DNA of 64,000 nt from an uncultured Prevotellaceae bacterium (GCA_947166905.1 CAMVFZ010000010.1:1905-65904); one strand, 5' to 3'; positions 1 to 64,000 are shown, numbered from the stretch's first letter. Notes: generated by a model from the sequence alone, not told the origin. Translations and numbers: made by a program.

Positions 1-2
1 TT

Positions 3-560
3 CACGCAGACCAGATTCAGGGCTTCTTTGATTTCCCCGTAGACCATCTGTACGGAAGCAAAGTATTCCTTCCCTACATCAAGCAGCTGAACCTGGAGAA
101 CCTCTCCATCGCAGCTCCTGATATGGGCGGCGCAAAAAGAGCCAACGTTTATGCAAAAGAGCTTGCATGCCCGGTTATCATCTGCCACAAATCCCGTGAG
201 AAAGCCAATGAGGTAGCTTCCATCACAGCCATCGGAGAAGTAGAGGGCAGAAACATTGTCATCGTAGACGATATGATTGATACCGCCGGCACACTTAAGA
301 AGGCTGCCGATGTTCTTATGGAGAAGGGCGCCGCTTCAGTTCGCGCTTGCGCAACACACGCCGTTCTCTCCGGCAAAGCCTACGAGAACATCGCCTCATC
401 GGCCCTCAAGGAAGTTTTCGTCACCGATACAATTCCTCTTACCACCGATCCCACCAAGGATACCAGCAAGATCAAGGTTGTATCAATGACCGGAACTTTC
501 GCAAACATTATTCATAGAGTATACAACTACGAGCAGATTAGCTCTGAATTCGTACATTAA
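3..560 (+). CDS. prs: ribose-phosphate pyrophosphokinase (PRPP synthetase), C-terminal ~185 aa; 5' end lies outside the window
   Basis: Frame 3 is open from base 3 (HADQIQGFFDFPVDHLYGS...) and runs into ORF 123..560. It contains the PRPP-binding loop 'NIVIVDDMIDTAGT'. Confidence 0.9.
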   Translation, partial: HADQIQGFFDFPVDHLYGSKVFLPYIKQLNLENLSIAAPDMGGAKRANVYAKELACPVIICHKSREKANEVASITAIGEVEGRNIVIVDDMIDTAGTLKKAADVLMEKGAASVRACATHAVLSGKAYENIASSALKEVFVTDTIPLTTDPTKDTSKIKVVSMTGTFANIIHRVYNYEQISSEFVH

Positions 561-565
561 TAGAG

Positions 566-835
566 ATGAAGGTATTCCTTGCAGCGCTTATTATCGTTGC
601 TTTCGGAGTATTCATAATGTGCTTCAACATTATATTCCGGAAGAAAGAATTCCCCAACAGCGACGTGGGGACCAACGAGAACATGCGCAAGATGGGAATA
701 CGCTGCTTCAAGGAAATTGACGCAGAACTTCATCAGCCTAAGAAAAAAGGGAAGAAAGCCGGCTGCACAGGCGAATGGTCCGAAGACTGCGCCGGCTGTT
801 CCCTTTATGAATTTGATAAAGTAAAAAAGATATGA
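566..835 (+). CDS. small membrane protein with Cys-rich C-terminal region (hypothetical)
   Basis: 89-aa ORF with one N-terminal hydrophobic helix ([18 protein letters not shown]) and a C-terminal '[12 protein letters not shown]' cluster. Its stop overlaps the der start (ATGA at 832-835). Confidence 0.45.
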
Positions 836-2139
836 GCCTTGTAGCAATAGTAGGAAGACCGAACGTGGGTAAATCTACCCTGTTCAACAGACTCGTCGGC
901 ATGCGTCAGGCAATTGTAGACGAGACCGCAGGCGTTACCCGCGACCGCCACTATGGCAAATGCGAATGGTGTGGCCACGAATTTTCTGTAGTAGACACCG
1001 GCGGATGGTCATCCGGCAGCGACGACGCATTCGAGCAGGAAATCCGCAAACAGGTAGTAATCGCCATCGATGAGGCCGACCTGGTGCTCTTTATGGTAGA
1101 GGCCGCCACCGGCATTACTGACTACGACGCAGAGATTGCAGATCTTCTGCGCCGCAGCAAGAAGCCCGTTGTACTATGCGTAAACAAGGTTGACAACGGA
1201 GAAAAAGTCTTCGATACATATCAGTTCTACTCTCTTGGACTGGGTGAACTCTGGAGCATATCCGCAGCAAACGGAAGCGGCACCGGAGACCTTCTGGACG
1301 AGGTTGTACGCCTTCTCCCGGAAGAGACTCAGGCCGAAGACCCCTACGCAGGCCTCCCGCACATCGCAATCGTGGGCAAACCTAACGTAGGAAAATCCTC
1401 ACTTACAAACGCCCTGCTGGGAGAAGAGCGTAACATAGTCACTCCCGTTGCAGGCACTACAAGAGACTCAATATCTACCCACTATAACAAGTTCGGCCAC
1501 GAATTCATCCTGGTAGACACCGCCGGCATGCGCCGCAAGAACAAGGTTTCAGAAGACCTTGAATTCTATTCAGTTATGCGTGCCATCAGGGCGATAGAGC
1601 ATTCCGATGTCTGCATACTTATGATAGACGCAGCCAATGGCATCGAGGCCCAGGACATGGCCATCTTCAACCTTATCAGGAAGAACAAGAAAGGCTGCGT
1701 AGTAGTAGTCAACAAGTGGGATACCGTAGAGAAGGATTCCAAGACGATGAAGACGTATACCGAGGGCATCCAGGCCCGCCTGGCCCCCTTCAACGACGTT
1801 CCCATCATCTTCACGTCCGTAATCAACAAACAGCGCATACTTGACGTTCTTGACGCTGTAGGCAAGGTTTACGACAATTACAGTCGCAAGATCCAGACTT
1901 CTGTACTTAACGAGGTCATGCTTCCGGAGATAGAGAACTATCCCCCGCCGGCATGGAAGGGCAAGTACGTCAAGATCAAGTTCATCACCCAGCTGCCTAC
2001 GGCTTCGCCTTCATTCGCATTCTTCTGCAACCTGCCGCAGTACGTAAAAGAGCCTTACAAGCGCTTCCTGGAGAACAAACTCCGCGAACACTTTGACCTT
2101 ACCGGCTGCCCGATTCAGGTATTCATCAGGCAGAAATAG
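832..2139 (+). CDS. der: ribosome-associated GTPase Der/EngA
   Basis: Two tandem G domains with P-loops 'GRPNVGKST' and 'GKPNVGKSS', DTGG/DTAG and NKVD/NKWD motifs, and a KH-like C-terminus. 435 aa. Confidence 0.95.
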
Positions 2140-5100
2140 GCAGGCGTACTGTGAAGCAGGCTCCGCCAAGGGTGAATGAACGGCTGTAGAAGATTTCGCC
2201 GCCGCATCGCTCAAGAATATTCTTACAGATTGCCAGGCCAAGACCGGTTCCGCTGCTCTTGGTCGTAAAGTTCGGTGTGAACAGGCGTGCGCGGTTCTCG
2301 TCCTTAACACCGGGACCGTTATCCTCTACCACGACATCGTAGAAGCCTTCTCTGGTACTCTTGCGCAGTGATACGTAAACCTTTGCATCCTCTTGGTTTT
2401 CAACAGCCTGGACGGCATTGGTAATAAGGTTTACGAATACTCGGGTAATCTGAGGCTTAGGACCCTCTATGACGGCTCCCTGCAAGCCCATGTACTGGAA
2501 TTCAATCCCCTTTCGGCCGTCGAACAGGGCAATCTGCTCGCTTATCAGTCGATCCAGTTCGATGGTGACGGGTTCCTCGCTGTACAGCTTGGCAAAGGTA
2601 GAGAATTCATTGGCGGTATCGGTAAGAGTATCAATACTTTCCAAAATCACGGGAGCCATGGAATCAAAGCGCTCGCCCCAGGAAGCGTCACCACGGGAAC
2701 GCAGCATAATAAGCCTTTGGATCTGCAGCTTGATAGGCGTAAGCGGGTTCTTGATTTCGTGGGCTACCTGACGCGCCATTTCACTCCAGGCCTTGTCACG
2801 CTCTGCGCGCGCCAGCTGGCGGCTACTTTCCGACAAATCATGCACCATAAGGTTGTATGCCCGGACAAGGGTAGAAAGCTCGTCTTCCCTCTCGTAGATA
2901 ATGTATTCCAGGCCCTCGTCGCGAGCGGAACTCATCTTACGGCCCATATCCAGGATAGGGATGAACATCCTGTCAATAATCCTTGAAGATATCAGCCTTG
3001 CAACCGACAGCAGTATAAAGAAGAGTGTAATGATGAACAGAGAGTGGAAAACAGCCTCTGTCCTAAACTCCAGTCCGGTATCGGTATAAGGAGCGCAAAG
3101 AATGGCCAGCACCTTGCCATCGGCATTGAACAAAGGTGCATACATTGCATAATACTGCCTGCCGAACGACTTTTCCTTATGAATGAAGAAGCGCTTGTTC
3201 TCATACATTATGCTCCTGTACGCATCCTCATCGGCCCTGAGGCCCCAAAGCATACGCTCAAAGACCTCTGCCCTGGTAGTCTTGAATACACGACCGTCCG
3301 TTGTATAAAGGGTAAGGTCGGATTCAGTATGGTCGCCGATGGCAGACAGCATCTGGGCCGCCTGCTGGGTATCGAAGTCCTCGTAGGAAGAGTAATATCT
3401 AATCTCTGACTGTACCAGCGACTGGATAGTGTTGATCTTACTGGTCATCAGGTTGTTGATATTGGACTCGTTACGCTTGTAAACGAACCATACGCTGATA
3501 AGCGCCAGCACGACCATTGTTCCGCCCAGCGACAGGAACAGCACCGTATTGAAGGTGGACTTATAGTAGTTTTTGGTAAAGGCGGACCGCCTCTTACGAT
3601 CAATAGAAACAAGCCCGAGCAGGAACATTACGGCAAGGGCGATCATGAATGAAGCCACCAGGTAATTGGAGAACTCCACCTCCGGACGCGAAATAACGAT
3701 AAATTCCCCTCCAGACACTTTCTTGAAGAAGTGCTCGTAGCCGTCAACGTTCATCTGACTAGAAGGCATGGCGGCGCTTACCTCCTTGAACTTATCCTTG
3801 AGCACCGTAGGGTAAGCATAGTTTCCCTTGTAGTTTACCAGCTTATCATTCAGGTACTTAGCGTAAGAATAAGTATGCGGGAGATGTACGCTTCCGGGAG
3901 TTGAACTACCCAGGATAGCATAATAGCCGATGTCATCCTTGTCAATCTTGGCCTCTATGGTCAGCACCATATTCACCCTGCCGGTAGCCGGTGAATAATA
4001 AACGAAGTGGCCGGTATACTGGGCCATGCCGTTGGCGGACCTGCTGTAGTAGAAGCGGGAATTATCGGCGATTGGAGTGCCCCTGGCAAGTAAATCGGCA
4101 ATGTATGATATTACGCCGGGATCGCCCTCGTTGTCCTTGAACAGCAAAAGGCCCACCTCGTATTCCTGGGACATTCGTCCAAGATAGCCCTCGGTTATAC
4201 GATTAAGGAGGATGCGGTAATCTACGTTTCGCAGCACAAGGTTGGCCATTACGGCATCGGCGGCGATATTGTTCTCTACCGTCATCAGCTGAAGCTCGAA
4301 GGCCAGATTCCTTTCTACAGCAAGTCTGTTCGCCCATATATTGACGCGCCTCTCTTCACGCTTCATGCCCTCTATAGAAGAGAAGGTAACCAGAGCCGCC
4401 GCACACACTATCATGGCTATCATCCGGCCGATATGCGAGAGGAAATTGACCCGCCAGCCAAAGAGGGCCAAGAACCATGGACGCAGCATCTGAAGAATCA
4501 GTATGCAGGCGGAGAACAGCATGATGTATGATATGTATACGTATATGGAATAAGCGCTCAGCTCCGCTATCTTAAAGAGTTCAAGGCAGATATTGGAGTT
4601 GACGATTATACTCTTGAAGGAGATGTAGAAGTAAATCAGTATGGCCGGAAGGGTTACGGCCGGCATGAGTAGAAAGAGATAGAATGCGCCCTTGCCCTTG
4701 CTGTGCACCGCCTTTGTAATAGGAATCCTAACGCAGTACAGGGTATAAATCAGCAGAGCAATCGCCAGGTTTATTAGCAATACTGCGCCAAGGGAGTAGA
4801 AAATGGAGCCATCGGCATATACCGACGGTGAAAACAACCCCTCTACGTTTGCCATCCACCGGCCAAGAATGTAATAACCGCCAAGGACTATAAGTATCCA
4901 GACCTGGGTTACCAGCATGCCCTTGATGCTGCGGTGGGTAAAAAGGTATACGAAGGCCGCAGTGAGCATTATCAGAAGGGCTATCCAGACAACTACGGTT
5001 TCCGGAATCAGCGGAGGCACCTGGGCGTTCTCCTGGATTACCTTCATCATAGGCTGGCCGTTAACGCTCACCTCTGCTCCGCCGCTATACCCTACGGGAT

Positions 5101-5665
5101 AGACAGAGAAGCGGTCCGATAGCCTAAGGGCCGGATTAACGCCATTGGCCGACAGTGTGTTGATGGTATTCTTGACCTCCAGACCGGCGATAACCTTGAA
5201 TTCGCCCTCTTCCCTACTCTTTGCCAGATACCATTTGGGGCCGATGCTGCGGAAACTGAGTTCCGGGCCGATGTCGGCCAACGGCATGGACCAGGTATTG
5301 CTGAGGCTAGGTGCAAGCCGGAAGAGGCTGCGGGTATCGATTTCGTCGTCGCTAACCGGGAACTGATGGCACCAGGACTGCAAAGTATCGGCCCTGTACC
5401 GGTAGATAACCATGTCCTCCGGAAGATTGTCCAGCCTCATCCATGGATCGTCCGATTTCTCCAGGGCCTGCTGGATGTACTCGTCCAGAAGCTCTACCCT
5501 TGCCGAAAGGCGGGAAGACAGATTGCGGGCGGCGGTATCGGTATAATCCGAGCTTCTTCCAAAGATAAAGGACAGGCCGATGAAGACAATGGCTGCGACC
5601 TGGAGCACAATCGCCAGATTGTTCTTCAGGAAACCTTTGATCTTTGCCGGTGTCAATCCGCCCAT
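2126..5665 (-). CDS. large multi-pass membrane sensor histidine kinase
   Basis: 1179 aa. C-terminal H-box '[10 protein letters not shown]', N-box 'NLITNAVQA', G1 'DNGPGV' and G2 'GTGLGLAI'. At least 9 hydrophobic segments separate three soluble (probably extracytoplasmic) regions upstream of the kinase core. The start abuts the rlmH stop. Confidence 0.85.
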
Positions 5666-6139
5666 TTATTCGTTGTGATAAGGCTCGCCGCGCATAATTG
5701 TAAATGCGCGATAAAGCTGTTCTGCAAAAATCGTTCTCACTATCTGGTGAGAAAAGGTCATATCCGACAGCGAAAGCTTTCCGGTTGCCCTTGCGTACAC
5801 TTTCTCAGAGAAACCATAGGCTCCGCCAATTACAAAGACGATGTCCCTGCCGCTCCCGGCCATCTTTTTTTCCAGGAAGGACGCAAACTCAAGTGATCTG
5901 TACTTGCGTCCGTGCTCGTCCAGCAGTATTACATCATCCGTCGGCTTAATGGCAGAGAGAATCTTTTCTCCTTCCTTCTCTTTGATTTGCGCGGGGGACA
6001 TTGCGCCCACACCCTTGAGCTCCGGAATCTCGCTTACGGTAAAGGGGATGTAATGGACCAGGCGGGAGCGATAAAGCTCCAGCCCTTCCTTAACCCATGG
6101 CATATCGGTCTTGCCTACCGTAAGAAGGGTAATCCTCAT
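5666..6139 (-). CDS. rlmH: 23S rRNA (pseudouridine1915-N3)-methyltransferase RlmH
   Basis: 157 aa SPOUT-type protein: 'MRITLLTVGKT...', 'FVIGGAYGF', C-terminal 'GEPYHNE'. Confidence 0.9.
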   Translation of the reverse strand: MRITLLTVGKTDMPWVKEGLELYRSRLVHYIPFTVSEIPELKGVGAMSPAQIKEKEGEKILSAIKPTDDVILLDEHGRKYRSLEFASFLEKKMAGSGRDIVFVIGGAYGFSEKVYARATGKLSLSDMTFSHQIVRTIFAEQLYRAFTIMRGEPYHNE

Positions 6140-6223
6140 ACTGTCAGTACCTTTTTTGCAAATATATAAAATAAAGAGGTTTTAGGCTCGAAATTTGCAA
6201 GAAAAATTGAGCCGGATAAAGGA

Positions 6224-6646
6224 ATGAAACTGAAAACAATCATACTGGCGGCTATTGTCGCCCTTGTTTGCACGGCCAATAACGCTGCCGGGCAGAACAA
6301 TCAACAGCGCACATCGTCCTATGATGTTTTCAATCCAATTACCAAATACATCCGACTTGGAGACGTAGAAAAACTGTCGGCATGGTTCTCTGACAATCTG
6401 GAAATTACAATACTCCATACAACGAACGACGCCAGTAAGAATCAGGCTAAACAGATACTGAAATCCTTCTTTGAAACATATACTCCCCGCGCCTTCAACA
6501 TTGAACACACGGCCGGACGCGAATCGATGAAATACGCCCTTGGCTCCATGAAAGCCGGCGGAGATGTATTCAGGGTAACAATCTTCGTAAATCTGGAAGG
6601 AACGAATTACCTGATACAACAGATAAAAATAGAAAAACGGGACTAA
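6224..6646 (+). CDS. DUF4783-like secreted protein
   Basis: 140 aa with a signal peptide (MKLKTIILAAIVALVCTANNAAGQ). The overall pattern is recalled from the Bacteroidetes DUF4783 family, which often sits next to rlmH. Confidence 0.55.
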   Translation: MKLKTIILAAIVALVCTANNAAGQNNQQRTSSYDVFNPITKYIRLGDVEKLSAWFSDNLEITILHTTNDASKNQAKQILKSFFETYTPRAFNIEHTAGRESMKYALGSMKAGGDVFRVTIFVNLEGTNYLIQQIKIEKRD

Positions 6647-6670
6647 AATTTAGCCCCGTTTATTTTTTTT
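6635..6670. terminator. hairpin plus T-run between convergent genes (DUF4783-like / efp)
   Basis: 'aaacgggac' (6635-6643) pairs with 'gccccgttt' (6653-6661) with one mismatch, followed by T8 at 6663-6670. Confidence 0.4.
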
Positions 6671-6683
6671 ACGCTATCTGCGG

Positions 6684-7250
6684 TTATACGCGCTGGCCGT
6701 ATGAGCGGTCTGTGGTATTAACAGTAATCTTCTCTCCGGTGTTGATGAAGAGAGGAACCATAATCTTTGCACCGGTCTCAAGAGTAACCTCTTTGAGTGC
6801 ACTGGTAGATGCGGTGTTGCCCTTTACAGCAGGCTCTGAATAAGTAACCTCCAGAGTAACGTATGTAGGGAGCTCGCAGGTGAGGCATCTCTCCTCAGGC
6901 TCCGTAACGAACATCATCTCTACGTGCTGGCCTTCCTTCATAAGGTCTGCGTTCTCAACCAGATCCTTGGGAAGAGAAATCTGCTCGTAGGTTTCCTCGT
7001 GCATGAAGTTGTAGCCGTCCTCGTCGCCATAAAGGAACTGATAAGGCCTGCGCTCAACAGTGATGGTGTCGATCTTTGCACCAGCGGTAAAGGTGTTCTC
7101 AAGGATACGTCCGTTTTCAAGGTTGCGAAGTTTGGTCTTCACGAAAGCGGGGCCTTTGCCGGGTTTTACATGCTGGAACCATACGATAGAGCACGGTTTT
7201 CCATTGAAATTAAGATAAAGTCCGTTTTTAAAATCAGCTGTTGTTGCCAT
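6684..7250 (-). CDS. efp: elongation factor P
   Basis: Start moved from the ORF-track Met to internal Met36 ('MATTADFKNGLYLNFNG...'; CAT at 7248-7250). Contains the conserved 'VKPGKGPAFVKTKLRNL' loop. 188 aa. Confidence 0.9.
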   Translation of the reverse strand: MATTADFKNGLYLNFNGKPCSIVWFQHVKPGKGPAFVKTKLRNLENGRILENTFTAGAKIDTITVERRPYQFLYGDEDGYNFMHEETYEQISLPKDLVENADLMKEGQHVEMMFVTEPEERCLTCELPTYVTLEVTYSEPAVKGNTASTSALKEVTLETGAKIMVPLFINTGEKITVNTTDRSYGQRV

Positions 7251-7276
7251 ATAAAGTTTTGTTTTGACCTGCGAAG

Positions 7277-8170
7277 TTAAGAAACTGTTTTGAAACCGCC
7301 AAGAACACAGGCAATTTTCTCCAAAAGCCACTTGGGAGTGGAGGTTGCGCCGCACACTCCGATACGGTCTCCGTCACGTAACCAGGAGGGGTCTATTTCC
7401 GATTCCGAGCTCACCCTGTATGTGCGTGGATTGACGCTCTTGCAGAGCTGGAAAAGCACACTGCCATTAGAGCTGTATTTGCCTGATACAAAGATAATTA
7501 CATCATGAGAAGCGGCAAAATCCGCCAGCTGGGCATGGCGTGAAGACACCTGTAGGCAGATGGTATTGTGAACGTTGATAAGGGATTCGTCTTTCATTAT
7601 TCCGCGCAGCACCTGGCAAATCTCTGCAAAAGTTTCCGGGCTACCGGTAGTCTGGGAGAACAAGGCCACCGGGGCGGATGTATTTATCTGGCCGTCGTCG
7701 ATGAATTTTTTAAGCATTTCAACGGTCTCTACCACGATGGCATCGCCACCTGTCTGGCCCACCAGTCCAAGGACCTCTGCATGGCCGATTCGGCCGAAGA
7801 TGATGATTTTTCCGCCACGCGGAGTGACATCGGCATAGGCCTCACGTATTCTTTGCTGGAGTTGCAATACTACCGGACAGGTGCAGTCTATGATCTCTAT
7901 TCCCTTTTCTTCCGCCAGTTTGTAGGTGGACGGAGGCTCGCCATGCGCACGGATGAGAACAGGACCGCCATCGGTCTCAGAAAGCGATTTTATGGTTTTG
8001 AGGCCTTTGTGCGACAGGCGGGAAAGTTCTTCCTCGTTGTGTACGATGGCGCCCAGGGAACTAAGAGTGCAACCGGGGTTGTCCTGAAGATAGTTCTCTG
8101 CGCGGCCTATGGCGCGGATCACTCCGCCGCAGAAGCCTGAACGCTGGTCTATTTCTATTTCAAGGTTCAT
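7277..8170 (-). CDS. ispH: 4-hydroxy-3-methylbut-2-enyl diphosphate reductase
   Basis: 'MNLEIEIDQRSGFCGGVIRAI...HNE...CTCPVV...' is typical of IspH/LytB. The Met6 start (CAT 8168-8170) is preferred because it avoids overlap with cmk; the ORF-track start 8185 remains possible. Confidence 0.88.
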   Translation of the reverse strand: MNLEIEIDQRSGFCGGVIRAIGRAENYLQDNPGCTLSSLGAIVHNEEELSRLSHKGLKTIKSLSETDGGPVLIRAHGEPPSTYKLAEEKGIEIIDCTCPVVLQLQQRIREAYADVTPRGGKIIIFGRIGHAEVLGLVGQTGGDAIVVETVEMLKKFIDDGQINTSAPVALFSQTTGSPETFAEICQVLRGIMKDESLINVHNTICLQVSSRHAQLADFAASHDVIIFVSGKYSSNGSVLFQLCKSVNPRTYRVSSESEIDPSWLRDGDRIGVCGATSTPKWLLEKIACVLGGFKTVS

Positions 8171-8171
8171 A

Positions 8172-8888
8172 CTAGATGCTTTCAAAGATCTGGAAGCGTC
8201 CCATTACCAGGCCTTTAACCCAGACAAGTTCCTCGTGAAGATTCATATCGGAATTGTCCAGCACAAAGGCGTCTTTTGCCTGACGAAGGGGGTTGGTCTC
8301 GCGGTGGGAGTCTATGTAGTCGCGCTCTTTGAGGTTCTTCATTACCTCTTCCATTGGAGAGGGCTGGCCCTTTGAAACCAGCTCGTCATACCTGCGCTGC
8401 GCACGCACCTGGTCAGATGCGGTAACAAAAAGCTTGAGCTGAGCGTCCGGGAAAACGGCGGTTCCTATGTCCCTGCCGTCCATTACAACGCGGCCCTGAC
8501 GGCCCCAGGCATGGAGCTTTTCGTCCACAAAAGCCCTAACAAAAGCAAGCGCGGCAACGGGGCTTACATAGGAAGACACTTCCATGCTGCGGATTTCCTT
8601 CTCTATGCAGCGCTCCCCTATGAACGTATGGTTTTCTGCGCCAAAGCGGATGTCCAGTCCGTCAGTCTCAAGAGCTTTGCGAAGAGCCTGGGCATCTATT
8701 TCCCCGCCCTTTACATAGCCGCTCTCCATTGCGAAAAGCGTTACGGCCCTGTACATTGCGCCTGAATCCAGATAGGTAAAACCGAAGTCTGAGGCTATGA
8801 GTTTGGCCAGGGTGCTCTTTCCCGTAGCGGAATAGCCGTCTATTGCGATGATAATGTCTGGTATTGCGTTCATTGTTTCTTTGGTCAT
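8172..8888 (-). CDS. cmk: cytidylate kinase
   Basis: P-loop 'IAIDGYSATGKSTLAKL', 'YLDSGAMYRA', 'DGRDIGT'. 238 aa; an alternative Met6 start is possible. Confidence 0.9.
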   Translation of the reverse strand: MTKETMNAIPDIIIAIDGYSATGKSTLAKLIASDFGFTYLDSGAMYRAVTLFAMESGYVKGGEIDAQALRKALETDGLDIRFGAENHTFIGERCIEKEIRSMEVSSYVSPVAALAFVRAFVDEKLHAWGRQGRVVMDGRDIGTAVFPDAQLKLFVTASDQVRAQRRYDELVSKGQPSPMEEVMKNLKERDYIDSHRETNPLRQAKDAFVLDNSDMNLHEELVWVKGLVMGRFQIFESI

Positions 8889-8979
8889 ATCCTTACAAAT
8901 TTACTGATTTAATTCTAAAACTGAAATTTTTGTCCGATATTTGTAATAGCAGATATATTGAAAAAGAAAACAACTGGTT

Positions 8980-10125
8980 ATGAAAATACTGATAGTAGAT
9001 GACGAAAGGGCGATACGCAATTCGCTTAAGGAAATATTGTTGGACGAAGGATATCAGGCCGATGTAGCCGAGGACGGACCTTCCGCCCTTGAGGCTGCCG
9101 CCAAAGAAAGATACGATGTTATTTTCTGCGACATCAAGATGCCAGGAATGGAGGGCACAGAGGTTTTGGAAAAACTGGTAGAAGAGGGCATAGACTCTGC
9201 CGTAGTGATGATTTCCGGCCACGGAGACATCCAGACAGCAGTAGAATGCATCAAGAAAGGCGCCTTTGACTTCATCCAGAAGCCGCTGGACCTCAACCGT
9301 ATCCTTATCACCATCAAGAACGCCACTGACCGCGTTAAACTTGTAGCAGATAACAAGATCCTTAAAAAGAAGGTATACGGCCAGGAAATGATAGGCCACT
9401 CCACCGCCCTTACGCATATCAGGGAGATGATAGACAAGGTTGCCCCCACCGATGCCCGCGTTCTTGTAACAGGCGCCAACGGCTCCGGTAAAGAGCTGGT
9501 AGCCAGAAGCTTGCACCAGAAGAGCGCCCGCAGCGCAATGCCTTATATAGAGGTAAACTGCGCCGCCATTCCTTCCGAGCTTATAGAAAGCGAACTCTTC
9601 GGCCATGAGAAAGGCTCATTCACCTCTGCCATCAAGCAGCACAAGGGCAAGTTCGAGCAGGCAGACGGCGGCACCCTCTTCCTGGACGAGGTCGGAGATA
9701 TGTCTCTTGCAGCCCAGGCCAAGGTGCTTCGCGTACTGCAGGAGAAAAAACTTTCCCGCGTAGGCAGCGACAAAGACATAGAGGTTAACGTACGAGTAAT
9801 TGCCGCAACCAACAAAGACCTGCGCGCAGAGATTGCCGCCGGCAACTTCCGTGAAGACCTTTACCACCGCTTGAGCGTTATCGTAATCCAGGTTCCTTCA
9901 CTGGATGACAGAAAAGAAGATATCCCGGAGCTTGTAAACTACTTCTCAGAGCAGATTTGCGCCGAGGCCGGCCGCGCCGCCAGAGCCTTTACGCCGGAGG
10001 CCATCGAACTTCTGCAGCAGCGCTCCTGGACCGGTAACATCCGCGAGCTCCGCAACATAGTCGAGCGCCTGCTAATCCTAGGCGGCAATTCCATCACCGC
10101 CGAAGACGTAAAACTGTACGTTTAA
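8980..10125 (+). CDS. sigma-54-type enhancer-binding response regulator (REC + AAA+), no C-terminal HTH
   Basis: REC domain 'MKILIVDDE...DIKMPGM', Walker A 'GANGSGKE', Walker B 'LFLDEV', GAFTGA-position loop 'GSFTSA' (nt 9613-9630), sensor-II '[12 protein letters not shown]'. The protein ends about 20 aa later. Confidence 0.85.
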
Positions 10126-10162
10126 GGCACTACGAGAGTTTAGATAAATCTGTTTTATAAGG

Positions 10163-10206
10163 AATGTGCAGAAAACCGCAAGGGAATCTGCACATTTCCT
10201 GTTTTT
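10163..10206 (+). terminator. rho-independent-type terminator after the response regulator gene
   Basis: A perfect 10-bp stem: 'aatgtgcaga' (10163-10172) pairs with 'tctgcacatt' (10187-10196), followed by 'tcctgttttt'. Confidence 0.5.
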
Positions 10207-10440
10207 AATGTAGGATAACGAAGAAAAACAGCCTTAAAGTAACGTAATCCCCCTTTATTTATATGGATTGAGCAAATAACAGCGCGAATATTTGCACAGT
10301 CTGTCACACCTTGGTATTTCTTTCTACTAGCGGTTTTAAGTTATCATATGATTCTGGAAGTGAAAAGCATTACGTTCGTTTAGTTAAGGGGACATTTAAT
10401 AATCCCCAGAATTTGTAGCAAGCGGAAAGGTGTCTTTTAT

Positions 10441-11097
10441 TTACGAAAGGAGATCCGCGGGGCGGCAGCCGAGGACGCGGCAGAGATGTTGGACGTTTTC
10501 TGCCGCAGCATTATCCAAAGCACGCTGTCCTTGCTCGTAGGCTCGGATATTCCTGAGGGTATTTCCAGATAGTTCAGCCAACTCTTTCTGAGTTAAGCCG
10601 GCATTTGTTCTGGCTTGCTTTAAAAGGTTGGCTTTTGACGTATTCTCACTTAGACATTTTTCGGCGAAACGAACAGCTTTTGACAGATCGGCTTCGTGCA
10701 ATGTAGAATAACGCTTCCATATTGACATTACGGTTACACCTCTGGATTCAAGCGTTTTGTAGTCTATACACAGATACCAGGAAAGATATGCAAGCGTCCA
10801 GCCGGTCCAGTATTCCTTACTGCCTATGTCTACGTAATCATCTTTTGCGGGGAGATTATCACCGGTCCTGCGAGCAACCAATGATGCCAATTCTACCCCG
10901 GACATCCCGGACAAATATTTTGGATTTGCCGATGACAATGCTTTGGCTACGCCGCTACCAAGAAAACGGGCATAGAAAAGACCCAAATCTTCTCCGCAGG
11001 TATTGACGGCATAATCCAACATCCCGCCCAAAGATGCCATTGCATCATCCAGGTACGCTATATTATAAGCGCGAGTCATCGTTAGTCCAGTTTTCAT
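10441..11097 (-). CDS. XRE-family HTH protein with an uncharacterised ~150-aa N-terminal domain (putative antitoxin/regulator)
   Basis: C-terminal 'LLKQARTNAGLTQKELAELSGNTLRNIRAYEQGQR' is a classic Cro/C1-type HTH. The start overlaps the upstream gene by 35 nt. Confidence 0.7.
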   Translation of the reverse strand: MKTGLTMTRAYNIAYLDDAMASLGGMLDYAVNTCGEDLGLFYARFLGSGVAKALSSANPKYLSGMSGVELASLVARRTGDNLPAKDDYVDIGSKEYWTGWTLAYLSWYLCIDYKTLESRGVTVMSIWKRYSTLHEADLSKAVRFAEKCLSENTSKANLLKQARTNAGLTQKELAELSGNTLRNIRAYEQGQRALDNAAAENVQHLCRVLGCRPADLLS

Positions 11098-11743
11098 TTA
11101 TTATAGTAGAAACATAAATATCTGTTCCGGTTGATGTTTCCATAAGCATCTTCTGAAAGTCTTCCCTTGCTCCCCTATCCCTGGCCATTCTTTTTGCATG
11201 ATAAATAGAAGCATCGGCAGGTACTGCCTGAATAAATTCAATTGCATCAAAGGCGTCCTTGCTGCGTAAAACAATCTGTTCTCCAAGTTTACCCAATCGC
11301 ATTGCCCGCTTTAACTGATCAAGCGTAATTGTGTTTGCCAGGAATGCCCTGGAGAACGAGAAATAGGAATCATCGGCCCGATAACCCTTAATAATATCGT
11401 ATTCTTTATAATCCGGAAGAAAGTTTTCCATAATATAAATCCTTGCTCTTACTGATACAGGGGATGACAAATCGAAGCGTCTGTTTTCCAACAAAATAGC
11501 AAGCCAATTAAGGATGTTATATCCCGCGCTGTTAAGGTTAAGACAGGTAAGGCCTTCTGTATTTAGTTTATATTGATTGGCAAACCCGTTCTCTTCTTCT
11601 GCGCAAGCCCATTCTTTTGCAAGTTCCAACTCGCGCGTACAATAGAAGCCCAGGCCATAATCGTTCCTGGGATTTCCCTCTCCGTAAGCAGGCTTGCGGA
11701 TTATTCTTTCCGAACCATGAAATACCTCAATCATAATAGTCAC
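11063..11743 (-). CDS. DUF3990-like protein with ART/PARP-like H-Y-E motif pattern (putative toxin/effector)
   Basis: 226 aa. 'VFHGSERI' ... 'YGLGFYCT' ... 'GEQIVLRS' parallels PARP 'WHGSR / GKGIYFA / NEYIVY'. The N-terminal region is recalled as DUF3990-like. Confidence 0.55.
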   Translation of the reverse strand: MTIMIEVFHGSERIIRKPAYGEGNPRNDYGLGFYCTRELELAKEWACAEEENGFANQYKLNTEGLTCLNLNSAGYNILNWLAILLENRRFDLSSPVSVRARIYIMENFLPDYKEYDIIKGYRADDSYFSFSRAFLANTITLDQLKRAMRLGKLGEQIVLRSKDAFDAIEFIQAVPADASIYHAKRMARDRGAREDFQKMLMETSTGTDIYVSTIINENWTNDDSRL

Positions 11744-11767
11744 ACTATAGTGTTACTACAAAGATAA

Positions 11768-11775
11768 GATGTAAT
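11768..11775 (-). promoter_or_regulatory. Bacteroidetes -7 type promoter motif (TATCTTTG) for the DUF3990-like/HTH pair
   Basis: The reverse complement of 'caaagata' is TAnnTTTG. It lies 24 nt upstream of the ATG at 11743. Confidence 0.35.
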
Positions 11776-11834
11776 TCCCTTATTTCCAAACAATTATTAA
11801 AAATTTGACGTGGCAGCAGAAATAACCGAAGATG

Positions 11835-11873
11835 CTAATACTTGTAGCTCAGTGTCTTAAGGGATGCTGAGCT
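11835..11873 (-). repeat. 3'-terminal GH3 codons that are repeated (inverted) at 20706-20744
   Basis: 'ctaatacttgtagctcagtgtctta' is identical to the reverse complement of 20720-20744, followed by 3 mismatches and then 11 identical nt. The segment also forms an 8-bp hairpin (tagctcag/ctgagcta). Confidence 0.85.
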
Positions 11874-13937
11874 ACTTCCGTACAAGAGCTCCCAGTCGCC
11901 CTTTGCAGGCACCATGTTCTGCTTCTCTTCCGACCAGGAAAGGAAGGTGTCGTCCGTGAGAGGAAGACTTACTTCAAGCGTCTGGCCGGCGGAGATGAAC
12001 GCGCGTTTGAAGCCGCGAAGAGACTTGAGCGGCCCCTCGGCGTCGTCGGGGCGGCGGACATACAGCTGAACAACCTCGGTGGCATCGACATGGCCGGTGT
12101 TGGTTACGGGGACGATGATATTCCTGCCCTCTACGCGCGCCTGCCCGTATTCAAATGTTGTATAGCTGAGGCCGAAGCCGAAGGGGAAGAGCGGCTCGCC
12201 TTCGAAATAACGGTAGGTGCGGCCCTTCATATTGTAGTCTTCAAAGTCCGGGAGCTGGTCTACGCTGCTGTAGAAGGTGACAGGCAGTCTGCCGGATGGT
12301 GCAACGTCTCCGTAAAGGACGTCGGCGATTGCGTGGCCGCCTTCCTCTCCCGGATACCAGGCCTGGAGTATGGCTTCGCAGCTTTCGGTTTCAGGCACAA
12401 GACCCATTGCAGAACCGGAGAAGTTGACCAGAACCACCTTTTTGCCTGCAGCCTTAAGGGCCAGCAGAAGTTTGCGCTGAACCTCCGGAAGCTCTATGTC
12501 CGTGCGGTCTCCACCTCGGAATCCGGGCGCATCAACTTCCATTTCCTCGCCCTCGAAGGCAGGGGAAATACCGCCGGCAAATATCACTATATCAATTCCT
12601 TCCAGCTTTTTAAGTATAGCTTTTACAGGTTCTCCATCGGCTACTATTCCGCAAGCCGGGAAGATTACAGTTTCAGGGTTTCTCTCCCTGATGGCATCGG
12701 CCAGCGTAACGGTATTCTCCGGAATGGGGTTGTAGTTTCCCCACTGCATAGAACGGTCGTCGGCGTTGGGGCCGATGAGGGCGATGCGGGCGTCTGCCTT
12801 AAGCGGCAGTATGTCATTGTTATTCTGCAGCAGGACAAGGGATTCCTGCGCAATCTTGCGGGAAAGGGCAAGATGCTCCGGGCCTTCTACTATGTCGTCT
12901 GCAAGGTTGTCCCAGGGTGCGATGTTGCCGTCAAGTTCGCCAAGGCGGATGCGGGCGGCAAGCAGCTTGGTCAGGGATTTGTCCACGGTGGATTCATCCA
13001 GTATGCCGCGTTCCACGGCCTCCGGAATATGGCCGTAAGAGTCTCCGCAGTTAAGATCTACTCCGTTGTTAAGAGCTGCTGCGGTGGCCTCGACAACATC
13101 TTTGCTGAAGCCATGGCAACCATCGGCATAAAAGTCGCGGATGGCCCAGCAGTCAGAGACCACTATGCCTTTGAAACCCCACTCACCGCGTAGGATGGTG
13201 TTGACCAAATAGTCATTGGCGCCACAGGGGACGTCGCGGAAGCGGTTGTAGGCTATCATTACTTCCTGGACGTCGGCCTTGGTGACTAGGTCCTTGAATG
13301 CGGGAAGATAGGTTTCTCGCAGGTCTCTTTCGCTGATTTTTGCGTTAAAGGTGTGCCTGTTCCATTCCGGGCCGGAGTGAACGGCAAGGTGCTTGGCGCA
13401 GGCGTGAGCCTTGAGCACCGGGGCGTCCGACGGGCCCTGCAGGCCGCGTACCACTGCCATACCAAGCTGACCTGTCAGGTACGGATCTTCTCCGTAGGTT
13501 TCCATGCCGCGGCCCCAGCGCGGGTCACGGAATATGTTGATGTTGGGTGTCCAGAATGTGATGCCCTGATACCAGCCGGCCGCGCCTTCTGCCAGGGCCT
13601 GACGGTTCTTCACGCGGCCTTCGTCGCTCACCGCTGTAAATACTTCATACAGAAGCTGTTCGTCAAAGGCCGCAGCCATTCCTATCGGCTGGGGAAATAC
13701 CGTTGCCTTGCCGTTACGGGCTACGCCGTGCAAGGCCTCGTTCCACCAGTTGTAAGCCGGAATACCCTGCTCTTCTACCGGCGCAGAGCCATACAGCATC
13801 AGTGAGGCTTTCTGTTCCAGGGTAAGCTTTCCGACTAGCTCTGCAGCCCTCCTTTCAGACTCGGACGGCCCCCGATGGCAGGCCACCATCACCGCGGCAG
13901 CCGCCACGCTCAGTATAAGAGTACGTTTCATAGACAT
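11835..13937 (-). CDS. glycoside hydrolase family 3 (beta-glucosidase / beta-xylosidase type), lipoprotein-like signal
   Basis: 700 aa. 'NWWNEALHGV', 'RDPRWGRGMETYGEDP' and 'GFKGIVVSDCWAI' (nucleophile Asp region) are typical GH3 motifs. N-terminus 'MKRTLILSVAAAAVMVAC'. Confidence 0.9.
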   Translation of the reverse strand: MSMKRTLILSVAAAAVMVACHRGPSESERRAAELVGKLTLEQKASLMLYGSAPVEEQGIPAYNWWNEALHGVARNGKATVFPQPIGMAAAFDEQLLYEVFTAVSDEGRVKNRQALAEGAAGWYQGITFWTPNINIFRDPRWGRGMETYGEDPYLTGQLGMAVVRGLQGPSDAPVLKAHACAKHLAVHSGPEWNRHTFNAKISERDLRETYLPAFKDLVTKADVQEVMIAYNRFRDVPCGANDYLVNTILRGEWGFKGIVVSDCWAIRDFYADGCHGFSKDVVEATAAALNNGVDLNCGDSYGHIPEAVERGILDESTVDKSLTKLLAARIRLGELDGNIAPWDNLADDIVEGPEHLALSRKIAQESLVLLQNNNDILPLKADARIALIGPNADDRSMQWGNYNPIPENTVTLADAIRERNPETVIFPACGIVADGEPVKAILKKLEGIDIVIFAGGISPAFEGEEMEVDAPGFRGGDRTDIELPEVQRKLLLALKAAGKKVVLVNFSGSAMGLVPETESCEAILQAWYPGEEGGHAIADVLYGDVAPSGRLPVTFYSSVDQLPDFEDYNMKGRTYRYFEGEPLFPFGFGLSYTTFEYGQARVEGRNIIVPVTNTGHVDATEVVQLYVRRPDDAEGPLKSLRGFKRAFISAGQTLEVSLPLTDDTFLSWSEEKQNMVPAKGDWELLYGSSSASLKTLSYKY

Positions 13938-13954
13938 TATTTTTGTGATCTTAG

Positions 13955-13962
13955 CAAAGATA
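13955..13962 (-). promoter_or_regulatory. -7 type promoter motif (TATCTTTG) upstream of the GH3 gene
   Basis: The reverse complement of 'caaagata' is TAnnTTTG. It lies about 18 nt upstream of the ATG at 13937. Confidence 0.35.
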
Positions 13963-14020
13963 CAAAAAAAGCACTTATTCCGACTCTGTTTTAGAAAGCT
14001 GACAGCAGTAAAGACGCTCT

Positions 14021-14150
14021 TTTGAGCTTTACGGGTCTCCAGGAGGGGGTGTGACGCCCGATTTTGGCTTCAGGTGGGCTTTACACCCCTCCCAAAACAG
14101 GTCTAAAGCCCAAATCCGGCCGATTTTGGACATCAGCCCAAGTTGGACGG
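14021..14150 (-). repeat. GH3 5'-flank element, copy A (inverted partner at 20625-20693)
   Basis: 14118-14150 is the perfect reverse complement of 20625-20657 (33 nt). 14021-14057 matches 20657-20693 with about 5 mismatches in 36. The extra ~60 nt between them holds a degenerate second copy of the 'CCAAAATCGG' unit. Confidence 0.85.
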
Positions 14151-14154
14151 CGAG

Positions 14155-14787
14155 TTATTTCACACGGATGAGATAGAGTCCGTGTCTAAGCGGAAGCAGA
14201 ACTTTTTCAACGGCAGGGTCGGCAGCGACTCTGTCGTTGAATTTTACTATGCCCTGGGTCTGGGCATCGGTCGGAACCGTGTCCTGGTAAACTTTGCCGT
14301 CCCACAAGATGTCATCGGCAAGTATGAGCGAGCCGCTGTGTAAAATGGGCTTGAGGAGCTCGTAGTAATCGCAATACTCACGTTTGTCGGCGTCGATAAA
14401 AACCAGGTCGTAGGGGCCTGCAAGGCTTTTTATCGTCTCTTTTGCATCGCCGATGCGAAGGGTGATGCGGTCTTGTACACCGGCGCGTGAGAAGCCTTCT
14501 GTGATAAGGTCTTCAAGCTCGTCGTTAACCTCCAGGGTGTCTATGTGGCCGCCTTCCGGAAGTCCGTAAGCCAGGCAGATGGTAGAGTAGCCGGTGAAAC
14601 AGCCTATTTCCAGCACGCGCTGCGGCTTAATCAGTTTTGCAAGCATTGTAAGCAGTGCGCCTTGAACCGGCCCGGACAGCATCTGAGGATAGTTGGTGCG
14701 TATGTGAGTCTGCTTTACAAGCCATTCCAAAGCCTGATCCTGGGCCTCTGAATGGGTGCGAAGATATTTGTCCAGCGGGCTTTCCAT
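14155..14787 (-). CDS. class I SAM-dependent O-methyltransferase (family 3, caffeoyl-CoA OMT / YrrM-like)
   Basis: Start moved to Met105 of ORF 14155..15099 ('MESPLDKYLRTH...'; CAT 14785-14787). SAM motif 'VLEIGCFTGYS' and 'DLVFIDADK'. The upstream extension would overlap the peptidase gene. Confidence 0.85.
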   Translation of the reverse strand: MESPLDKYLRTHSEAQDQALEWLVKQTHIRTNYPQMLSGPVQGALLTMLAKLIKPQRVLEIGCFTGYSTICLAYGLPEGGHIDTLEVNDELEDLITEGFSRAGVQDRITLRIGDAKETIKSLAGPYDLVFIDADKREYCDYYELLKPILHSGSLILADDILWDGKVYQDTVPTDAQTQGIVKFNDRVAADPAVEKVLLPLRHGLYLIRVK

Positions 14788-14789
14788 GA

Positions 14790-16016
14790 TTAAATGAAGG
14801 TTAATGAAGAATACTTTCCGGGAGTAAAGATCCGTACTGCCATAGCCCGCATTTCTTCTGCGGTTATTGAGCTTATTTCCTGACGTACCACATCGTCTTC
14901 CAGTACGCGGCCGAAGGACAGCATGCTCTTGCCAAGTCCAAGGCACTGGGCCTCTCCATTGGCCGTAGAAACCGCCATCTGCCCCAGCAGCTGTTTTTTT
15001 GCCGATGCAAACGTGCGCGCAGCCATGGGTGTGTCGCACATCTTCTGAAGCTCGCGGCGCAGGGATTTGGTGACCTTTCCAAGGTTGGAAGGCTCGCATC
15101 CCAGGGTGATGGCCATTATTCCGGTGTCGCAGTAGGGCGTGTAGGATGCCTCTACTCCATAAACCCAGCCATGTTTCTCCCTGAGTTCATTGCCCAGGAC
15201 TGAGTTGGATGCCGGACCGGCAAGTACGTTGGCCAGCAAGCCGGCCACCAGTCTGGGCCTTCCTTCGGCCAGTGACGGCGCATATCCGCCGAAGACTGCA
15301 TTGGCCTCGTGATTATCTTTCTTTACTGTCTTGTCAAAGAACTGACTCAGAGAAACTATTTCGCTCTTCGTTTTCCCGGGCGCAGCCTGGTTGCTGTGGA
15401 TCCTTGCGGCAGCCCGCAAAACCATCGCTACCATTTTCTCTTCCGGGAGATCTGCAACCATGCTAAGAACCATTCTGCCCGGCAGGAAACCGCCGGATGA
15501 ATAAGCCTTAAGCTGTTCTACAGTAATGCCTTGCACGGATTCCTCAGTTCCAAGGATAGGCCTGGACAGGGGATGTCCCTTGAAAAGAAGTTCCTCGAAG
15601 CAGTCGTAGACATCATCGGCTGGACTGTCCTTATATGACTGGATTTCCTCTACTACTACTCCTTTCTCAATCTCTATTTCATCCTTCGGAAACGACGGCT
15701 CAGTGGCAAGCTCCACAAGAAGGCGAAGCGCGCGGGAAAGGTCTTCCTTTAGCACGGTAGCATGGATTACCGTCTCTTCTTTGGTGGTAAAGGCATTAAG
15801 CTCCCCGCCAAGGATTTCCAGGCAGGAATTAATGCTCTTTGCGCTACGATGCGCAGTGCCTTTGAAAACGGCGTGCTCTGTGAAATGTGCTATTCCGGAA
15901 GGGAAGGAGGCCTCGTGGCGCGTGCCGCAGCCTATAGAAAGCGCGCAATAGCCAACCGCAGCCCCTGCGCGGCGTACCGCATAACCGATTCCTTCCGGGG
16001 AAAAACCAGTAATCAT
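14790..16016 (-). CDS. M16 (pitrilysin/insulinase) family zinc peptidase
   Basis: Inverted zinc motif 'HFTEH' near the N-terminus. 408 aa. Confidence 0.85.
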   Translation of the reverse strand: MITGFSPEGIGYAVRRAGAAVGYCALSIGCGTRHEASFPSGIAHFTEHAVFKGTAHRSAKSINSCLEILGGELNAFTTKEETVIHATVLKEDLSRALRLLVELATEPSFPKDEIEIEKGVVVEEIQSYKDSPADDVYDCFEELLFKGHPLSRPILGTEESVQGITVEQLKAYSSGGFLPGRMVLSMVADLPEEKMVAMVLRAAARIHSNQAAPGKTKSEIVSLSQFFDKTVKKDNHEANAVFGGYAPSLAEGRPRLVAGLLANVLAGPASNSVLGNELREKHGWVYGVEASYTPYCDTGIMAITLGCEPSNLGKVTKSLRRELQKMCDTPMAARTFASAKKQLLGQMAVSTANGEAQCLGLGKSMLSFGRVLEDDVVRQEISSITAEEMRAMAVRIFTPGKYSSLTFI

Positions 16017-16022
16017 ACTCCT

Positions 16023-16841
16023 CTATCTGCCTTTGGAAAAAGCCTTAATGTCCTCTTTAAGAAGGCCGCAGCCAGAGGAACCTATCTTGTGCTTCTTATT
16101 GTAATAAACGCTGTAAGTTACGGAATCAACCAGGTATACCTGGAAGGACTGTCCTTTGACGGGCTTCTTTGGTCCTACTACAAAACAAATTGCAGCCTGG
16201 TCTCCGTAGTAAAAACAACGGTCAATCTCACTCGTGGAATATATGGTGATATTGTCGTTCTGGCACTTTGTGCGCTCTGTCCAGCCTATCTCCGGAGAAA
16301 GCTCGTCCTCGCAAATATAAAGTGGCAGGCCGTTAGTCTCTTTAAGAGAGGATACTTTTCCGCCGATGCCGGCATAATTGCTGCCGATTGCCTTAGCTGC
16401 AAGATTCTGCAAGCTGCAGGCGAGCACCGGAAGAAGGCAGTCTTCGCGGCCAGTGTAACCATCGGCCGGACATATGGGGATGGTGGCTACGGTAAGCATG
16501 GACGAAAGGCCTTTTTTCTTGTCGTAAGACCCGCCTTTTACAAGATACCAGTAGCGCATTCCGTCGCCGCCGTTACCTACTGCAAGGAAGTAATAGTTGT
16601 CGTTTTTGCGTAGCGAGGCGAATTCCTCTTCACTGCAAAACTCGTATGCCGATATTGTCCAGAAATCCTTAAGTGCCTCTCTGATAGGGACATCCAGGGA
16701 GTCGGACCCGGTAAGGACAACCTTGGTACTCTTTTGCATAAAGTCGCTGATTTTCTCTTTATGCGTACGGATCTGAAGTTGGCCAAAGGCCAGCATCGGC
16801 ACAAAGAGAAAAACGAACAATATGGTGGAGAGTTTCTTCAT
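16023..16841 (-). CDS. hypothetical secreted protein
   Basis: Start moved to Met13 ('MKKLSTILFVFLFVPMLAFGQ' signal peptide; CAT 16839-16841). No recognisable catalytic motif. Confidence 0.5.
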   Translation of the reverse strand: MKKLSTILFVFLFVPMLAFGQLQIRTHKEKISDFMQKSTKVVLTGSDSLDVPIREALKDFWTISAYEFCSEEEFASLRKNDNYYFLAVGNGGDGMRYWYLVKGGSYDKKKGLSSMLTVATIPICPADGYTGREDCLLPVLACSLQNLAAKAIGSNYAGIGGKVSSLKETNGLPLYICEDELSPEIGWTERTKCQNDNITIYSTSEIDRCFYYGDQAAICFVVGPKKPVKGQSFQVYLVDSVTYSVYYNKKHKIGSSGCGLLKEDIKAFSKGR

Positions 16842-16921
16842 AGATTGCAAAGTTATTAAATGATTTGGGAAATTCAATCGGGCTTACTAAATTTGTAGAC
16901 TATGTAACAAAAGTCACGCCT

Positions 16922-18652
16922 ATGTCGCAATATATAGTATCCGCCAGAAAATACCGTCCGGATTCCTTCGAATCCCTGATAGGTCAGGACAACATTGCCA
17001 AGACGCTCAAAAACTCCATTTTGCGCGGTCAGTTGGCACACGCATACCTGTTCTGTGGCCCGCGTGGAGTGGGCAAGACCAGTGCGGCGCGTATTTTCGC
17101 GAAGACTATCAACTGCTCTAATCCGGGTCCGGACATGGAGCCTTGCGGCGAGTGCGAATCCTGCATCTCTTTCAAAGAGGGCCGTTCTTACTGTATCCAT
17201 GAGCTGGATGCCGCCTCCAACAACAGCGTAGACGACATTAAAATGCTCATAGACCAGGTGAACATCCCCCCGCAGGTTGGTAAGTACAGCGTGTTCATCG
17301 TGGATGAGGTCCACATGTTAAGTTCATCGGCCTTCAATGCCTTCCTCAAGACTCTGGAGGAGCCGCCGGCACATGCAATCTTCATTCTGGCCACCACGGA
17401 AAAGCACAAGATTCTGCCTACCATCCTGTCCCGTTGCCAGACCTACGACTTTGGCCGTATCAGCGTTCCGGACATAGTTCGCAACCTCAGGGACATCGCC
17501 GCCAAGGAAAATATCACCATCGACAACGAGTCCCTTCACGTGATTGCCCTCAAGGCCGATGGTGCAATGCGCGATGCGCTGACAATTTTTGACCAGACAG
17601 TGGCCTTCTGCGGCACCGAGGTCAATTATGCCGATGTCCTCAAAAACCTTAACGTACTGGACTACGACCACTGTTTCCATCTGGTGAACGACTTCCTGGC
17701 AGGCAACCATGAGTCTGCGCTGCTGCGCTTTGACGATATACTTGCCAAGGGCTTCAACGCCCTGCACTTCATAGGCTCGCTCAGCTCCCATCTAAGGGAT
17801 CTTATTGTGGCCAAGAGCGGTGGTCTCAAAGCCCTGCTTGAGCTTCCGGAATCCCTGATTGAAAGATATCAGGAACAGGCCGGCCGATGCAGCCTCAAGT
17901 TCCTGTACGATGCCCTGGCCGTTACTACGGCCTGTGAGGCTGGTTACAAGTCCAGCATTAATCCCAGGCTGCACATAGAGTTCTGCCTTATGCGTCTTTG
18001 CGCCCTGTGCGGCGGTATGAGCGATAACAGCGCGATTACTACGGTTGCCGCTCCTAAGCCAGCCCCGGTAGCCGCCCCGGCTCCGGCACCAGAGCCTGCT
18101 CCCGTAGCAGCTCCGGTCCCTGAATCCGCACCGGCGCCTGCAGCTGCCCCGGCTCCTGCACCTGCTCCGGCTCCCCGCCGTCGCGTAGCAAAGACTCCCG
18201 GAGCACTGTCCCTGGCCGCCCTTAAGAACGAAGGCGCCCAGCAGGAGGTATCCGCTGCCGCAGACAGCGCTGCCGAAGGCCGCATCCCTGCAGACGAAGA
18301 GATTACGGAAAAGTGGAAGGAACTGGCTGGCAACTACTCTGACAGGCCCCGCCTTTATAACACCCTTGCCGGCGCAGCCTTGCAGATGACGGAAGAAGAG
18401 GACAAAAAAAAGGTCACCTTCTTTGTTACCAATGAGGCCCAGAAAGACTGGATCAAGGAAAAACTGCTTAAAGAACTGGATAATAAACTCCGTGGCCTGC
18501 TTGGCGGCGGAAAGATATTGCTGGATATAGACGTTACCCCGGACGAGGAAGTGCCCCAGAAGAGTTACACTCCCAGGGAACAGGCCCAGGAACTCATTCA
18601 GGCCAACCCTGAAATCCGCAATCTGGTAACGGACATGGGTCTGGACGCATAA
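16922..18652 (+). CDS. dnaX: DNA polymerase III subunit gamma/tau
   Basis: Start moved to Met20 ('MSQYIVSARKYRPDSFESLIGQ'; ATG 16922). Walker A 'GPRGVGKTS', zinc module 'CGECESC', 'VFIVDEVHML', SRC motif 'LSRCQ'. Contains an Ala/Pro-rich linker. Confidence 0.92.
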   Translation: MSQYIVSARKYRPDSFESLIGQDNIAKTLKNSILRGQLAHAYLFCGPRGVGKTSAARIFAKTINCSNPGPDMEPCGECESCISFKEGRSYCIHELDAASNNSVDDIKMLIDQVNIPPQVGKYSVFIVDEVHMLSSSAFNAFLKTLEEPPAHAIFILATTEKHKILPTILSRCQTYDFGRISVPDIVRNLRDIAAKENITIDNESLHVIALKADGAMRDALTIFDQTVAFCGTEVNYADVLKNLNVLDYDHCFHLVNDFLAGNHESALLRFDDILAKGFNALHFIGSLSSHLRDLIVAKSGGLKALLELPESLIERYQEQAGRCSLKFLYDALAVTTACEAGYKSSINPRLHIEFCLMRLCALCGGMSDNSAITTVAAPKPAPVAAPAPAPEPAPVAAPVPESAPAPAAAPAPAPAPAPRRRVAKTPGALSLAALKNEGAQQEVSAAADSAAEGRIPADEEITEKWKELAGNYSDRPRLYNTLAGAALQMTEEEDKKKVTFFVTNEAQKDWIKEKLLKELDNKLRGLLGGGKILLDIDVTPDEEVPQKSYTPREQAQELIQANPEIRNLVTDMGLDA

Positions 18653-18664
18653 AACAATAATGCA

Positions 18665-19462
18665 ATGAAACTGTACTGCGAAAATCTTGTAAAGAAATAT
18701 GGCGTACGCACCGTTGTAAAGGGCGTATCAATGGAAGTGGAGCAAGGAGAGATTGTGGGTTTCCTTGGCCCGAACGGTGCCGGAAAAACCACCAGTTTCT
18801 ACATGATTACCGGCCAGATCACTCCTAACGAGGGCAAAGTATTCCTGGATGATGAAGAGATTACCGGCCTGCCTATGTTCAAGCGTGCCCAGAAGGGTAT
18901 CGGCTATCTGCCGCAAGAGGCATCGGTATTTAGAAAAATGTCTGTAGAAGACAACATCATGTCTGTGATGGAGCTGTCCGATATGACCAAGGTAGAGCGC
19001 CAGGAGAGGCTTGAATCCCTGATAGACGAGTTCAACCTTTCAAAGGTGCGCAAGAGTCTGGGTATTCAGCTTTCAGGTGGCGAGCGCCGTCGCTGCGAGA
19101 TTGCACGCGCCCTGGCAAAAGACCCTAAATTCATCCTTCTGGACGAGCCCTTCGCCGGCGTAGACCCTATCGCCGTAGAGGATATACAGTTCATCATCGC
19201 CAAGCTTAAGTACAAGAATATCGGCGTTATTATCACAGACCACAATGTAGGTGAGACCCTGGCCATTACAGACCGTGCCTACCTTCTGTACGAGGGTACT
19301 ATCCTGCAACAGGGTACGCCGGCCTCACTGGCTGCAGACGAAGACGTCCGCACCAAGTATCTGGGCTCCGGCTTCGTCCTCAAGCGCTCCATTTCCATCG
19401 AGCGCGCCCAGCGCGAGCACGAGCAGCGCCTGGCAGCCGCAGCCGCCCAATCCGAGATTTAA
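18665..19462 (+). CDS. lptB: LPS export ABC transporter ATP-binding protein
   Basis: Walker A 'GPNGAGKTT', signature 'LSGGERRR', Walker B 'FILLDEP', H-loop 'ITDH'. The sequence is typical of LptB. Confidence 0.88.
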
Positions 19463-19477
19463 AATTACTGACTCTCT

Positions 19478-20608
19478 ATGTCGCACAGAACAATAATTGC
19501 TGTCATCTCCTCCATACTATTTGCCGGGATGACGGCTCAGGCCCAGATTATCCGCTTTCTTGTTGGAACTTATACGGAAAACACTGAGGCCGAGGGCGTG
19601 TATATGTATTCATACGACACACAAACAGCTGATTGTCAATTACTTTCCGTTGCATCATCCGGTAATCCGTCTTTTGTGATTGCCTCTCCCGGCGGAAAGA
19701 TGGCATATTCCGTAAACGAGTACAATGACGGCCGTCAGGGAGTCAGCTCATATACCATTGTCGGTGACAGTATTTCCCTGTCACAACGCATACCGATGCG
19801 GAAATCAGAGGTTAACGGAGAAGATCCGTGCAATCTTCTATATACCGGAGACGCCATAATAAGCTCAAACTATTCCGGGGGAACCGTCAGCTCTTTTGCT
19901 TTAGGTAACGACGGATTCATATCCGGCCTATCCGGCTTTGCCGGCTATACGATGGAGTTCAGAAATACCATGTTTAACATTTCCCTGGGAGAAGAAACCG
20001 CAAAAATGCATTGTGCAGTACTGTCACCAGACGGAATGTTTATTTTTGTTACCAATCTGGGGAACGACTGCATTCACAGATTCTACAGGAAAAGAGACGG
20101 CTCGCCTCTTGGAAACATGGAAATAGCATGGCAGAACAAGGGCCTCTCCAAGTTCGGGCCACGACATATGGTTTTCAGCGAGGATGGCAGGTTCGCCTAT
20201 CTCCTATGTGAAAAGGGGGACAAACTGGTTGTTTTCAGTTACGCTGCCGGACAATTGAAAGTTATCCAAAAGCTGACCGCATATAAAGGAAAAGGTCACG
20301 GAAGTGCCGATATCCATCTGTCTCCGGACGGCCGGTTCCTGTACACCAGTCACCGTCTTAAAAAAGATGGCATCGCCATTTTCTCTGTAAATCAGCAGAC
20401 CGGTAAGGTCAAGGAGGCCGGCTATCAGAATACAGGCATCCATCCGAGGAACTTTGCAATTTCCCCCGACGGACGTTTCCTTCTATGCGCTTGCCGCGAC
20501 AGCAACCGCATAGAGATTTATTCGATAAATCAGGAAACAGGCCAGCTTACCCTCACGGACAAGAGCATCGACATTCCAGCTCCTGTTTGCATCTGTTTTC
20601 TTAATTAG
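19478..20608 (+). CDS. lactonase family protein (7-bladed beta-propeller, 6-phosphogluconolactonase-like)
   Basis: Signal peptide followed by repeated '...SPDG(R/M)F(L/I)Y...N' blades ('LSPDGMFIFVTN', 'FSEDGRFAYL', 'LSPDGRFLYTS', 'ISPDGRFLLCA'). Confidence 0.8.
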   Translation: MSHRTIIAVISSILFAGMTAQAQIIRFLVGTYTENTEAEGVYMYSYDTQTADCQLLSVASSGNPSFVIASPGGKMAYSVNEYNDGRQGVSSYTIVGDSISLSQRIPMRKSEVNGEDPCNLLYTGDAIISSNYSGGTVSSFALGNDGFISGLSGFAGYTMEFRNTMFNISLGEETAKMHCAVLSPDGMFIFVTNLGNDCIHRFYRKRDGSPLGNMEIAWQNKGLSKFGPRHMVFSEDGRFAYLLCEKGDKLVVFSYAAGQLKVIQKLTAYKGKGHGSADIHLSPDGRFLYTSHRLKKDGIAIFSVNQQTGKVKEAGYQNTGIHPRNFAISPDGRFLLCACRDSNRIEIYSINQETGQLTLTDKSIDIPAPVCICFLN

Positions 20609-20624
20609 GAATACGCCTTTTCCT

Positions 20625-20744
20625 CCGTCCAACTTGGGCTGATGTCCAAAATCGGCCGTCACACCCCCTTCTGGGAACCCGTAAAGTCCAAAATGATACA
20701 AAAATAGCTCAGCATCTTATAAGACACTGAGCTACAAGTATTAG
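20625..20744 (+). repeat. collapsed 'ghost' copy of the GH3 locus (5' flank + 12 nt of 5' UTR + last ~38 nt of the ORF)
   Basis: 20625-20693 matches the reverse complement of 14021-14150, minus an internal ~60 nt. 20695-20706 'gatacaaaaata' corresponds to 'gatcacaaaaata' just upstream of the GH3 ATG (13938-13950). 20706-20744 reads SSASYKTLSYKY*, against the GH3 C-terminus SSSASLKTLSYKY*. Confidence 0.85.
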
Positions 20745-20756
20745 GAAAAACCGTTA

Positions 20757-22943
20757 TTAGCCTATCTGTGCGCCGTTGACCACAGCCTCCTGAGGAGTGA
20801 TGAAGCGCATCTTGCCGTCACCCTGCTTTGCCATAAGGATCATTCCCTTTGACTCTATTCCGCGGATGGTGCGGGGCTTCAGGTTTGCAAGTATGCAAAT
20901 CTGCTTGCCAAGCATATCTTCGGGGCTGTAATACTCTGCAATGCCGGAGACGATGGTTCTCTGGTCGATACCTGTATCGATGGTAAGTTTAAGGAGCTTG
21001 TCTGTCTTGGGAACACGCTCTGCTGCAAGTACTGTAGCGGTGCGGATGTCCATACGGCCAAAGTCGTCGAACTCTACCTCTTCTTTCTGAGGCTCGATGT
21101 GAGAAGCGGCCTCTGCTGCGGCCTTGGCGGCTGCTGCAGCTGCATTTGCAGCCTTGGCGGCCTCCAGCTTGGCAATCTGTGCCTCAACAACAGCATCCTC
21201 TATCTTGGCAAAGAGCAGTCCGTTCTCTCCCAGCTTGTGGCCGGGGGCAAGGAGCTCGCTTGCGCCAAGGTTCTCCCAAGTGAGAGTGTTCTCTGCATCG
21301 GCAGGAGCGGCGGAAGAAGTGTGAAGGGCACGGGCCTCACCGGCCTTGAAGAAGTTAACAGTAGGCTGGCCCTCACCGGCACGATGGTCGAAACCGGCGT
21401 TGATGTTCACGTTAAGTATACCGCGGAGCTTTTCTGCAGAGAAAGGCAGGAAGGGCTCGAATGCAATGGCCAGGTCTGCGCAAATCTGCAGTGAAGTGTA
21501 AAGTATGGAAGCGGTACGGTCCATATCCGTCTTTGCCACCTTCCAGGGCTCTGTATCAGAAATATACTTGTTACCGATACGGGCAATGTTCATAGCCTCC
21601 TTAAGAGCCTCGCGGAAGTGGAAGGTCTCTATGTAGTTCTCAAGGGCCTTCTTGCAGGGAAGAATCTCTGCAAGTGCCTGGGCGTCAACATCTTCCGGCT
21701 TAAGATTCTGGGGAACCTGGCCACCGAAGTACTTCTGTGTAAGTACGACTGCACGGTTCACGAAGTTACCGAAGATAGCCACCAGCTCAGAGTTGTTGCG
21801 CTGCTGGAAGTCCTTCCAGGTGAAATCGTTATCCTTGGTTTCCGGAGCGTTGGCGCATAGCACGTAGCGAAGGACGTCCTCCTGACCGGGGAACTCCTCA
21901 AGGTACTCGTTAAGCCATACGGCCCAGTTGCGGGATGTAGATATCTTGTCACCTTCAAGGTTCAGGAACTCGTTGGAAGGCACATTGTCCGGGAGAATGT
22001 AGCCATCGCCATAGGCCTTCAACATTGAAGGGAACACAATGCAATGGAATACGATGTTGTCTTTGCCGATGAAGTGGACAAGACGGCTTTCGTCAGTCTT
22101 CCACCATTTCTTCCAGCTCTCAGGCAAAAGTTCCTGAGTGTTGGATACATAGCCGATAGGAGCGTCGAACCAGACATAGAGCACCTTGCCCTCTGCTCCG
22201 TCTACCGGAACGGGCACGCCCCAGTCAAGGTCGCGACTTACGGCACGGGGCTGCAGGCCACCGTCCAACCAGCTCTTGCACTGGCCGTAAACATTTGATT
22301 TCCACTCTTTATGCTGCTCCAGAATCCAGTCGCGGAGCCAGGGCTCGTACTGGTCAAGAGGCAGATACCAGTGCTTGGTCTTTACCTTTACGGGAGCGCT
22401 GCCGCTAAGGGCTGACTTGGGGTCGATAAGCTCTTCAGGGCTAAGGGTGCTGCCGCACTTTTCGCACTGGTCGCCATAGGCGTTGGGATTGCCGCACTTG
22501 GGGCAGGTACCGGTAATATAACGGTCTGCCAGGAAGGTCTTGGCCTCAGGATCAAAGAACTGCTCGCTCTCCTTGGTGATGAATTTGTCGTCGTCATAAA
22601 GCTTGCGGAAGAACTCCGATGCGTTCTTCTCATGAACCTTGGAAGAGGTCCTTGAGTAGATATCGAAGTTGATTCCAAGCCCAAGGAAACTGTTCTTGAT
22701 AATGTTGTGGTATCTGTCCACAATATCCTGGGGGGTAACACCCTCTTTGCGGGCTTTTATTGTAATAGGCACACCGTGCTCGTCGCTGCCGCAGATGAAA
22801 AGCACATCCTGGCCCTTCATCCTAAGATAGCGGACATAGATATCGGCAGGTACATAAACACCTGCAAGATGACCGATGTGTACGGGGCCGTTGGCATAAG
22901 GCAATGCGCACGTTACCAGAGTTCTTTTGAAATTTTTATCCAT
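20757..22943 (-). CDS. metG: methionine--tRNA ligase with C-terminal tRNA-binding (EMAP/Trbp111-like) domain
   Basis: '[12 protein letters not shown]' (HIGH), zinc knuckles 'CPKCG...CEKCG', KMSKS-position 'GDKISTSR', an Ala-rich linker, then '[23 protein letters not shown]'. Confidence 0.95.
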
Positions 22944-22967
22944 ACCGATTCAGTTGCGGGAGGGCTC

Positions 22968-24983
22968 TTACATCACCCTGCCCAGTTTCTCTTCGAGCTT
23001 CTTCCGAAGCCCGACATATTCCTGTATCTGCATCAGTATTTGGAGGCTTTCCTCTTCCGATGCAGTCTTTAATTTCTTGTTAAGGTTTGTAATCTCAAGG
23101 TCTACCCTCTTAAGCTGATAAACCTGGATTGCGCGGGGCACGAAGGTCACAAGCATGGTGGCCGTGGCCGTCATCGAGGCCTCGAAGCTGCGGACGGAAA
23201 GCATGTGCTTTTCGTTGATGATATCGGCTACCAGATCTGCCGCAGCGCGGTCCGGGCCGTTAAGCATGTTGCGGATGATTTCCTGCTGGGTGTAGTTCTC
23301 ATCGGCATCATACAATTCAAAATAGCTGTCATACAGCTTGCGGTAGGCCGTGTTCTCCATAGAGAAGCCATCAGCCTCAAGACAGTCGCGAATAAAATCC
23401 GCCACGGAGTACTGACCGTCCGGAGAGTAAAAGTCAGAGTCTGTCTCGAACTCCAGCAGCGAGCGGCCGCTGCGCAGCAGGAAGCTCACAAGATCCCGCT
23501 CGGAGGGCTCCAGCGTAGGGAATTCGAAGTACTGTCCAGCCTGGCGGGGAGCCTCTTCCTGAGGGCCGGCGGGGGCGTCTTCGTATTCCGGCGGGGGTAC
23601 GTCCTGAGGCCCGGGGATATCGACCTCAAGGGAGCCTGCACGCATACGTTCGCGGTCGGCGGCCTTGCGGTCATCCTCCAGCATCTTCTCCCGGGTTTTG
23701 CGTATGCGGGTAAAGAGGATTGCGGAGTCTATGTCAAATTTGTCCGCACTGGCCTGGGCGTAGACGGAGCGCTTTACAGCATCCGGAATAAGGGCTATGG
23801 TATCTGCGATGTCGTTTATCAGATTAGCCTTTTTCAGGGGGTCTCCGGCGGCCTCTCCAAGCAGAAGATCCGTCTTGAAGGCGATGAAATCCTGCTCGTT
23901 GGCGGCGATGAAGTCCTGCACCTCTTCAAGGGAATGTTTGCGGCTGTAGGAATCGGGATCATCCCCGTCCGGCAGCAGTACAACCTTAACGTTGAGGCCC
24001 TCCTTGAGTACCAGGCCGATACCCCTGATGGCAGCCTTGATACCGGCGGAGTCGCCGTCGTACATTATGGTTACATTCTCTGTAAACTTCTTGATAAGGC
24101 GGATCTGGGGCACGGTGAGCGATGTTCCGCTGGAAGCTACCACGTTAAGTATTCCCAACTGATGCATGCTAAGTACGTCCAGATAGCCTTCTACCAGGTA
24201 GCATTTGTCGCTGCGCGACATCTCGCTCTTGGCAAACCAAAGTCCGTAAAGGGAGCGGCTCTTATCGTAAATCTCTGTCTCCGGGGAGTTTACGTACTTG
24301 GCAACCGTCTTGTCACTGCGAAGCGTCCTTCCTCCAAAGGCGATCACTCGCCCGCTGACGGAGTGCACAGGAAACATCACGCGGTCGAAGAAACGGTCTG
24401 CAAGATGGCCATCGTCGTATTTGATGCAAAGGCCGGCATCCACCAGATATTCCTCTTTGTAACCCTTGGCCAAGGCCTCCTTACAAAGGGCATTTCTATC
24501 CTTAGGGGCCCATCCAAGGCCGTATTTGCGGATGGTTTCGTCTTCCAAACCACGGCTGCGGAAGTATGCCCGGCCGATAGTGCGCCCCTCTTCAGTATCC
24601 AGACTGGATACAAAGAACTTATGCGCGAACTCCGACACCAGCAGCAAGCTCTCTGAGCGCTGCCTCTTGGCTACATCTTCCGCCGATTCCTCTTTCTCTA
24701 CAACGGGTATCCCGTACTTTCTGGCAAGATACTTAAGGGCCTCTATGTAAGACAGGCTCTCATGCTCCATTACAAAGCCCACTGCTGATCCGCTCTTGCC
24801 GCAACCGAAGCATTTGTAAATGCCCTTGGAGGGAGAAACGTAAAATGACGGGGTCTTCTCGTTGTGGAACGGACAACAGGCAACAAAATTGGCGCCGCGC
24901 CTTTTTAGGGTGACGAAGTCTGAAACGACGTCCACTATCTGCGCGGCATCCAATATTTTATTTACTGTGTCCTGAGGAATCAT
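22968..24983 (-). CDS. dnaG: DNA primase
   Basis: Zinc finger 'CCPFHNEKTPSF...CFGCG', RNA-polymerase core, TOPRIM 'LVEGYLDV' / 'YDGDSAG'. 671 aa. Confidence 0.95.
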   Translation of the reverse strand: MIPQDTVNKILDAAQIVDVVSDFVTLKRRGANFVACCPFHNEKTPSFYVSPSKGIYKCFGCGKSGSAVGFVMEHESLSYIEALKYLARKYGIPVVEKEESAEDVAKRQRSESLLLVSEFAHKFFVSSLDTEEGRTIGRAYFRSRGLEDETIRKYGLGWAPKDRNALCKEALAKGYKEEYLVDAGLCIKYDDGHLADRFFDRVMFPVHSVSGRVIAFGGRTLRSDKTVAKYVNSPETEIYDKSRSLYGLWFAKSEMSRSDKCYLVEGYLDVLSMHQLGILNVVASSGTSLTVPQIRLIKKFTENVTIMYDGDSAGIKAAIRGIGLVLKEGLNVKVVLLPDGDDPDSYSRKHSLEEVQDFIAANEQDFIAFKTDLLLGEAAGDPLKKANLINDIADTIALIPDAVKRSVYAQASADKFDIDSAILFTRIRKTREKMLEDDRKAADRERMRAGSLEVDIPGPQDVPPPEYEDAPAGPQEEAPRQAGQYFEFPTLEPSERDLVSFLLRSGRSLLEFETDSDFYSPDGQYSVADFIRDCLEADGFSMENTAYRKLYDSYFELYDADENYTQQEIIRNMLNGPDRAAADLVADIINEKHMLSVRSFEASMTATATMLVTFVPRAIQVYQLKRVDLEITNLNKKLKTASEEESLQILMQIQEYVGLRKKLEEKLGRVM

Positions 24984-24989
24984 CGGCCT

Positions 24990-25649
24990 TTATTGGTCAT
25001 CTACTTTTGTGTACTCTGCGTCCTTGACATTACCAAAAGCTGTGTTTACAGAGCCCTTGATAACCTCTTTGACAGGATTCTCCCCAGTCTGGGAGAACTT
25101 TATCTCATACTCCTTCCTGGCAGCGGTAACTTTCTTGAGGGAAAGAAGCTCCGACAATCCGTAATAGATCAGGAACGCACCGGCGATAACGCTCATAACC
25201 TGCTCTGTGAAAGGGTTGAACAGGATTACGATACCTCCAGCCAATGCAAATGCGCCAAGAATGACGGGAGTATATCCCATGCCAAGCAAGCTGGCTGCTC
25301 CACCGACGACCAGCATCTGCAGGCCGCCGAAGATGATAAGACCCAGGCCTGCCACGACGATTATGGTCTTGGTGAGGATTTCCGGGAAGAAAATCAGCAG
25401 CAAGCCCAGACCGCCTACGATGCAGGCAAGAATCAGGTTAAAGGTGAACTGATTGGATTTCACCTCTTTACGGTTAATAATACTTATTGTAAGCGACACA
25501 AGACCGGCGGCAAAAATAACTGCACCGATAATCTTGACAAGGAGTTCGGTACCCCTGTTGGGCATAAACACCATAACGCCACCGACGCCGATGGCACAGA
25601 GAGCCCTGATGATAGTCCCGTAGGTTGTTTTGTATCCAAAAAGTATCAT
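24990..25649 (-). CDS. multi-pass membrane protein (DUF308/HdeD-like repeats?)
   Basis: 219 aa with six hydrophobic helices and a soluble C-terminal tail. The family assignment is tentative. Confidence 0.45.
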   Translation of the reverse strand: MILFGYKTTYGTIIRALCAIGVGGVMVFMPNRGTELLVKIIGAVIFAAGLVSLTISIINRKEVKSNQFTFNLILACIVGGLGLLLIFFPEILTKTIIVVAGLGLIIFGGLQMLVVGGAASLLGMGYTPVILGAFALAGGIVILFNPFTEQVMSVIAGAFLIYYGLSELLSLKKVTAARKEYEIKFSQTGENPVKEVIKGSVNTAFGNVKDAEYTKVDDQ

Positions 25650-25662
25650 AACTATTTAATTT

Positions 25663-26031
25663 TTAGAATGGTAGATCTTCGCCGAAGTCTGCAGCGGGAA
25701 TATCCTCTGCCGACGGAGGTGGAGGCACCGGCGCTGCCGATGCTGCCGAAGCGCCGCTCAGTCTCCAGGCGCGAAGGTCAGTGTACCATCGGCCGTTGAA
25801 TTCGCGGCTTACCGGGTTGAAGGATACCTTCAAGGTGTCCCCTACCTGGTATTTTTCAAGTTCCTTCACGCGGTCTGCGCCCCAAAGGCTCATACACAGC
25901 GTGGAAGGGAAGTTCCCGTCCTGAACCTCCAGCAGGAAGTCCTGACGGGCCCAGTCGCCTTTTGCAGAACGGCCGGACTGAACGGCAAGTTTACCGCTCA
26001 GTCGGCCTTCTATTTCAAATCCGGAGGGCAT
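25663..26031 (-). CDS. DUF3127-like protein
   Basis: 122 aa. The pattern 'GKLAVQSGRSAKGDWARQDFLLEV...FPSTLCMSLWGDRV...' is recalled from the Bacteroidetes DUF3127 family. The start overlaps the FKBP stop (TAATG). Confidence 0.55.
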   Translation of the reverse strand: MPSGFEIEGRLSGKLAVQSGRSAKGDWARQDFLLEVQDGNFPSTLCMSLWGADRVKELEKYQVGDTLKVSFNPVSREFNGRWYTDLRAWRLSGASAASAAPVPPPPSAEDIPAADFGEDLPF

Positions 26032-26849
26032 TATTTTGTCTCCTCTACGGTCTCCTCTACTACGGGCAGAACGTAAGGCTTAACTGAAACTACCTCCATG
26101 TCAAAGAGGAGAGTTCTGTTAGGCTCGATGCCCTGGCGGCCCTGCTCGCCGTAAGCGAGGTTAGCAGGAACTACGATAGAGAGGGAACCACCGTTGCCAA
26201 CAAGCTGAATAGCCTCTACCCAACCCCTGATAACGCTGTTGGGACCAACAACGAACTTGATGGGACCACGCTCAGGAGTGCTCTCGTCGAATACCTTACC
26301 ATCGGTGAAGGTGCCCTTGTAGTTAACCTCTACGGTATCGGACATCTTGATGTTGGGTTCCTCACCAAGGTTGTTGATCTTGTAAAGGAGGCCGCTTTCG
26401 GTCTTCTGATAACCCTTCTTAAGGGCTTTCTCCTGGAATGCTACGCCATCCTCATAGTTCTTAGCCTTGGTGTACTCGAACCTCTTTGCAAGATAGTCGT
26501 TGAAAAGCCTGTCAAGCTCCTTGGGAGAGATCTCGAACTGAGCCTCGAACTCGGGGGAACCGGGGTTGCCCTCTGCCTTGAGAAGGTCGTTGATACCAGC
26601 TTTGATCTTACCGAAGTTAAGGTCGTTACCAAAGTTGTAACCCTTGATGTAACCGCCGAATACGTAGCCGATAAGGTAACTTACAGAGTCTTTCTGAGCC
26701 TTTGAAGGCATGAGCTCTGAAGCCTTCTTAACAACTTCTTTCTTAACGCCAAGAGAATCTGCGCCTTCTGCGGATTTCTCGCCCTTAGGGCCGCAAGCTG
26801 CCACTGCAACGAGGGCAGCTGCAATTGCAAGGAATTTCATTGATTTCAT
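26031..26849 (-). CDS. FKBP-type peptidyl-prolyl cis-trans isomerase (Mip/FklB-like lipoprotein)
   Basis: Lipobox 'LVAVAAC'. C-terminal FKBP core 'VEVNYKGTFTDGKVFDES...GPNSVIRGWVEA...YGEQG...IEPNRTLLFDMEVV'. Confidence 0.85.
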   Translation of the reverse strand: MKSMKFLAIAAALVAVAACGPKGEKSAEGADSLGVKKEVVKKASELMPSKAQKDSVSYLIGYVFGGYIKGYNFGNDLNFGKIKAGINDLLKAEGNPGSPEFEAQFEISPKELDRLFNDYLAKRFEYTKAKNYEDGVAFQEKALKKGYQKTESGLLYKINNLGEEPNIKMSDTVEVNYKGTFTDGKVFDESTPERGPIKFVVGPNSVIRGWVEAIQLVGNGGSLSIVVPANLAYGEQGRQGIEPNRTLLFDMEVVSVKPYVLPVVEETVEETK

Positions 26850-27044
26850 AATGTCTGTTTTTTATTTTGTTTAACTTTTTTAGTCTAAGTCCATAATCGT
26901 ACAAAGATGGCAATTTTTTCTCACATTCCCCAACTTTTGCTAAAGCAAAATGAAAAAAGGATGACCGGCCCGGCTTTTTTCCAGAATTAGTATTGACATG
27001 TTGAAAATTATTCGTATATTTAAACATCAAACCATATTTTCACT

Positions 27045-29258
27045 ATGAACGAGAACCTGTCGCTCAGTGGTTTCATGAAGGAGTTCTTCGGCTATGACAC
27101 CTTCAAAGGAGACCAAGAACAAATAATACGGCACGTAGTTGCGGGCGGAAACGCCTTCGTGCTGATGCCAACGGGCGGCGGCAAGTCACTTTGCTACCAG
27201 CTGCCCGCATTGGTGCTGGACGGCACGGCCATAGTGATATCGCCCCTTATCGCCCTGATGAAAAATCAGGTGGATGCCATCAGGGGCTTCGTGGCAGGCA
27301 ACGAGGGCATAGCCCACTTCCTGAATTCTTCCCTTAACAAAGCACAGATAGCCGCTGTGCAGGAAGACCTGCTGAAAGGCCGCACCAAACTGCTTTACGT
27401 AGCTCCGGAATCCCTTACCAAAGAAGAGAACATAGCCTTCCTGAAGGAGCTAAAGATCTCTTTCTATGCGGTAGACGAGGCCCACTGTATCTCTGAATGG
27501 GGTCATGACTTCCGCCCGGAGTACAGGCGCATCAGGGCCATCGTGGATGAAATCCACCCCGCCCCCATCATCGCACTTACGGCAACCGCAACGCCCAAGG
27601 TGCAGAGCGATATCCTCAAGAATCTGGGCATACAAGATGCGAAAGTTTTCAAATCGTCCTTCAACAGACCCAATCTTTATTACGAGGTTAGGGACAAGGT
27701 AGAGCCGGAAAAGGATATCATCCGCTATATAAAACAGAACCCCGGGAAATCCGGTATCATCTATTGCCTTAGCCGCAAAAAAGTAGAAGAACTGGCCCAG
27801 CTGCTGGTCATCAACGGCATCACGGCACTTCCCTACCATGCCGGTCTGGACGCCAAGATACGTACAGAGAACCAGGACGCCTTCCTTATGGAGGAAGCCA
27901 GCGTCATTGTGGCTACCATCGCCTTTGGAATGGGTATTGACAAGCCGGACGTAAGGTTTGTCATCCACTACGACATCCCCAAGAGCATAGAAGGTTATTA
28001 TCAGGAGACCGGACGCGCCGGGCGCGATGGCCTGGAGGGCCGATGCATAACTTATTACAGCTACAAGGACATCCGCAAGCTGGAAAAATTCATGCAGGGC
28101 AAGCCGGTATCGGAGCAGGAAATCGGTCGTCAGCTGCTAATGGAAACAGTAGCTTACGCAGAATCCGGAGAATGCCGCAGAAAGCTGCTGCTCAATTACT
28201 TCGGAGAAGACTATCCGCACGACAACTGCCATAACTGCGACAACTGCGTCAATCCCAAGCCGCGCTTCGACGGACGGGATAACATGAAGCTTGTGATAGA
28301 GCTTATCCAGGCCTTGCCAGAGCACTTCAAGATGGAGCATCTGGCCGCCATACTTTCCGGCAACGCAAACGCTCTGATCAAATCCTACAAACACGATAAG
28401 CTAAAGTACTTCGGAGCCGGCAAGGAACACGGAGAAAAGTTCTGGTGCATGGTAATCCACCAGGGAATGATTCTACACCTGCTTCGCAAGGACATTGAAA
28501 GCTACGGCCTAATCTACGTGACCGATGCCGGCCAGGATTTCTACAACAACCCCTGGACCATCATGCTCACGGAAGACCGCGTTTTCTCTGAGGGTACCGC
28601 AGAAGAGGATGACGACGAGGAAACTGCAGCCGCAAACGCAGCCATGCGCGGGGGCGGCGGAGGAGGCGATCCCATGCTGCTTTCACTGCTAAAAGACCTG
28701 CGCAAAGACATGGCCCGCAAGCTCAAGCTTCAGCCTTGGGTAATCTTCACGGATCCTTCCCTGGAAGATATGTCAATCACCTACCCTATCACCATTGACG
28801 AGCTCAAAAACTGTCAGGGCGTAGGAGAAGGCAAGGCCCGCAAGTTTGGAGAGGAATTCATGAACCTCATCCGCAAGTACGTAGAGGAGAATGATATCAC
28901 CCGTCCAGACGACTTCGTAGTAAAGAGCATGGCCAGCCGCTCCGAGGGCCGCATTTACATAATCCAGTGCATAGACCGCAGAATGGACCTGGAAGATATA
29001 GCCGAGGCCCGCGGCATGGAGTTCGACGAGCTTCTGAGCGAGATTGAGAACATCGTGGAATACGGCACCAAGCTCAACCTGGATTACTACATCAAGGCCA
29101 ACATCGACGAAGACGTCATTGACGACATCTATACCTACTTCAAGGAAGAAGCAGAATCCGATTCAATTGAGGATGCCATCAAGGAACTGGGCCCGGACTA
29201 CGAAGAATTCGAAGTCCGTCTAGTCCGCCTCAAATTCCTTTGTGAGGTAGCCAATTAA
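27045..29258 (+). CDS. recQ: ATP-dependent DNA helicase RecQ
   Basis: 'MPTGGGKSLCYQLPA', 'AVDEAHCISEWGHDFRPEY', 'TIAFGMGIDKPDVRFVIH', 'YYQETGRAGRDG', a Zn/RQC region with 'CDNC', and a C-terminal HRDC-like region. Confidence 0.95.
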   Translation: MNENLSLSGFMKEFFGYDTFKGDQEQIIRHVVAGGNAFVLMPTGGGKSLCYQLPALVLDGTAIVISPLIALMKNQVDAIRGFVAGNEGIAHFLNSSLNKAQIAAVQEDLLKGRTKLLYVAPESLTKEENIAFLKELKISFYAVDEAHCISEWGHDFRPEYRRIRAIVDEIHPAPIIALTATATPKVQSDILKNLGIQDAKVFKSSFNRPNLYYEVRDKVEPEKDIIRYIKQNPGKSGIIYCLSRKKVEELAQLLVINGITALPYHAGLDAKIRTENQDAFLMEEASVIVATIAFGMGIDKPDVRFVIHYDIPKSIEGYYQETGRAGRDGLEGRCITYYSYKDIRKLEKFMQGKPVSEQEIGRQLLMETVAYAESGECRRKLLLNYFGEDYPHDNCHNCDNCVNPKPRFDGRDNMKLVIELIQALPEHFKMEHLAAILSGNANALIKSYKHDKLKYFGAGKEHGEKFWCMVIHQGMILHLLRKDIESYGLIYVTDAGQDFYNNPWTIMLTEDRVFSEGTAEEDDDEETAAANAAMRGGGGGGDPMLLSLLKDLRKDMARKLKLQPWVIFTDPSLEDMSITYPITIDELKNCQGVGEGKARKFGEEFMNLIRKYVEENDITRPDDFVVKSMASRSEGRIYIIQCIDRRMDLEDIAEARGMEFDELLSEIENIVEYGTKLNLDYYIKANIDEDVIDDIYTYFKEEAESDSIEDAIKELGPDYEEFEVRLVRLKFLCEVAN

Positions 29259-30105
29259 ATTTAACGTTGGGGTCGCGACGCCACCAAGTGAGTTGGCGTT
29301 TGGCATAGTGACGGGTGTTGGTCTTGATTTTTTCCGCCGCCTGCTCAAGAGTGCAGACACCATCCAGGTATTCAAAAACCTCTGCATAACCAACAGTCCT
29401 AAGAGCCGGCAGATCCCTGTAAGGAATAAGCCCGCGAACCTCTTCCACAAGACCATCCTTAATCATCTGATCGACCCTAAGAGAAATACGCTCCGCCATC
29501 ACCTCACGCGGACGAACCAGACAAATTTTCTCAATCTCAAAATCCCTCTTCTTAGGCTCCGACTGCTTGAAAGAAGAAAAGGTCCTGCCAGAAAGCAAGC
29601 AAACCTCAACAGCCCTTAGAACGCGCTGAGGATTGGTAATATCTATGGTCCTGTACGCCTCCGGATCAAGCCTGCGAAGATCCATCCTGAGTGACTCCAG
29701 GCCCTCTTTTTCAAGACGCTCCGTAAGCTCTCTGCGAAGCTGAGCATCGGCCTTAGGCACATCGGGCAAGCCGCTGCAAAGAGCTTCTACAAAGAAACCG
29801 GAGCCGCCACTTGCCACCAGGACCTCGTGACCATCGGCAAAAAGCCTTTCCATAAGCGCAAGCGCCTCAACCTCATAGTCACCGGCCGTATAAGGCTGAT
29901 GAATACTGTGGTCCTGTATAAAGTAATGCTTCACGGCGGCCAGCTCCTCCGGAGAAGGGACGGCGGTGCCAATCGACAACTCCTTATAGATTTGCCGTGA
30001 ATCGCAGGATATAATCGGGGAATCGTATTTTTGTGCAAGGCCGATGCTCCAGGCAGTTTTGCCCACAGCCGTTGGTCCGGAGACTATTATCAGTTTGCGG
30101 CCCAT
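29230..30105 (-). CDS. miaA: tRNA dimethylallyltransferase
   Basis: 'LIIVSGPTAVGKTAWSI', 'IISCDSRQIYKELSIGTA', 'HYAKRQLTWWR'. Convergent 29-nt overlap with recQ. Confidence 0.9.
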   Translation of the reverse strand: MGRKLIIVSGPTAVGKTAWSIGLAQKYDSPIISCDSRQIYKELSIGTAVPSPEELAAVKHYFIQDHSIHQPYTAGDYEVEALALMERLFADGHEVLVASGGSGFFVEALCSGLPDVPKADAQLRRELTERLEKEGLESLRMDLRRLDPEAYRTIDITNPQRVLRAVEVCLLSGRTFSSFKQSEPKKRDFEIEKICLVRPREVMAERISLRVDQMIKDGLVEEVRGLIPYRDLPALRTVGYAEVFEYLDGVCTLEQAAEKIKTNTRHYAKRQLTWWRRDPNVKFNWLPHKGI

Positions 30106-30120
30106 GCTTTTTGCGGGAGG

Positions 30121-30687
30121 CTAGAGTGCGCCCTCGTCTTCGTCGTACAGCTCCTCTCCGTCTTCGTCCTTCTCTTCCTCTTCCTCTTCAAGATCTTCGT
30201 CGTCATCGTCAAAATCCTCATCGTCGTCCGATGCAGCCTTGAGATTGCGAAGGTGCTTCTGATCGTCCGGAAGGTCTTCGTAGGCAACGTAACCGTTCTC
30301 AAATTCTGCCGGAACAGGGCCCTTGGTCTCTACAAGGATGGGATAGATTGCGCCGGGAACGTCCGGAACCTCGCCTTCGCAGGTGATGATTACGCTCTTA
30401 CGGTTTGCAACGTCGTAGAAATATATGAAAGAGGCGATGCCCTTGGCTACGGTCTGCTTTACGGTGACCTCGTCCACTGCGCCTGCGCCCAGGTCGAAAA
30501 GGCCATAGCGGGCTACCAGGCCGCCATCGGCGTCAAGTGCCTTGAACTGGATGAGCTGGTCCTGAGGGAACTCAAGCTCACTGCGGAGAAGCTTGTGAAA
30601 CTCGTATAAAGTAGTGGTCGCTTTGAGGTCGTACACACGGGCGAATCCCTTGAGTCCGGCCAGGGAGACTCTGTATCTTAATGCCAT
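30121..30687 (-). CDS. MM3350/pRiA4b-ORF3-like domain protein with polyacidic C-terminal tail
   Basis: The N-terminus 'RYRVSLAGLKGFARVYDLKATTTLYEFHKLLRSELEF' resembles the pRiA4b ORF-3-like fold signature. The tail is 'DDDEDFDDDDEDLEEEEEEKDEDGEELYDEDEG'. Confidence 0.4.
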   Translation of the reverse strand: MALRYRVSLAGLKGFARVYDLKATTTLYEFHKLLRSELEFPQDQLIQFKALDADGGLVARYGLFDLGAGAVDEVTVKQTVAKGIASFIYFYDVANRKSVIITCEGEVPDVPGAIYPILVETKGPVPAEFENGYVAYEDLPDDQKHLRNLKAASDDDEDFDDDDEDLEEEEEEKDEDGEELYDEDEGAL

Positions 30688-30759
30688 TTTTATTCTCTAA
30701 TTGTTTACGCCAGCAAATATACAATTTTTACTCTTACGGTGATGTAAAAAAATGCATCT

Positions 30760-31638
30760 TTACTTTGACCCCAGATACAGGAACACCATGCCCAAAAGTA
30801 CAAGGACAAGGTCCAAAGCCTTGGCTTTCAGATTCTTTTCCTTAAATGCGATAGCGCCAAAGAGGAAGCTTACGACTACGCTTCCGCGACGGATCATCGA
30901 CACCACTGAAATCATGGCATCCTGATCAGTAAGAGCCCACATATAGACGAAATCGGCCGCGCAAAGGAAAATACTGATAAATGGAATGGTCCAATGCCAG
31001 CGGAAGGGGGTTGTTACGGCCCGGCGGGGATACCAAACCAGCATCAGCACTACGGCCATCATGGCGGCCTGGTAAATATTGTACCAGGAAAGTACCTGCA
31101 TGCGGTCCAGCCCTACTCCGCCACTGGCTGCCGGGGCCATAAGATACCTGTCGTAAAGTCCGCTGCACGCCCCTATCACTGCCGACAGCACCAGGCACCA
31201 AATCCATCTGTTATGCTTGAAGTCGATGCCTTCTTTGCGGCCGCTGCGACTAAGAAGGAAGAAGGAAATAATGGCCAGCGAAACGCCTATCCACTGATAA
31301 AGGTTCAGTCGTTCGCCAAAGATTAGCATAGCGCCGATCAGCACCATTACGGGCCTTGTGGCATTGATTGGCCCGACTATGGTAAGGGGCAAATATTTCA
31401 TTGCGTAATATCCTGCTATCCAAGACGATAGCACGATGGCGCTCTTTATCATTATATGCTTTTGGATATACCAGTTGCCCCACCCGGACTGTATTGCGAA
31501 CGGCAGTAATATCAAGGCGCAGAATACGGTATTGAGCAGCAGTACCGGGATTACGGCATTGCCCTTGAGTGAAGCCTTTTTAAAGGAGTCGTAGAAACCC
31601 AGAAAAGCAGCCGACAGAAACGCCAATGCCCACCACAT
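30760..31638 (-). CDS. EamA/DMT-superfamily transporter
   Basis: 292 aa with about ten hydrophobic helices in two similar halves. Confidence 0.7.
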   Translation of the reverse strand: MWWALAFLSAAFLGFYDSFKKASLKGNAVIPVLLLNTVFCALILLPFAIQSGWGNWYIQKHIMIKSAIVLSSWIAGYYAMKYLPLTIVGPINATRPVMVLIGAMLIFGERLNLYQWIGVSLAIISFFLLSRSGRKEGIDFKHNRWIWCLVLSAVIGACSGLYDRYLMAPAASGGVGLDRMQVLSWYNIYQAAMMAVVLMLVWYPRRAVTTPFRWHWTIPFISIFLCAADFVYMWALTDQDAMISVVSMIRRGSVVVSFLFGAIAFKEKNLKAKALDLVLVLLGMVFLYLGSK

Positions 31639-31641
31639 ACC

Positions 31642-32877
31642 CTATATGATATTAAGGAAGAATGATATCACGCCGGTGTTGATGAGGTCCACGAACATTG
31701 CCCCGACTATAGGGACGATGATGAATGGATTCACGGCGTAGTGATACTTGTAGCATACTGCGGACATGTTTGCCATGGCGTTTGGCGTGGCTCCCAGGCC
31801 GAATCCGCATATTCCGCTGACAAGTACGGCGGCGTCATAGTTTTTGCCAAGGGCAGGAAAGGCTATGAAGCGGGCGAATATGGCCATGAAGAGGGCCTGG
31901 GCGCAAAGGATGGCGACAAGCGGCAGCATCAGCCCGGAGAGTTCCCAGAGTTTTAGGGTGGCCATGGCCATTCCAAGGAAAAGGGAAAGGCAGATATTGC
32001 CAAGGAATATTATCTTGTCGATTGCCAGGCCAGATTGGTATTTTCCGCTGCAGAATTCGCTGAAGTTGCGAATGATAGCAGCCATTATAAGCGCGCCGAA
32101 GTAGGTTGGGAATGTTATTCCGGTAAGGGCCAGAACCTTGCTTAAGCACATACCCAGGGCCATTGCAAGGAAAAGCTGGAATGCGGCCAGGGAATAGCGC
32201 CTGAACATCCTTTCTTCATGTGTCAGATGCCCATCCTTGTTATCATGGGCGGCATCGCCGGATTCAATCGTAATTACGACATCCGATGATCCGGATTCTT
32301 CTGCGAGTTTGTGCTTGCGTACAAGGAATTCTGCGATTGGGCCGCCGATAAGCGAACCGGCTACAAGGCCGAAGGTGGCGGCTGCCATCATTATGGACGG
32401 AGCTCCGGTCAGGCCCATGTCCTGAAGTATGGAGGAGAAGCCGCCGGCAGTGCCGTGGCCTCCTGCCATGGGGATGGAGCCGGTTGCCATTCCTACCAGG
32501 GGATCAAGGCCCATGCCCTTGGAGATTCCTACGGAGAGCAGGTTTTGCATTATTACGAGTAGCACCATAAGGCCTACAAGAACTGCCAGGGGCTTGCCGC
32601 CCTGCTTTAGTACTTTCAGGTTGGATTGATAGCCGACGGAGGTAAAGAAGAGCATCATGCAGATGTCTTTGATGGTGCCATCGAACAGTATATCCACCTT
32701 GAATACGGAGTGGAGGACCAGGGTCAGCAGGGAAACCGCAAGGCCTCCGGAAACTGGCGTAGGGATGCACAGGCGCTTAAGTAGCGGCGCTACCCGGGTA
32801 AAAAACATGCCCAGAAGCAGGGCCACAACGCCCACTCCCGCTGTCATGTACATATCCAAAGCAACCTGCTGTTCCAT
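31642..32877 (-). CDS. gltS: sodium/glutamate symporter
   Basis: 411 aa polytopic protein. The N-terminus 'LDMYMTAGVGVVALLLGMFFTRVAPLLKRLCIPTPVSGGL' is typical of GltS. Confidence 0.8.
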   Translation of the reverse strand: MEQQVALDMYMTAGVGVVALLLGMFFTRVAPLLKRLCIPTPVSGGLAVSLLTLVLHSVFKVDILFDGTIKDICMMLFFTSVGYQSNLKVLKQGGKPLAVLVGLMVLLVIMQNLLSVGISKGMGLDPLVGMATGSIPMAGGHGTAGGFSSILQDMGLTGAPSIMMAAATFGLVAGSLIGGPIAEFLVRKHKLAEESGSSDVVITIESGDAAHDNKDGHLTHEERMFRRYSLAAFQLFLAMALGMCLSKVLALTGITFPTYFGALIMAAIIRNFSEFCSGKYQSGLAIDKIIFLGNICLSLFLGMAMATLKLWELSGLMLPLVAILCAQALFMAIFARFIAFPALGKNYDAAVLVSGICGFGLGATPNAMANMSAVCYKYHYAVNPFIIVPIVGAMFVDLINTGVISFFLNII

Positions 32878-33054
32878 TTACTCTTATTCCTAGCAAAAAT
32901 ACAGAAAATTCCTCACCCTACCAAATCCAGCCAAAGGCATTTGGCTACCCGCTCATTCGCCGTCTCAAAATCTATCGCTGCGAAGTCTTTCATAGCTGCA
33001 AAGATAAGGATTCCTCTTTGAAATCTCCGGCGGAAGTGCTATATTTGTTAGTCT

Positions 33055-33651
33055 ATGAGTGATCCGGATAAATACAAGAGCATTGCAGGGCTGTCGCAGG
33101 GCCTGTTTAAGGACAATGGCAGCCGATTCATAGCTTTTGCATACCCGGTAGAAAGCGTAGAAGAGGTGAAGCCGCTGGTAGACGCCCTGAAGAAAGAATA
33201 CCATGACGCCCGCCATCACTGCTTCGCCTATAGGATAGGCCATAAGGCCGATGTCTTCCGCGCCAATGACGACGGTGAGCCGTCCGGCAGCGCCGGCCGC
33301 CCTATCCTTGGCCAGATTGACTCCGCCGGCCTGAGCGACATCCTGGTAGTGGTCGTACGTTACTTCGGCGGCATCAAACTTGGAATACCCGGGCTGATAC
33401 GAGCCTACAAAACCGCCACGTCGGATGCGTTGGCATCGGCCACAATCATTGAAAAAACAGCCTGCAAGCGCTTTGAACTGGAGTTTGACTATTTGTCCAT
33501 GAATTCCGTGATGAAGGTTCTCAAAGATATGGGCTTACCACAAGAGAACCAGGAGTTTGGAGAAAAATGCAGCATCGGCACAAGGGTGCCTCTGTCGCAA
33601 ATTGAAACTTTTTTGGATAAAATGAACAATATCGGCGTAAAATGTTGTTAA
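33055..33651 (+). CDS. yigZ: YigZ / IMPACT family protein
   Basis: 'KGSRFIAFAYPVESVEEVK...KEYHDARHHCFAYR...DDGEPSGSAGRPIL' is typical of UPF0029/IMPACT. Confidence 0.8.
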   Translation: MSDPDKYKSIAGLSQGLFKDNGSRFIAFAYPVESVEEVKPLVDALKKEYHDARHHCFAYRIGHKADVFRANDDGEPSGSAGRPILGQIDSAGLSDILVVVVRYFGGIKLGIPGLIRAYKTATSDALASATIIEKTACKRFELEFDYLSMNSVMKVLKDMGLPQENQEFGEKCSIGTRVPLSQIETFLDKMNNIGVKCC

Positions 33652-33729
33652 ATGATTGAAAATTATCTAACTTCGTCGCAATATTTGAAAAAATTATAAC
33701 AAAAATATAAATTTTACTTAAAATCTGAT

Positions 33730-34803
33730 ATGGGAAAAGTTCACGTATTCAATGCAGGCCCCTGCGTACTTCCCCAGGAGGCCATTGACAAGACCATCGA
33801 AGCCCTGAAAGACTTCAAGGGCACCGGTATTTCCGTTCTCTCCATCTCTCACAGAACCAAAGAGTGGGAAGAGACCATGAACGAGTGCCGCGCACTTTGG
33901 AAAGAGCTCCTCAACATTCCTGACACCCACGAGGTAGTATTCCTTGGCGGTGGTGCATCCCTTCAGTTCCTTTATGTAGCAATGAACTTCCTTGAGAAGA
34001 AGGCCGCTTACCTTGACACCGGCGTTTGGGCACACAAGGCCCTCCAGCAGGCTCAGGGCATCGGCGACGCATACGCAATCGCTTGCTCAAAGGACAAGAA
34101 CTACACCTATATCCCCAAGGGATACGAGATTCCTACAGATCTTGACTACTTCCACATCACTACCAACAACACAATTTATGGTACTGAGATCAAGGAAGAC
34201 TATGACTGCCCCGTTCCGCTCATCGCCGATATGTCCTCTGACATCATGTCACGCCCTGTAGACGTAAGCAAGTATGCCATGATTTACGGTGGAGCACAGA
34301 AGAACGTAGGCCCTGCCGGCGTTATCTTCGCCATCATCCGCAAAGATGCCCTTGGAAAGGTCAGCCGCTACATCCCTACCATGCTCGACTACAAGACTCA
34401 TATTGAGAAAGAGAGCATGTTCAACACACCTCCTGTGTTCGCAATCTATGTAATGACTGAGACCCTCCGCTGGCTCAAGAGCATCGGCGGCGTTAAGGCA
34501 ATACAGAAGCTCAACGAAGAGAAAGCAGCCCTCCTTTACAACGAGATCGACCGCAACAGCATGTTCGTAGGCACCGCAGCCAAGGAAGACCGCTCACTCA
34601 TGAACGTATGCTTTGTTATGGCTCCCGGCAAGGAAGACCTTCAGGACGAGTTCTTTGCTTTTGCAAAGGCTCAGGGCATGGTCGGCATCAAGGGCCACCG
34701 CAGCGTAGGCGGCTTCCGCGCTTCCCTTTACAATGCTTGCAAGAAAGAGGACGTAGAGGCTTTGGTTGCCTGCATGCAGGAGTTTGAGAAACTTCATAAA
34801 TAA
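33730..34803 (+). CDS. serC: 3-phosphoserine/phosphohydroxythreonine aminotransferase
   Basis: '[13 protein letters not shown]', 'SISHRTKEW', 'GGASLQF', '[10 protein letters not shown]', '[16 protein letters not shown]'. Confidence 0.95.
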
Positions 34804-34808
34804 TTAAT

Positions 34809-35729
34809 ATGAAAGTACTTATCGCAACCCAGAAGCCTTTTTCCGCAGCAGCTGTGGAAGGCATAAAGAATATCATTACTTCCAACGGTCATGCAGTTGC
34901 AGTCCTTGAGAAGTATCCGGAGCAGAAGGACCTTGTAGCTGCAGTAGCAGACGTAGACGCCCTTATCATCCGCTCCGACAAAGTTACCGCAGAAGTCCTT
35001 GAGGCAGCAAAGAACCTCAAGATTGTGGTTCGCGCAGGCGCAGGCTTCGACAACGTAGACCTTGAGGCAGCCACCGCCCACCACGTTGTGGTAATGAACA
35101 CTCCCGGACAGAACTCAAACGCAGTAGCAGAACTTGCCCTTGGCCTGATGATTTACATGGCCCGCACCAACTTCACCCCTGCTACCGGTTCTGAGCTCCA
35201 GGGCAAACGCCTTGGCGTACAGGCTTACGGTAACGTAGGCCGCCTTGTAGGCCAGAAGGCAAAGGCCCTTGGCATGAACATCACCGCGCTTGACCCGTTC
35301 CTGACAGACGAGCAGATCGTCGCCGGCGGCGCAGAGCCCGTGCATTCAGTAGAAGAGCTCTATTCAGCATCGGACTATCTTTCAATCCACATCCCCGCCC
35401 TTCCTGCAACCATTAAGAGCATCAACTACAATCTTATCACCAAGATGCCCAAGGGTGCAACCCTGGTTAACACCGCCCGCAAGGAAGTTATTGACGAGGA
35501 AGGCCTTATGAAGGCCCTGGAAGAACGTCCGGACCTCAAGTACGTAACCGATGTTATGCCGGACAACTACGAGGCTCTTCGTGAGAAATTCGGACTTCGC
35601 GTATTTGCAACGCCCAAGAAGATGGGTGCTCAGACTGCAGAGGCCAACATGAACGCCGGCCTTGCAGCAGCCCGCCAGATTTGCGATTACTTCGCAACCG
35701 GCAACACACGCTTCCAGGTTAACAAATAG
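34809..35729 (+). CDS. serA: D-3-phosphoglycerate dehydrogenase (short form, 2-hydroxyacid dehydrogenase family)
   Basis: NAD fold 'LGVQAYGNVGRLVG', 'RAGAGFDNVD', 'SIHIPA'. It lies immediately downstream of serC. Confidence 0.85.
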   Translation: MKVLIATQKPFSAAAVEGIKNIITSNGHAVAVLEKYPEQKDLVAAVADVDALIIRSDKVTAEVLEAAKNLKIVVRAGAGFDNVDLEAATAHHVVVMNTPGQNSNAVAELALGLMIYMARTNFTPATGSELQGKRLGVQAYGNVGRLVGQKAKALGMNITALDPFLTDEQIVAGGAEPVHSVEELYSASDYLSIHIPALPATIKSINYNLITKMPKGATLVNTARKEVIDEEGLMKALEERPDLKYVTDVMPDNYEALREKFGLRVFATPKKMGAQTAEANMNAGLAAARQICDYFATGNTRFQVNK

Positions 35730-35747
35730 GAAACGACTTAATACATC

Positions 35748-35781
35748 AAAAAAAACTGCAGTTTTAAGCTGCAGTTTTTTT
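35748..35781. terminator. bidirectional hairpin terminator between serA and the ABC-2 permease gene
   Basis: 'aaaaaaaactgcag' / loop 'ttttaag' / 'ctgcagttttttt'. The perfect stem is flanked by an A-run and a T-run and overlaps the stop codon of the minus-strand gene. Confidence 0.55.
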
Positions 35782-36963
35782 AATGTGTCTATTCTCCAGA
35801 TAAACCGCCAGACAGGCCGTAATGAAATAGAAGACCGTCTGTATTGCAAGGCCCACCATCTGGGTTTCGGCGGCGGAAAGGTCTCCGCCGGCAGAACTCA
35901 TATTGACGTAAGCCTGGCAGCCGAAGGTTGTGGGGAAGATATAAGAGAACAGCTTCCAGAAGGGCGGGAATGCACTGGTCGGCCATGAGGTTCCGGTAAG
36001 GAACAGGCAGATCGGGGACAGGAAGAGGAAGAGCACGAACACCGTCTCTCTCTTGTTGATTAGCGCACTCCACGTCATTCCAAAGTAAATGCAGTCCGTC
36101 ACGAACAAAAGCAACAGCATCAGCACATCAAAGAAATCGCCCCTGAGCGGCATGCCGAATATGGCCGGCACAATATAAGCGATGTACATTCCGATGCCCA
36201 TATAAATAAGCCAGTATGCCCATCCGCGGCCGACAACGGTCCGCATCACTCCATTGGTATACATATAGTCGGGCAGGTTGGCGAAGCTGCGCTTCTGCTC
36301 TCGCAGTGTTCCGGCAAGCAAGGTCATTCCATAGAACATCGTCTGCTGAATGATTACCAACAGTATCGCCGCAAGAAGGAAGATGCTGTAAGAGAAGGAC
36401 GCATTATACGGATTGTTTTCTTCGTAAGGAATAGCCTGGACAAGCGACATGGCGTCCTGCTCAGAGTACCCGTCCGCAGCATAACGCTCCTTCTGGATGG
36501 TATTCATCTCGCTGAGCATAACGCGGTTGGCCGCAATCAGGGAATTCTTGTAGTACAGGAAACTGCTCATATCGCAGTAAAGGCTGAGCGTAGCCGTTTT
36601 CCTATGGGCCAGCTTATCCCCGAAGTCGGACGGGAAGTAAACTATACCATTAACCTTGCGCTCCTCCATCAGGGAACGGGCCTCCTGCATATCGGTGCAC
36701 TTGTATGCCACCTGGACCTCGCGCGTGGCATCCATCTCACGGATGTAGCGACGGCTGACGGAACAATCGGCCTTGTCTACTACGGCGATTGGGGTATCCT
36801 CCAGTATTCCGTTCAGATATACGACATTGTATAGCAGCGGATAAACAAGACCCGCCACAAAGAAAATAAGCAATACACCTCCATCCTTGAAGATGAGCTT
36901 GAGCTCGCGGACGCCCAATTCCAAAACGTCCTGACACCAGTCTCTGAATAAATGAATTTTCAT
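35764..36963 (-). CDS. ABC-2 type transporter permease
   Basis: 399 aa with an N-terminal TM, a large extracytoplasmic loop and a C-terminal 5-TM bundle. It is paralogous in layout to the next gene. Confidence 0.72.
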   Translation of the reverse strand: MKIHLFRDWCQDVLELGVRELKLIFKDGGVLLIFFVAGLVYPLLYNVVYLNGILEDTPIAVVDKADCSVSRRYIREMDATREVQVAYKCTDMQEARSLMEERKVNGIVYFPSDFGDKLAHRKTATLSLYCDMSSFLYYKNSLIAANRVMLSEMNTIQKERYAADGYSEQDAMSLVQAIPYEENNPYNASFSYSIFLLAAILLVIIQQTMFYGMTLLAGTLREQKRSFANLPDYMYTNGVMRTVVGRGWAYWLIYMGIGMYIAYIVPAIFGMPLRGDFFDVLMLLLLFVTDCIYFGMTWSALINKRETVFVLFLFLSPICLFLTGTSWPTSAFPPFWKLFSYIFPTTFGCQAYVNMSSAGGDLSAAETQMVGLAIQTVFYFITACLAVYLENRHIKKTAA

Positions 36964-36968
36964 AGCAG

Positions 36969-38138
36969 CTAGTCTTTAGGATAGTTCTGGTAAATAAAAG
37001 CCCTCTTCAGGCGGATAAGCAAAGGAAGCGGAAGGAAGACGAACGCCAGAAGGTGCAGAGCCTCCTGCCACCAGCCGGCGAACCCGGTTCCAAGCACTAC
37101 TTCCTGCGAATAAATAAGGAAATAATGCCGTAGCGGGAAGGCCTGGGCCAGGCCGCGGATTGCCGGATGCATCGCCTCTACCGGCAGGGTGAAACCGGCA
37201 AAAGATATGGCCAGCACGCTGTACAGCGCACCTATGCTAAGTGCAAGTCGCGGAACAGGAAGGCAGCTGATAATGAATATGCCCACGCCCTCGCTTGCCA
37301 GCACCAGCAGCAGCACGGCGGGAATCATATTCCATATACTGCCCGCCAGCGGGAAGTGCGCCCATCCATACAAAACCAGGATCAGCGATATACCCAGCGT
37401 TCCAAATAGCATTGTATAAACGGCCGTCTTTCCAAGCAGGACATTGACTATAGAGCCGCCCGCCATACGCAAACGCTTACGGGACGAGCCATACTTAAGT
37501 TCTCCTCCAAGGGAATAAATCAGCAGTATGACAATAGTCATCTCCAGTATGCCCGGGAGCATCATATTGCTGATGTAGTAGTTATAGCTTGTATACGCGT
37601 TTCCTATCTGGTGGGTATCGATCTCCAACGGCCTGATGCGGCCCATAATCTCATTCTCGTTGACGCCCTTTAGCCGGAGTATCTTGCGCTGAGCGGCTCC
37701 GTTGGCCATATTTATCATAAGCAGGATATCCTTGTAGGCCAGTGACCCGCCAAGGAAGTACATCCCGTTAAGATAATAGGTAAAGGTAGGCCGACGGAAC
37801 GATCCGACATCGGAATACAAACCCTTGGGGATGACGCAAATGGAAGTTATCTCTCCCCTCTGCATGGCCAGACGGGCCTCCTGGAAGGTGTCGAACCGGA
37901 TGGTTTTGCCAAGTTGGGTTGCATCGATATTGCGGATGAACATCCTTGAGACAGAAGAATTGTCGTTGTCCACCACGCCGATGGGCACATCGTGCGGAAG
38001 GCCGGAGCCAAAGAAGGTCAGAAAGAACACCGCGCAGAAGGACAGTACTCCCAGCGAGCCCAGGATGTACACGGGACGACGCCCGTGCAACCGGAGTTCG
38101 CGCTTGATTACCGCGCCGATATTTTTCCAGGAACCCAT
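36969..38138 (-). CDS. ABC-2 type transporter permease
   Basis: 389 aa with the same topology as 35764..36963. The start overlaps the HlyD stop. Confidence 0.72.
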   Translation of the reverse strand: MGSWKNIGAVIKRELRLHGRRPVYILGSLGVLSFCAVFFLTFFGSGLPHDVPIGVVDNDNSSVSRMFIRNIDATQLGKTIRFDTFQEARLAMQRGEITSICVIPKGLYSDVGSFRRPTFTYYLNGMYFLGGSLAYKDILLMINMANGAAQRKILRLKGVNENEIMGRIRPLEIDTHQIGNAYTSYNYYISNMMLPGILEMTIVILLIYSLGGELKYGSSRKRLRMAGGSIVNVLLGKTAVYTMLFGTLGISLILVLYGWAHFPLAGSIWNMIPAVLLLVLASEGVGIFIISCLPVPRLALSIGALYSVLAISFAGFTLPVEAMHPAIRGLAQAFPLRHYFLIYSQEVVLGTGFAGWWQEALHLLAFVFLPLPLLIRLKRAFIYQNYPKD

Positions 38139-39151
38139 TATTTCACTTCTTTAAGTATTGCTGACATTCCGGGACGAAGACCCTTCACAGCCTCTGTAGG
38201 AACGGCGCGGACCTCGAAGGTCTTGGCGTCATACATAGCGGTTTCCTTGGTAGCCTTCCAGGTTGCATAAGACTCCAGAACGGCGATATAGCTGATTGTG
38301 GCGGGGATTTCTGCGCCATCAAGGGCAGGGATGGAAACTGTAATCTGAGTACCCTGGTCCATTCCGTGAAGGTAGTCCTCACGCACGTTGAAGGTGAACC
38401 ATACGTCACTCAAATCCATTATGGTCATAATAGGTGAACCTGTTCCAACAAGCTCTCCGGTCTTGGGGAATACCTCTGTAACGATACCCTCGGCAGGAGA
38501 AGTAAGATAAAGCTCACCAAGATAGCCCTCAACCTCCTGGAGTGCGCCGTTAGCCCTGTCTACAAGGGCCTCGGCGGCAGCCTTGTCCTCTTCGCGGGCA
38601 CCGGCCAGGGCCATATCATACTGGCTCTTGGCTGCATTTGCCTGAGCGACGGCGGCATCGTAGCGGGCCTTGGTCTCGTCGAACTTCTGGGCAGAAATAA
38701 CCTTCTGGTCATAAAGCCTCTGGACACGCTCGAAGCTCTTGCGCATCACCTCTTCCTGAACCAGGGCCTGCTGCCAGAGTTCGTAAGCGCCGGTAATCTG
38801 CTCCTGACGTGCACCATGCTGAGCCTTGGCGCTCTGGGCCCTTGCCGCAGCAACGGCGCCGCGAGCCTGAGCAAGCTTGGCGCGCACTTCCGGAGAATCT
38901 ATGTTAACCACGGTGTCACCCTTGTGAACTGTCTGTCCCTCACGGACATAAAGCTCCTCTATACGTCCGGGGACCTTACCGGAAACACGGTACTCGTTGG
39001 CCTCTACCTCTCCCTGGATAACCAGGGCCTTGGGCCTTGAAACTATATAACCTATGATTGCAATGACAAAAATGACGGCAATTAGTATAATGATGCCAAC
39101 AGCCAGATTACCCTGGGTCTTTTTGTTTGTCAAATCGATTTTCTGTGCCAT
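38138..39151 (-). CDS. HlyD-family membrane fusion (periplasmic adaptor) protein
   Basis: N-terminal TM, a lipoyl-like 'VSGKVPGRIEELYVREGQTVHKGDTVVNIDS', a long Ala-rich coiled coil, and a beta-barrel C-terminus. Confidence 0.85.
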   Translation of the reverse strand: MAQKIDLTNKKTQGNLAVGIIILIAVIFVIAIIGYIVSRPKALVIQGEVEANEYRVSGKVPGRIEELYVREGQTVHKGDTVVNIDSPEVRAKLAQARGAVAAARAQSAKAQHGARQEQITGAYELWQQALVQEEVMRKSFERVQRLYDQKVISAQKFDETKARYDAAVAQANAAKSQYDMALAGAREEDKAAAEALVDRANGALQEVEGYLGELYLTSPAEGIVTEVFPKTGELVGTGSPIMTIMDLSDVWFTFNVREDYLHGMDQGTQITVSIPALDGAEIPATISYIAVLESYATWKATKETAMYDAKTFEVRAVPTEAVKGLRPGMSAILKEVK

Positions 39152-39192
39152 ATCTTAATTTTCTTATTATCAATTATTTATCCAAGCCGATA

Positions 39193-40704
39193 TCAATATG
39201 CGGAACCCTGGGCCTGACGCAGGGACAGGTTGTTGATCTGGAGCTCTATGCCAGCATCGATAAGGTCTGACTTAGCCTTGAGCCATGCGCTCTGCGCAGC
39301 CAGGGCCACATTTGTAGTAATGACGCCTTCTTCAAAGCCGATGTTAGCCTGACGCATGTTCTCTTCTGCGCTTTCAAGGGCGCTCCTGGCCATATTCAAC
39401 TTATCCAGGGCCTCACGCTGCTGCTTCTGGAGCTGGCTTACCTGAAGGGTCACCATCTCCTTGGCATCCTGAAGCTGAAGCTTGTAAAGAGTAGCCTCTG
39501 CCTTGGCCTTGCGGGTCTTGTTAAGATTCATAAAGCCGTGGAAGATAGGAACGGTTACCAATACTCCTGCATTGAAGGCACCGCCCCACTCCTTTGAGAA
39601 GCCGTTGTAAGGGTTCGGATTGCTGATAACATAATTGACGGTAAGGGCAACCTTCGGGAGCATATCGGCGCGGGCGACCTTTACCTTGTTGTCATAAATC
39701 TCTCCGGCAAGCTTAAGGCTCTTGAGCTCAGGCCTGTCGGCATAAATGTCGTCCATGGACTTAACGGCCGGGAGGATGGGGTTGGCAATGTCATCTGACA
39801 ATTCGTCATCCAGGACGATGTCGCTATCAAGTGGCAGGCCTATCTGCTTGCAAAGCAGCATTTTAGCCAGCGAAAGACCGTTCTTGGCCTTGTTCAGTAG
39901 CATATCAGCCTCATTGACCTTTACCTTTACCTGGAGCACATCCGAGCCAGTGAGCAGGCCTTCTTCAGCAGTCACCTGAGCATCGTGCTCCATTTTGTGA
40001 AGCAGGTCTGCGTATGCCTCTGCAGTGCGGGCCTTTGCTGCGATGGAAACAATCTGCCAGTATGATTTGTCAACCTCACTGACAAGCTTTCTTTCCGAAA
40101 TGTCGTACTGACTTCTGGAAAGCTCTTCTGCCAAAGCGGCTATCTTGTTGGCAGCCACTATTTTACCACCCATAAAAATGGGCTGCTGAAGGGTGATGGC
40201 CCCAATGAACATATTCTCATTGTCCAGATGGAAGGCCTTGTCCACCTCCTGTCCCAGAGCGCCGATGGTACCGGAAATATCCGTCTGTCCAAGCTGGGAC
40301 AATACGAACTGCCACATAGGGCTGCCGGCCAACTCCTGCAAAATTGCCGGGTTGCTGTAGATTGCCTGAGTGAGATTCTGGATTGTTGTCTGCATTTTTT
40401 CTCCTACGGCAGTTCCAAGGCCATTAAGTTTTGCAGACATCTCATTGTCTATCAGGGCGATGTTCTTGCCGTTATGCATGTAAGCACCGGTTGCGGAAAT
40501 ATTGGGGAAGTAATTTGCAAGGGCGATGCTGCGGTCGTATCCGGCCATTTCTATACGTGTCTGGGCCTGTTTAAGTTCCAGGTTCCCCTCCAGAGCCATC
40601 CGCCGGCAGTCTTCCAAAGACAGTCTTTGCTGGGCCGTCATAATGACAGAGCCGGCAAACAATGCTGCCAGAGAGGCAAAAAGATACTTGAATCTATAGT
40701 TCAT
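39193..40704 (-). CDS. TolC-family outer membrane efflux protein
   Basis: Start moved to Met27 ('MNYRFKYLFASLAALFAGSVIMTAQQ' signal; CAT 40702-40704). Duplicated coiled-coil/beta repeats are typical of OEP/TolC. Confidence 0.85.
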   Translation of the reverse strand: MNYRFKYLFASLAALFAGSVIMTAQQRLSLEDCRRMALEGNLELKQAQTRIEMAGYDRSIALANYFPNISATGAYMHNGKNIALIDNEMSAKLNGLGTAVGEKMQTTIQNLTQAIYSNPAILQELAGSPMWQFVLSQLGQTDISGTIGALGQEVDKAFHLDNENMFIGAITLQQPIFMGGKIVAANKIAALAEELSRSQYDISERKLVSEVDKSYWQIVSIAAKARTAEAYADLLHKMEHDAQVTAEEGLLTGSDVLQVKVKVNEADMLLNKAKNGLSLAKMLLCKQIGLPLDSDIVLDDELSDDIANPILPAVKSMDDIYADRPELKSLKLAGEIYDNKVKVARADMLPKVALTVNYVISNPNPYNGFSKEWGGAFNAGVLVTVPIFHGFMNLNKTRKAKAEATLYKLQLQDAKEMVTLQVSQLQKQQREALDKLNMARSALESAEENMRQANIGFEEGVITTNVALAAQSAWLKAKSDLIDAGIELQINNLSLRQAQGSAY

Positions 40705-40802
40705 TTTGCAAAAATATTTCTTTGTATGTAAGTTGTCAATATGCCGCAAAAAATGGGCCATATCGTACATTTTATGATACAATTGTTATATTTGTGCCCT
40801 AT

Positions 40803-41573
40803 ATGAAGAATATCTCAGCTCCCATAGTACTAAGACGCCTTAATACCATAGGCTACAAAGAGGCTCCAAACGAGCCTGCGCGACGCTTTGCACAGTGGTC
40901 GTTCCTGTACCTGATTTCCGGCGAAGTACTGACTCATACCGGGAGCGATTCCGTGCTTTGCGCTTCTCACGACGTACTTCTTGTGCCCCCCGGCACAGAA
41001 TTCCGCGTGCTGTGGTACAAAGACAGCGTAGGATACTTCGGCGGCTTTGAAGAGTCCTCCCTGCTTGGCCGCACCCTGCCACTTTTAAGGGCCACCGTCC
41101 CCGTTAAGGTAAGAATCCCCTATTCCGACGAAATCTTTGCCGATGAACTTATGGAATCCCTGTCCCGACACCTTCAGGAGCCGGAACTTGCGGCGTCCAG
41201 CCTGGACCTTCTGCTGCGCATACTGCGCACCGGGTCTTCCGATGGCAGTTCCATCTGCAGGGTTTTTCTGGACGATGTCTTCTGCGGCGCCCCGGTCCTT
41301 GGCGGACCGTCGGACTTTGCCGCCCGTCAGGGCATTTCAGAGGCGGATCTGAACCGTGAAGTCAAGGAGGAAACCGGACGCACGGCCGGAGAATGGATAG
41401 CAATTTCTCGCTTGTCCCTGGCCAAACTATACCTTAAAGACCCCTCCCTTTCCATGGCGGAAGTATCAGAGAAAACCGGAATAGAAGACCAGTCCTACTT
41501 TGCACGCTTTTTCAAGAAACACGAGGGGGTCACTCCAAGCCAGTATCGCAACGATATTCTCAAAAAGTCCTAA
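40803..41573 (+). CDS. AraC-family transcriptional regulator
   Basis: Start moved to Met28 (ATG 40803). N-terminal cupin-like region and C-terminal dual HTH '...LSMAEVSEKTGIEDQSYFARFFKKHEGVTPSQYR'. Confidence 0.8.
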   Translation: MKNISAPIVLRRLNTIGYKEAPNEPARRFAQWSFLYLISGEVLTHTGSDSVLCASHDVLLVPPGTEFRVLWYKDSVGYFGGFEESSLLGRTLPLLRATVPVKVRIPYSDEIFADELMESLSRHLQEPELAASSLDLLLRILRTGSSDGSSICRVFLDDVFCGAPVLGGPSDFAARQGISEADLNREVKEETGRTAGEWIAISRLSLAKLYLKDPSLSMAEVSEKTGIEDQSYFARFFKKHEGVTPSQYRNDILKKS

Positions 41574-41625
41574 AAGCATTTGTTTTATCCTAATGCATGT
41601 TTTAAAAAAGCGCTAATTTTGCACC

Positions 41626-43863
41626 ATGATTAATTTATTGGCCGCAATTAGCGTCGTGTTGATGTCAGTGCCCTCAGACCCGCCCGTAAAGGAGTCTGAG
41701 GACACTTTGTCGGCTTCTGTTGTAACCGTGTCAAAAATGAACGCAGTGCTTGTAAAGGCTGCGTCTCCAGTTTTTTCAGTAGATCGGTTTGAAGTAGACA
41801 GAAAACAGTTAAATAGTCCTAAACGCTTGTCGTCCCTTGTTCCCAACCTGCATATTCCGGAATACGGATCGGCTATGACCTCTTCTATATACGCAAGGGG
41901 CTTCGGCTCCAGGATGGAGAATCCCTCGATTGGCCTGTATGTAGATGAGATCCCCGTTCTGGATAAGAATATGTTCGATACGGACTTTCTGGACGTAGAC
42001 AGAATAGACTATGTCAGCGGCCCTCAGGCAACTTTGTTCGGCCGTAATTCCATGGTTGGCGTGTTGTCCGTTTCTACCCTTCCGGCTTTTGATGAACTGC
42101 TGCCGGATGGTGCTGTCAGCCTGACTTATGGCAGCTTCGGCACCATCGAGGCTTCCGGCCTTTGGCATAAGGGGCGCGTGGTGGCATCGGCAAAAGTCTT
42201 CCATACCAACGGTATGTACAAAAACAGCTTTGATGGTTCGCGGGTGGACGATGGCAACGGAGGCTCTTTCCGTCTGCGTTACAGCCCCCGGAGGCGTGCC
42301 GGCCGCAGTTCCAACTATTCATTGTGGGCATCGTACCTCAATCAGGGCGGATGGCCGTACAGGCAGCTGAAAGAGGATGGCAGCATCGCTCCGATAAACT
42401 ATAACGATGTCTGCGCTTACGAGCGTCTTACCGTCCTTGCAGGCGCAAACGAAGGCTTCAAAGTTGGTCATAATCATGACCTTAAGAGTATTACCTCACT
42501 GCAGATTCTTCTGGACAGGATGAAGATGGACCAGGATTTTACGGATGCCTCAATGTTCACGCTTAAGCAGCGCCAAAGGCAGGTGGCTCTTACAGAGGAG
42601 CTCATCTTCCGCCCGTCGGTAAATGCAGACTGGTGGGACAGCCAGAGCGGACTGTTCATATTCTCAAAATACAACAAGATGCACGCGCCCGTGCACTTTC
42701 TGCAGGACGGCATCAGCCAGCTTATCCTTGGTAATGCAAACGCCCATATTCCGGAGAGCATAGGAAAACTGGACTTTTCTGAAACCGATTTTGTGATTGG
42801 CAGCGACTTTGATCTTTTCTATCAGAACGCCGCACTTTACCACGAATCTTACTTCACCTTCGGCAAATGGCGTTTTACGGCCGGCGTGCGTCTGGACTAT
42901 GAATTCCAGTACATGAAATACGACAGCCGCGCCACCATACATTACGCCCTTCTGCCCAGGATGACTACATACCGGGAGCTGAATACCGTGTTTGAGGGCT
43001 CCCAGAACAACTCCTGGCTTCAGTTTGTACCAAAAGTGGCCGCCCGCTACGGAACGTATTACAATTATTTGTTTGCATCGGTATCGAAAGGCTTCAGGGC
43101 AGGAGGCTTCAATACCCAGATTTTCTCCGACATACTGCAAAACCGCCTGACCGGAGACCTTATGGACGGCATGGGCGTACATGTGGACGGCATGGGAGAA
43201 GGCCTTGGCGCCTCAAGCACAGTGTATAAACCGGAAGAAAGCTGGAACTTCGAGCTTGGCGGCAGGACCAGCATCAAACTGGGTCGCGAAGCCGGATACC
43301 TGACGCTGTCGGCATCGGTCTTTGACATAGAGTGCCGCAATCAGCAGATAACCGTGTTCCCGGCCGGTAAGAATACCGGACGAATGATGGCAAATGCCGG
43401 ACAATCACGCAGTTACGGGGCGGAGATGACGGCCAGATGGAATAACGGAACATTTAATTCAGACTTGCGTTTTGGCTGGTCTCACGCCACCTTTACCAAA
43501 TATAACGACAATATACAGGACTATAGCGGCAAATTCATTCCCTATGCGCCTACTGCAACCTGGCATTACGGACTGGGCTGCACTAACGTAAACATAGATT
43601 ATCTTACCGAAGTTGACTTATACGTTTACGCTTCCGGCTGCGGCAAAATCTGGTGGAACGAAGACAATACCCTGGCTCAGGATCCCTACTGCCTCCTGGG
43701 TGCCGATATTACCTTTAAGTTCGACGGCTTCGACCTCTTTGCCCATGCGACCAACATACTGAACAAGGATTACAGCGTATTCTGCTTTAAGTCCGTGGGT
43801 AATAACTTCCTTCAGAAAGGCCGTCCGCGCTGCGTGACCGGCGGAATCAGAATCAAATTTTAA
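41626..43863 (+). CDS. TonB-dependent receptor
   Basis: Plug region '...SIYARGFGSRMENPSIGLYVDEIPV', a long beta-barrel, and a C-terminal '...RCVTGGIRIKF' ending in aromatic F. Confidence 0.85.
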   Translation: MINLLAAISVVLMSVPSDPPVKESEDTLSASVVTVSKMNAVLVKAASPVFSVDRFEVDRKQLNSPKRLSSLVPNLHIPEYGSAMTSSIYARGFGSRMENPSIGLYVDEIPVLDKNMFDTDFLDVDRIDYVSGPQATLFGRNSMVGVLSVSTLPAFDELLPDGAVSLTYGSFGTIEASGLWHKGRVVASAKVFHTNGMYKNSFDGSRVDDGNGGSFRLRYSPRRRAGRSSNYSLWASYLNQGGWPYRQLKEDGSIAPINYNDVCAYERLTVLAGANEGFKVGHNHDLKSITSLQILLDRMKMDQDFTDASMFTLKQRQRQVALTEELIFRPSVNADWWDSQSGLFIFSKYNKMHAPVHFLQDGISQLILGNANAHIPESIGKLDFSETDFVIGSDFDLFYQNAALYHESYFTFGKWRFTAGVRLDYEFQYMKYDSRATIHYALLPRMTTYRELNTVFEGSQNNSWLQFVPKVAARYGTYYNYLFASVSKGFRAGGFNTQIFSDILQNRLTGDLMDGMGVHVDGMGEGLGASSTVYKPEESWNFELGGRTSIKLGREAGYLTLSASVFDIECRNQQITVFPAGKNTGRMMANAGQSRSYGAEMTARWNNGTFNSDLRFGWSHATFTKYNDNIQDYSGKFIPYAPTATWHYGLGCTNVNIDYLTEVDLYVYASGCGKIWWNEDNTLAQDPYCLLGADITFKFDGFDLFAHATNILNKDYSVFCFKSVGNNFLQKGRPRCVTGGIRIKF

Positions 43864-43873
43864 ATAAATAGAT

Positions 43874-44335
43874 ATGAAAAAGTTATTTGCAATTTTTACA
43901 GCAGCCCTGCTGCTTGCAGCCTGTGGCAGCGAAAACAAAGAAGAGAAAGGCAAAGAGGCCATTACTCCCGGTATAACAGACTTCAAGGGTACAATGGTAG
44001 TGGTTTATCAGGGTGAGGACGTCAGCACTCCCGACGTTACCATCAGCGTTGATTATCACAAGGCTTCTTCTACCGCAGACATCCTTTTCAAGCAGGTGAA
44101 ATTCGTACCCCAAATGCCTGTAAAACTTGACATTACCGTTCCCGGCGTTACTGTTAAGCAGAATGGTAGCACCATTCTTTTGTCGGCTGATGGAATTGAG
44201 CCCACAGCAGGTGGAATTCCTTACGAGCAGTACCTGGTAAGCGGCCTGTCAGGCAATATCAAGAATGGCTTCCTGGAGCTCCAGCTTTCATTCGGAAACT
44301 TCCCCACAAGGTTCCTGGGTGCGGAAATTGAGTAA
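43874..44335 (+). CDS. small lipoprotein, calycin/lipocalin-like (tentative)
   Basis: Lipobox 'LLLAAC'. 153 aa, all-beta looking. It lies immediately downstream of the TonB-dependent receptor. Confidence 0.45.
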   Translation: MKKLFAIFTAALLLAACGSENKEEKGKEAITPGITDFKGTMVVVYQGEDVSTPDVTISVDYHKASSTADILFKQVKFVPQMPVKLDITVPGVTVKQNGSTILLSADGIEPTAGGIPYEQYLVSGLSGNIKNGFLELQLSFGNFPTRFLGAEIE

Positions 44336-44376
44336 CTTTTTACGCAGAAAGTATTCTTTATTCAAAACGTTTTTTG

Positions 44377-44384
44377 TACTTTTG
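44377..44384 (+). promoter_or_regulatory. -7 type promoter motif (TACTTTTG) upstream of the sugar transporter/glucokinase pair
   Basis: Matches TAnnTTTG and lies about 50 nt upstream of the ATG at 44435. Confidence 0.3.
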
Positions 44385-44434
44385 TTTGCTTAATGGTCCG
44401 TTCATTGAACAAACAATAAACAAAAATAACGCTT

Positions 44435-45697
44435 ATGTCTAAAAAAAATGGAAATATCGTAGCGATTATCACTATGATATTCTTGTTCGGAATGATTTCA
44501 TTCGTTACGAACCTAGCAGCTCCTATCGGTAATATCTGGAAGATGCAGCCCGGCATTGACGGCTCCAACACCCTGGGTATGATGGGTAACATGATGAACT
44601 TCCTTGCCTATGCCATCATGGGTATTCCCGCAGGAAGAATGCTTACAAAATTCGGATATAAGAAAACAGCCCTCATAGCCATTGCAGTTGGCTTTGTGGG
44701 CGTTTTTGTACAGTTCCTGTCCGGCGTTTCTGTAAGCTTCATAGTTTATCTGCTCGGTGCATTCATCTGCGGTTTCTCCGTATGTATGCTCAACACCGTT
44801 GTTAACCCTATGCTCAAGATTCTGGGCGGCAAGAAGTCCAACCAGTACATCCAGATTGGCGGTACATTCAACTCTTTGATGGGTACCGTTACTCCTATGC
44901 TCGTGGGTGTTCTCATCGGCCAGCTTACCAAAGAGTCAGTTATCAGCGACGTTAACCCTGTTCTGTTCATCGCAATGGGTGTATTCGCCGCAGCATTCGT
45001 AATTCTCAACTTCATCAACATTGAGGATCCTGAAGGCGTTAAGTCTGACGGCAAGGCTGCAAGCCCCTGGAAGTTCAAGCACTTCATTTACGGTATCATC
45101 GCCATCTTCATCTATGTAGGTGTAGAGGTTGGTATCCCTGGAACTCTTAACTTCTATCTTTCCGACCCCGTTAAGGGCGCAGGTCTTGATCCGGCTACCG
45201 CAGTTAAAGTTGCAGGTTTCGTAGCAGGTACTTACTGGTTCATGATGCTCATCGGCCGTTTCATTTCCAGCTTCATCAGCGGAAAGGTTTCTGCAAGGGC
45301 TCAGCTTACCACAGTATCCGTAGTTGCAATCGTTCTTTGCCTTGCAGCTATGTTCATTCCTTCAAGCAACACCACCAGCATGCCCGTATTCACCGGCAGC
45401 AGCTTTGAGATGGCAGTTGTTCCCGTATCAGCACTTCTTCTCGTTCTCTGCGGTCTTTGCACCTCTGTTATGTGGGGTACAATCTTCGACCTTGCAGTTG
45501 ACGGCCTTGGTACCGCTACCAACCAGGCTTCCGGTATCTTCATGGCAATGGTAGTTGGTGGAGGTATCCTCCCTCTGCTCCAGAATGCAATTGCAGACGG
45601 CGCTGGCTACATGCCCAGCTACTGGGTAATCGTTGCCGGTCTCGGCTTCATACTCTTCTTCGCAGCCATCGGTTCAAAAGTAGCTAAAAAGGCATAA
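44435..45697 (+). CDS. MFS sugar transporter (glucose/galactose-FucP type)
   Basis: 420 aa with 12 hydrophobic helices. The N-terminal 'FGMISFVTNLAAPIGNIWK' pattern is as in GluP/FucP-type permeases. Confidence 0.8.
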   Translation: MSKKNGNIVAIITMIFLFGMISFVTNLAAPIGNIWKMQPGIDGSNTLGMMGNMMNFLAYAIMGIPAGRMLTKFGYKKTALIAIAVGFVGVFVQFLSGVSVSFIVYLLGAFICGFSVCMLNTVVNPMLKILGGKKSNQYIQIGGTFNSLMGTVTPMLVGVLIGQLTKESVISDVNPVLFIAMGVFAAAFVILNFINIEDPEGVKSDGKAASPWKFKHFIYGIIAIFIYVGVEVGIPGTLNFYLSDPVKGAGLDPATAVKVAGFVAGTYWFMMLIGRFISSFISGKVSARAQLTTVSVVAIVLCLAAMFIPSSNTTSMPVFTGSSFEMAVVPVSALLLVLCGLCTSVMWGTIFDLAVDGLGTATNQASGIFMAMVVGGGILPLLQNAIADGAGYMPSYWVIVAGLGFILFFAAIGSKVAKKA

Positions 45698-45699
45698 TT

Positions 45700-46677
45700 A
45701 TGGACGAGAAGAAACTTGAAAAGAATTACGTAGTTGGCGTAGACGTAGGTGGCCAGACATCAAAGCTTGGTGTAGTAGACCTTCGTGGAGAGGTCCTTGC
45801 ACAGACTGTTATCCGCTCCGATATCTACGGTGACGATGCCAATGCTTTCATCAAGGCTCTTGCAGAGGCCATCAAAGGCATTATCGAAGAGTCCGGTAAA
45901 GAAGGCCAGATCCGTGGCGTAGGCGTAGGCGCCCCCAACGGCAACTATTATACAGGAACCATCGCCTTTGCACCCAACCTTGCTTGGGCTTCAAACGGCA
46001 CAGTAGAGTTTGCAAAACTCCTTTCCAAGAATCTGGACGGCCTGCCCGTATCTCTTACCAACGATGCCAATGCAGCTGCAGTAGGTGAGATGATTTACGG
46101 CGCCGCCAAGGGTATGAAGAACTTTATCATGATTACCCTGGGTACCGGAGTAGGAAGCGGTATCGTAGTTAACGGTCAGGTTGTTTACGGCCACGACGGC
46201 TTTGCCGGAGAGCTTGGCCATACCACCGCCGTACGTCACAACGGCCGTGCCTGCGGTTGCGGCAAAACCGGCTGCCTTGAGGCTTACTGCTCTGCAATCG
46301 GCGTAGCACGTACAGCCCGCGAGTGGCTGGAGGCCAGCAACGAGCCCTCACTCCTGCGCGAGTGCGACAACATCACCTCCAAGGATGTATATGAGGCAGC
46401 ACGTTCAGGCGACCAGCTTGCTATCCGCGTGTTCAACTACACCGGTGCGCTTCTGGGCCGTCAGTTCGCAGACTTCGTTGCATTCAGCGCCCCTGAAGCT
46501 ATCGTACTCTTCGGCGGTCTCGCACGCAGCAAGGAGTTCCTGTACGAGCCTATCCTTAACGCAATGAACGAAAACCTCCTTCCTATCTGGAAGAACAAGG
46601 TTAAGATTCTCTTCTCCCAGCTCAAAGAGTCCGATGCCGCCATCCTTGGCGCATCCGCACTTGCCTGGGAGTTGTAA
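45700..46677 (+). CDS. ROK-family glucokinase
   Basis: 'VGVDVGGQTSKLGVVD', 'NDANAAAVGE', 'TLGTGVGSGIV', and zinc motif 'GHTTAVRHNGRACGCGKTGCLEAY'. Confidence 0.88.
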   Translation: MDEKKLEKNYVVGVDVGGQTSKLGVVDLRGEVLAQTVIRSDIYGDDANAFIKALAEAIKGIIEESGKEGQIRGVGVGAPNGNYYTGTIAFAPNLAWASNGTVEFAKLLSKNLDGLPVSLTNDANAAAVGEMIYGAAKGMKNFIMITLGTGVGSGIVVNGQVVYGHDGFAGELGHTTAVRHNGRACGCGKTGCLEAYCSAIGVARTAREWLEASNEPSLLRECDNITSKDVYEAARSGDQLAIRVFNYTGALLGRQFADFVAFSAPEAIVLFGGLARSKEFLYEPILNAMNENLLPIWKNKVKILFSQLKESDAAILGASALAWEL

Positions 46678-46691
46678 GATACCCCAAACTG

Positions 46692-46733
46692 ATTATCCCA
46701 CCCAAAAGCCATCTGGTCTTTGGGTGGGATAAT
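46692..46733. terminator. hairpin terminator between convergent glucokinase and S41 peptidase genes
   Basis: A perfect 13-bp stem: 'attatcccaccca' (46692-46704) pairs with 'tgggtgggataat' (46721-46733), followed by 'tgtttt'. Confidence 0.55.
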
Positions 46734-46746
46734 TGTTTTAGGTCCT

Positions 46747-48738
46747 CTAAAGGTATTTTCCTTCTGCTATAAGGGACAGCGCGTACTCCAGCATAACATC
46801 CGTTTTGCCATCGGCGCCGCAGAAAATCTCTTTGTAAGACAACGGGAGAGGATAATCCGGAAGCAAGCCACGGCCTGCCGGGAACCTGTCGTTTACGGTG
46901 GTGTCAAAAACACACTGGACCAAAGGCATCCTGAATGACCGGTATGTATTGGGCAGGTGGATCTCTGCAAACTTCAACGCAGACATACTGTGATAGGTGG
47001 TGCCCGTCTCGCGGCCTACGGAAACGGCCCGGCCGTTCCTTACAAGGGCTGCGGGGAAAAGAGTCGCCGCAGAGAATGAGTGACCGTTTGTAAGCACGTA
47101 AACCCTTCCTCCATAATGGATATCACGGTCCGGCATGATGGCAGAGCAGGTCTCCAGGGTATCGGCTTTGAAATAGCCGAAGGGCCCGGGGAAATAGTCT
47201 TCGAACATATCCACCCCGCAATAGTTGGAGCTATAGTCCAAAATGGGAACTTTACCCTTAACCATAACCCTAAGGAAGCCACCCTTTTGCTTATCCAAAG
47301 GAGCATCGGCAAAATAGGAAAGTAGCGTATTCAGCACTTCCGAATCTCCGCCACCATTGTTCCTGACGTCTACGACAAGGTTTTTAGCCTTGCAGTTTTT
47401 AAGGAAGTCTCCGATGCTTTCTACCTGCTCCTGCATCAATTCAAAGGTCTTAATTGCAAGATAGGCCGTTGAATCATTGAGGGTGCGCGTAGCAAAGACA
47501 TCATCATAGCTCATAGCCCGATTAAGTCTGTACCAGCGGGCAAACTTCATATACTCTTCATTGGGTTTGAACCGGGACTCTGACTGGAAAGGAATGCTAG
47601 CTGTGCTGCCATCGGCAAAAACAAGCTTATGCACGCTGGCCTTGGTGGCATCAAAGTTTAGCAAAGCCCCATAGCGGCCAAGAGCGACGCCCTCTTCCTG
47701 CTTCTGGCTTTCTACTTTGCCGTCATGGTTGCTGATATACTTCCAGGCCTCCCTTGCATACTCCGCCGCCGGCCTGCCGTTAATCTCAGTTACAACTTTA
47801 CCCACATATTTTGAATAGCCCTGAGGGGCGATCAGCACGCGGACGGTATCGTTGCAGGCAACCAGGAATTCTCCCGGAGACCATAAGGTACTATGGTCTT
47901 CAATGGGATCGGGCAAAATGGCCAAATGGCTGTCGGGGAGCTTGTTCAATATGCCGCGAAGCATCATTCCAAAGTCCATGGTAACCCTGATTGGCCCTGT
48001 GACGGACTGAATCAGGGAATCCATGTATGCGGTGAATTCTCCCCTGGAAATACTCTGGCCAAAGGATGGATAGAGCTCCCTGTAAGCTGTTTTCAGAACT
48101 TCCAGGTCTTCCTTGATTTTGTCGGCGGGCATGGGGTCTTCGCGGGTAAGAGCCTTGACCTCTACAAAAGTCGACTTAAGGCCGAAGGGTGACATCGGAT
48201 CGATACCCTGCCCTTTGGCGTTTGTAAAAATAACGGATATCGACGGAGTCTTTATCTCTTTATATGAATAGCCGATGGTGCCAAGAGTGTCTCCGGCGGC
48301 TATTTTCTGGCCTGTCTTGAACTTCTTGGCCCCGGTTATACCGCCGATGTAAACTTTGTTGCCGTCGGCCATACGAACGCAGACAATCCCGGAATAGTAC
48401 TTTGGATTGGCACTCTTGTCCAGCTTGGCGTCGCGGATATTCTGCTCCATGGTTTTATTGGCTTCCGCCGTAATTCCAACGGAATAATCCAATTTGATCA
48501 GATAAGTGACACCGACGTGGGAAATGGTTCCGGAGACGGGGCTAACCACTACGTCACCTTCCTTTCCGCCTATGAAAAGACGGTCATAGACAAGCTCGTT
48601 GCCAAGGTGCTCCTGAGGCCTGTACAGTATGTCCGTACCGGCCTGCTTACCGGCTACGGGCCAAACATAGCCCTGGCCCGATGCGGTTATGGACAAGGTG
48701 GTAAAGGCTGCTGACAAAAATAGAATTAGTTTTTTCAT
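46747..48738 (-). CDS. S41-family (tail-specific/C-terminal processing type) peptidase with N-terminal M23/LytM-like barrel lacking His motifs
   Basis: C-terminal half has 'NLVVDVRNNGGGDSEV' and 'VYVLTNGHSFSAATLF' (Ser nucleophile region). N-terminal half has 'WPVAGK...VVSPVSGTISHVG ... GQKIAAGDTLGTIGYS' with no HxxxD/HxH. Confidence 0.72.
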   Translation of the reverse strand: MKKLILFLSAAFTTLSITASGQGYVWPVAGKQAGTDILYRPQEHLGNELVYDRLFIGGKEGDVVVSPVSGTISHVGVTYLIKLDYSVGITAEANKTMEQNIRDAKLDKSANPKYYSGIVCVRMADGNKVYIGGITGAKKFKTGQKIAAGDTLGTIGYSYKEIKTPSISVIFTNAKGQGIDPMSPFGLKSTFVEVKALTREDPMPADKIKEDLEVLKTAYRELYPSFGQSISRGEFTAYMDSLIQSVTGPIRVTMDFGMMLRGILNKLPDSHLAILPDPIEDHSTLWSPGEFLVACNDTVRVLIAPQGYSKYVGKVVTEINGRPAAEYAREAWKYISNHDGKVESQKQEEGVALGRYGALLNFDATKASVHKLVFADGSTASIPFQSESRFKPNEEYMKFARWYRLNRAMSYDDVFATRTLNDSTAYLAIKTFELMQEQVESIGDFLKNCKAKNLVVDVRNNGGGDSEVLNTLLSYFADAPLDKQKGGFLRVMVKGKVPILDYSSNYCGVDMFEDYFPGPFGYFKADTLETCSAIMPDRDIHYGGRVYVLTNGHSFSAATLFPAALVRNGRAVSVGRETGTTYHSMSALKFAEIHLPNTYRSFRMPLVQCVFDTTVNDRFPAGRGLLPDYPLPLSYKEIFCGADGKTDVMLEYALSLIAEGKYL

Positions 48739-48770
48739 AGGTCAAGTCCTCCACATATGCTTATGCTGTT

Positions 48771-51659
48771 TTACCAGACCATGTTCCAAGCCGCACTCTG
48801 GGCCCTCTGGCTATGAGTTGCATTCATTTTTCCGAAGTTCCACTTAATGCCGAACATCACATATCGGCCGATAATCATAGTATAACTATCCTCCTTGTAA
48901 TTGGCTTTAATGGTTCGGTAAAGATATTTTGTCTGATTGAGAATGTCGTGCACCTTCAGGCTAAGGTTGAATGCACCGATACTCTTTGAGAGCTCTGCAT
49001 TCCACTTCCACTCCGATTTTCCATAGCCGGCCGAATAGCCGCTGTGTATATCATAGTTGATCTCAGATTCAAAATCCCAATCGTGTTTTGTTGTATAAGA
49101 TGCAGTAAGGCCAATGCTGTGATCCCAGGTTTTGGAATTGAAGTCCTTGTTCATTGAATAGTTGGCAATTGAGCCACCGCTGTTGACATCCAGGACAATG
49201 GAATAGCAATCCTGATTCAGCTTCAGACTAAATGCCGCATAAGGTTCAAAAGACCTTAACTTGCTCTCTGTAAAGCCGCTCTTACCGGAATAGAACCTGT
49301 CTCCGTCGGAATTACCCCAGAAATCGGCCATAAAGCCGGAATAGTCGAAGTTATCCTTGTCCAGGCCGGACAGTACGCTGTTTGTCTGGTATGAAGACGA
49401 GACATTATAGTATACTCCACCGCTAAGGCGCAGAGACCATAACTTCTTGGAATCAAGAGGGAAGGTATAATGTGTTATTGCGGCAAGATAATAATCAGGT
49501 TTCTTGGAATTAACGGGAACGGAATACAGGATACCGCTGTTGTCGTACCACATCGCATTGTTGATAGGGTTGACCATCAAGCGGCCATAAAGATAAACCG
49601 ACAGCGTCGTAAACTTTTCCTTGTTGCTCCTGCGCCAGTCTGCACTGAAATAAGTCTGAACACCGGGCTTCAGATAAATGTTGCCGATGAACGGGCGTGA
49701 CGGATTGGCTATATTCATTACAGGCATTGTATAAGATGCTGCAGGACGCCTGCTGTAACCGGAGAGATAAAAAGAGATCTGGTCATTTCCCTTGGTATGC
49801 TTGAAGCGTGCAGTAGGAGTTATATACCAGTCCCAAATGCCCTTGCCGGTAACGTCGTCAATACCGTAGCTTCTGGAAATATTCTCATTCATCATACCTA
49901 TAAGACGGCCGCCGAGGGTAAACCAGCTGTCATCTCCGAATTTATACTGGAGAGTAAGCTCCGATTCCTGCATCTTATGGTTGTTACGGCTCTTGGAAGA
50001 ATAATAGTCGTTCCTGCCGGCATCGTCAAAAGCGTCACGGTTGTTGTTCCTGCGGGAATAATAATAGTCTACCATTGCCGATACAAGCCATTTGCTACCC
50101 AGGGGCTCTGTATAGCGCACTCCGACTGCAGCATAGGCATTGTCTCCGTCGGAAACATACTTCATTACACGGTGATCGCTGCCGCCGGCAGTAGCCAGAA
50201 CGGATGATTCATCACTGTTTCCGTTACTTGACCTGAAGCTGGCAGAAGAGCTGATCTTGATGGAGCGCTCTTTCTTACCCCAAAGTTCCTTGAATGTAAT
50301 GTCTCCTTCATAACCCACATCCTTCTTCTCTGAAATAGAATGGGTGGTGTTCTCAGAACTGTTTATAACGGCGCCCTGACGTGTTATCTCCGACGTGCCG
50401 TTATCGTAAGAATCGACCTTGCTATAGCGGAAAGACGGCAGGAAGTTGAACCATACCTTACCCTTTTCCTTCTGGAACTCGGCCTTGACCGAAGAGGAAT
50501 AATTGTACTGACGGCTGCCCTGGTCGGTTACAGACTCAAGGTCTCCGCCTTCCTGGGCAGTAGTCCTGTATGAACGCGAGCCGTTTTCTTTGTCGCCGTA
50601 TTTATAGTTTGCATTTACTGTCGTCTCAACATCCTTAATACGGCTTGTATTGGCATTCAGGCCGACCTGGGCTACCTTTGTGAGGCCGCCGGGGGTGGAC
50701 CGTATTTCCTCGTCGTCATCGATAAGGACAAAGTACATGTCGTTACCGTCGCTTATATTCTGGGTATTTGCAATAAGCGTCAGCTGGTCTTTCTCTGAGT
50801 AGGCCGATGCCAACAGGTTGGCGTTATACAACACACCGGGGTTCTTGCGCAGAGGGTCGTCATCCTTCTTTCCCAGGGTGCTTCCGCCCAAAAGCGCTGC
50901 ATTTCCGAACCACCCCTGCTGGTACTCTTTCTTAAGGGCCACATCAAGGACTTTCTCTTTAGTTCCGTCCTCTACGCCGGTAGCGCGGGTATCCTTCGAC
51001 TGCTTGTCAATCACGCGGATCTTGTCCACCACCGCGGCAGGCAGGTTGTTGAGCGCAGTAGACTGGTCGCCGAAGAAGAAGGTTCGGCCGCCGATGGTAA
51101 TCTTGTCAATCTCTTCTCCGTTGAACTTGACCTTTCCGTCCTCTGTAATCTCCATGCCCGGCATTCGCTTGATAAGGTCTTTGAGCATTGCGTTGGCACC
51201 CACGCGGTAAGAAGAGGCGTTGAACTCAACAGTGTCCTTCTTCATCACTATCGGGTTGGTGACATCCGATATGACCGCAGCCTCCAGGAACTCATCGTCC
51301 TGCTTCAGGCGGATGGTGCCCATATCCACCTTCGCCTCACGGAAATACCTTTCCTTTATAAAGGGCTTGTAACCCATCATCTCTACATGGAAAACATAGT
51401 TTCCGAAGGGAACTTCCTCCAACTTGGCCTCGCCATTGACATCGGTCAGGGTAAAATTGGTGATGGTTGTGTCCTTGACAGGAACAACGTAAACTGAGGC
51501 AAAGCCCACGGGCTCGTTTGTAAGAGAATCCAGTACGGTTGTCTTGATCTCCGACATCCTTTTCTGGAACATGTTGTCATTTACGATGATAATCTGGGCC
51601 CCGGCAGTGGCGTAAAAGCAGATTGTCATCACAATCGATAAGAGGAAATGTTTTTTCAT
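48771..51659 (-). CDS. outer-membrane beta-barrel protein with N-terminal carboxypeptidase-regulatory-like domain (TonB-dependent-receptor-like)
   Basis: Signal peptide, 'VLDSLTNEPVGFASVYVV...TDVNGEAKLEEVPFGNYVFHVEMMGYKP' (CarbopepD_reg-like), a plug-like 'MPGMEITEDGKVKFNGEEIDKITIGGRTFF', a long alternating barrel, and a terminal W. Confidence 0.72.
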   Translation of the reverse strand: MKKHFLLSIVMTICFYATAGAQIIIVNDNMFQKRMSEIKTTVLDSLTNEPVGFASVYVVPVKDTTITNFTLTDVNGEAKLEEVPFGNYVFHVEMMGYKPFIKERYFREAKVDMGTIRLKQDDEFLEAAVISDVTNPIVMKKDTVEFNASSYRVGANAMLKDLIKRMPGMEITEDGKVKFNGEEIDKITIGGRTFFFGDQSTALNNLPAAVVDKIRVIDKQSKDTRATGVEDGTKEKVLDVALKKEYQQGWFGNAALLGGSTLGKKDDDPLRKNPGVLYNANLLASAYSEKDQLTLIANTQNISDGNDMYFVLIDDDEEIRSTPGGLTKVAQVGLNANTSRIKDVETTVNANYKYGDKENGSRSYRTTAQEGGDLESVTDQGSRQYNYSSSVKAEFQKEKGKVWFNFLPSFRYSKVDSYDNGTSEITRQGAVINSSENTTHSISEKKDVGYEGDITFKELWGKKERSIKISSSASFRSSNGNSDESSVLATAGGSDHRVMKYVSDGDNAYAAVGVRYTEPLGSKWLVSAMVDYYYSRRNNNRDAFDDAGRNDYYSSKSRNNHKMQESELTLQYKFGDDSWFTLGGRLIGMMNENISRSYGIDDVTGKGIWDWYITPTARFKHTKGNDQISFYLSGYSRRPAASYTMPVMNIANPSRPFIGNIYLKPGVQTYFSADWRRSNKEKFTTLSVYLYGRLMVNPINNAMWYDNSGILYSVPVNSKKPDYYLAAITHYTFPLDSKKLWSLRLSGGVYYNVSSSYQTNSVLSGLDKDNFDYSGFMADFWGNSDGDRFYSGKSGFTESKLRSFEPYAAFSLKLNQDCYSIVLDVNSGGSIANYSMNKDFNSKTWDHSIGLTASYTTKHDWDFESEINYDIHSGYSAGYGKSEWKWNAELSKSIGAFNLSLKVHDILNQTKYLYRTIKANYKEDSYTMIIGRYVMFGIKWNFGKMNATHSQRAQSAAWNMVW

Positions 51660-51670
51660 TGTTTAGAGTT

Positions 51671-52867
51671 TTATTCTTCCATAAACAGCTGCGCTTTAAC
51701 AAATTCTATGCTCTTTTGCACGTACTCATAGCCTTGAGTGCCCGGTTTACCCTGCTCTAAGTACTTTTCGTACCATTTTAGCGCATTTTTGAAATCTTTT
51801 TTATACTCGTAGCAATAACCGATGGAAGACAAAAGTGAAAAAGCTTTAGGATTATAGCGATATGCTTCTTTGTAATGTTCAATAGCCTGATCGATGGCTT
51901 TCTGCGTTTTGAAATATCCCATACCATACTGCTGATGCAGGCGGTACATCATCTCCGGGTCTGGCTGGAGCATATTCCAAGCCTTGTCCAACCAGGGTTT
52001 TACATGGGACTCGAACGGATAGAAGGCCTCTGCATTTACGGAACCGATGTAGAAGGCCAACGTAGCCTCCGTAGAATCTATCTGCCAGGCGTCAAGGAAC
52101 TCTTCGCGGGCCCTGTTCAGCCTCTTGGTCTGCCAGTAGCAATGTCCCAGATAAAGATGCACGGGATAAGTATCATTGCCGATGTCTTCCTGACGCTGGA
52201 ACACATCCGCAGCCTGATCATAGTCGCCCTTCCTGTACAAGGCTATACCTTTGATGGGAGCTATGGTTATATTGTCCGGATCTTCTTCCAGGAAAGGATT
52301 CACAAGATTAAGTGCTCCGTCATAATCCTTTGCCTTGAGCAGTATGTCGGACGCCTTGGATAGCACCTTCTCATTCATTGGCTTGATTGCCAGATACTTA
52401 GAATAATACACAAAGGCAGAATCCAGCATATTCATCTGGCTGAAGGCGTCACCGATGTAGCCAATGACGGCAGGAATGGTATCCCTTTGCAGAACGGACC
52501 AGCCGGCCTGGATACTGTTCGGATAATCCCTCAGGCGATAGAAGCACTGCATCAGTCTTATCGAATACATTATCTTTCCAGGGCAGCTGGATGCGAGCAT
52601 AAAATAAGTGCCGGCAGCACTCTCGAAGTCTGCGCTCTGGAAATGGCAATCGGCAAGTTCCGCCATCACTTCCTCGTCAAAAGACTTCGGAGAAACAAAG
52701 GGCGAGAGTAGTTCTATGGCCTCATCGATCTTGAAAACGCTCTTCAATTGCCTGGCCTGTGACAGGGCCTCCTTCCTTGCATCGTCCTCAGTTTGAGGTT
52801 GAGCCTGGAGCTGACTACCAGCCAAAAACAAGCCAATAGCCAATAAAAATAAACGAAGGATTACCAT
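51671..52867 (-). CDS. TPR-repeat protein (secreted)
   Basis: Signal peptide followed by repeated 34-residue A/Y/L-patterned helices throughout. 398 aa. Confidence 0.65.
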   Translation of the reverse strand: MVILRLFLLAIGLFLAGSQLQAQPQTEDDARKEALSQARQLKSVFKIDEAIELLSPFVSPKSFDEEVMAELADCHFQSADFESAAGTYFMLASSCPGKIMYSIRLMQCFYRLRDYPNSIQAGWSVLQRDTIPAVIGYIGDAFSQMNMLDSAFVYYSKYLAIKPMNEKVLSKASDILLKAKDYDGALNLVNPFLEEDPDNITIAPIKGIALYRKGDYDQAADVFQRQEDIGNDTYPVHLYLGHCYWQTKRLNRAREEFLDAWQIDSTEATLAFYIGSVNAEAFYPFESHVKPWLDKAWNMLQPDPEMMYRLHQQYGMGYFKTQKAIDQAIEHYKEAYRYNPKAFSLLSSIGYCYEYKKDFKNALKWYEKYLEQGKPGTQGYEYVQKSIEFVKAQLFMEE

Positions 52868-52870
52868 AAT

Positions 52871-54076
52871 TTATCTGAGTTGGAATATTACTGGGAACAT
52901 GTAATGTATCTTACCGACGATTCCGTCGGGGCGCTCGAATATCCAGTCCTGTGCGCAGGCGGTTACGGCGCGAAGGGCCTCGGCATCAAGATCCGGGTGG
53001 ACGCCTCTCATTATTTTGACATCGCCGATGGAGCCATCGTTGTCTACCACGAAGGACAGCGTAATCCTACCCTGTATGCCTGCGGTTTTGGCCGATTCGG
53101 GATACTCCAGCATCTGGTTTACCCGGCGGGAAAACTCCTGGGCGGAACCCTTCTGCGCTACCGGTTCTTCCGATACTGCCACGAATTCGACTTCTTCTAC
53201 CACCGGCTCAGTTTCAAGCACTTTTACAGGATTGCAGGCAAAGGCGGCTATGGCAAGGCAGGGCAGAACGGCAAGGTAAGACCAGCGCCTGCGCCGCGAA
53301 GTAGACTCGCTCAGCATCATCGTAATACGATTCTTTAGCTTGGAGTGCTGGAAGCCGCTGGCCATTAGGAAGCGCTCGTTGCCTACGGCCTTGCGCACCA
53401 GAAGAAGCTGGTACTGACGGGCCTCGACTCCCTGTGAGATTACTCCTTCATCGGCCTCGTACTCATGCAGCAGGCAAAGTTCCGTACGTGTTATCCAGAC
53501 CAGGGGGTTCCACCAGTAAAGGAGCTGTATAAGGGTGTAGATGAAAAGGTCCAGATAATGGCAGCTCTTCACATGCATTTTCTCGTGGGTAAAGACGGCC
53601 GGATTCTCTTCCAGGTCCTGACGGCCCAGAACGATTAGCTTCCCGAAGCTGAAAGAAGACTTGCAGACATCGGATATAATGGTATTGTAGCCTTCTTTGA
53701 CAATGCGCTCCCCTGCCCTGACTATCCTGTACATCCTGACAGTAGAGACAATTGCATAGCACAGTACGGCTGCGAAGCCGATGAAAAAGGCCACTGCAAC
53801 CGGCAGAACCCATGACGTTGCCACCGGGGCCGATGCAGCCACGGATCCGGCCTGCAAGCCATCGGCAGAGACGGCCTCCATCTGGCCTACGGAAGCGAGG
53901 ATCTCAATGGTCCTTATCCTAAGCAATGGCAGCAGCATGCAGATAAAGGTGCCGGCCAACAGCAAGATGCGGTTAAGGCGGAAGAACGTGGTCTTGCGCA
54001 TAACCAGCAGGAAGAAGGCGTAGAATATGCCGATGTAAAGGCCGCTTCTAAGTATATATAAAAGGAAGTTTTCCAT
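52871..54076 (-). CDS. BlaR1-like M56 metallopeptidase signal transducer fused to a TonB C-terminal domain
   Basis: Four N-terminal TM helices, 'FTHEKMHVKSCH' (HExxH), and a C-terminal 'YPESAKTAGIQGRITLSFVVDNDGSIGDVKIMRGVHPDLDAEALRAV' (TonB_C). There is no penicillin-binding sensor domain. Confidence 0.8.
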   Translation of the reverse strand: MENFLLYILRSGLYIGIFYAFFLLVMRKTTFFRLNRILLLAGTFICMLLPLLRIRTIEILASVGQMEAVSADGLQAGSVAASAPVATSWVLPVAVAFFIGFAAVLCYAIVSTVRMYRIVRAGERIVKEGYNTIISDVCKSSFSFGKLIVLGRQDLEENPAVFTHEKMHVKSCHYLDLFIYTLIQLLYWWNPLVWITRTELCLLHEYEADEGVISQGVEARQYQLLLVRKAVGNERFLMASGFQHSKLKNRITMMLSESTSRRRRWSYLAVLPCLAIAAFACNPVKVLETEPVVEEVEFVAVSEEPVAQKGSAQEFSRRVNQMLEYPESAKTAGIQGRITLSFVVDNDGSIGDVKIMRGVHPDLDAEALRAVTACAQDWIFERPDGIVGKIHYMFPVIFQLR

Positions 54077-54438
54077 TACTTGCCGTTTTCTATTGCTTTA
54101 ATCAGTGCCTTAAGATCGTCTAGATTCATCTTGTCTTCCTCTACGAACTGGGATACAAGACTTGCGTAAGAGTTGTCGTAGTACCTTGATACTACGTCAG
54201 ATATTGTATTGCCACGATACTGGCGCTCGCTTATCTTTACCTTGTATCTGAAAGAGTTTGCCATGGGCTCCCTCTCTACAAAGCCCTTTTCCTCCAGGAA
54301 CTTCACAAGCGTGGCTACAGTGTTGTAGTGCGGCTTGGGATCCGGGATGTACGATATAAGGTCACGGATAAAAAGATCTCCGTGCTGCCAGAAGATGGAC
54401 ATCAGCATCTCTTCCTTTGCTGTCAGTTTTTGTTTCAT
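54076..54438 (-). CDS. BlaI/MecI/CopY-family transcriptional repressor
   Basis: 120 aa winged helix: 'LTAKEEMLMSIFWQHGDLFIRDLISYIPDPKPHYNTVATLVKFLEEKGFV'. The stop overlaps the blaR1-like start (TAATG). Confidence 0.85.
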   Translation of the reverse strand: MKQKLTAKEEMLMSIFWQHGDLFIRDLISYIPDPKPHYNTVATLVKFLEEKGFVEREPMANSFRYKVKISERQYRGNTISDVVSRYYDNSYASLVSQFVEEDKMNLDDLKALIKAIENGK

Positions 54439-54524
54439 ACGAACGATATTAAAACACTAACCGACAGCAAAGATAGGGATTATTTTTATATCTCCTAATT
54501 TTTTTAGGAGAATTCCGTCATTTT

Positions 54525-55997
54525 TTAGTAATAGAGGTTGACGCTCTCCATGATCTCTTTAAGACAAACGTATAAATCAGTATCGAAATTGTCTTTCTGG
54601 CTGCGGGAATTGCAGAGGAGCACACCGTTTACACCATTCTTGCCACGAGCCCAGATGGTTGCAGTACCGCTAAGGTTTCCGCCGTGATATGAAGCCCAGT
54701 TAAAGCTGTGTTCTATACGCCAGCCGAAGCCATAACCACCATAGGTATTGCTGGTATAATTTGTATACATCTTGTCAAGGGATTCTTTGGTAAGGATATC
54801 CGGCACAACGTCACCGTAGTCCTCTGCACAAAGGAGCTTCATGAGTTCTACAGGGGATGCGATTACGGCGCCGCAGGCGCCTACAACGGCCATATCGTTG
54901 CCATAGGCTGTAGATGAGCCCTGGGGATAATAAACGCATTCGTTGCTGCGTCTTTCGGCCTGTGTATTCTTGGCTACCCACATATCGTGTACGCCGGCCT
55001 TGGCAACAACGCTGCGGAGGAAGGTCTCATAGGTCTCTCCGGTAACCTTTTCGATAACCTGGCCAAGTACGCAGAAACCAAGATTATAATAAGAAAACGA
55101 AGTGCCGGGGACACTACTGGTGCTGGTCTTGACCATATATGCAACCCTGTCCTTAAGGCTTTTTCCGTAAAAACGGGAGTCGCCGGTGAAAATGGGATCG
55201 ACGCCGTCGGTGGTGGCATACTTCCAACCGGACATATGGGTAAGGAGGTGACGAATCTTTATTTCATCCACGTGATTTCCATGGGGAACCTCGGCTGTAG
55301 CCGGGTACATATCGGCAAGAATACCGGTATTGGGGGCGAATACATAGTCGTCAAGGCTGAGCTTGCCTTCCTCGCAAAGGGTCATGATGCAGAGGGCGGT
55401 CTGCGCCTTGCTCATACTTGCCAGGCGGAAGAGCATGTCGGAGCGGGTGGGAGTCATCGGGTTGGCATCCATATTTGAAACGCCGTAACCTGCATGGTAT
55501 GCCAGTTTCTCACCCTTGGTGGTTGCAATGCCGATGCCGGGGATGTCGTAGTCCACCATTATCTGGTATACTTTTTTGTCGATATCAACCTTGCCGGAGC
55601 GTACCATCAGATAATATTTGGTATGATGGGTTCCGTCTTCTGCAGTCACGGTCAAATCTACGGGATCTGTAAGGTTGACCGATGTCTGGCCGGATACAAG
55701 TTCTGTAGAGCCGATGCGTACCTTGGACTTGCTGCTTGCAATGAATGTGGGGACAAGGGATGTGGTGTTTACTCCTTCCGGTACGGTGATGAGGATGAAT
55801 TTCTTTTCACGGATGGTGGCGATTACTGCGCTGGTCGTAGTGACGACACCGGGGTTGGAAGAAGGTGCGAACTGGAAGGAGTTTAGTGTACAGGCAGAAG
55901 ATGGTGTATCTTCGGGGGTGGGAGTGTCTTTTCCGTCTTTACCGCAGGAGACGGCCAGGATAACGATGGGCAATAATGCCAACAACCATTTTTTCAT
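54525..55997 (-). CDS. beta-lactamase-family serine hydrolase lipoprotein with N-terminal Ig-like domain
   Basis: Lipobox 'LAVSC', an Ig-like ~110 aa region, then SxxK 'ASMSK', YxN 'YYN' and 'HGG' motifs of class C/PBP-like hydrolases. Confidence 0.78.
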   Translation of the reverse strand: MKKWLLALLPIVILAVSCGKDGKDTPTPEDTPSSACTLNSFQFAPSSNPGVVTTTSAVIATIREKKFILITVPEGVNTTSLVPTFIASSKSKVRIGSTELVSGQTSVNLTDPVDLTVTAEDGTHHTKYYLMVRSGKVDIDKKVYQIMVDYDIPGIGIATTKGEKLAYHAGYGVSNMDANPMTPTRSDMLFRLASMSKAQTALCIMTLCEEGKLSLDDYVFAPNTGILADMYPATAEVPHGNHVDEIKIRHLLTHMSGWKYATTDGVDPIFTGDSRFYGKSLKDRVAYMVKTSTSSVPGTSFSYYNLGFCVLGQVIEKVTGETYETFLRSVVAKAGVHDMWVAKNTQAERRSNECVYYPQGSSTAYGNDMAVVGACGAVIASPVELMKLLCAEDYGDVVPDILTKESLDKMYTNYTSNTYGGYGFGWRIEHSFNWASYHGGNLSGTATIWARGKNGVNGVLLCNSRSQKDNFDTDLYVCLKEIMESVNLYY

Positions 55998-56112
55998 GAT
56001 AGTTTTTTGGTTAGTTTTTTGTTGGAGTGCGAATTTATAAAAACAAATACTTATATTTGCTAGAAATAGTAACTTTTTTTTGCAAAATCAGTAATTTTTA
56101 ACAGTAATAACT

Positions 56113-57411
56113 ATGGTAAGAGTTAAACCTTTCGCAGCGGTTCGCCCTCCCAAAGGAATCGTAACAGAAGTTGCAGCCCCTCCTTATGACGTCCTGAACT
56201 CGCAGGAGGCCAAGGCTATGGCCGGGGAGAAATCACTGCTTCACATCACTAAACCGGAGATTGATTTCAATCCCATCGCCGATGAGCATTCACAGCCTGT
56301 TTATGACAAGGCTGTAGAGAATTTCAAGCTTTGGCGCCAGAAGGGATGGCTTGTCCAGGACGACAAGGAGAAGTATTATGTATACGCCCAGACGATGGAC
56401 GGCCGCACCCAGTATGGCATTGTTCTTTGCGCTCATACGGACGATTACGCAGAGGGCAAGATCAAGAAGCATGAACTTACCCGCAAGGATAAAGAGGATG
56501 ACCGTATGATTCACGTGCGCATCCAGAACGCCAACATCGAGCCTGTTTTCTTTGCTTTCAAGGACCATGCAGAGCTCAACGCTATTGTTGCCGCCAAGGT
56601 TAAGGAGGCTCCGGAATACCAGTTCACGGACGAGAACAATTTTGGCCACGCTTTCTGGGTAATTGATGACGATGCGGTCATTGCTCGTATTACGGAGATC
56701 TTTACCAATGACATCGATGCATTTTATGTTGCCGATGGTCACCATCGTACCGCAGCTGCCGCTCGCGTCGGTGCAGAGAAGAGGGCTCAGAATCCCAATC
56801 ATACCGGCAAGGAAGAGTATAATTACTTCATGACGGTATGCTTCCCTCAGAGCCAGCTCAAGATCATAGATTATAACCGCGTTGTTAAAGACCTCAACGG
56901 TCTTACTGCAAAGGAGTTCATCGAGGCTCTTCAGAAGGACTTCATAGTAGAATGCAAATGTGACTGCACAAAGGATGGTGGTAAATGCAATTGCGAGCCG
57001 CCTTGCCACTGCAAGTGCTCTGAGGCTTACAAGCCTGCAGGCCTGCACAACTTTGCGATGTATCTTGAGGGCGTATGGTACAGCCTTACTGCCAAGCCGG
57101 GTACATACAATGACTCAGATCCTATCGGCGTGCTTGACGTAACCGTACTTTCCAATCTTGTTCTTGACAAGATTCTGGGTATCAAGGATTTGCGTACCGA
57201 TAAGAGGATTGATTTCGTAGGCGGAATCCGCGGTCTTGGAGAGCTTTCCCGCCGCGTGGACAGCGGAGAGATGAAGGTTGCCTTCGCGCTCTACCCTGTT
57301 TCTATGGAGCAGCTTATGAATATTGCCGACAGCGGCAATATCATGCCTCCTAAGACCACCTGGTTCGAGCCCAAGCTCCGCAGCGGCCTTGCCATCCACC
57401 TTTTAGGCTAA
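56113..57411 (+). CDS. DUF1015 domain protein with an internal Cys-rich insertion
   Basis: 'VKPFAAVRP...VAAPPYDV', 'YVADGHHRTAAA' and 'MPPKTTWFEPKLRSGL' are the DUF1015 hallmarks. Insertion 'ECKCDCTKDGGKCNCEPPCHCKC' at aa 280-302. Confidence 0.8.
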   Translation: MVRVKPFAAVRPPKGIVTEVAAPPYDVLNSQEAKAMAGEKSLLHITKPEIDFNPIADEHSQPVYDKAVENFKLWRQKGWLVQDDKEKYYVYAQTMDGRTQYGIVLCAHTDDYAEGKIKKHELTRKDKEDDRMIHVRIQNANIEPVFFAFKDHAELNAIVAAKVKEAPEYQFTDENNFGHAFWVIDDDAVIARITEIFTNDIDAFYVADGHHRTAAAARVGAEKRAQNPNHTGKEEYNYFMTVCFPQSQLKIIDYNRVVKDLNGLTAKEFIEALQKDFIVECKCDCTKDGGKCNCEPPCHCKCSEAYKPAGLHNFAMYLEGVWYSLTAKPGTYNDSDPIGVLDVTVLSNLVLDKILGIKDLRTDKRIDFVGGIRGLGELSRRVDSGEMKVAFALYPVSMEQLMNIADSGNIMPPKTTWFEPKLRSGLAIHLLG

Positions 57412-57426
57412 CAACATCCCACATAC

Positions 57427-57462
57427 CAAAATGAGAGTGATCAAAAAGTCACTCTCATTTTG
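57427..57462 (+). terminator. hairpin terminator after the DUF1015 gene
   Basis: A perfect 14-bp stem: 'caaaatgagagtga' pairs with 'tcactctcattttg', with an 8-nt loop. Confidence 0.6.
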
Positions 57463-57476
57463 TATATTTGCGCTAT

Positions 57477-57623
57477 ATGAAACAGATAGAAGTAGTTGCG
57501 GCAATCATACGCAAAGGAGATAAGATCTTCGCGACCCAGAGGGGATATGGAGATTGGAAAGACTGGTGGGAATTTCCGGGCGGGAAAGTCCCACTTGAAA
57601 GTAAGGGCAAGTCGTTGAAATGA
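57477..57623 (+). pseudogene. 5' fragment of a NUDIX (MutT-type) hydrolase gene, truncated at the island junction
   Basis: 'MKQIEVVAAIIRKGDKIFATQRGYGDWKDWWEFPGGKV' matches MutT-like N-termini up to the first residues of the NUDIX box. It is followed by 10 unrelated codons (PLESKGKSLK) and a stop. The rest of the NUDIX box (REx2EE) is absent. Confidence 0.65.
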
Positions 57624-57724
57624 TTTGGAAGGCTAATTATTACATAACTACCTACTAATCAAAACCTACAAGCCGCCAATCCCAAATCTTCCTCTTACAA
57701 CAAATTTCAATAGCCAGCCATTAT

Positions 57725-57760
57725 GGGGACAAAAATAATTGTTTTTGTCCCCGCTTTTTT
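57725..57760 (+). terminator. perfect 11-bp hairpin plus T-run just inside the island's left end
   Basis: 'ggggacaaaaa' / loop 'taattg' / 'tttttgtcccc', then 'gctttttt'. Confidence 0.5.
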
Positions 57761-57761
57761 G

Positions 57762-57769
57762 TACCTTTG
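57762..57769 (+). promoter_or_regulatory. -7 type promoter motif (TACCTTTG) for the integrase gene
   Basis: Matches TAnnTTTG, lies 24 nt upstream of the ATG at 57793, and directly follows the hairpin. Confidence 0.4.
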
Positions 57770-57792
57770 TAGAAGAAAAAATTGACTGGATT

Positions 57793-59157
57793 ATGGCATC
57801 AGTGACGCTCACTCTTTCGTCCAAGACGAACAAAGACACCGGCAAGGCGGAAGTCCTCCTCCGCTACCGCAATACTCGTGCGGTGGCCCTTCGCGGCCAC
57901 TCCCGCACCTTCATCCTTCCCAAATTCTTCGTGAATGGGAAAATCGTCATCAAAGCCCGTGTCATCACCCCAGAAATCCAGGAAGCCCTTGATGCCAAAT
58001 CCCAGGTAGACCTCATAAGCGCCCACGTCATCGACAAAGGCAACAGCATCTCCGTAGAGGACTTCACCCAAGACTGGCTGCAGGATACCATCGACCGCTA
58101 CCTCTATCCGGAGAAATACATAGAAGATGAAGACACCGCCCTTGCGTTCCAGGACAAAACGGCCGATTATCTCAAATACACCAAACTGTCAAAAAAGAGA
58201 GAGGAAAACTACGGCATCATCTTCCAGATTGTCTATAGATACGAGATGTACTCCGGCAAACGCCTGATGCTGGACACCATGACCCCGGAAGATCTCTCCG
58301 CCATCGAAGAGTTCATGCGCACCGAACATACCCTCTTCACCGTCACCGGAAAATACTTTCACCGCAAATTCAAGCCGGTTCCGCGCTACGAATACACCTG
58401 GACGCACACCGTCCACGGTCGCGCCCCGCTTGGAAGGAGTGAGAATTCCATCGTTTATTATATGAAGGCTATCCGTGCCTACTGGCACTGGCTGCTGGAC
58501 ATGGGTTACACCACCAACAATCCCTTCAAACAATACTCCACAGGCTCCCAGAATTATGGCACGCCCTACTACCTCACCACCGAGGAAAGAGACATCTATT
58601 ACAAAGCAAAGCTGGATGACGAAGAGCTTGCTCTTGCCCGCGACATATTCGTCTTCCAGTGCTACGTCGGCTGCCGTATCAGCGACCTGTTCAACCTCAC
58701 CCCGGAAAACATAGTCAAGAGCCCCAACGGACTCTCCGTACAATACATTCCGGAGAAGACCAAGAAAGACCGCCAGCGCACCGTCAAGGTCTATCTGGCC
58801 CCCACCGCCATTGAGATTATGAAGCGGCACCAGGGCGAAGATCCGGAGCACCTCTTCCCCCGTATGCGTAACTGGAAGCTTAACACCTCCATCCGGGAAG
58901 GGCTGCATGAAGCCGGTATCGACCGCGTGGTCACCACAATCAATCCAAAGACCGGAGCCTCGGAGCAGCACCCCATTTGTGACGTAGCCAGCTCCCACAT
59001 GGCCCGCCGTACCTTCATCGGCAACCTCTACAAGAAAGTAAAAGACCCCAACCTCGTCGGAAAACTCTCCGGCCACTGCGAGGGTTCCCGTGCCTTCGCC
59101 CGCTACCGCGACATCGACGATGATATGATCAAGGAAATGACCGACCTGCTCGATTAA
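57793..59157 (+). CDS. tyrosine-type site-specific integrase (Bacteroidetes element type)
   Basis: Start moved to Met19 ('MASVTLTLSSKTNKDTGKAEVLLRY', arm-binding type N-terminus). Catalytic region 'CRISDL...', 'SSHMARRTFIGNLY' (HxxR) and 'GHCEGSRAFARYRD' (Tyr). Confidence 0.9.
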   Translation: MASVTLTLSSKTNKDTGKAEVLLRYRNTRAVALRGHSRTFILPKFFVNGKIVIKARVITPEIQEALDAKSQVDLISAHVIDKGNSISVEDFTQDWLQDTIDRYLYPEKYIEDEDTALAFQDKTADYLKYTKLSKKREENYGIIFQIVYRYEMYSGKRLMLDTMTPEDLSAIEEFMRTEHTLFTVTGKYFHRKFKPVPRYEYTWTHTVHGRAPLGRSENSIVYYMKAIRAYWHWLLDMGYTTNNPFKQYSTGSQNYGTPYYLTTEERDIYYKAKLDDEELALARDIFVFQCYVGCRISDLFNLTPENIVKSPNGLSVQYIPEKTKKDRQRTVKVYLAPTAIEIMKRHQGEDPEHLFPRMRNWKLNTSIREGLHEAGIDRVVTTINPKTGASEQHPICDVASSHMARRTFIGNLYKKVKDPNLVGKLSGHCEGSRAFARYRDIDDDMIKEMTDLLD

Positions 59158-59161
59158 AGAT

Positions 59162-60031
59162 ATGAATCCGATACTCAACTCCCTGAAGGCCCTCTCAGCG
59201 GCGGCAAACGAAGTCCTGCCGCTGCTGGAGACCCACGACTACCGCGAAGAAGCCAAGCACGTCAAGGACGCGAAACTGCCGCTGAGGATGATGCCCAAGA
59301 CCATCCAGGAAATCTTCAACTCCGTGATGCGCTACATCATCCCCGTTATGGGTGACGAAGACCCGCTTCCCGGCGACGCCCTTCTGACCAGCGACAACAT
59401 GACCATCTTCTCCGATAACCTCACCGTCACCGGAGACACACAGCTCGCCCATCAGTTCCAATTCGTCCAGATCGAGCCCATTCAAGCCGTGGCCGACGAA
59501 TTCACGGAGCTCGGCCTGCACCAGCAGGCGACGCTCCTGGAGAATGTATGCCGATTTGCCCGTAGCATCCGGCAGGCCCACAACGCCGCTCCTTTCGGCA
59601 ATACAGGGAGAGACCTCGCCCCGGTTCACTACGTCCTGGCGCTCAGTCCGGAGGAACTCAGCCAGCGGGAAGAAGAAGACAAGATGCTCTTCACCCAGTT
59701 CTGCTCCGTCTTCGTCAAGGACATTTTCTCCCTGGAGCAGAAAAAAGACCTGTACGTCGCCCTGCAGAACGTCATTGCCGATACCACCGAAAAGAAGCCC
59801 CACCTGGTGGTGATGACCGTCATTCTCCTGCTGCGCAACCGGAAGGCATACAAGAGCCCCATCCCGGGCAAGCTCAACTCCGTCCGCGAAACCGTCTTCC
59901 ATTCCCTCGGCTTAGACCCCAAGTCCTGCCATACCTACGGCGACAAGTCCATCTTGAGGGGCGGCAAACCCTCCCTTGAAAAGTACAAACCCAAAGCCGA
60001 GGACATTTTGAAATCCACAGTTGGGAACTGA
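59162..60031 (+). CDS. hypothetical protein (island-encoded)
   Basis: 289-aa ORF 4 nt after the integrase stop with the same GC3-rich codon style. No motif recognised. Confidence 0.5.
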   Translation: MNPILNSLKALSAAANEVLPLLETHDYREEAKHVKDAKLPLRMMPKTIQEIFNSVMRYIIPVMGDEDPLPGDALLTSDNMTIFSDNLTVTGDTQLAHQFQFVQIEPIQAVADEFTELGLHQQATLLENVCRFARSIRQAHNAAPFGNTGRDLAPVHYVLALSPEELSQREEEDKMLFTQFCSVFVKDIFSLEQKKDLYVALQNVIADTTEKKPHLVVMTVILLLRNRKAYKSPIPGKLNSVRETVFHSLGLDPKSCHTYGDKSILRGGKPSLEKYKPKAEDILKSTVGN

Positions 60032-60072
60032 CCCAAATTCAATTTTGGGAAACTTTGGGAAAAACCTTTGTA

Positions 60073-60101
60073 AACCGCTTGCTATCAAGCGGTTATTTTT
60101 T
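60073..60101 (+). terminator. hairpin terminator after the integrase/hypothetical pair
   Basis: 'aaccgcttg' / loop 'ctat' / 'caagcggtt', followed by 'attttttg'. Confidence 0.5.
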
Positions 60102-60159
60102 GCGTCAAAATACTTGAAAAAAGATTTTTTGGGAATTTCAAGCCCGTTTTTCAACGCCT

Positions 60160-60167
60160 TACATTTG
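60160..60167 (+). promoter_or_regulatory. -7 type promoter motif (TACATTTG) ahead of the HTH-primase-helicase operon
   Basis: Matches TAnnTTTG and lies about 115 nt upstream of the ATG at 60285. Confidence 0.3.
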
Positions 60168-60284
60168 TCATGCATTACGATGGAAACGGAAGTAAAGCAG
60201 TCGTTCCGGACGATGTAGCCACTGCCTTCAATGGCAACCGCTTTTACTGCTTTGCGGGTGGCTTAACCATTAAATCTAAGCATT

Positions 60285-60614
60285 ATGACGCAAGATTTAA
60301 TCTCCCTCGCCGAGCAGTATCCAGGCCTTACCGTCCAGATCAAGCTCGATGACCTTCTCAAAGCCGGTCGAACGCTGACCGGCGAGATCCTGGACTACAT
60401 CGCCGCCCACGGCGCCCAGGCCCCCGTACCCGCTGCGCAGCAGGACGAACTCCTCACCTCCGAGGAAGCCTGCCGCAAGCTCAGCGTCTCCAACACCACC
60501 TTGTGGCGCATGGCGCAGAGCGGACTCCTCACGCCCGTAAAAGTAGGTGTCCAGAACCGTTACCGGCTCTCCGACATCGCCGAACTCATCAGCAAAAAAG
60601 GAGGCAGAGTATGA
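60285..60614 (+). CDS. excisionase/AlpA-type helix-turn-helix DNA-binding protein
   Basis: C-terminal 'LTSEEACRKLSVSNTTLWRMAQSGLLTPVKVGVQNRYRLSDIAELI' is an HTH_17/MerR-like excisionase signature. Confidence 0.7.
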   Translation: MTQDLISLAEQYPGLTVQIKLDDLLKAGRTLTGEILDYIAAHGAQAPVPAAQQDELLTSEEACRKLSVSNTTLWRMAQSGLLTPVKVGVQNRYRLSDIAELISKKGGRV

Positions 60615-60817
60615 GAAAGCCAATGAAAGGAAGTGAGCTTATGCACCGACTCATCCTCAACGACCCCAACGACCCGTATGTCCAGCTGTTTCGCCGCTGT
60701 CCCTTCGTCCAGAACCTGATGCTCCAGCAGGGTTACATGACCCCCGACGAGCTGACGGACGAAGAGCGCGAACGCATCGGTAACATCATTGATCTGGAGG
60801 ACCTGCCCCATGACTAA
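60611..60817 (+). CDS. small hypothetical protein (68 aa)
   Basis: Internal Met37 of ORF 60503..60817. ATGA overlap with the preceding gene (60611-60614); its stop overlaps the next start by 8 nt. Confidence 0.4.
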   Translation: MRKPMKGSELMHRLILNDPNDPYVQLFRRCPFVQNLMLQQGYMTPDELTDEERERIGNIIDLEDLPHD

Positions 60818-61841
60818 GGAATACCTCCTCTCCAAGACCCTCGGAGGTGCCGATATCATCCAGCACCTCATCCGCAAGGAATTCCCGGACCACATCATGC
60901 ACGTCAAAGGCCAGGACTGTGGCGAATGCCCCGATCCGGTTTGGGCCGATGGCAGCATCATCCAGGTAACCCTGGACCGCATTCCCATTGAGGGCACCAA
61001 GATGGCCGAGTACCGCGCCCGGTATCACTATCCCGATGGCCAGATGCTGGACGGCGATGCCATCGCCCTGGCTATGGCCTACTACCACCAGCGCGGGGAG
61101 GACCTCTCCCTGGAGCAGCTCATTGCCCGCCTGGCGGAAGAACTCTACGTCAAGGAACCGCGCAAGCCCTTCTTCCAAGAGCCTGAGCCCGAGCAGGCGC
61201 CGGAGCCGAAGCCCAAAACGCCGGAAATCCCGCCTTGCCCCAAGATGAGCTTCTTCCGCCGGCCCATCCGCAACACGCGCCCTTGCCGCGATGCATCCCC
61301 GCAGGATGTCTATAAGTATTTGGTGAGCGACTATGCGAAAACCAATACCGAGAAACTCCGCAGCATCAAAGACCCGAAGGAACGTAGCCGGTTCAAGTCC
61401 CAGAACTTTGATTACGTGACGCCTGGAGGAATCTTCCGCAGCCGGAAAGAATCCGACCTGGTGAAAGCCAGCGGCTATATGGTCATTGACTTCGACCACA
61501 TTTCCGACCCCGAAGGCCTGGTGCTCCTGCTGGCCAACGAAGAGAATTTCGAGACCATCCTGGCCTTCCGCTCTCCTTCCGGTGATGGCGTCAAATGGTT
61601 CGTGGCCCTGCCGCCCGATGCCAAAAAGCCCGACGGAACGCCCTTCACCTACGGCGAGTTCTTCACCATTCTCAGTAACTATGTCCGCCATGCCTACGGC
61701 TACGAAGCAGACCCTTCCGGCAAAGACATCTGCCGTGCGTGCTTCCTTCCGTACGACCCGGACGCATTCCTCAATCCGTTTTACCTCGAAGACAATTATG
61801 AATACGACATCTCAAGATTTCTTGATGGATCTGCTGAGTGA
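60810..61841 (+). CDS. BT4734/VirE_N-like primase domain protein
   Basis: Start at Met8 (ATG 60810). The C-terminal half 'ASGYMVIDFDHISDPEGL...AFRSPSGDGVKWFVALP...DPSGKDICRACFLPYD' fits the recalled BT4734-like N-terminal (primase-like) domain of Bacteroides element replication proteins. Confidence 0.65.
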   Translation: MTKEYLLSKTLGGADIIQHLIRKEFPDHIMHVKGQDCGECPDPVWADGSIIQVTLDRIPIEGTKMAEYRARYHYPDGQMLDGDAIALAMAYYHQRGEDLSLEQLIARLAEELYVKEPRKPFFQEPEPEQAPEPKPKTPEIPPCPKMSFFRRPIRNTRPCRDASPQDVYKYLVSDYAKTNTEKLRSIKDPKERSRFKSQNFDYVTPGGIFRSRKESDLVKASGYMVIDFDHISDPEGLVLLLANEENFETILAFRSPSGDGVKWFVALPPDAKKPDGTPFTYGEFFTILSNYVRHAYGYEADPSGKDICRACFLPYDPDAFLNPFYLEDNYEYDISRFLDGSAE

Positions 61842-63624
61842 GGGCGACAAGCCCTCCTCCCAGCAGGCCCAGGCTCCTGTCAACCATCCCTCCGCCCCGG
61901 TGCCCTCCACGGACACCGGAGCCCGGGTGGAAGCCCTAATCGCCGCTCTGAAAGCCGCCGGTACGGACATCACCGCCGACTACAACGACTGGCTCAAGGT
62001 GGGCTTTGCCCTGGCCGGAGAGTTCGGTGAATCCGGGCGTAGATACTTCCACGCCATCAGCTCCCTCTACCCGGGGTATGACCAGGCCGAAAGTGACACT
62101 AAGTACACCGAGTGCCTGAAATCAGACTCCGGCAGGACGGATATAAGTACCCTCTTCTATCTTGCGAAAAATCAGGGTGTTACCCTCGAACGACCCGCGA
62201 ACGCGCCGGGAACGAGCCACGACATACCACGCAAAAAAGGTCAAAGTGACAAAAATGTCCCTTTGTCCCTTTTGGAAGATGACCCAGAAGAAATGCCGCT
62301 CTTGCCGGTGTTCCCCGAGTCCATCTTCCCGTCTCTTCCCAGCCTGCTCAAAGAAGTCACGGATCTGATGATTACCGACCAGGAACGCAGCCTTGTTCTC
62401 ATCGGAAGCATCGCAACAATCAGTTCAGCCCTGCTGCCCTTCAGAACCGTGTATTTCGGCAAGACCATTTATCCCAACATGTATTTGTTTGTTCCCGGTC
62501 CCGCAGGTGCTGGCAAGGGAAAGCTCGACTTCTGCCTGCGGCTGGTCATGCCCATTCACAAGGAAAAGTTGGAGCGCTGGAACACGGCCAAAGACGAATA
62601 CCGCAAGGAGTACGCCCGTTACAAACGTCAGAAAAAAGGTGAGAACATCGACCCGCCGGAGAAACCTCCCATCCAAATGCTTCGTGTTCCGGCCAACAGT
62701 TCCGCCACCTCGTTCGCGCAAGCAATGGCGGAGAACGGCAACCTACTGATGTTTGAGACCGAGGGCGACACCGTGGTCAATTCATTCTCCAGCGATTTCG
62801 GCAACTACAGCGATTCGTTCCGCAAGGCCTTTGCCCACGAGAGTTTCGGGTATTTGCGCCGCGGAGACGACGGAGAAGAGAAGGAAATCGACAATCCGCG
62901 CCTTTCCACGGTTTTGTCGGGCACGCCGGAGCAAGTGAAATCGCTCATCAGAGATGCCGAAAACGGGCTCCTTTCACGGTTCATGTTTTTCTGCATCAAC
63001 GCCACGCCCGAGTGGATGGACGGTTTCGATTCCTATGGTAGCGACGCTCCGCTGGAAGATACCTTTAACGCCATCGGTGCCAGGTTCTGCGCCTTCGCCA
63101 AGACTTTGGAGAACACGCCAACGATCCGGTTCAGTCTCTCGCTCCCGCAGATTGGCAAGTTCAACGATTTCTTCAAGGCCGAGAAGCAGCGGATGCAGGA
63201 TGTCAATGGCGACCGCTATTCTGCCAGCTCCCACCGCTTGGCCTGGTGCTTCCTGCGGGTTGCGATGGTGCTTACGGCGCTGCGAATGATGGATTCCGGT
63301 GACGTGAGGGAAACAGTTGAATGTGCGGACGTTGACTTCGACGCCACCCTGGAGATCATCCGCGTGATTTCGGTCCACAACGACTACATTTTCAACGTTC
63401 TTGACCGGGAGCGACCGGAGGGAATCGCTGTGGCCGACTCTTATTCTGCCGCCACCAGGAAGACGATTCTGGCTGCACTTCCGGGGTACTTCAAGACAGA
63501 CGATATGAAGGATGTGGCCCGGAAGGTTGGTAAGACGTTGCGAACGGTTCGGAGGCAGGTCGCGCGGGCCATCCAGGCCGGAGAGGTTCTGCAGGTCAAG
63601 CACGGCGAGTACAAAAAGATTTGA
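61798..63624 (+). CDS. PriCT-2 + DUF3987 (P-loop helicase-like) replication protein
   Basis: Start at Met105 of ORF 61486..63624 (ATG 61798). 'DYNDWLKVGFALAGEFGESGRRYFHAISS...TDISTLFYLAKNQGV' is PriCT-2-like. Walker A 'VPGPAGAGKGKL' sits within a DUF3987-like body. Confidence 0.72.
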   Translation: MNTTSQDFLMDLLSEGDKPSSQQAQAPVNHPSAPVPSTDTGARVEALIAALKAAGTDITADYNDWLKVGFALAGEFGESGRRYFHAISSLYPGYDQAESDTKYTECLKSDSGRTDISTLFYLAKNQGVTLERPANAPGTSHDIPRKKGQSDKNVPLSLLEDDPEEMPLLPVFPESIFPSLPSLLKEVTDLMITDQERSLVLIGSIATISSALLPFRTVYFGKTIYPNMYLFVPGPAGAGKGKLDFCLRLVMPIHKEKLERWNTAKDEYRKEYARYKRQKKGENIDPPEKPPIQMLRVPANSSATSFAQAMAENGNLLMFETEGDTVVNSFSSDFGNYSDSFRKAFAHESFGYLRRGDDGEEKEIDNPRLSTVLSGTPEQVKSLIRDAENGLLSRFMFFCINATPEWMDGFDSYGSDAPLEDTFNAIGARFCAFAKTLENTPTIRFSLSLPQIGKFNDFFKAEKQRMQDVNGDRYSASSHRLAWCFLRVAMVLTALRMMDSGDVRETVECADVDFDATLEIIRVISVHNDYIFNVLDRERPEGIAVADSYSAATRKTILAALPGYFKTDDMKDVARKVGKTLRTVRRQVARAIQAGEVLQVKHGEYKKI

Positions 63625-63632
63625 CCGAAAGG

Positions 63633-63672
63633 AGCCCCGGGCGGCAGTTCGGGGTTTTCCTTTTTGCTTGAT
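63633..63672 (+). terminator. short GC hairpin plus T-rich tail after the helicase gene
   Basis: 'ccccg' (63635-63639) pairs with 'cgggg' (63650-63654), followed by 'ttttcctttttg'. Confidence 0.35.
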
Positions 63673-63781
63673 TTATTGTAAGTTGAGTGTACGGCAGACA
63701 CTTTAAATTTTATAATTGAGAGAAAATGAGTAAATTTGTTGGTTTAATGGGATATTATTCCCCAGAGAGAAGCAAGACACC

Positions 63782-64000
63782 ATGGCTAAAATAGTGAATC
63801 GTCAAAAGACGTATACTTTCATTGACCTATTCGCAGGCTGCGGAGGGTTAAGCGAGGGTTTTATCGAGACAGGCCGGTTCAAATCATTAGGCCATGTGGA
63901 ATGGGAAAAGCCGATGGTTGATACTTTACGTCACAGGCTTGTGTCCAAATGGGGCTTCTCGGAAGACCAGGCAAAAAAAGATGTGATTCTTTTTGACATA
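63782..64000 (+). CDS. DNA (cytosine-5)-methyltransferase, N-terminal 73 codons (continues beyond the window)
   Basis: Hand translation gives 'MAKIVNRQKTYTFIDLFAGCGGLSEGFIETGRF...'. Motif I is 'DLFAGCGGLSEGF'. It is absent from the ORF track because no stop codon falls in the window. Confidence 0.8.
   Translation, partial: MAKIVNRQKTYTFIDLFAGCGGLSEGFIETGRFKSLGHVEWEKPMVDTLRHRLVSKWGFSEDQAKKDVILFDI

What the first reader, a model, noticed from the sequence alone, without database searches (positions are those of the whole stretch)
57477..64000. Integrase-led island inserted into a NUDIX (mutT-like) gene, with a phage-satellite-like replication module
The 48-codon ORF at 57477-57623 looks like a MutT/NUDIX N-terminus only up to 'WEFPGGKV'. 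It loses similarity exactly where the NUDIX box should continue, then stops after 10 unrelated codons. An island follows immediately, with these parts in order:
- an AT-rich junction;
- a perfect 11-bp hairpin;
- a TAnnTTTG promoter;
- a tyrosine integrase;
- an orphan ORF;
- an AlpA/excisionase-type HTH;
- a 68-aa ORF;
- a BT4734/VirE_N-like primase domain protein;
- a PriCT-2/DUF3987 P-loop protein.
All genes are co-oriented and tightly overlapping (ATGA, 8-nt and 44-nt overlaps). The layout int - alpA-like - primase/helicase - cargo is the organisation of P4-like and PICI-like satellites and of defence-carrying integrative islands. Its cargo region begins at the very end of the window.
Basis: partly seen in the sequence, partly recalled or inferred. 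Interest (0 to 1): 0.7.

Follow-up and report, generated by a model that had tools for sequence, protein, structure and literature searches.

The report
Mobile defence island in NUDIX gene
The last 6.4 kb of the window is the left quarter of a roughly 26-kb mobile element that has cut a mutT-like NUDIX gene at its conserved FPGG codons; it carries restriction-modification genes and a spare NUDIX copy of its own, and belongs to a widespread family in gut and rumen Bacteroidales for which I found no published description.

Summary
Contigs with 98.7-99.3% identical flanks carry an intact 127-codon NUDIX gene after the DUF1015 gene. In the window, host sequence stops at 57583-57586, inside the codons for WEFPGG.

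The same left end (GAAAGTCCCACTTGAAA...) occurs in 14 distinct contexts. Twelve of them follow codon 36 of different NUDIX genes.

Pfam confirms the integrase, HTH_17, BT4734-like primase and PriCT_2/DUF3987 assignments. The cargo that starts at 63784 is an m5C methyltransferase.

- Its size is about 26-28 kb.
- A 100%-overlapping contig continues with an LlaJI-like restriction system, Vsr and a complete island-borne NUDIX gene.
- Relatives supply the rest of a conserved right module that ends in an amidase gene.

Three right junctions were found in relatives. In each, the island end supplies an ATG and 23 codons (…KCIYFPGG) fused in frame to the target's 3' part. The direct repeat is TTTCCGGGCGG(GAA).

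No capsid, terminase, relaxase or conjugation gene was recognised, so the transfer route is unknown. I found no published description. I rate it a new variant of a known kind.

The parts
57477..57583 (+). Host NUDIX (mutT-like) gene, codons 1-36, cut off from the rest of the gene
   Evidence: Identical in protein to the first 36 aa of the intact 127-aa gene in L001/L003/L004/L007. PF00293 hit on residues 3-38.
57567..57593 (.). attL core: TGGGAATTTCC-GGGCGG-GAAAGTCCCA. GGAAAGTCCCA (57583-57593) is the inverted copy of the first 11 bp in 10 of 11 positions. The crossover region is about 57576-57583. The stretch 57573-57586 (TTTCCGGGCGGGAA) recurs at right junctions of relatives.
   Evidence: Host similarity ends at 57586 and island similarity starts at 57569/57570. 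Junction list. attR sequences.
57584..57623 (+). Island-derived tail of the 48-codon ORF (…KVPLESKGKSLK*), at the left end of the island
   Evidence: Present in every island copy whatever the left flank.
57725..57752 (.). Inverted pair of GGGGACAAAAA motifs followed by a T run. Candidate integrase/excisionase arm sites, or a terminator that shields int from read-through.
   Evidence: Identical in the 76%-diverged island of L020. Three further GGGGAC(A) copies lie within 100 nt of attR in L097 and L091. Terminator-like by the scan. The function is inferred.
57764..57771 (+). TACCTTTG, a Bacteroidetes-type TAnnTTTG promoter-like motif before int
   Evidence: Read from the sequence. Promoter activity is inferred from general knowledge of Bacteroidetes promoters.
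57793..59157 (+). Tyrosine integrase (454 aa from the ATG; 472 aa from TTG 57739)
   Evidence: PF00589 E 3e-9. The translation shows candidate catalytic R (GCRISD), HxxR (HMARR), H (GHCEGS) and Y (FARY), assigned by eye without an alignment to a characterised integrase.
59162..60031 (+). ORF289, a conserved protein of unknown function
   Evidence: No Pfam, PHROGs or NCBIfam hit. Homologues at 93-99%, 57% and 38% identity in the same position in relatives. The AF2 model is unusable, pLDDT 41.
60073..60167 (+). Intergenic control region: terminator-like hairpin 60073-60094, TGGGAATTTCA at 60130-60140 (10/11 identical to the attL arm), TACATTTG at 60160-60167
   Evidence: The roles are inferred.
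60285..60614 (+). HTH_17 protein (109 aa), candidate excisionase or regulator
   Evidence: PF12728 E 9e-11. TIGR01764 excisionase domain 27.5 bits, against a cut-off of 28.8. The exact protein is listed in 623 blocks of the collection.
60611..60817 (+). ORF68, unknown; its start overlaps the stop of the HTH_17 gene (ATGA)
   Evidence: Called as a gene of 58-68 aa in all island loci. No family hit.
60810..61841 (+). BT4734-like archaeo-eukaryotic-type primase protein (343 aa; the ORF is open from 60789)
   Evidence: PF08800 E 3e-21. Weak PrimPol hit in NCBIfam. The family is described as an AEP family in PMC5862659.
61825..63624 (+). PriCT_2 + DUF3987 P-loop protein (599 aa; 608 aa from 61798), predicted replicative helicase
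   Evidence: PF08707 E 3e-14 and PF13148 E 1e-45. DUF3987 is predicted to be a helicase of mobile elements in PMC5862659.
63631..63658 (+). Terminator-like hairpin that closes the replication operon. The part conserved among island variants ends at about 63745-63770.
   Evidence: BLAST end points.
63784..64000 (+). 5' end of the first cargo gene, an m5C DNA methyltransferase (420 aa in the overlapping contig)
   Evidence: 100% identity of 63344-64000 with L029/L055. PF00145 E 3e-56. PADLOC MTase_II E 1e-104.

Best explanation
Window 57584-64000 is the left end of a site-specific integrative element of about 26-28 kb. It has recombined into a mutT-like NUDIX gene.

Integration:
- Its tyrosine integrase joins an element site (inferred attP: …GGAAATGCATCTAYTTYCC-SGGCGG-GAAAGTCCCACTTGAAAG…, flanked by GGGGAC(A) repeats) to the DNA that encodes W-E-F-P-G-G, just before the Nudix box.
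- attL is left as a dead 48-codon ORF.
- attR, about 26 kb to the right and outside the window, is predicted to be an island-supplied ATG plus 23 codons (…KCIYFPGG) fused in frame to NUDIX codons 37-127.

Contents:
- A complete NUDIX paralogue, the last gene of the cargo operon. Its own FPGG codons differ from the target sequence, so NUDIX function is probably kept.
- int-ORF289, and an operon of an excisionase-like HTH_17 protein, ORF68, a BT4734-type primase and a DUF3987 helicase. These would excise the element and replicate it as a circle.
- Variable defence cargo. Here it is an m5C methyltransferase, an LlaJI/McrBC-like restriction pair and Vsr. It sits between a conserved left module and a conserved right module and is exchanged between islands by recombination.
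- A right module that ends in a membrane protein, a lipoprotein and an amidase next to attR. This is a prophage-like arrangement.

I think spread by lysis and packaging (a satellite-like or virus-like lifestyle) is the most likely route, at about 40%. That step is inferred, not shown.
For: Shown:
- Empty sites with an intact 127-aa NUDIX gene exist in contigs whose flanks are near-identical to the window: BLAST 98.7% over 56000-57586, 99.3% over 11.5 kb, gene maps.
- The junction is exact and recurs in 14 distinct left contexts. Twelve follow codon 36 of NUDIX genes with at least 7 different peptide variants.
- Two insertions are at look-alike sites: L017, and L020 in a BNR_2 sialidase-like gene.
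- L010 and L014 carry 100% identical islands over 13 kb. Their left flanks are unrelated and their NUDIX fragments are 81.6% identical. The fragment is therefore from the target, and the right-hand NUDIX belongs to the island.
- Three right junctions were found in relatives. L097 and L095 lie in NUDIX 3' parts. L091 lies in the 3' part of the same sialidase gene that is cut in L020, 27,620 nt away on one contig, followed by host TonB-receptor genes.
- All three are in-frame fusions to island codons MK[SY][IL]N…KCIYFP.
- L055 overlaps the window end at 100%.
- Island-borne NUDIX cores read GCMCCWGGYGG or TACCCAGGRGG instead of TTYCCSGGCGG.
- Mosaicism: L009 and L011 share 99.98% identical cargo but only 96.4% identical core modules. 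The right module is 97.9-98.4% identical between islands with different cargo.

Inferred:
- The arm sites.
- The helicase role of DUF3987 (PMC5862659).
Against: - The right end of this particular copy is outside the window. L055 overlaps the window by only 657 nt, inside the island, so it could come from a different host.
- No circular or attP junction was found in viral or metagenome contigs.
- No capsid, terminase, relaxase or conjugation gene was recognised (and the gene tables).
- The 350-aa right-module protein gave only weak beta-sandwich matches.
- Many copies (L063-L072) have RiPP gene clusters after the 238-aa gene and no right junction within reach. They may be rearranged or immobile.
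- NUDIX genes with WEAPGGK or WEYPGGK also occur without an island nearby. The changed core of the island copy therefore need not be an adaptation.
- Most contigs are metagenome assemblies and could be chimeric at repeated islands.
Confidence: 0.8

Rival explanations
1. The island is short (about 12.5 kb). It ends inside the NUDIX gene that follows the cargo, and that gene is a hybrid of an island-borne 5' end and the host's 3' part. Everything further right would be host or another resident element.
For: - The NUDIX gene follows the cargo in most copies, with its start overlapping the preceding gene.
- A SAM riboswitch-controlled gene lies just beyond it in three hosts and looks chromosomal.
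- NUDIX genes whose left neighbours vary while their right neighbours stay fixed exist.
Against: - L010 and L014 are 100% identical through codon 112 of that NUDIX gene, although they sit in different targets.
- The island in L020 sits in a sialidase gene yet still has the full NUDIX gene, and its true right junction is 13 kb further on.
- The core of the right-hand NUDIX lacks the repeat found at attL.
- Real right junctions carry a quite different island-encoded N-terminus, MKSINCYLLDIQNKGKCIYFPGG.
Confidence: 0.04
2. The element is a complete temperate virus of an unrecognised, probably tailless, kind. The right module (92/93, 196-264, 350, 248, 89-92, 157-180 and 237 aa, plus amidase) would encode virion and lysis proteins.
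For: - The order is prophage-like: integrase and replication genes at the left, and a two-TM protein, a lipoprotein and Amidase_3 next to attR.
- A second element type (X) in the same target has a homologous 246-aa gene (27% identity, E 2e-17) and ends with a Peptidase_M15_3 endolysin-type gene.
- The 350-aa family has 1220 relatives at E <= 0.001 among the representatives.
- The 238-aa and 350-aa proteins share an N-terminal region.
Against: - There are no PHROGs or Pfam hits.
- No capsid fold was recognised; the Foldseek TM-scores are about 0.2.
- No packaging ATPase was found.
- The left-end motif is absent from IMG/VR, and only 2 relatives of the 350-aa protein occur there.
Confidence: 0.2
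3. The element is an NBU-like integrative mobilizable element, moved by the conjugation machinery of a co-resident conjugative transposon. The amidase would serve cell-wall passage.
For: - The host is a Bacteroidales bacterium.
- The left-end order int, small ORFs, excisionase-like gene, primase-like gene resembles NBU1/NBU2. This is my recollection of the literature, not tested here.
Against: No relaxase/Mob or other conjugation-related Pfam family appears in any gene table that covers full-length relatives. The target is a protein-coding gene, not a tRNA gene.
Confidence: 0.15
4. The 48-codon ORF is an old pseudogene left by a deletion, and the integrase block merely lies next to it.
For: None beyond the truncation itself.
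Against: The same base-exact junction occurs in 12 different NUDIX genes, and intact genes occupy the empty sites.
Confidence: 0.01

Closest known systems
NBU1/NBU2 and Tn4555-type integrative mobilizable elements of Bacteroides (from my own knowledge of the literature)
   Same: The host group is the same. A tyrosine integrase sits about 200 bp from the left end and is followed by small ORFs, an excisionase-like protein and a primase-like gene. Integration is site-specific with a short common core.
   Different: No Mob/relaxase was found. The element is about 26-28 kb rather than 10-12 kb. The target is inside a protein-coding gene rather than the 3' end of a tRNA gene. It has a lysis-like right end and defence cargo.
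P4-like satellites and PICIs with defence hotspots
   Same: The order is int, an AlpA/Xis-type HTH protein, then primase/helicase. Variable anti-phage cargo sits between conserved modules.
   Different: None of psu, delta, sid, cos, terS or capsid-redirecting genes was recognised. The primase is a BT4734-type AEP with a separate DUF3987 protein, not the P4 alpha protein. The element is larger. No helper phage is known.
SXT/R391 in prfC, and phage 21/e14 in icd (from my own knowledge)
   Same: Integration is inside a conserved protein-coding gene, and the element supplies a replacement for the displaced end, so that an open reading frame is kept.
   Different: Here the replaced N-terminus is 13 residues shorter than the original and its function is untested. 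In addition, the element brings a complete second copy of the target gene.
Streptococcal ICEs integrated in mutT (PMC4701971)
   Same: A Nudix/mutT gene serves as a specific integration target.
   Different: Those elements use triplets of serine recombinases, simply disrupt the gene, leave 2-8 bp repeats, and are conjugative.
LlaJI-type restriction-modification systems (cargo; from my own knowledge)
   Same: m5C methyltransferase gene(s) are followed by an AAA_5/McrB-like protein and a second large subunit. Several island variants have two methyltransferases.
   Different: In the window's variant the second gene (239 aa) has no family hit. The 583-aa partner has no hit to McrC. Vsr and NUDIX genes are appended.

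Membership tests
Site-specific integrative element (tyrosine recombinase type) | Tyrosine recombinase with catalytic residues, next to one end | tested here: met
   PF00589 E 3e-9. Candidate R, HxxR, H and Y residues assigned by eye in the translation. The start codon is 210 nt from the junction.
Site-specific integrative element (tyrosine recombinase type) | Unoccupied target site in close relatives | tested here: met
   Intact 127-aa NUDIX gene in L001, L003, L004 and L007; flanks 98.7-99.3% identical.
Site-specific integrative element (tyrosine recombinase type) | attL and attR with a shared core, and the two halves of the target at the two ends | tested here: met
   Met in relatives. L020 and L091 hold both halves of one sialidase gene 27.6 kb apart. 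L095 and L097 hold NUDIX 3' parts. The shared core is TTTCCGGGCGG(GAA). It cannot be seen for the window's own copy.
Site-specific integrative element (tyrosine recombinase type) | Same site used repeatedly | tested here: met
   12 of 14 distinct left contexts lie at codon 36 of NUDIX genes.
Site-specific integrative element (tyrosine recombinase type) | Excised circular form (attP) | tested here: not met
   No attP junction among the matches to the left-end motif in viral or metagenome contigs. Absence from assemblies is weak evidence.
P4-like satellite | psu, delta and sid capsid-size genes, a cos site, and an alpha primase-helicase | tested here: not met
   No such families in the Pfam or PHROGs results or the gene tables. 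A cos site is not testable.
PICI / capsid-forming PICI | Small terminase or capsid-morphogenesis genes, and induction by a helper phage | tested here: not met
   No terminase or capsid family was recognised. Helper induction is not testable here.
Bacteroides integrative mobilizable element (NBU-like) | Mob relaxase and oriT | tested here: not met
   No relaxase/Mob family in any full-length relative. oriT is not testable.
Integrative conjugative element / conjugative transposon | Type IV secretion (Tra) genes and a coupling protein | tested here: not met
   None in the gene tables.
Tailed prophage | Terminase, portal, major capsid and tail genes | tested here: not met
   No Pfam or PHROGs hits in the right module. 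The element is about 27 kb, and more than half of it is integration/replication genes and cargo.
MutT/NudG-like NUDIX hydrolase (target gene and island copy) | Nudix fold and Nudix box | tested here: met
   Host gene: TIGR00586 94.5 bits, against a cut-off of 97.9. Island copy: PF00293 E 6e-20. The window ORF keeps only residues 1-36 and has no Nudix box. Enzyme specificity is not testable.
LlaJI-like restriction-modification system (cargo) | m5C methyltransferase(s) plus McrB-like and McrC-like subunits | tested here: inconclusive
   The methyltransferase and the AAA_5/REase_II hits are met. The 239-aa and 583-aa proteins have no hits.

The most novel reading that the evidence does not exclude
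The element, together with a second type (X) that uses the same FPGG codons, represents an unrecognised group of virus-like or satellite-like agents of gut and rumen Bacteroidales. Its particle and transfer genes would have no known relatives. It would neutralise the cost of destroying its target by carrying a copy of that gene that resists insertion. It would serve as an exchangeable platform for defence systems. This reading would also explain why this NUDIX family is listed as a 'defence candidate' (PDC-S07): the gene would be an attachment site and a hitch-hiker rather than a defence gene.
Probability: 0.25. Interest if true: 0.8.

Novelty: new variant of a known kind. Interest (0 to 1): 0.55.

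Why it matters
It defines, to the base, an attachment site inside the most conserved coding stretch of a housekeeping NUDIX gene. It also shows how the element limits the damage: a replacement N-terminus at attR and a spare gene copy.

The family is common. The exact HTH_17 protein is listed in 623 blocks of the collection. It shuffles restriction-modification, Abi and other defence cargo between conserved ends. It is therefore a likely vehicle for defence-gene flow in rumen and gut Bacteroidales.

The finding also warns that guilt-by-association defence predictions can pick up attachment-site genes. This NUDIX family matches PADLOC candidate PDC-S07.

Finally, about 10 kb of conserved genes have no known relatives. 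They are a concrete target for discovering a new transfer or particle system.

Tried and rejected
- Exact look-ups of the window's DUF3987 protein (608 and 599 aa) found nothing, so the window's own contig is not in the collection.
- A search with the neighbouring dNK protein, meant to reach attR from the host side, gave only 88-99% relatives that could not be used.
- I first took the NUDIX gene after the cargo for the reconstituted target. I dropped this after comparing L010 with L014 and after seeing L020 and L091.
- The idea that WEAPGGK/WEYPGGK variants are specific to islands was rejected. Such genes occur without an island nearby.
- Searches for core-like motifs to the right of the NUDIX gene found nothing, because the right arm differs from the target arm.
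- The 362-aa protein and the left-end motif are absent from IMG/VR.
- PHROGs, Pfam and PDB sequence searches gave nothing for right-module proteins, ORF289 or the integrase.
- The AF2 model of the 350-aa protein (pLDDT 80) gave only weak beta-sandwich or fibre-head matches.
- The AF2 model of ORF289 was unusable, pLDDT 41.
- Rfam found nothing in the window, nor in the GC-rich gene-free stretch.
- Literature searches found no description of such an element in Bacteroidales.

Full report
**1. Observation**

- The 48-codon ORF matches NUDIX models only over residues 3-38.
- The ORFs that follow are a tyrosine integrase (PF00589), an orphan 289-aa ORF, an HTH_17 protein, a 68-aa ORF, a BT4734-like primase protein and a PriCT_2/DUF3987 protein. 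All are on the + strand.
- The junction is AT-rich: 36% GC, against 50-60% in the genes.
- The 11-bp inverted repeat (57725-57752) and TACCTTTG (57764-57771) are present.
- The overlaps are less uniform than stated. A 253-nt gap at 60032-60284 holds a terminator-like hairpin and a second TAnnTTTG motif. This gives three transcription units: int-ORF289, HTH_17-ORF68-primase-helicase, and the cargo.
- The ORF that begins at 63784 is an m5C methyltransferase.
- There is no tRNA gene nearby.

**2. It is an insertion, and the left junction is exact**

The exact DUF1015 protein occurs on 14 other contigs.
- Four of them (L001, L003, L004, L007) carry an intact 127-aa NUDIX gene right after it, followed by two dNK genes.
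- Their DNA is 98.7% identical to the window up to 57586 and unrelated afterwards. L001 is 99.3% identical over the 11.5 kb to the left.
- Island copies in other contexts align with the window from about 57570 onwards at 92-97% identity. One diverged copy, L020, aligns at 76%.

The junction reads …TGGGAATTTCCGGGCGG|GAAAGTCCCACTTGAAAG.
- TGGGAATTTCC and GGAAAGTCCCA form an imperfect inverted repeat, with GGGCGG between the two arms.
- Across held loci and one scan of metagenome contigs, I found 14 distinct left contexts.
- Twelve are codons 1-36 of NUDIX genes, with at least seven peptide variants. They are only about 80-87% identical in DNA where the islands themselves are 96-100% identical.
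- Two are look-alike sites: GAGGAATTCCCGGGCGG in L017, and GAACTTGCCGGCGG inside a BNR_2 sialidase-like gene in L020.
- The integrase therefore recognises the DNA that encodes W-E-F-P-G-G.

**3. Where the island ends**

This took most of the work.
- L029/L055 (CAMVSK010000030.1) overlaps the last 657 bases of the window at 100% identity, including the start of the methyltransferase gene, which is specific to this cargo type.
- It continues with the methyltransferase (420 aa), a 239-aa protein, an AAA_5 protein that matches type II restriction enzymes of the LlaJI kind, a 583-aa protein, Vsr, and a full NUDIX gene fused to an extra C-terminal domain.

At first I read that NUDIX gene as the reconstituted target. 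Three results exclude this.
- L010 and L014 hold 100% identical islands, including 112 codons of that NUDIX gene. Yet they sit in unrelated flanks, next to NUDIX fragments that are 81.6% identical.
- The island in L020 sits in a sialidase gene and still has the NUDIX gene.
- The core of the cargo-linked NUDIX reads GCMCCWGGYGG or TACCCAGGRGG, not TTYCCSGGCGG.

Walking rightwards along the contig of L020 (L041, then L091) showed the following order.
- First, 13 kb of genes without any family hit.
- Next, a gene for a protein with two membrane helices, a lipoprotein gene, a 237-aa gene and an Amidase_3 gene.
- Then …GGAAATGCATCTATTTCCCCG|ACGGGGAACTTCTTC…. From this point the reading frame continues as the C-terminal part of a sialidase, with an Asp-box and a YSDL motif.
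- Finally, host TonB-receptor genes.

The two halves of that sialidase gene are 27,620 nt apart on this contig.

The same island end is joined to NUDIX 3' parts in two further loci.
- L095: …KCIYFPGG|KIEPGETPEEALRREILEE.
- L097: AGGAAATGCATCTACTTTCCGGGCGG|GAAGGTGGAAGAG, which reads MKYLNAYLIDLQNNRKCIYFPGG|KVEEGESPEDALRREIREEL.
- L097 and L091 align up to exactly this point.

It lies about 26-28 kb away from attL.

For the window's own copy I estimate about 26 kb. L055 reaches the start of the 350-aa gene, and relatives have 4.4 kb more from there to attR.

**4. Architecture**

- Left module (57584 to about 63750) holds integration and replication genes and is 92-97% conserved.
- The centre holds variable cargo: one or two m5C methyltransferases, an AAA_5 protein and a 583-590-aa protein, with or without Vsr or AbiE/DUF6088. 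It is usually closed by a NUDIX gene whose start overlaps or closely follows the preceding gene.
- Next come variable genes of unknown function.
- The right module comprises a GC-rich gene-free stretch of about 1.8 kb, then genes of 92/93, 196-264, 350, 248, 89-92, 157-180 and 237 aa, and the amidase gene.
- The stretch from the gene-free region to just past the 231/238-aa gene is 97.9-98.4% identical between islands with different cargo.
- Cargo and core modules have separate histories. L009 and L011 share 99.98% identical cargo but only 96.4% identical core modules. This fits exchange by recombination within the conserved ends.
- GGGGAC(A) occurs twice, inverted, at 57725-57752 and three times within 100 nt of attR. 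I read these as candidate arm-type sites. This is inference.

**5. The three NUDIX entities**

- attL leaves a dead 48-codon ORF.
- attR fuses 23 island codons, which loosely resemble a shortened NUDIX N-terminus, to codons 37-127. These retain the Nudix box. Whether the fusion is active is unknown.
- The island's own copy is complete (PF00293 E 6e-20; MutT/NudG-like by NCBIfam) and lacks the target sequence.

My reading is that the island copy compensates for the lost gene, and perhaps also protects against self-insertion. I rate the compensation reading as likely. I rate the reading of the changed core as an adaptation as uncertain, for two reasons.
- NUDIX genes with WEAPGGK or WEYPGGK also occur without an island nearby.
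- Island-borne NUDIX genes can themselves be hit. In L096 a second element type (X, ending in Peptidase_M15_3 and DUF6808) is inserted at the same codons (MKLLFPGG|KIEAGESPEQ, P0341, against the intact P0351).
- In L009 the cut NUDIX fragment overlaps the stop codon of a PLD-helicase gene, and an Abi_2 gene lies just upstream, as if it had been the last gene of an earlier island.

A functional link is also possible. From my own knowledge, E. coli NudG hydrolyses 5-methyl-dCTP and Vsr repairs the deamination damage of m5C. Both would suit an m5C methyltransferase cargo. I did not test this.

**6. What kind of element it is**

The parts for integration, excision and autonomous replication are well supported by domains. 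BT4734-like proteins form an AEP primase family, and DUF3987 is predicted to be a helicase of mobile elements (PMC5862659).

The transfer route is open.
- No relaxase, Tra, terminase, portal or capsid family was recognised anywhere (and the gene tables).
- The order, with the integrase at one end and a peptidoglycan hydrolase with small membrane proteins at the other, is prophage-like.
- Element X has a homologous 246-aa gene in the same relative position (E 2e-17).
- The 350-aa family is large: 1220 relatives at E <= 0.001 among the representatives.
- The AF2 model of the 350-aa protein (pLDDT 80) matches only generic beta-sandwich or fibre-head folds, with TM-scores of about 0.2.
- The family is nearly absent from IMG/VR.

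My estimates are about 40% for a lysis and packaging lifestyle (satellite or small virus), 15% for conjugative mobilisation, and the remainder for other or no transfer.

**7. Comparison with known systems, and novelty**

- The element works like other tyrosine-integrase islands. Its left end resembles NBU-type elements and P4/PICI satellites, but it fails the membership tests for each of them.
- mutT is a known target of streptococcal ICEs that use serine recombinases and simply disrupt the gene (PMC4701971).
- Replacement of a gene's 5' end is known from SXT in prfC (my own knowledge).
- I found no description of a Bacteroidales element with this target, this two-fold provision for the target gene, or this right module.
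- I therefore rate it a new variant of a known kind, of moderate interest.

**8. Limits**

- The window's own right end is unseen.
- All relatives come from metagenome assemblies.
- No attP was found.

Noticed in passing
L029 7708-7805 (-), L018 19477-19576 (-), L041 11130-11231 (+): A SAM-I/IV riboswitch (RF01725, 57-59 bits against a gathering score of 41) precedes a Cys-rich 171-aa gene of unknown function. The gene lies on the opposite strand, just right of the island-borne NUDIX gene, in three diverged islands. A SAM sensor inside an element that carries SAM-dependent methyltransferases is unexplained.
   Followed up: partly
L055 12690-14440 (also L063 12136-13888 and L091 about 5740-7700): A gene-free stretch of about 1.8 kb is 59-66% GC, where the neighbouring DNA is about 41-59%. 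It is full of hairpins and is 97.9% conserved between islands with different cargo. Rfam gives no match. It could be a large structured RNA or a replication origin.
   Followed up: partly
L097 10520-10620; L091 13230-13310; L096 4290-4370: A TAnnTTTG motif is followed by a conserved hairpin (GTCTGRTGCCAGAC), then TGTTAACACC and a terminator. It lies about 150-200 nt inside the right end and is shared by this island and by element X. It may be a small RNA.
   Followed up: no
L096 96-4473 and L099/L103: A second element type (genes of 365, 246, 156 and 127 aa, then Peptidase_M15_3 and DUF6808) is inserted at the same FPGG codons of an island-borne NUDIX gene. It gives the fusion MKLLFPGG|KIEAG… (P0341). 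The intact gene is P0351. Its 246-aa protein is homologous to the 248-aa protein of this island (E 2e-17).
   Followed up: partly
L002 11354-13347: In a genome with a 93% identical left flank, the NUDIX gene is missing. A HigB/HigA-like pair (Gp49, HTH_31) and a Schlafen-like helicase follow DUF1015 instead. The difference starts 12 nt before the NUDIX start codon, so the locus is a variable hotspot.
   Followed up: partly
L063 14986-20411 and L064 15013-20316: In many island copies the 238-aa gene is followed by radical-SAM/PqqD/ScmC (RiPP-type) gene clusters. A 415-nt flank is inverted between L063 and L064, with one end point at the terminator that closes the conserved right module.
   Followed up: no
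L055 6329-7000 (island NUDIX): This NUDIX family matches the PADLOC defence candidate PDC-S07 over the whole profile (E 1e-47). Its link with defence genes may reflect its role as attachment site and island passenger. In this variant the protein also carries a C-terminal domain of about 95 aa that occurs on its own elsewhere (P0342-P0345).
   Followed up: partly
window 60130-60140: TGGGAATTTCA, identical in 10 of 11 positions to the attL arm TGGGAATTTCC, lies between the terminator after ORF289 and the promoter-like motif of the HTH_17 operon. It is conserved in all close island copies. It may be an integrase or regulator binding site.
   Followed up: no
window 59162-60031: NCBI holds the exact ORF289 protein in a MAG labelled Acidaminococcaceae (MBR6860516.1). 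The same MAG carries a 238-aa right-module protein of the family (identical to that of L063) and a NUDIX fusion from the same 90% cluster as the L055 copy. The island contig was probably binned into the wrong genome, or the island has crossed phyla.
   Followed up: no
L047-L054: A chromosomal NUDIX gene (P0232) has a constant right neighbour (a GH28 gene) but variable left neighbours in different strains. This would be expected if elements repeatedly enter and decay on the 5' side of this gene.
   Followed up: no
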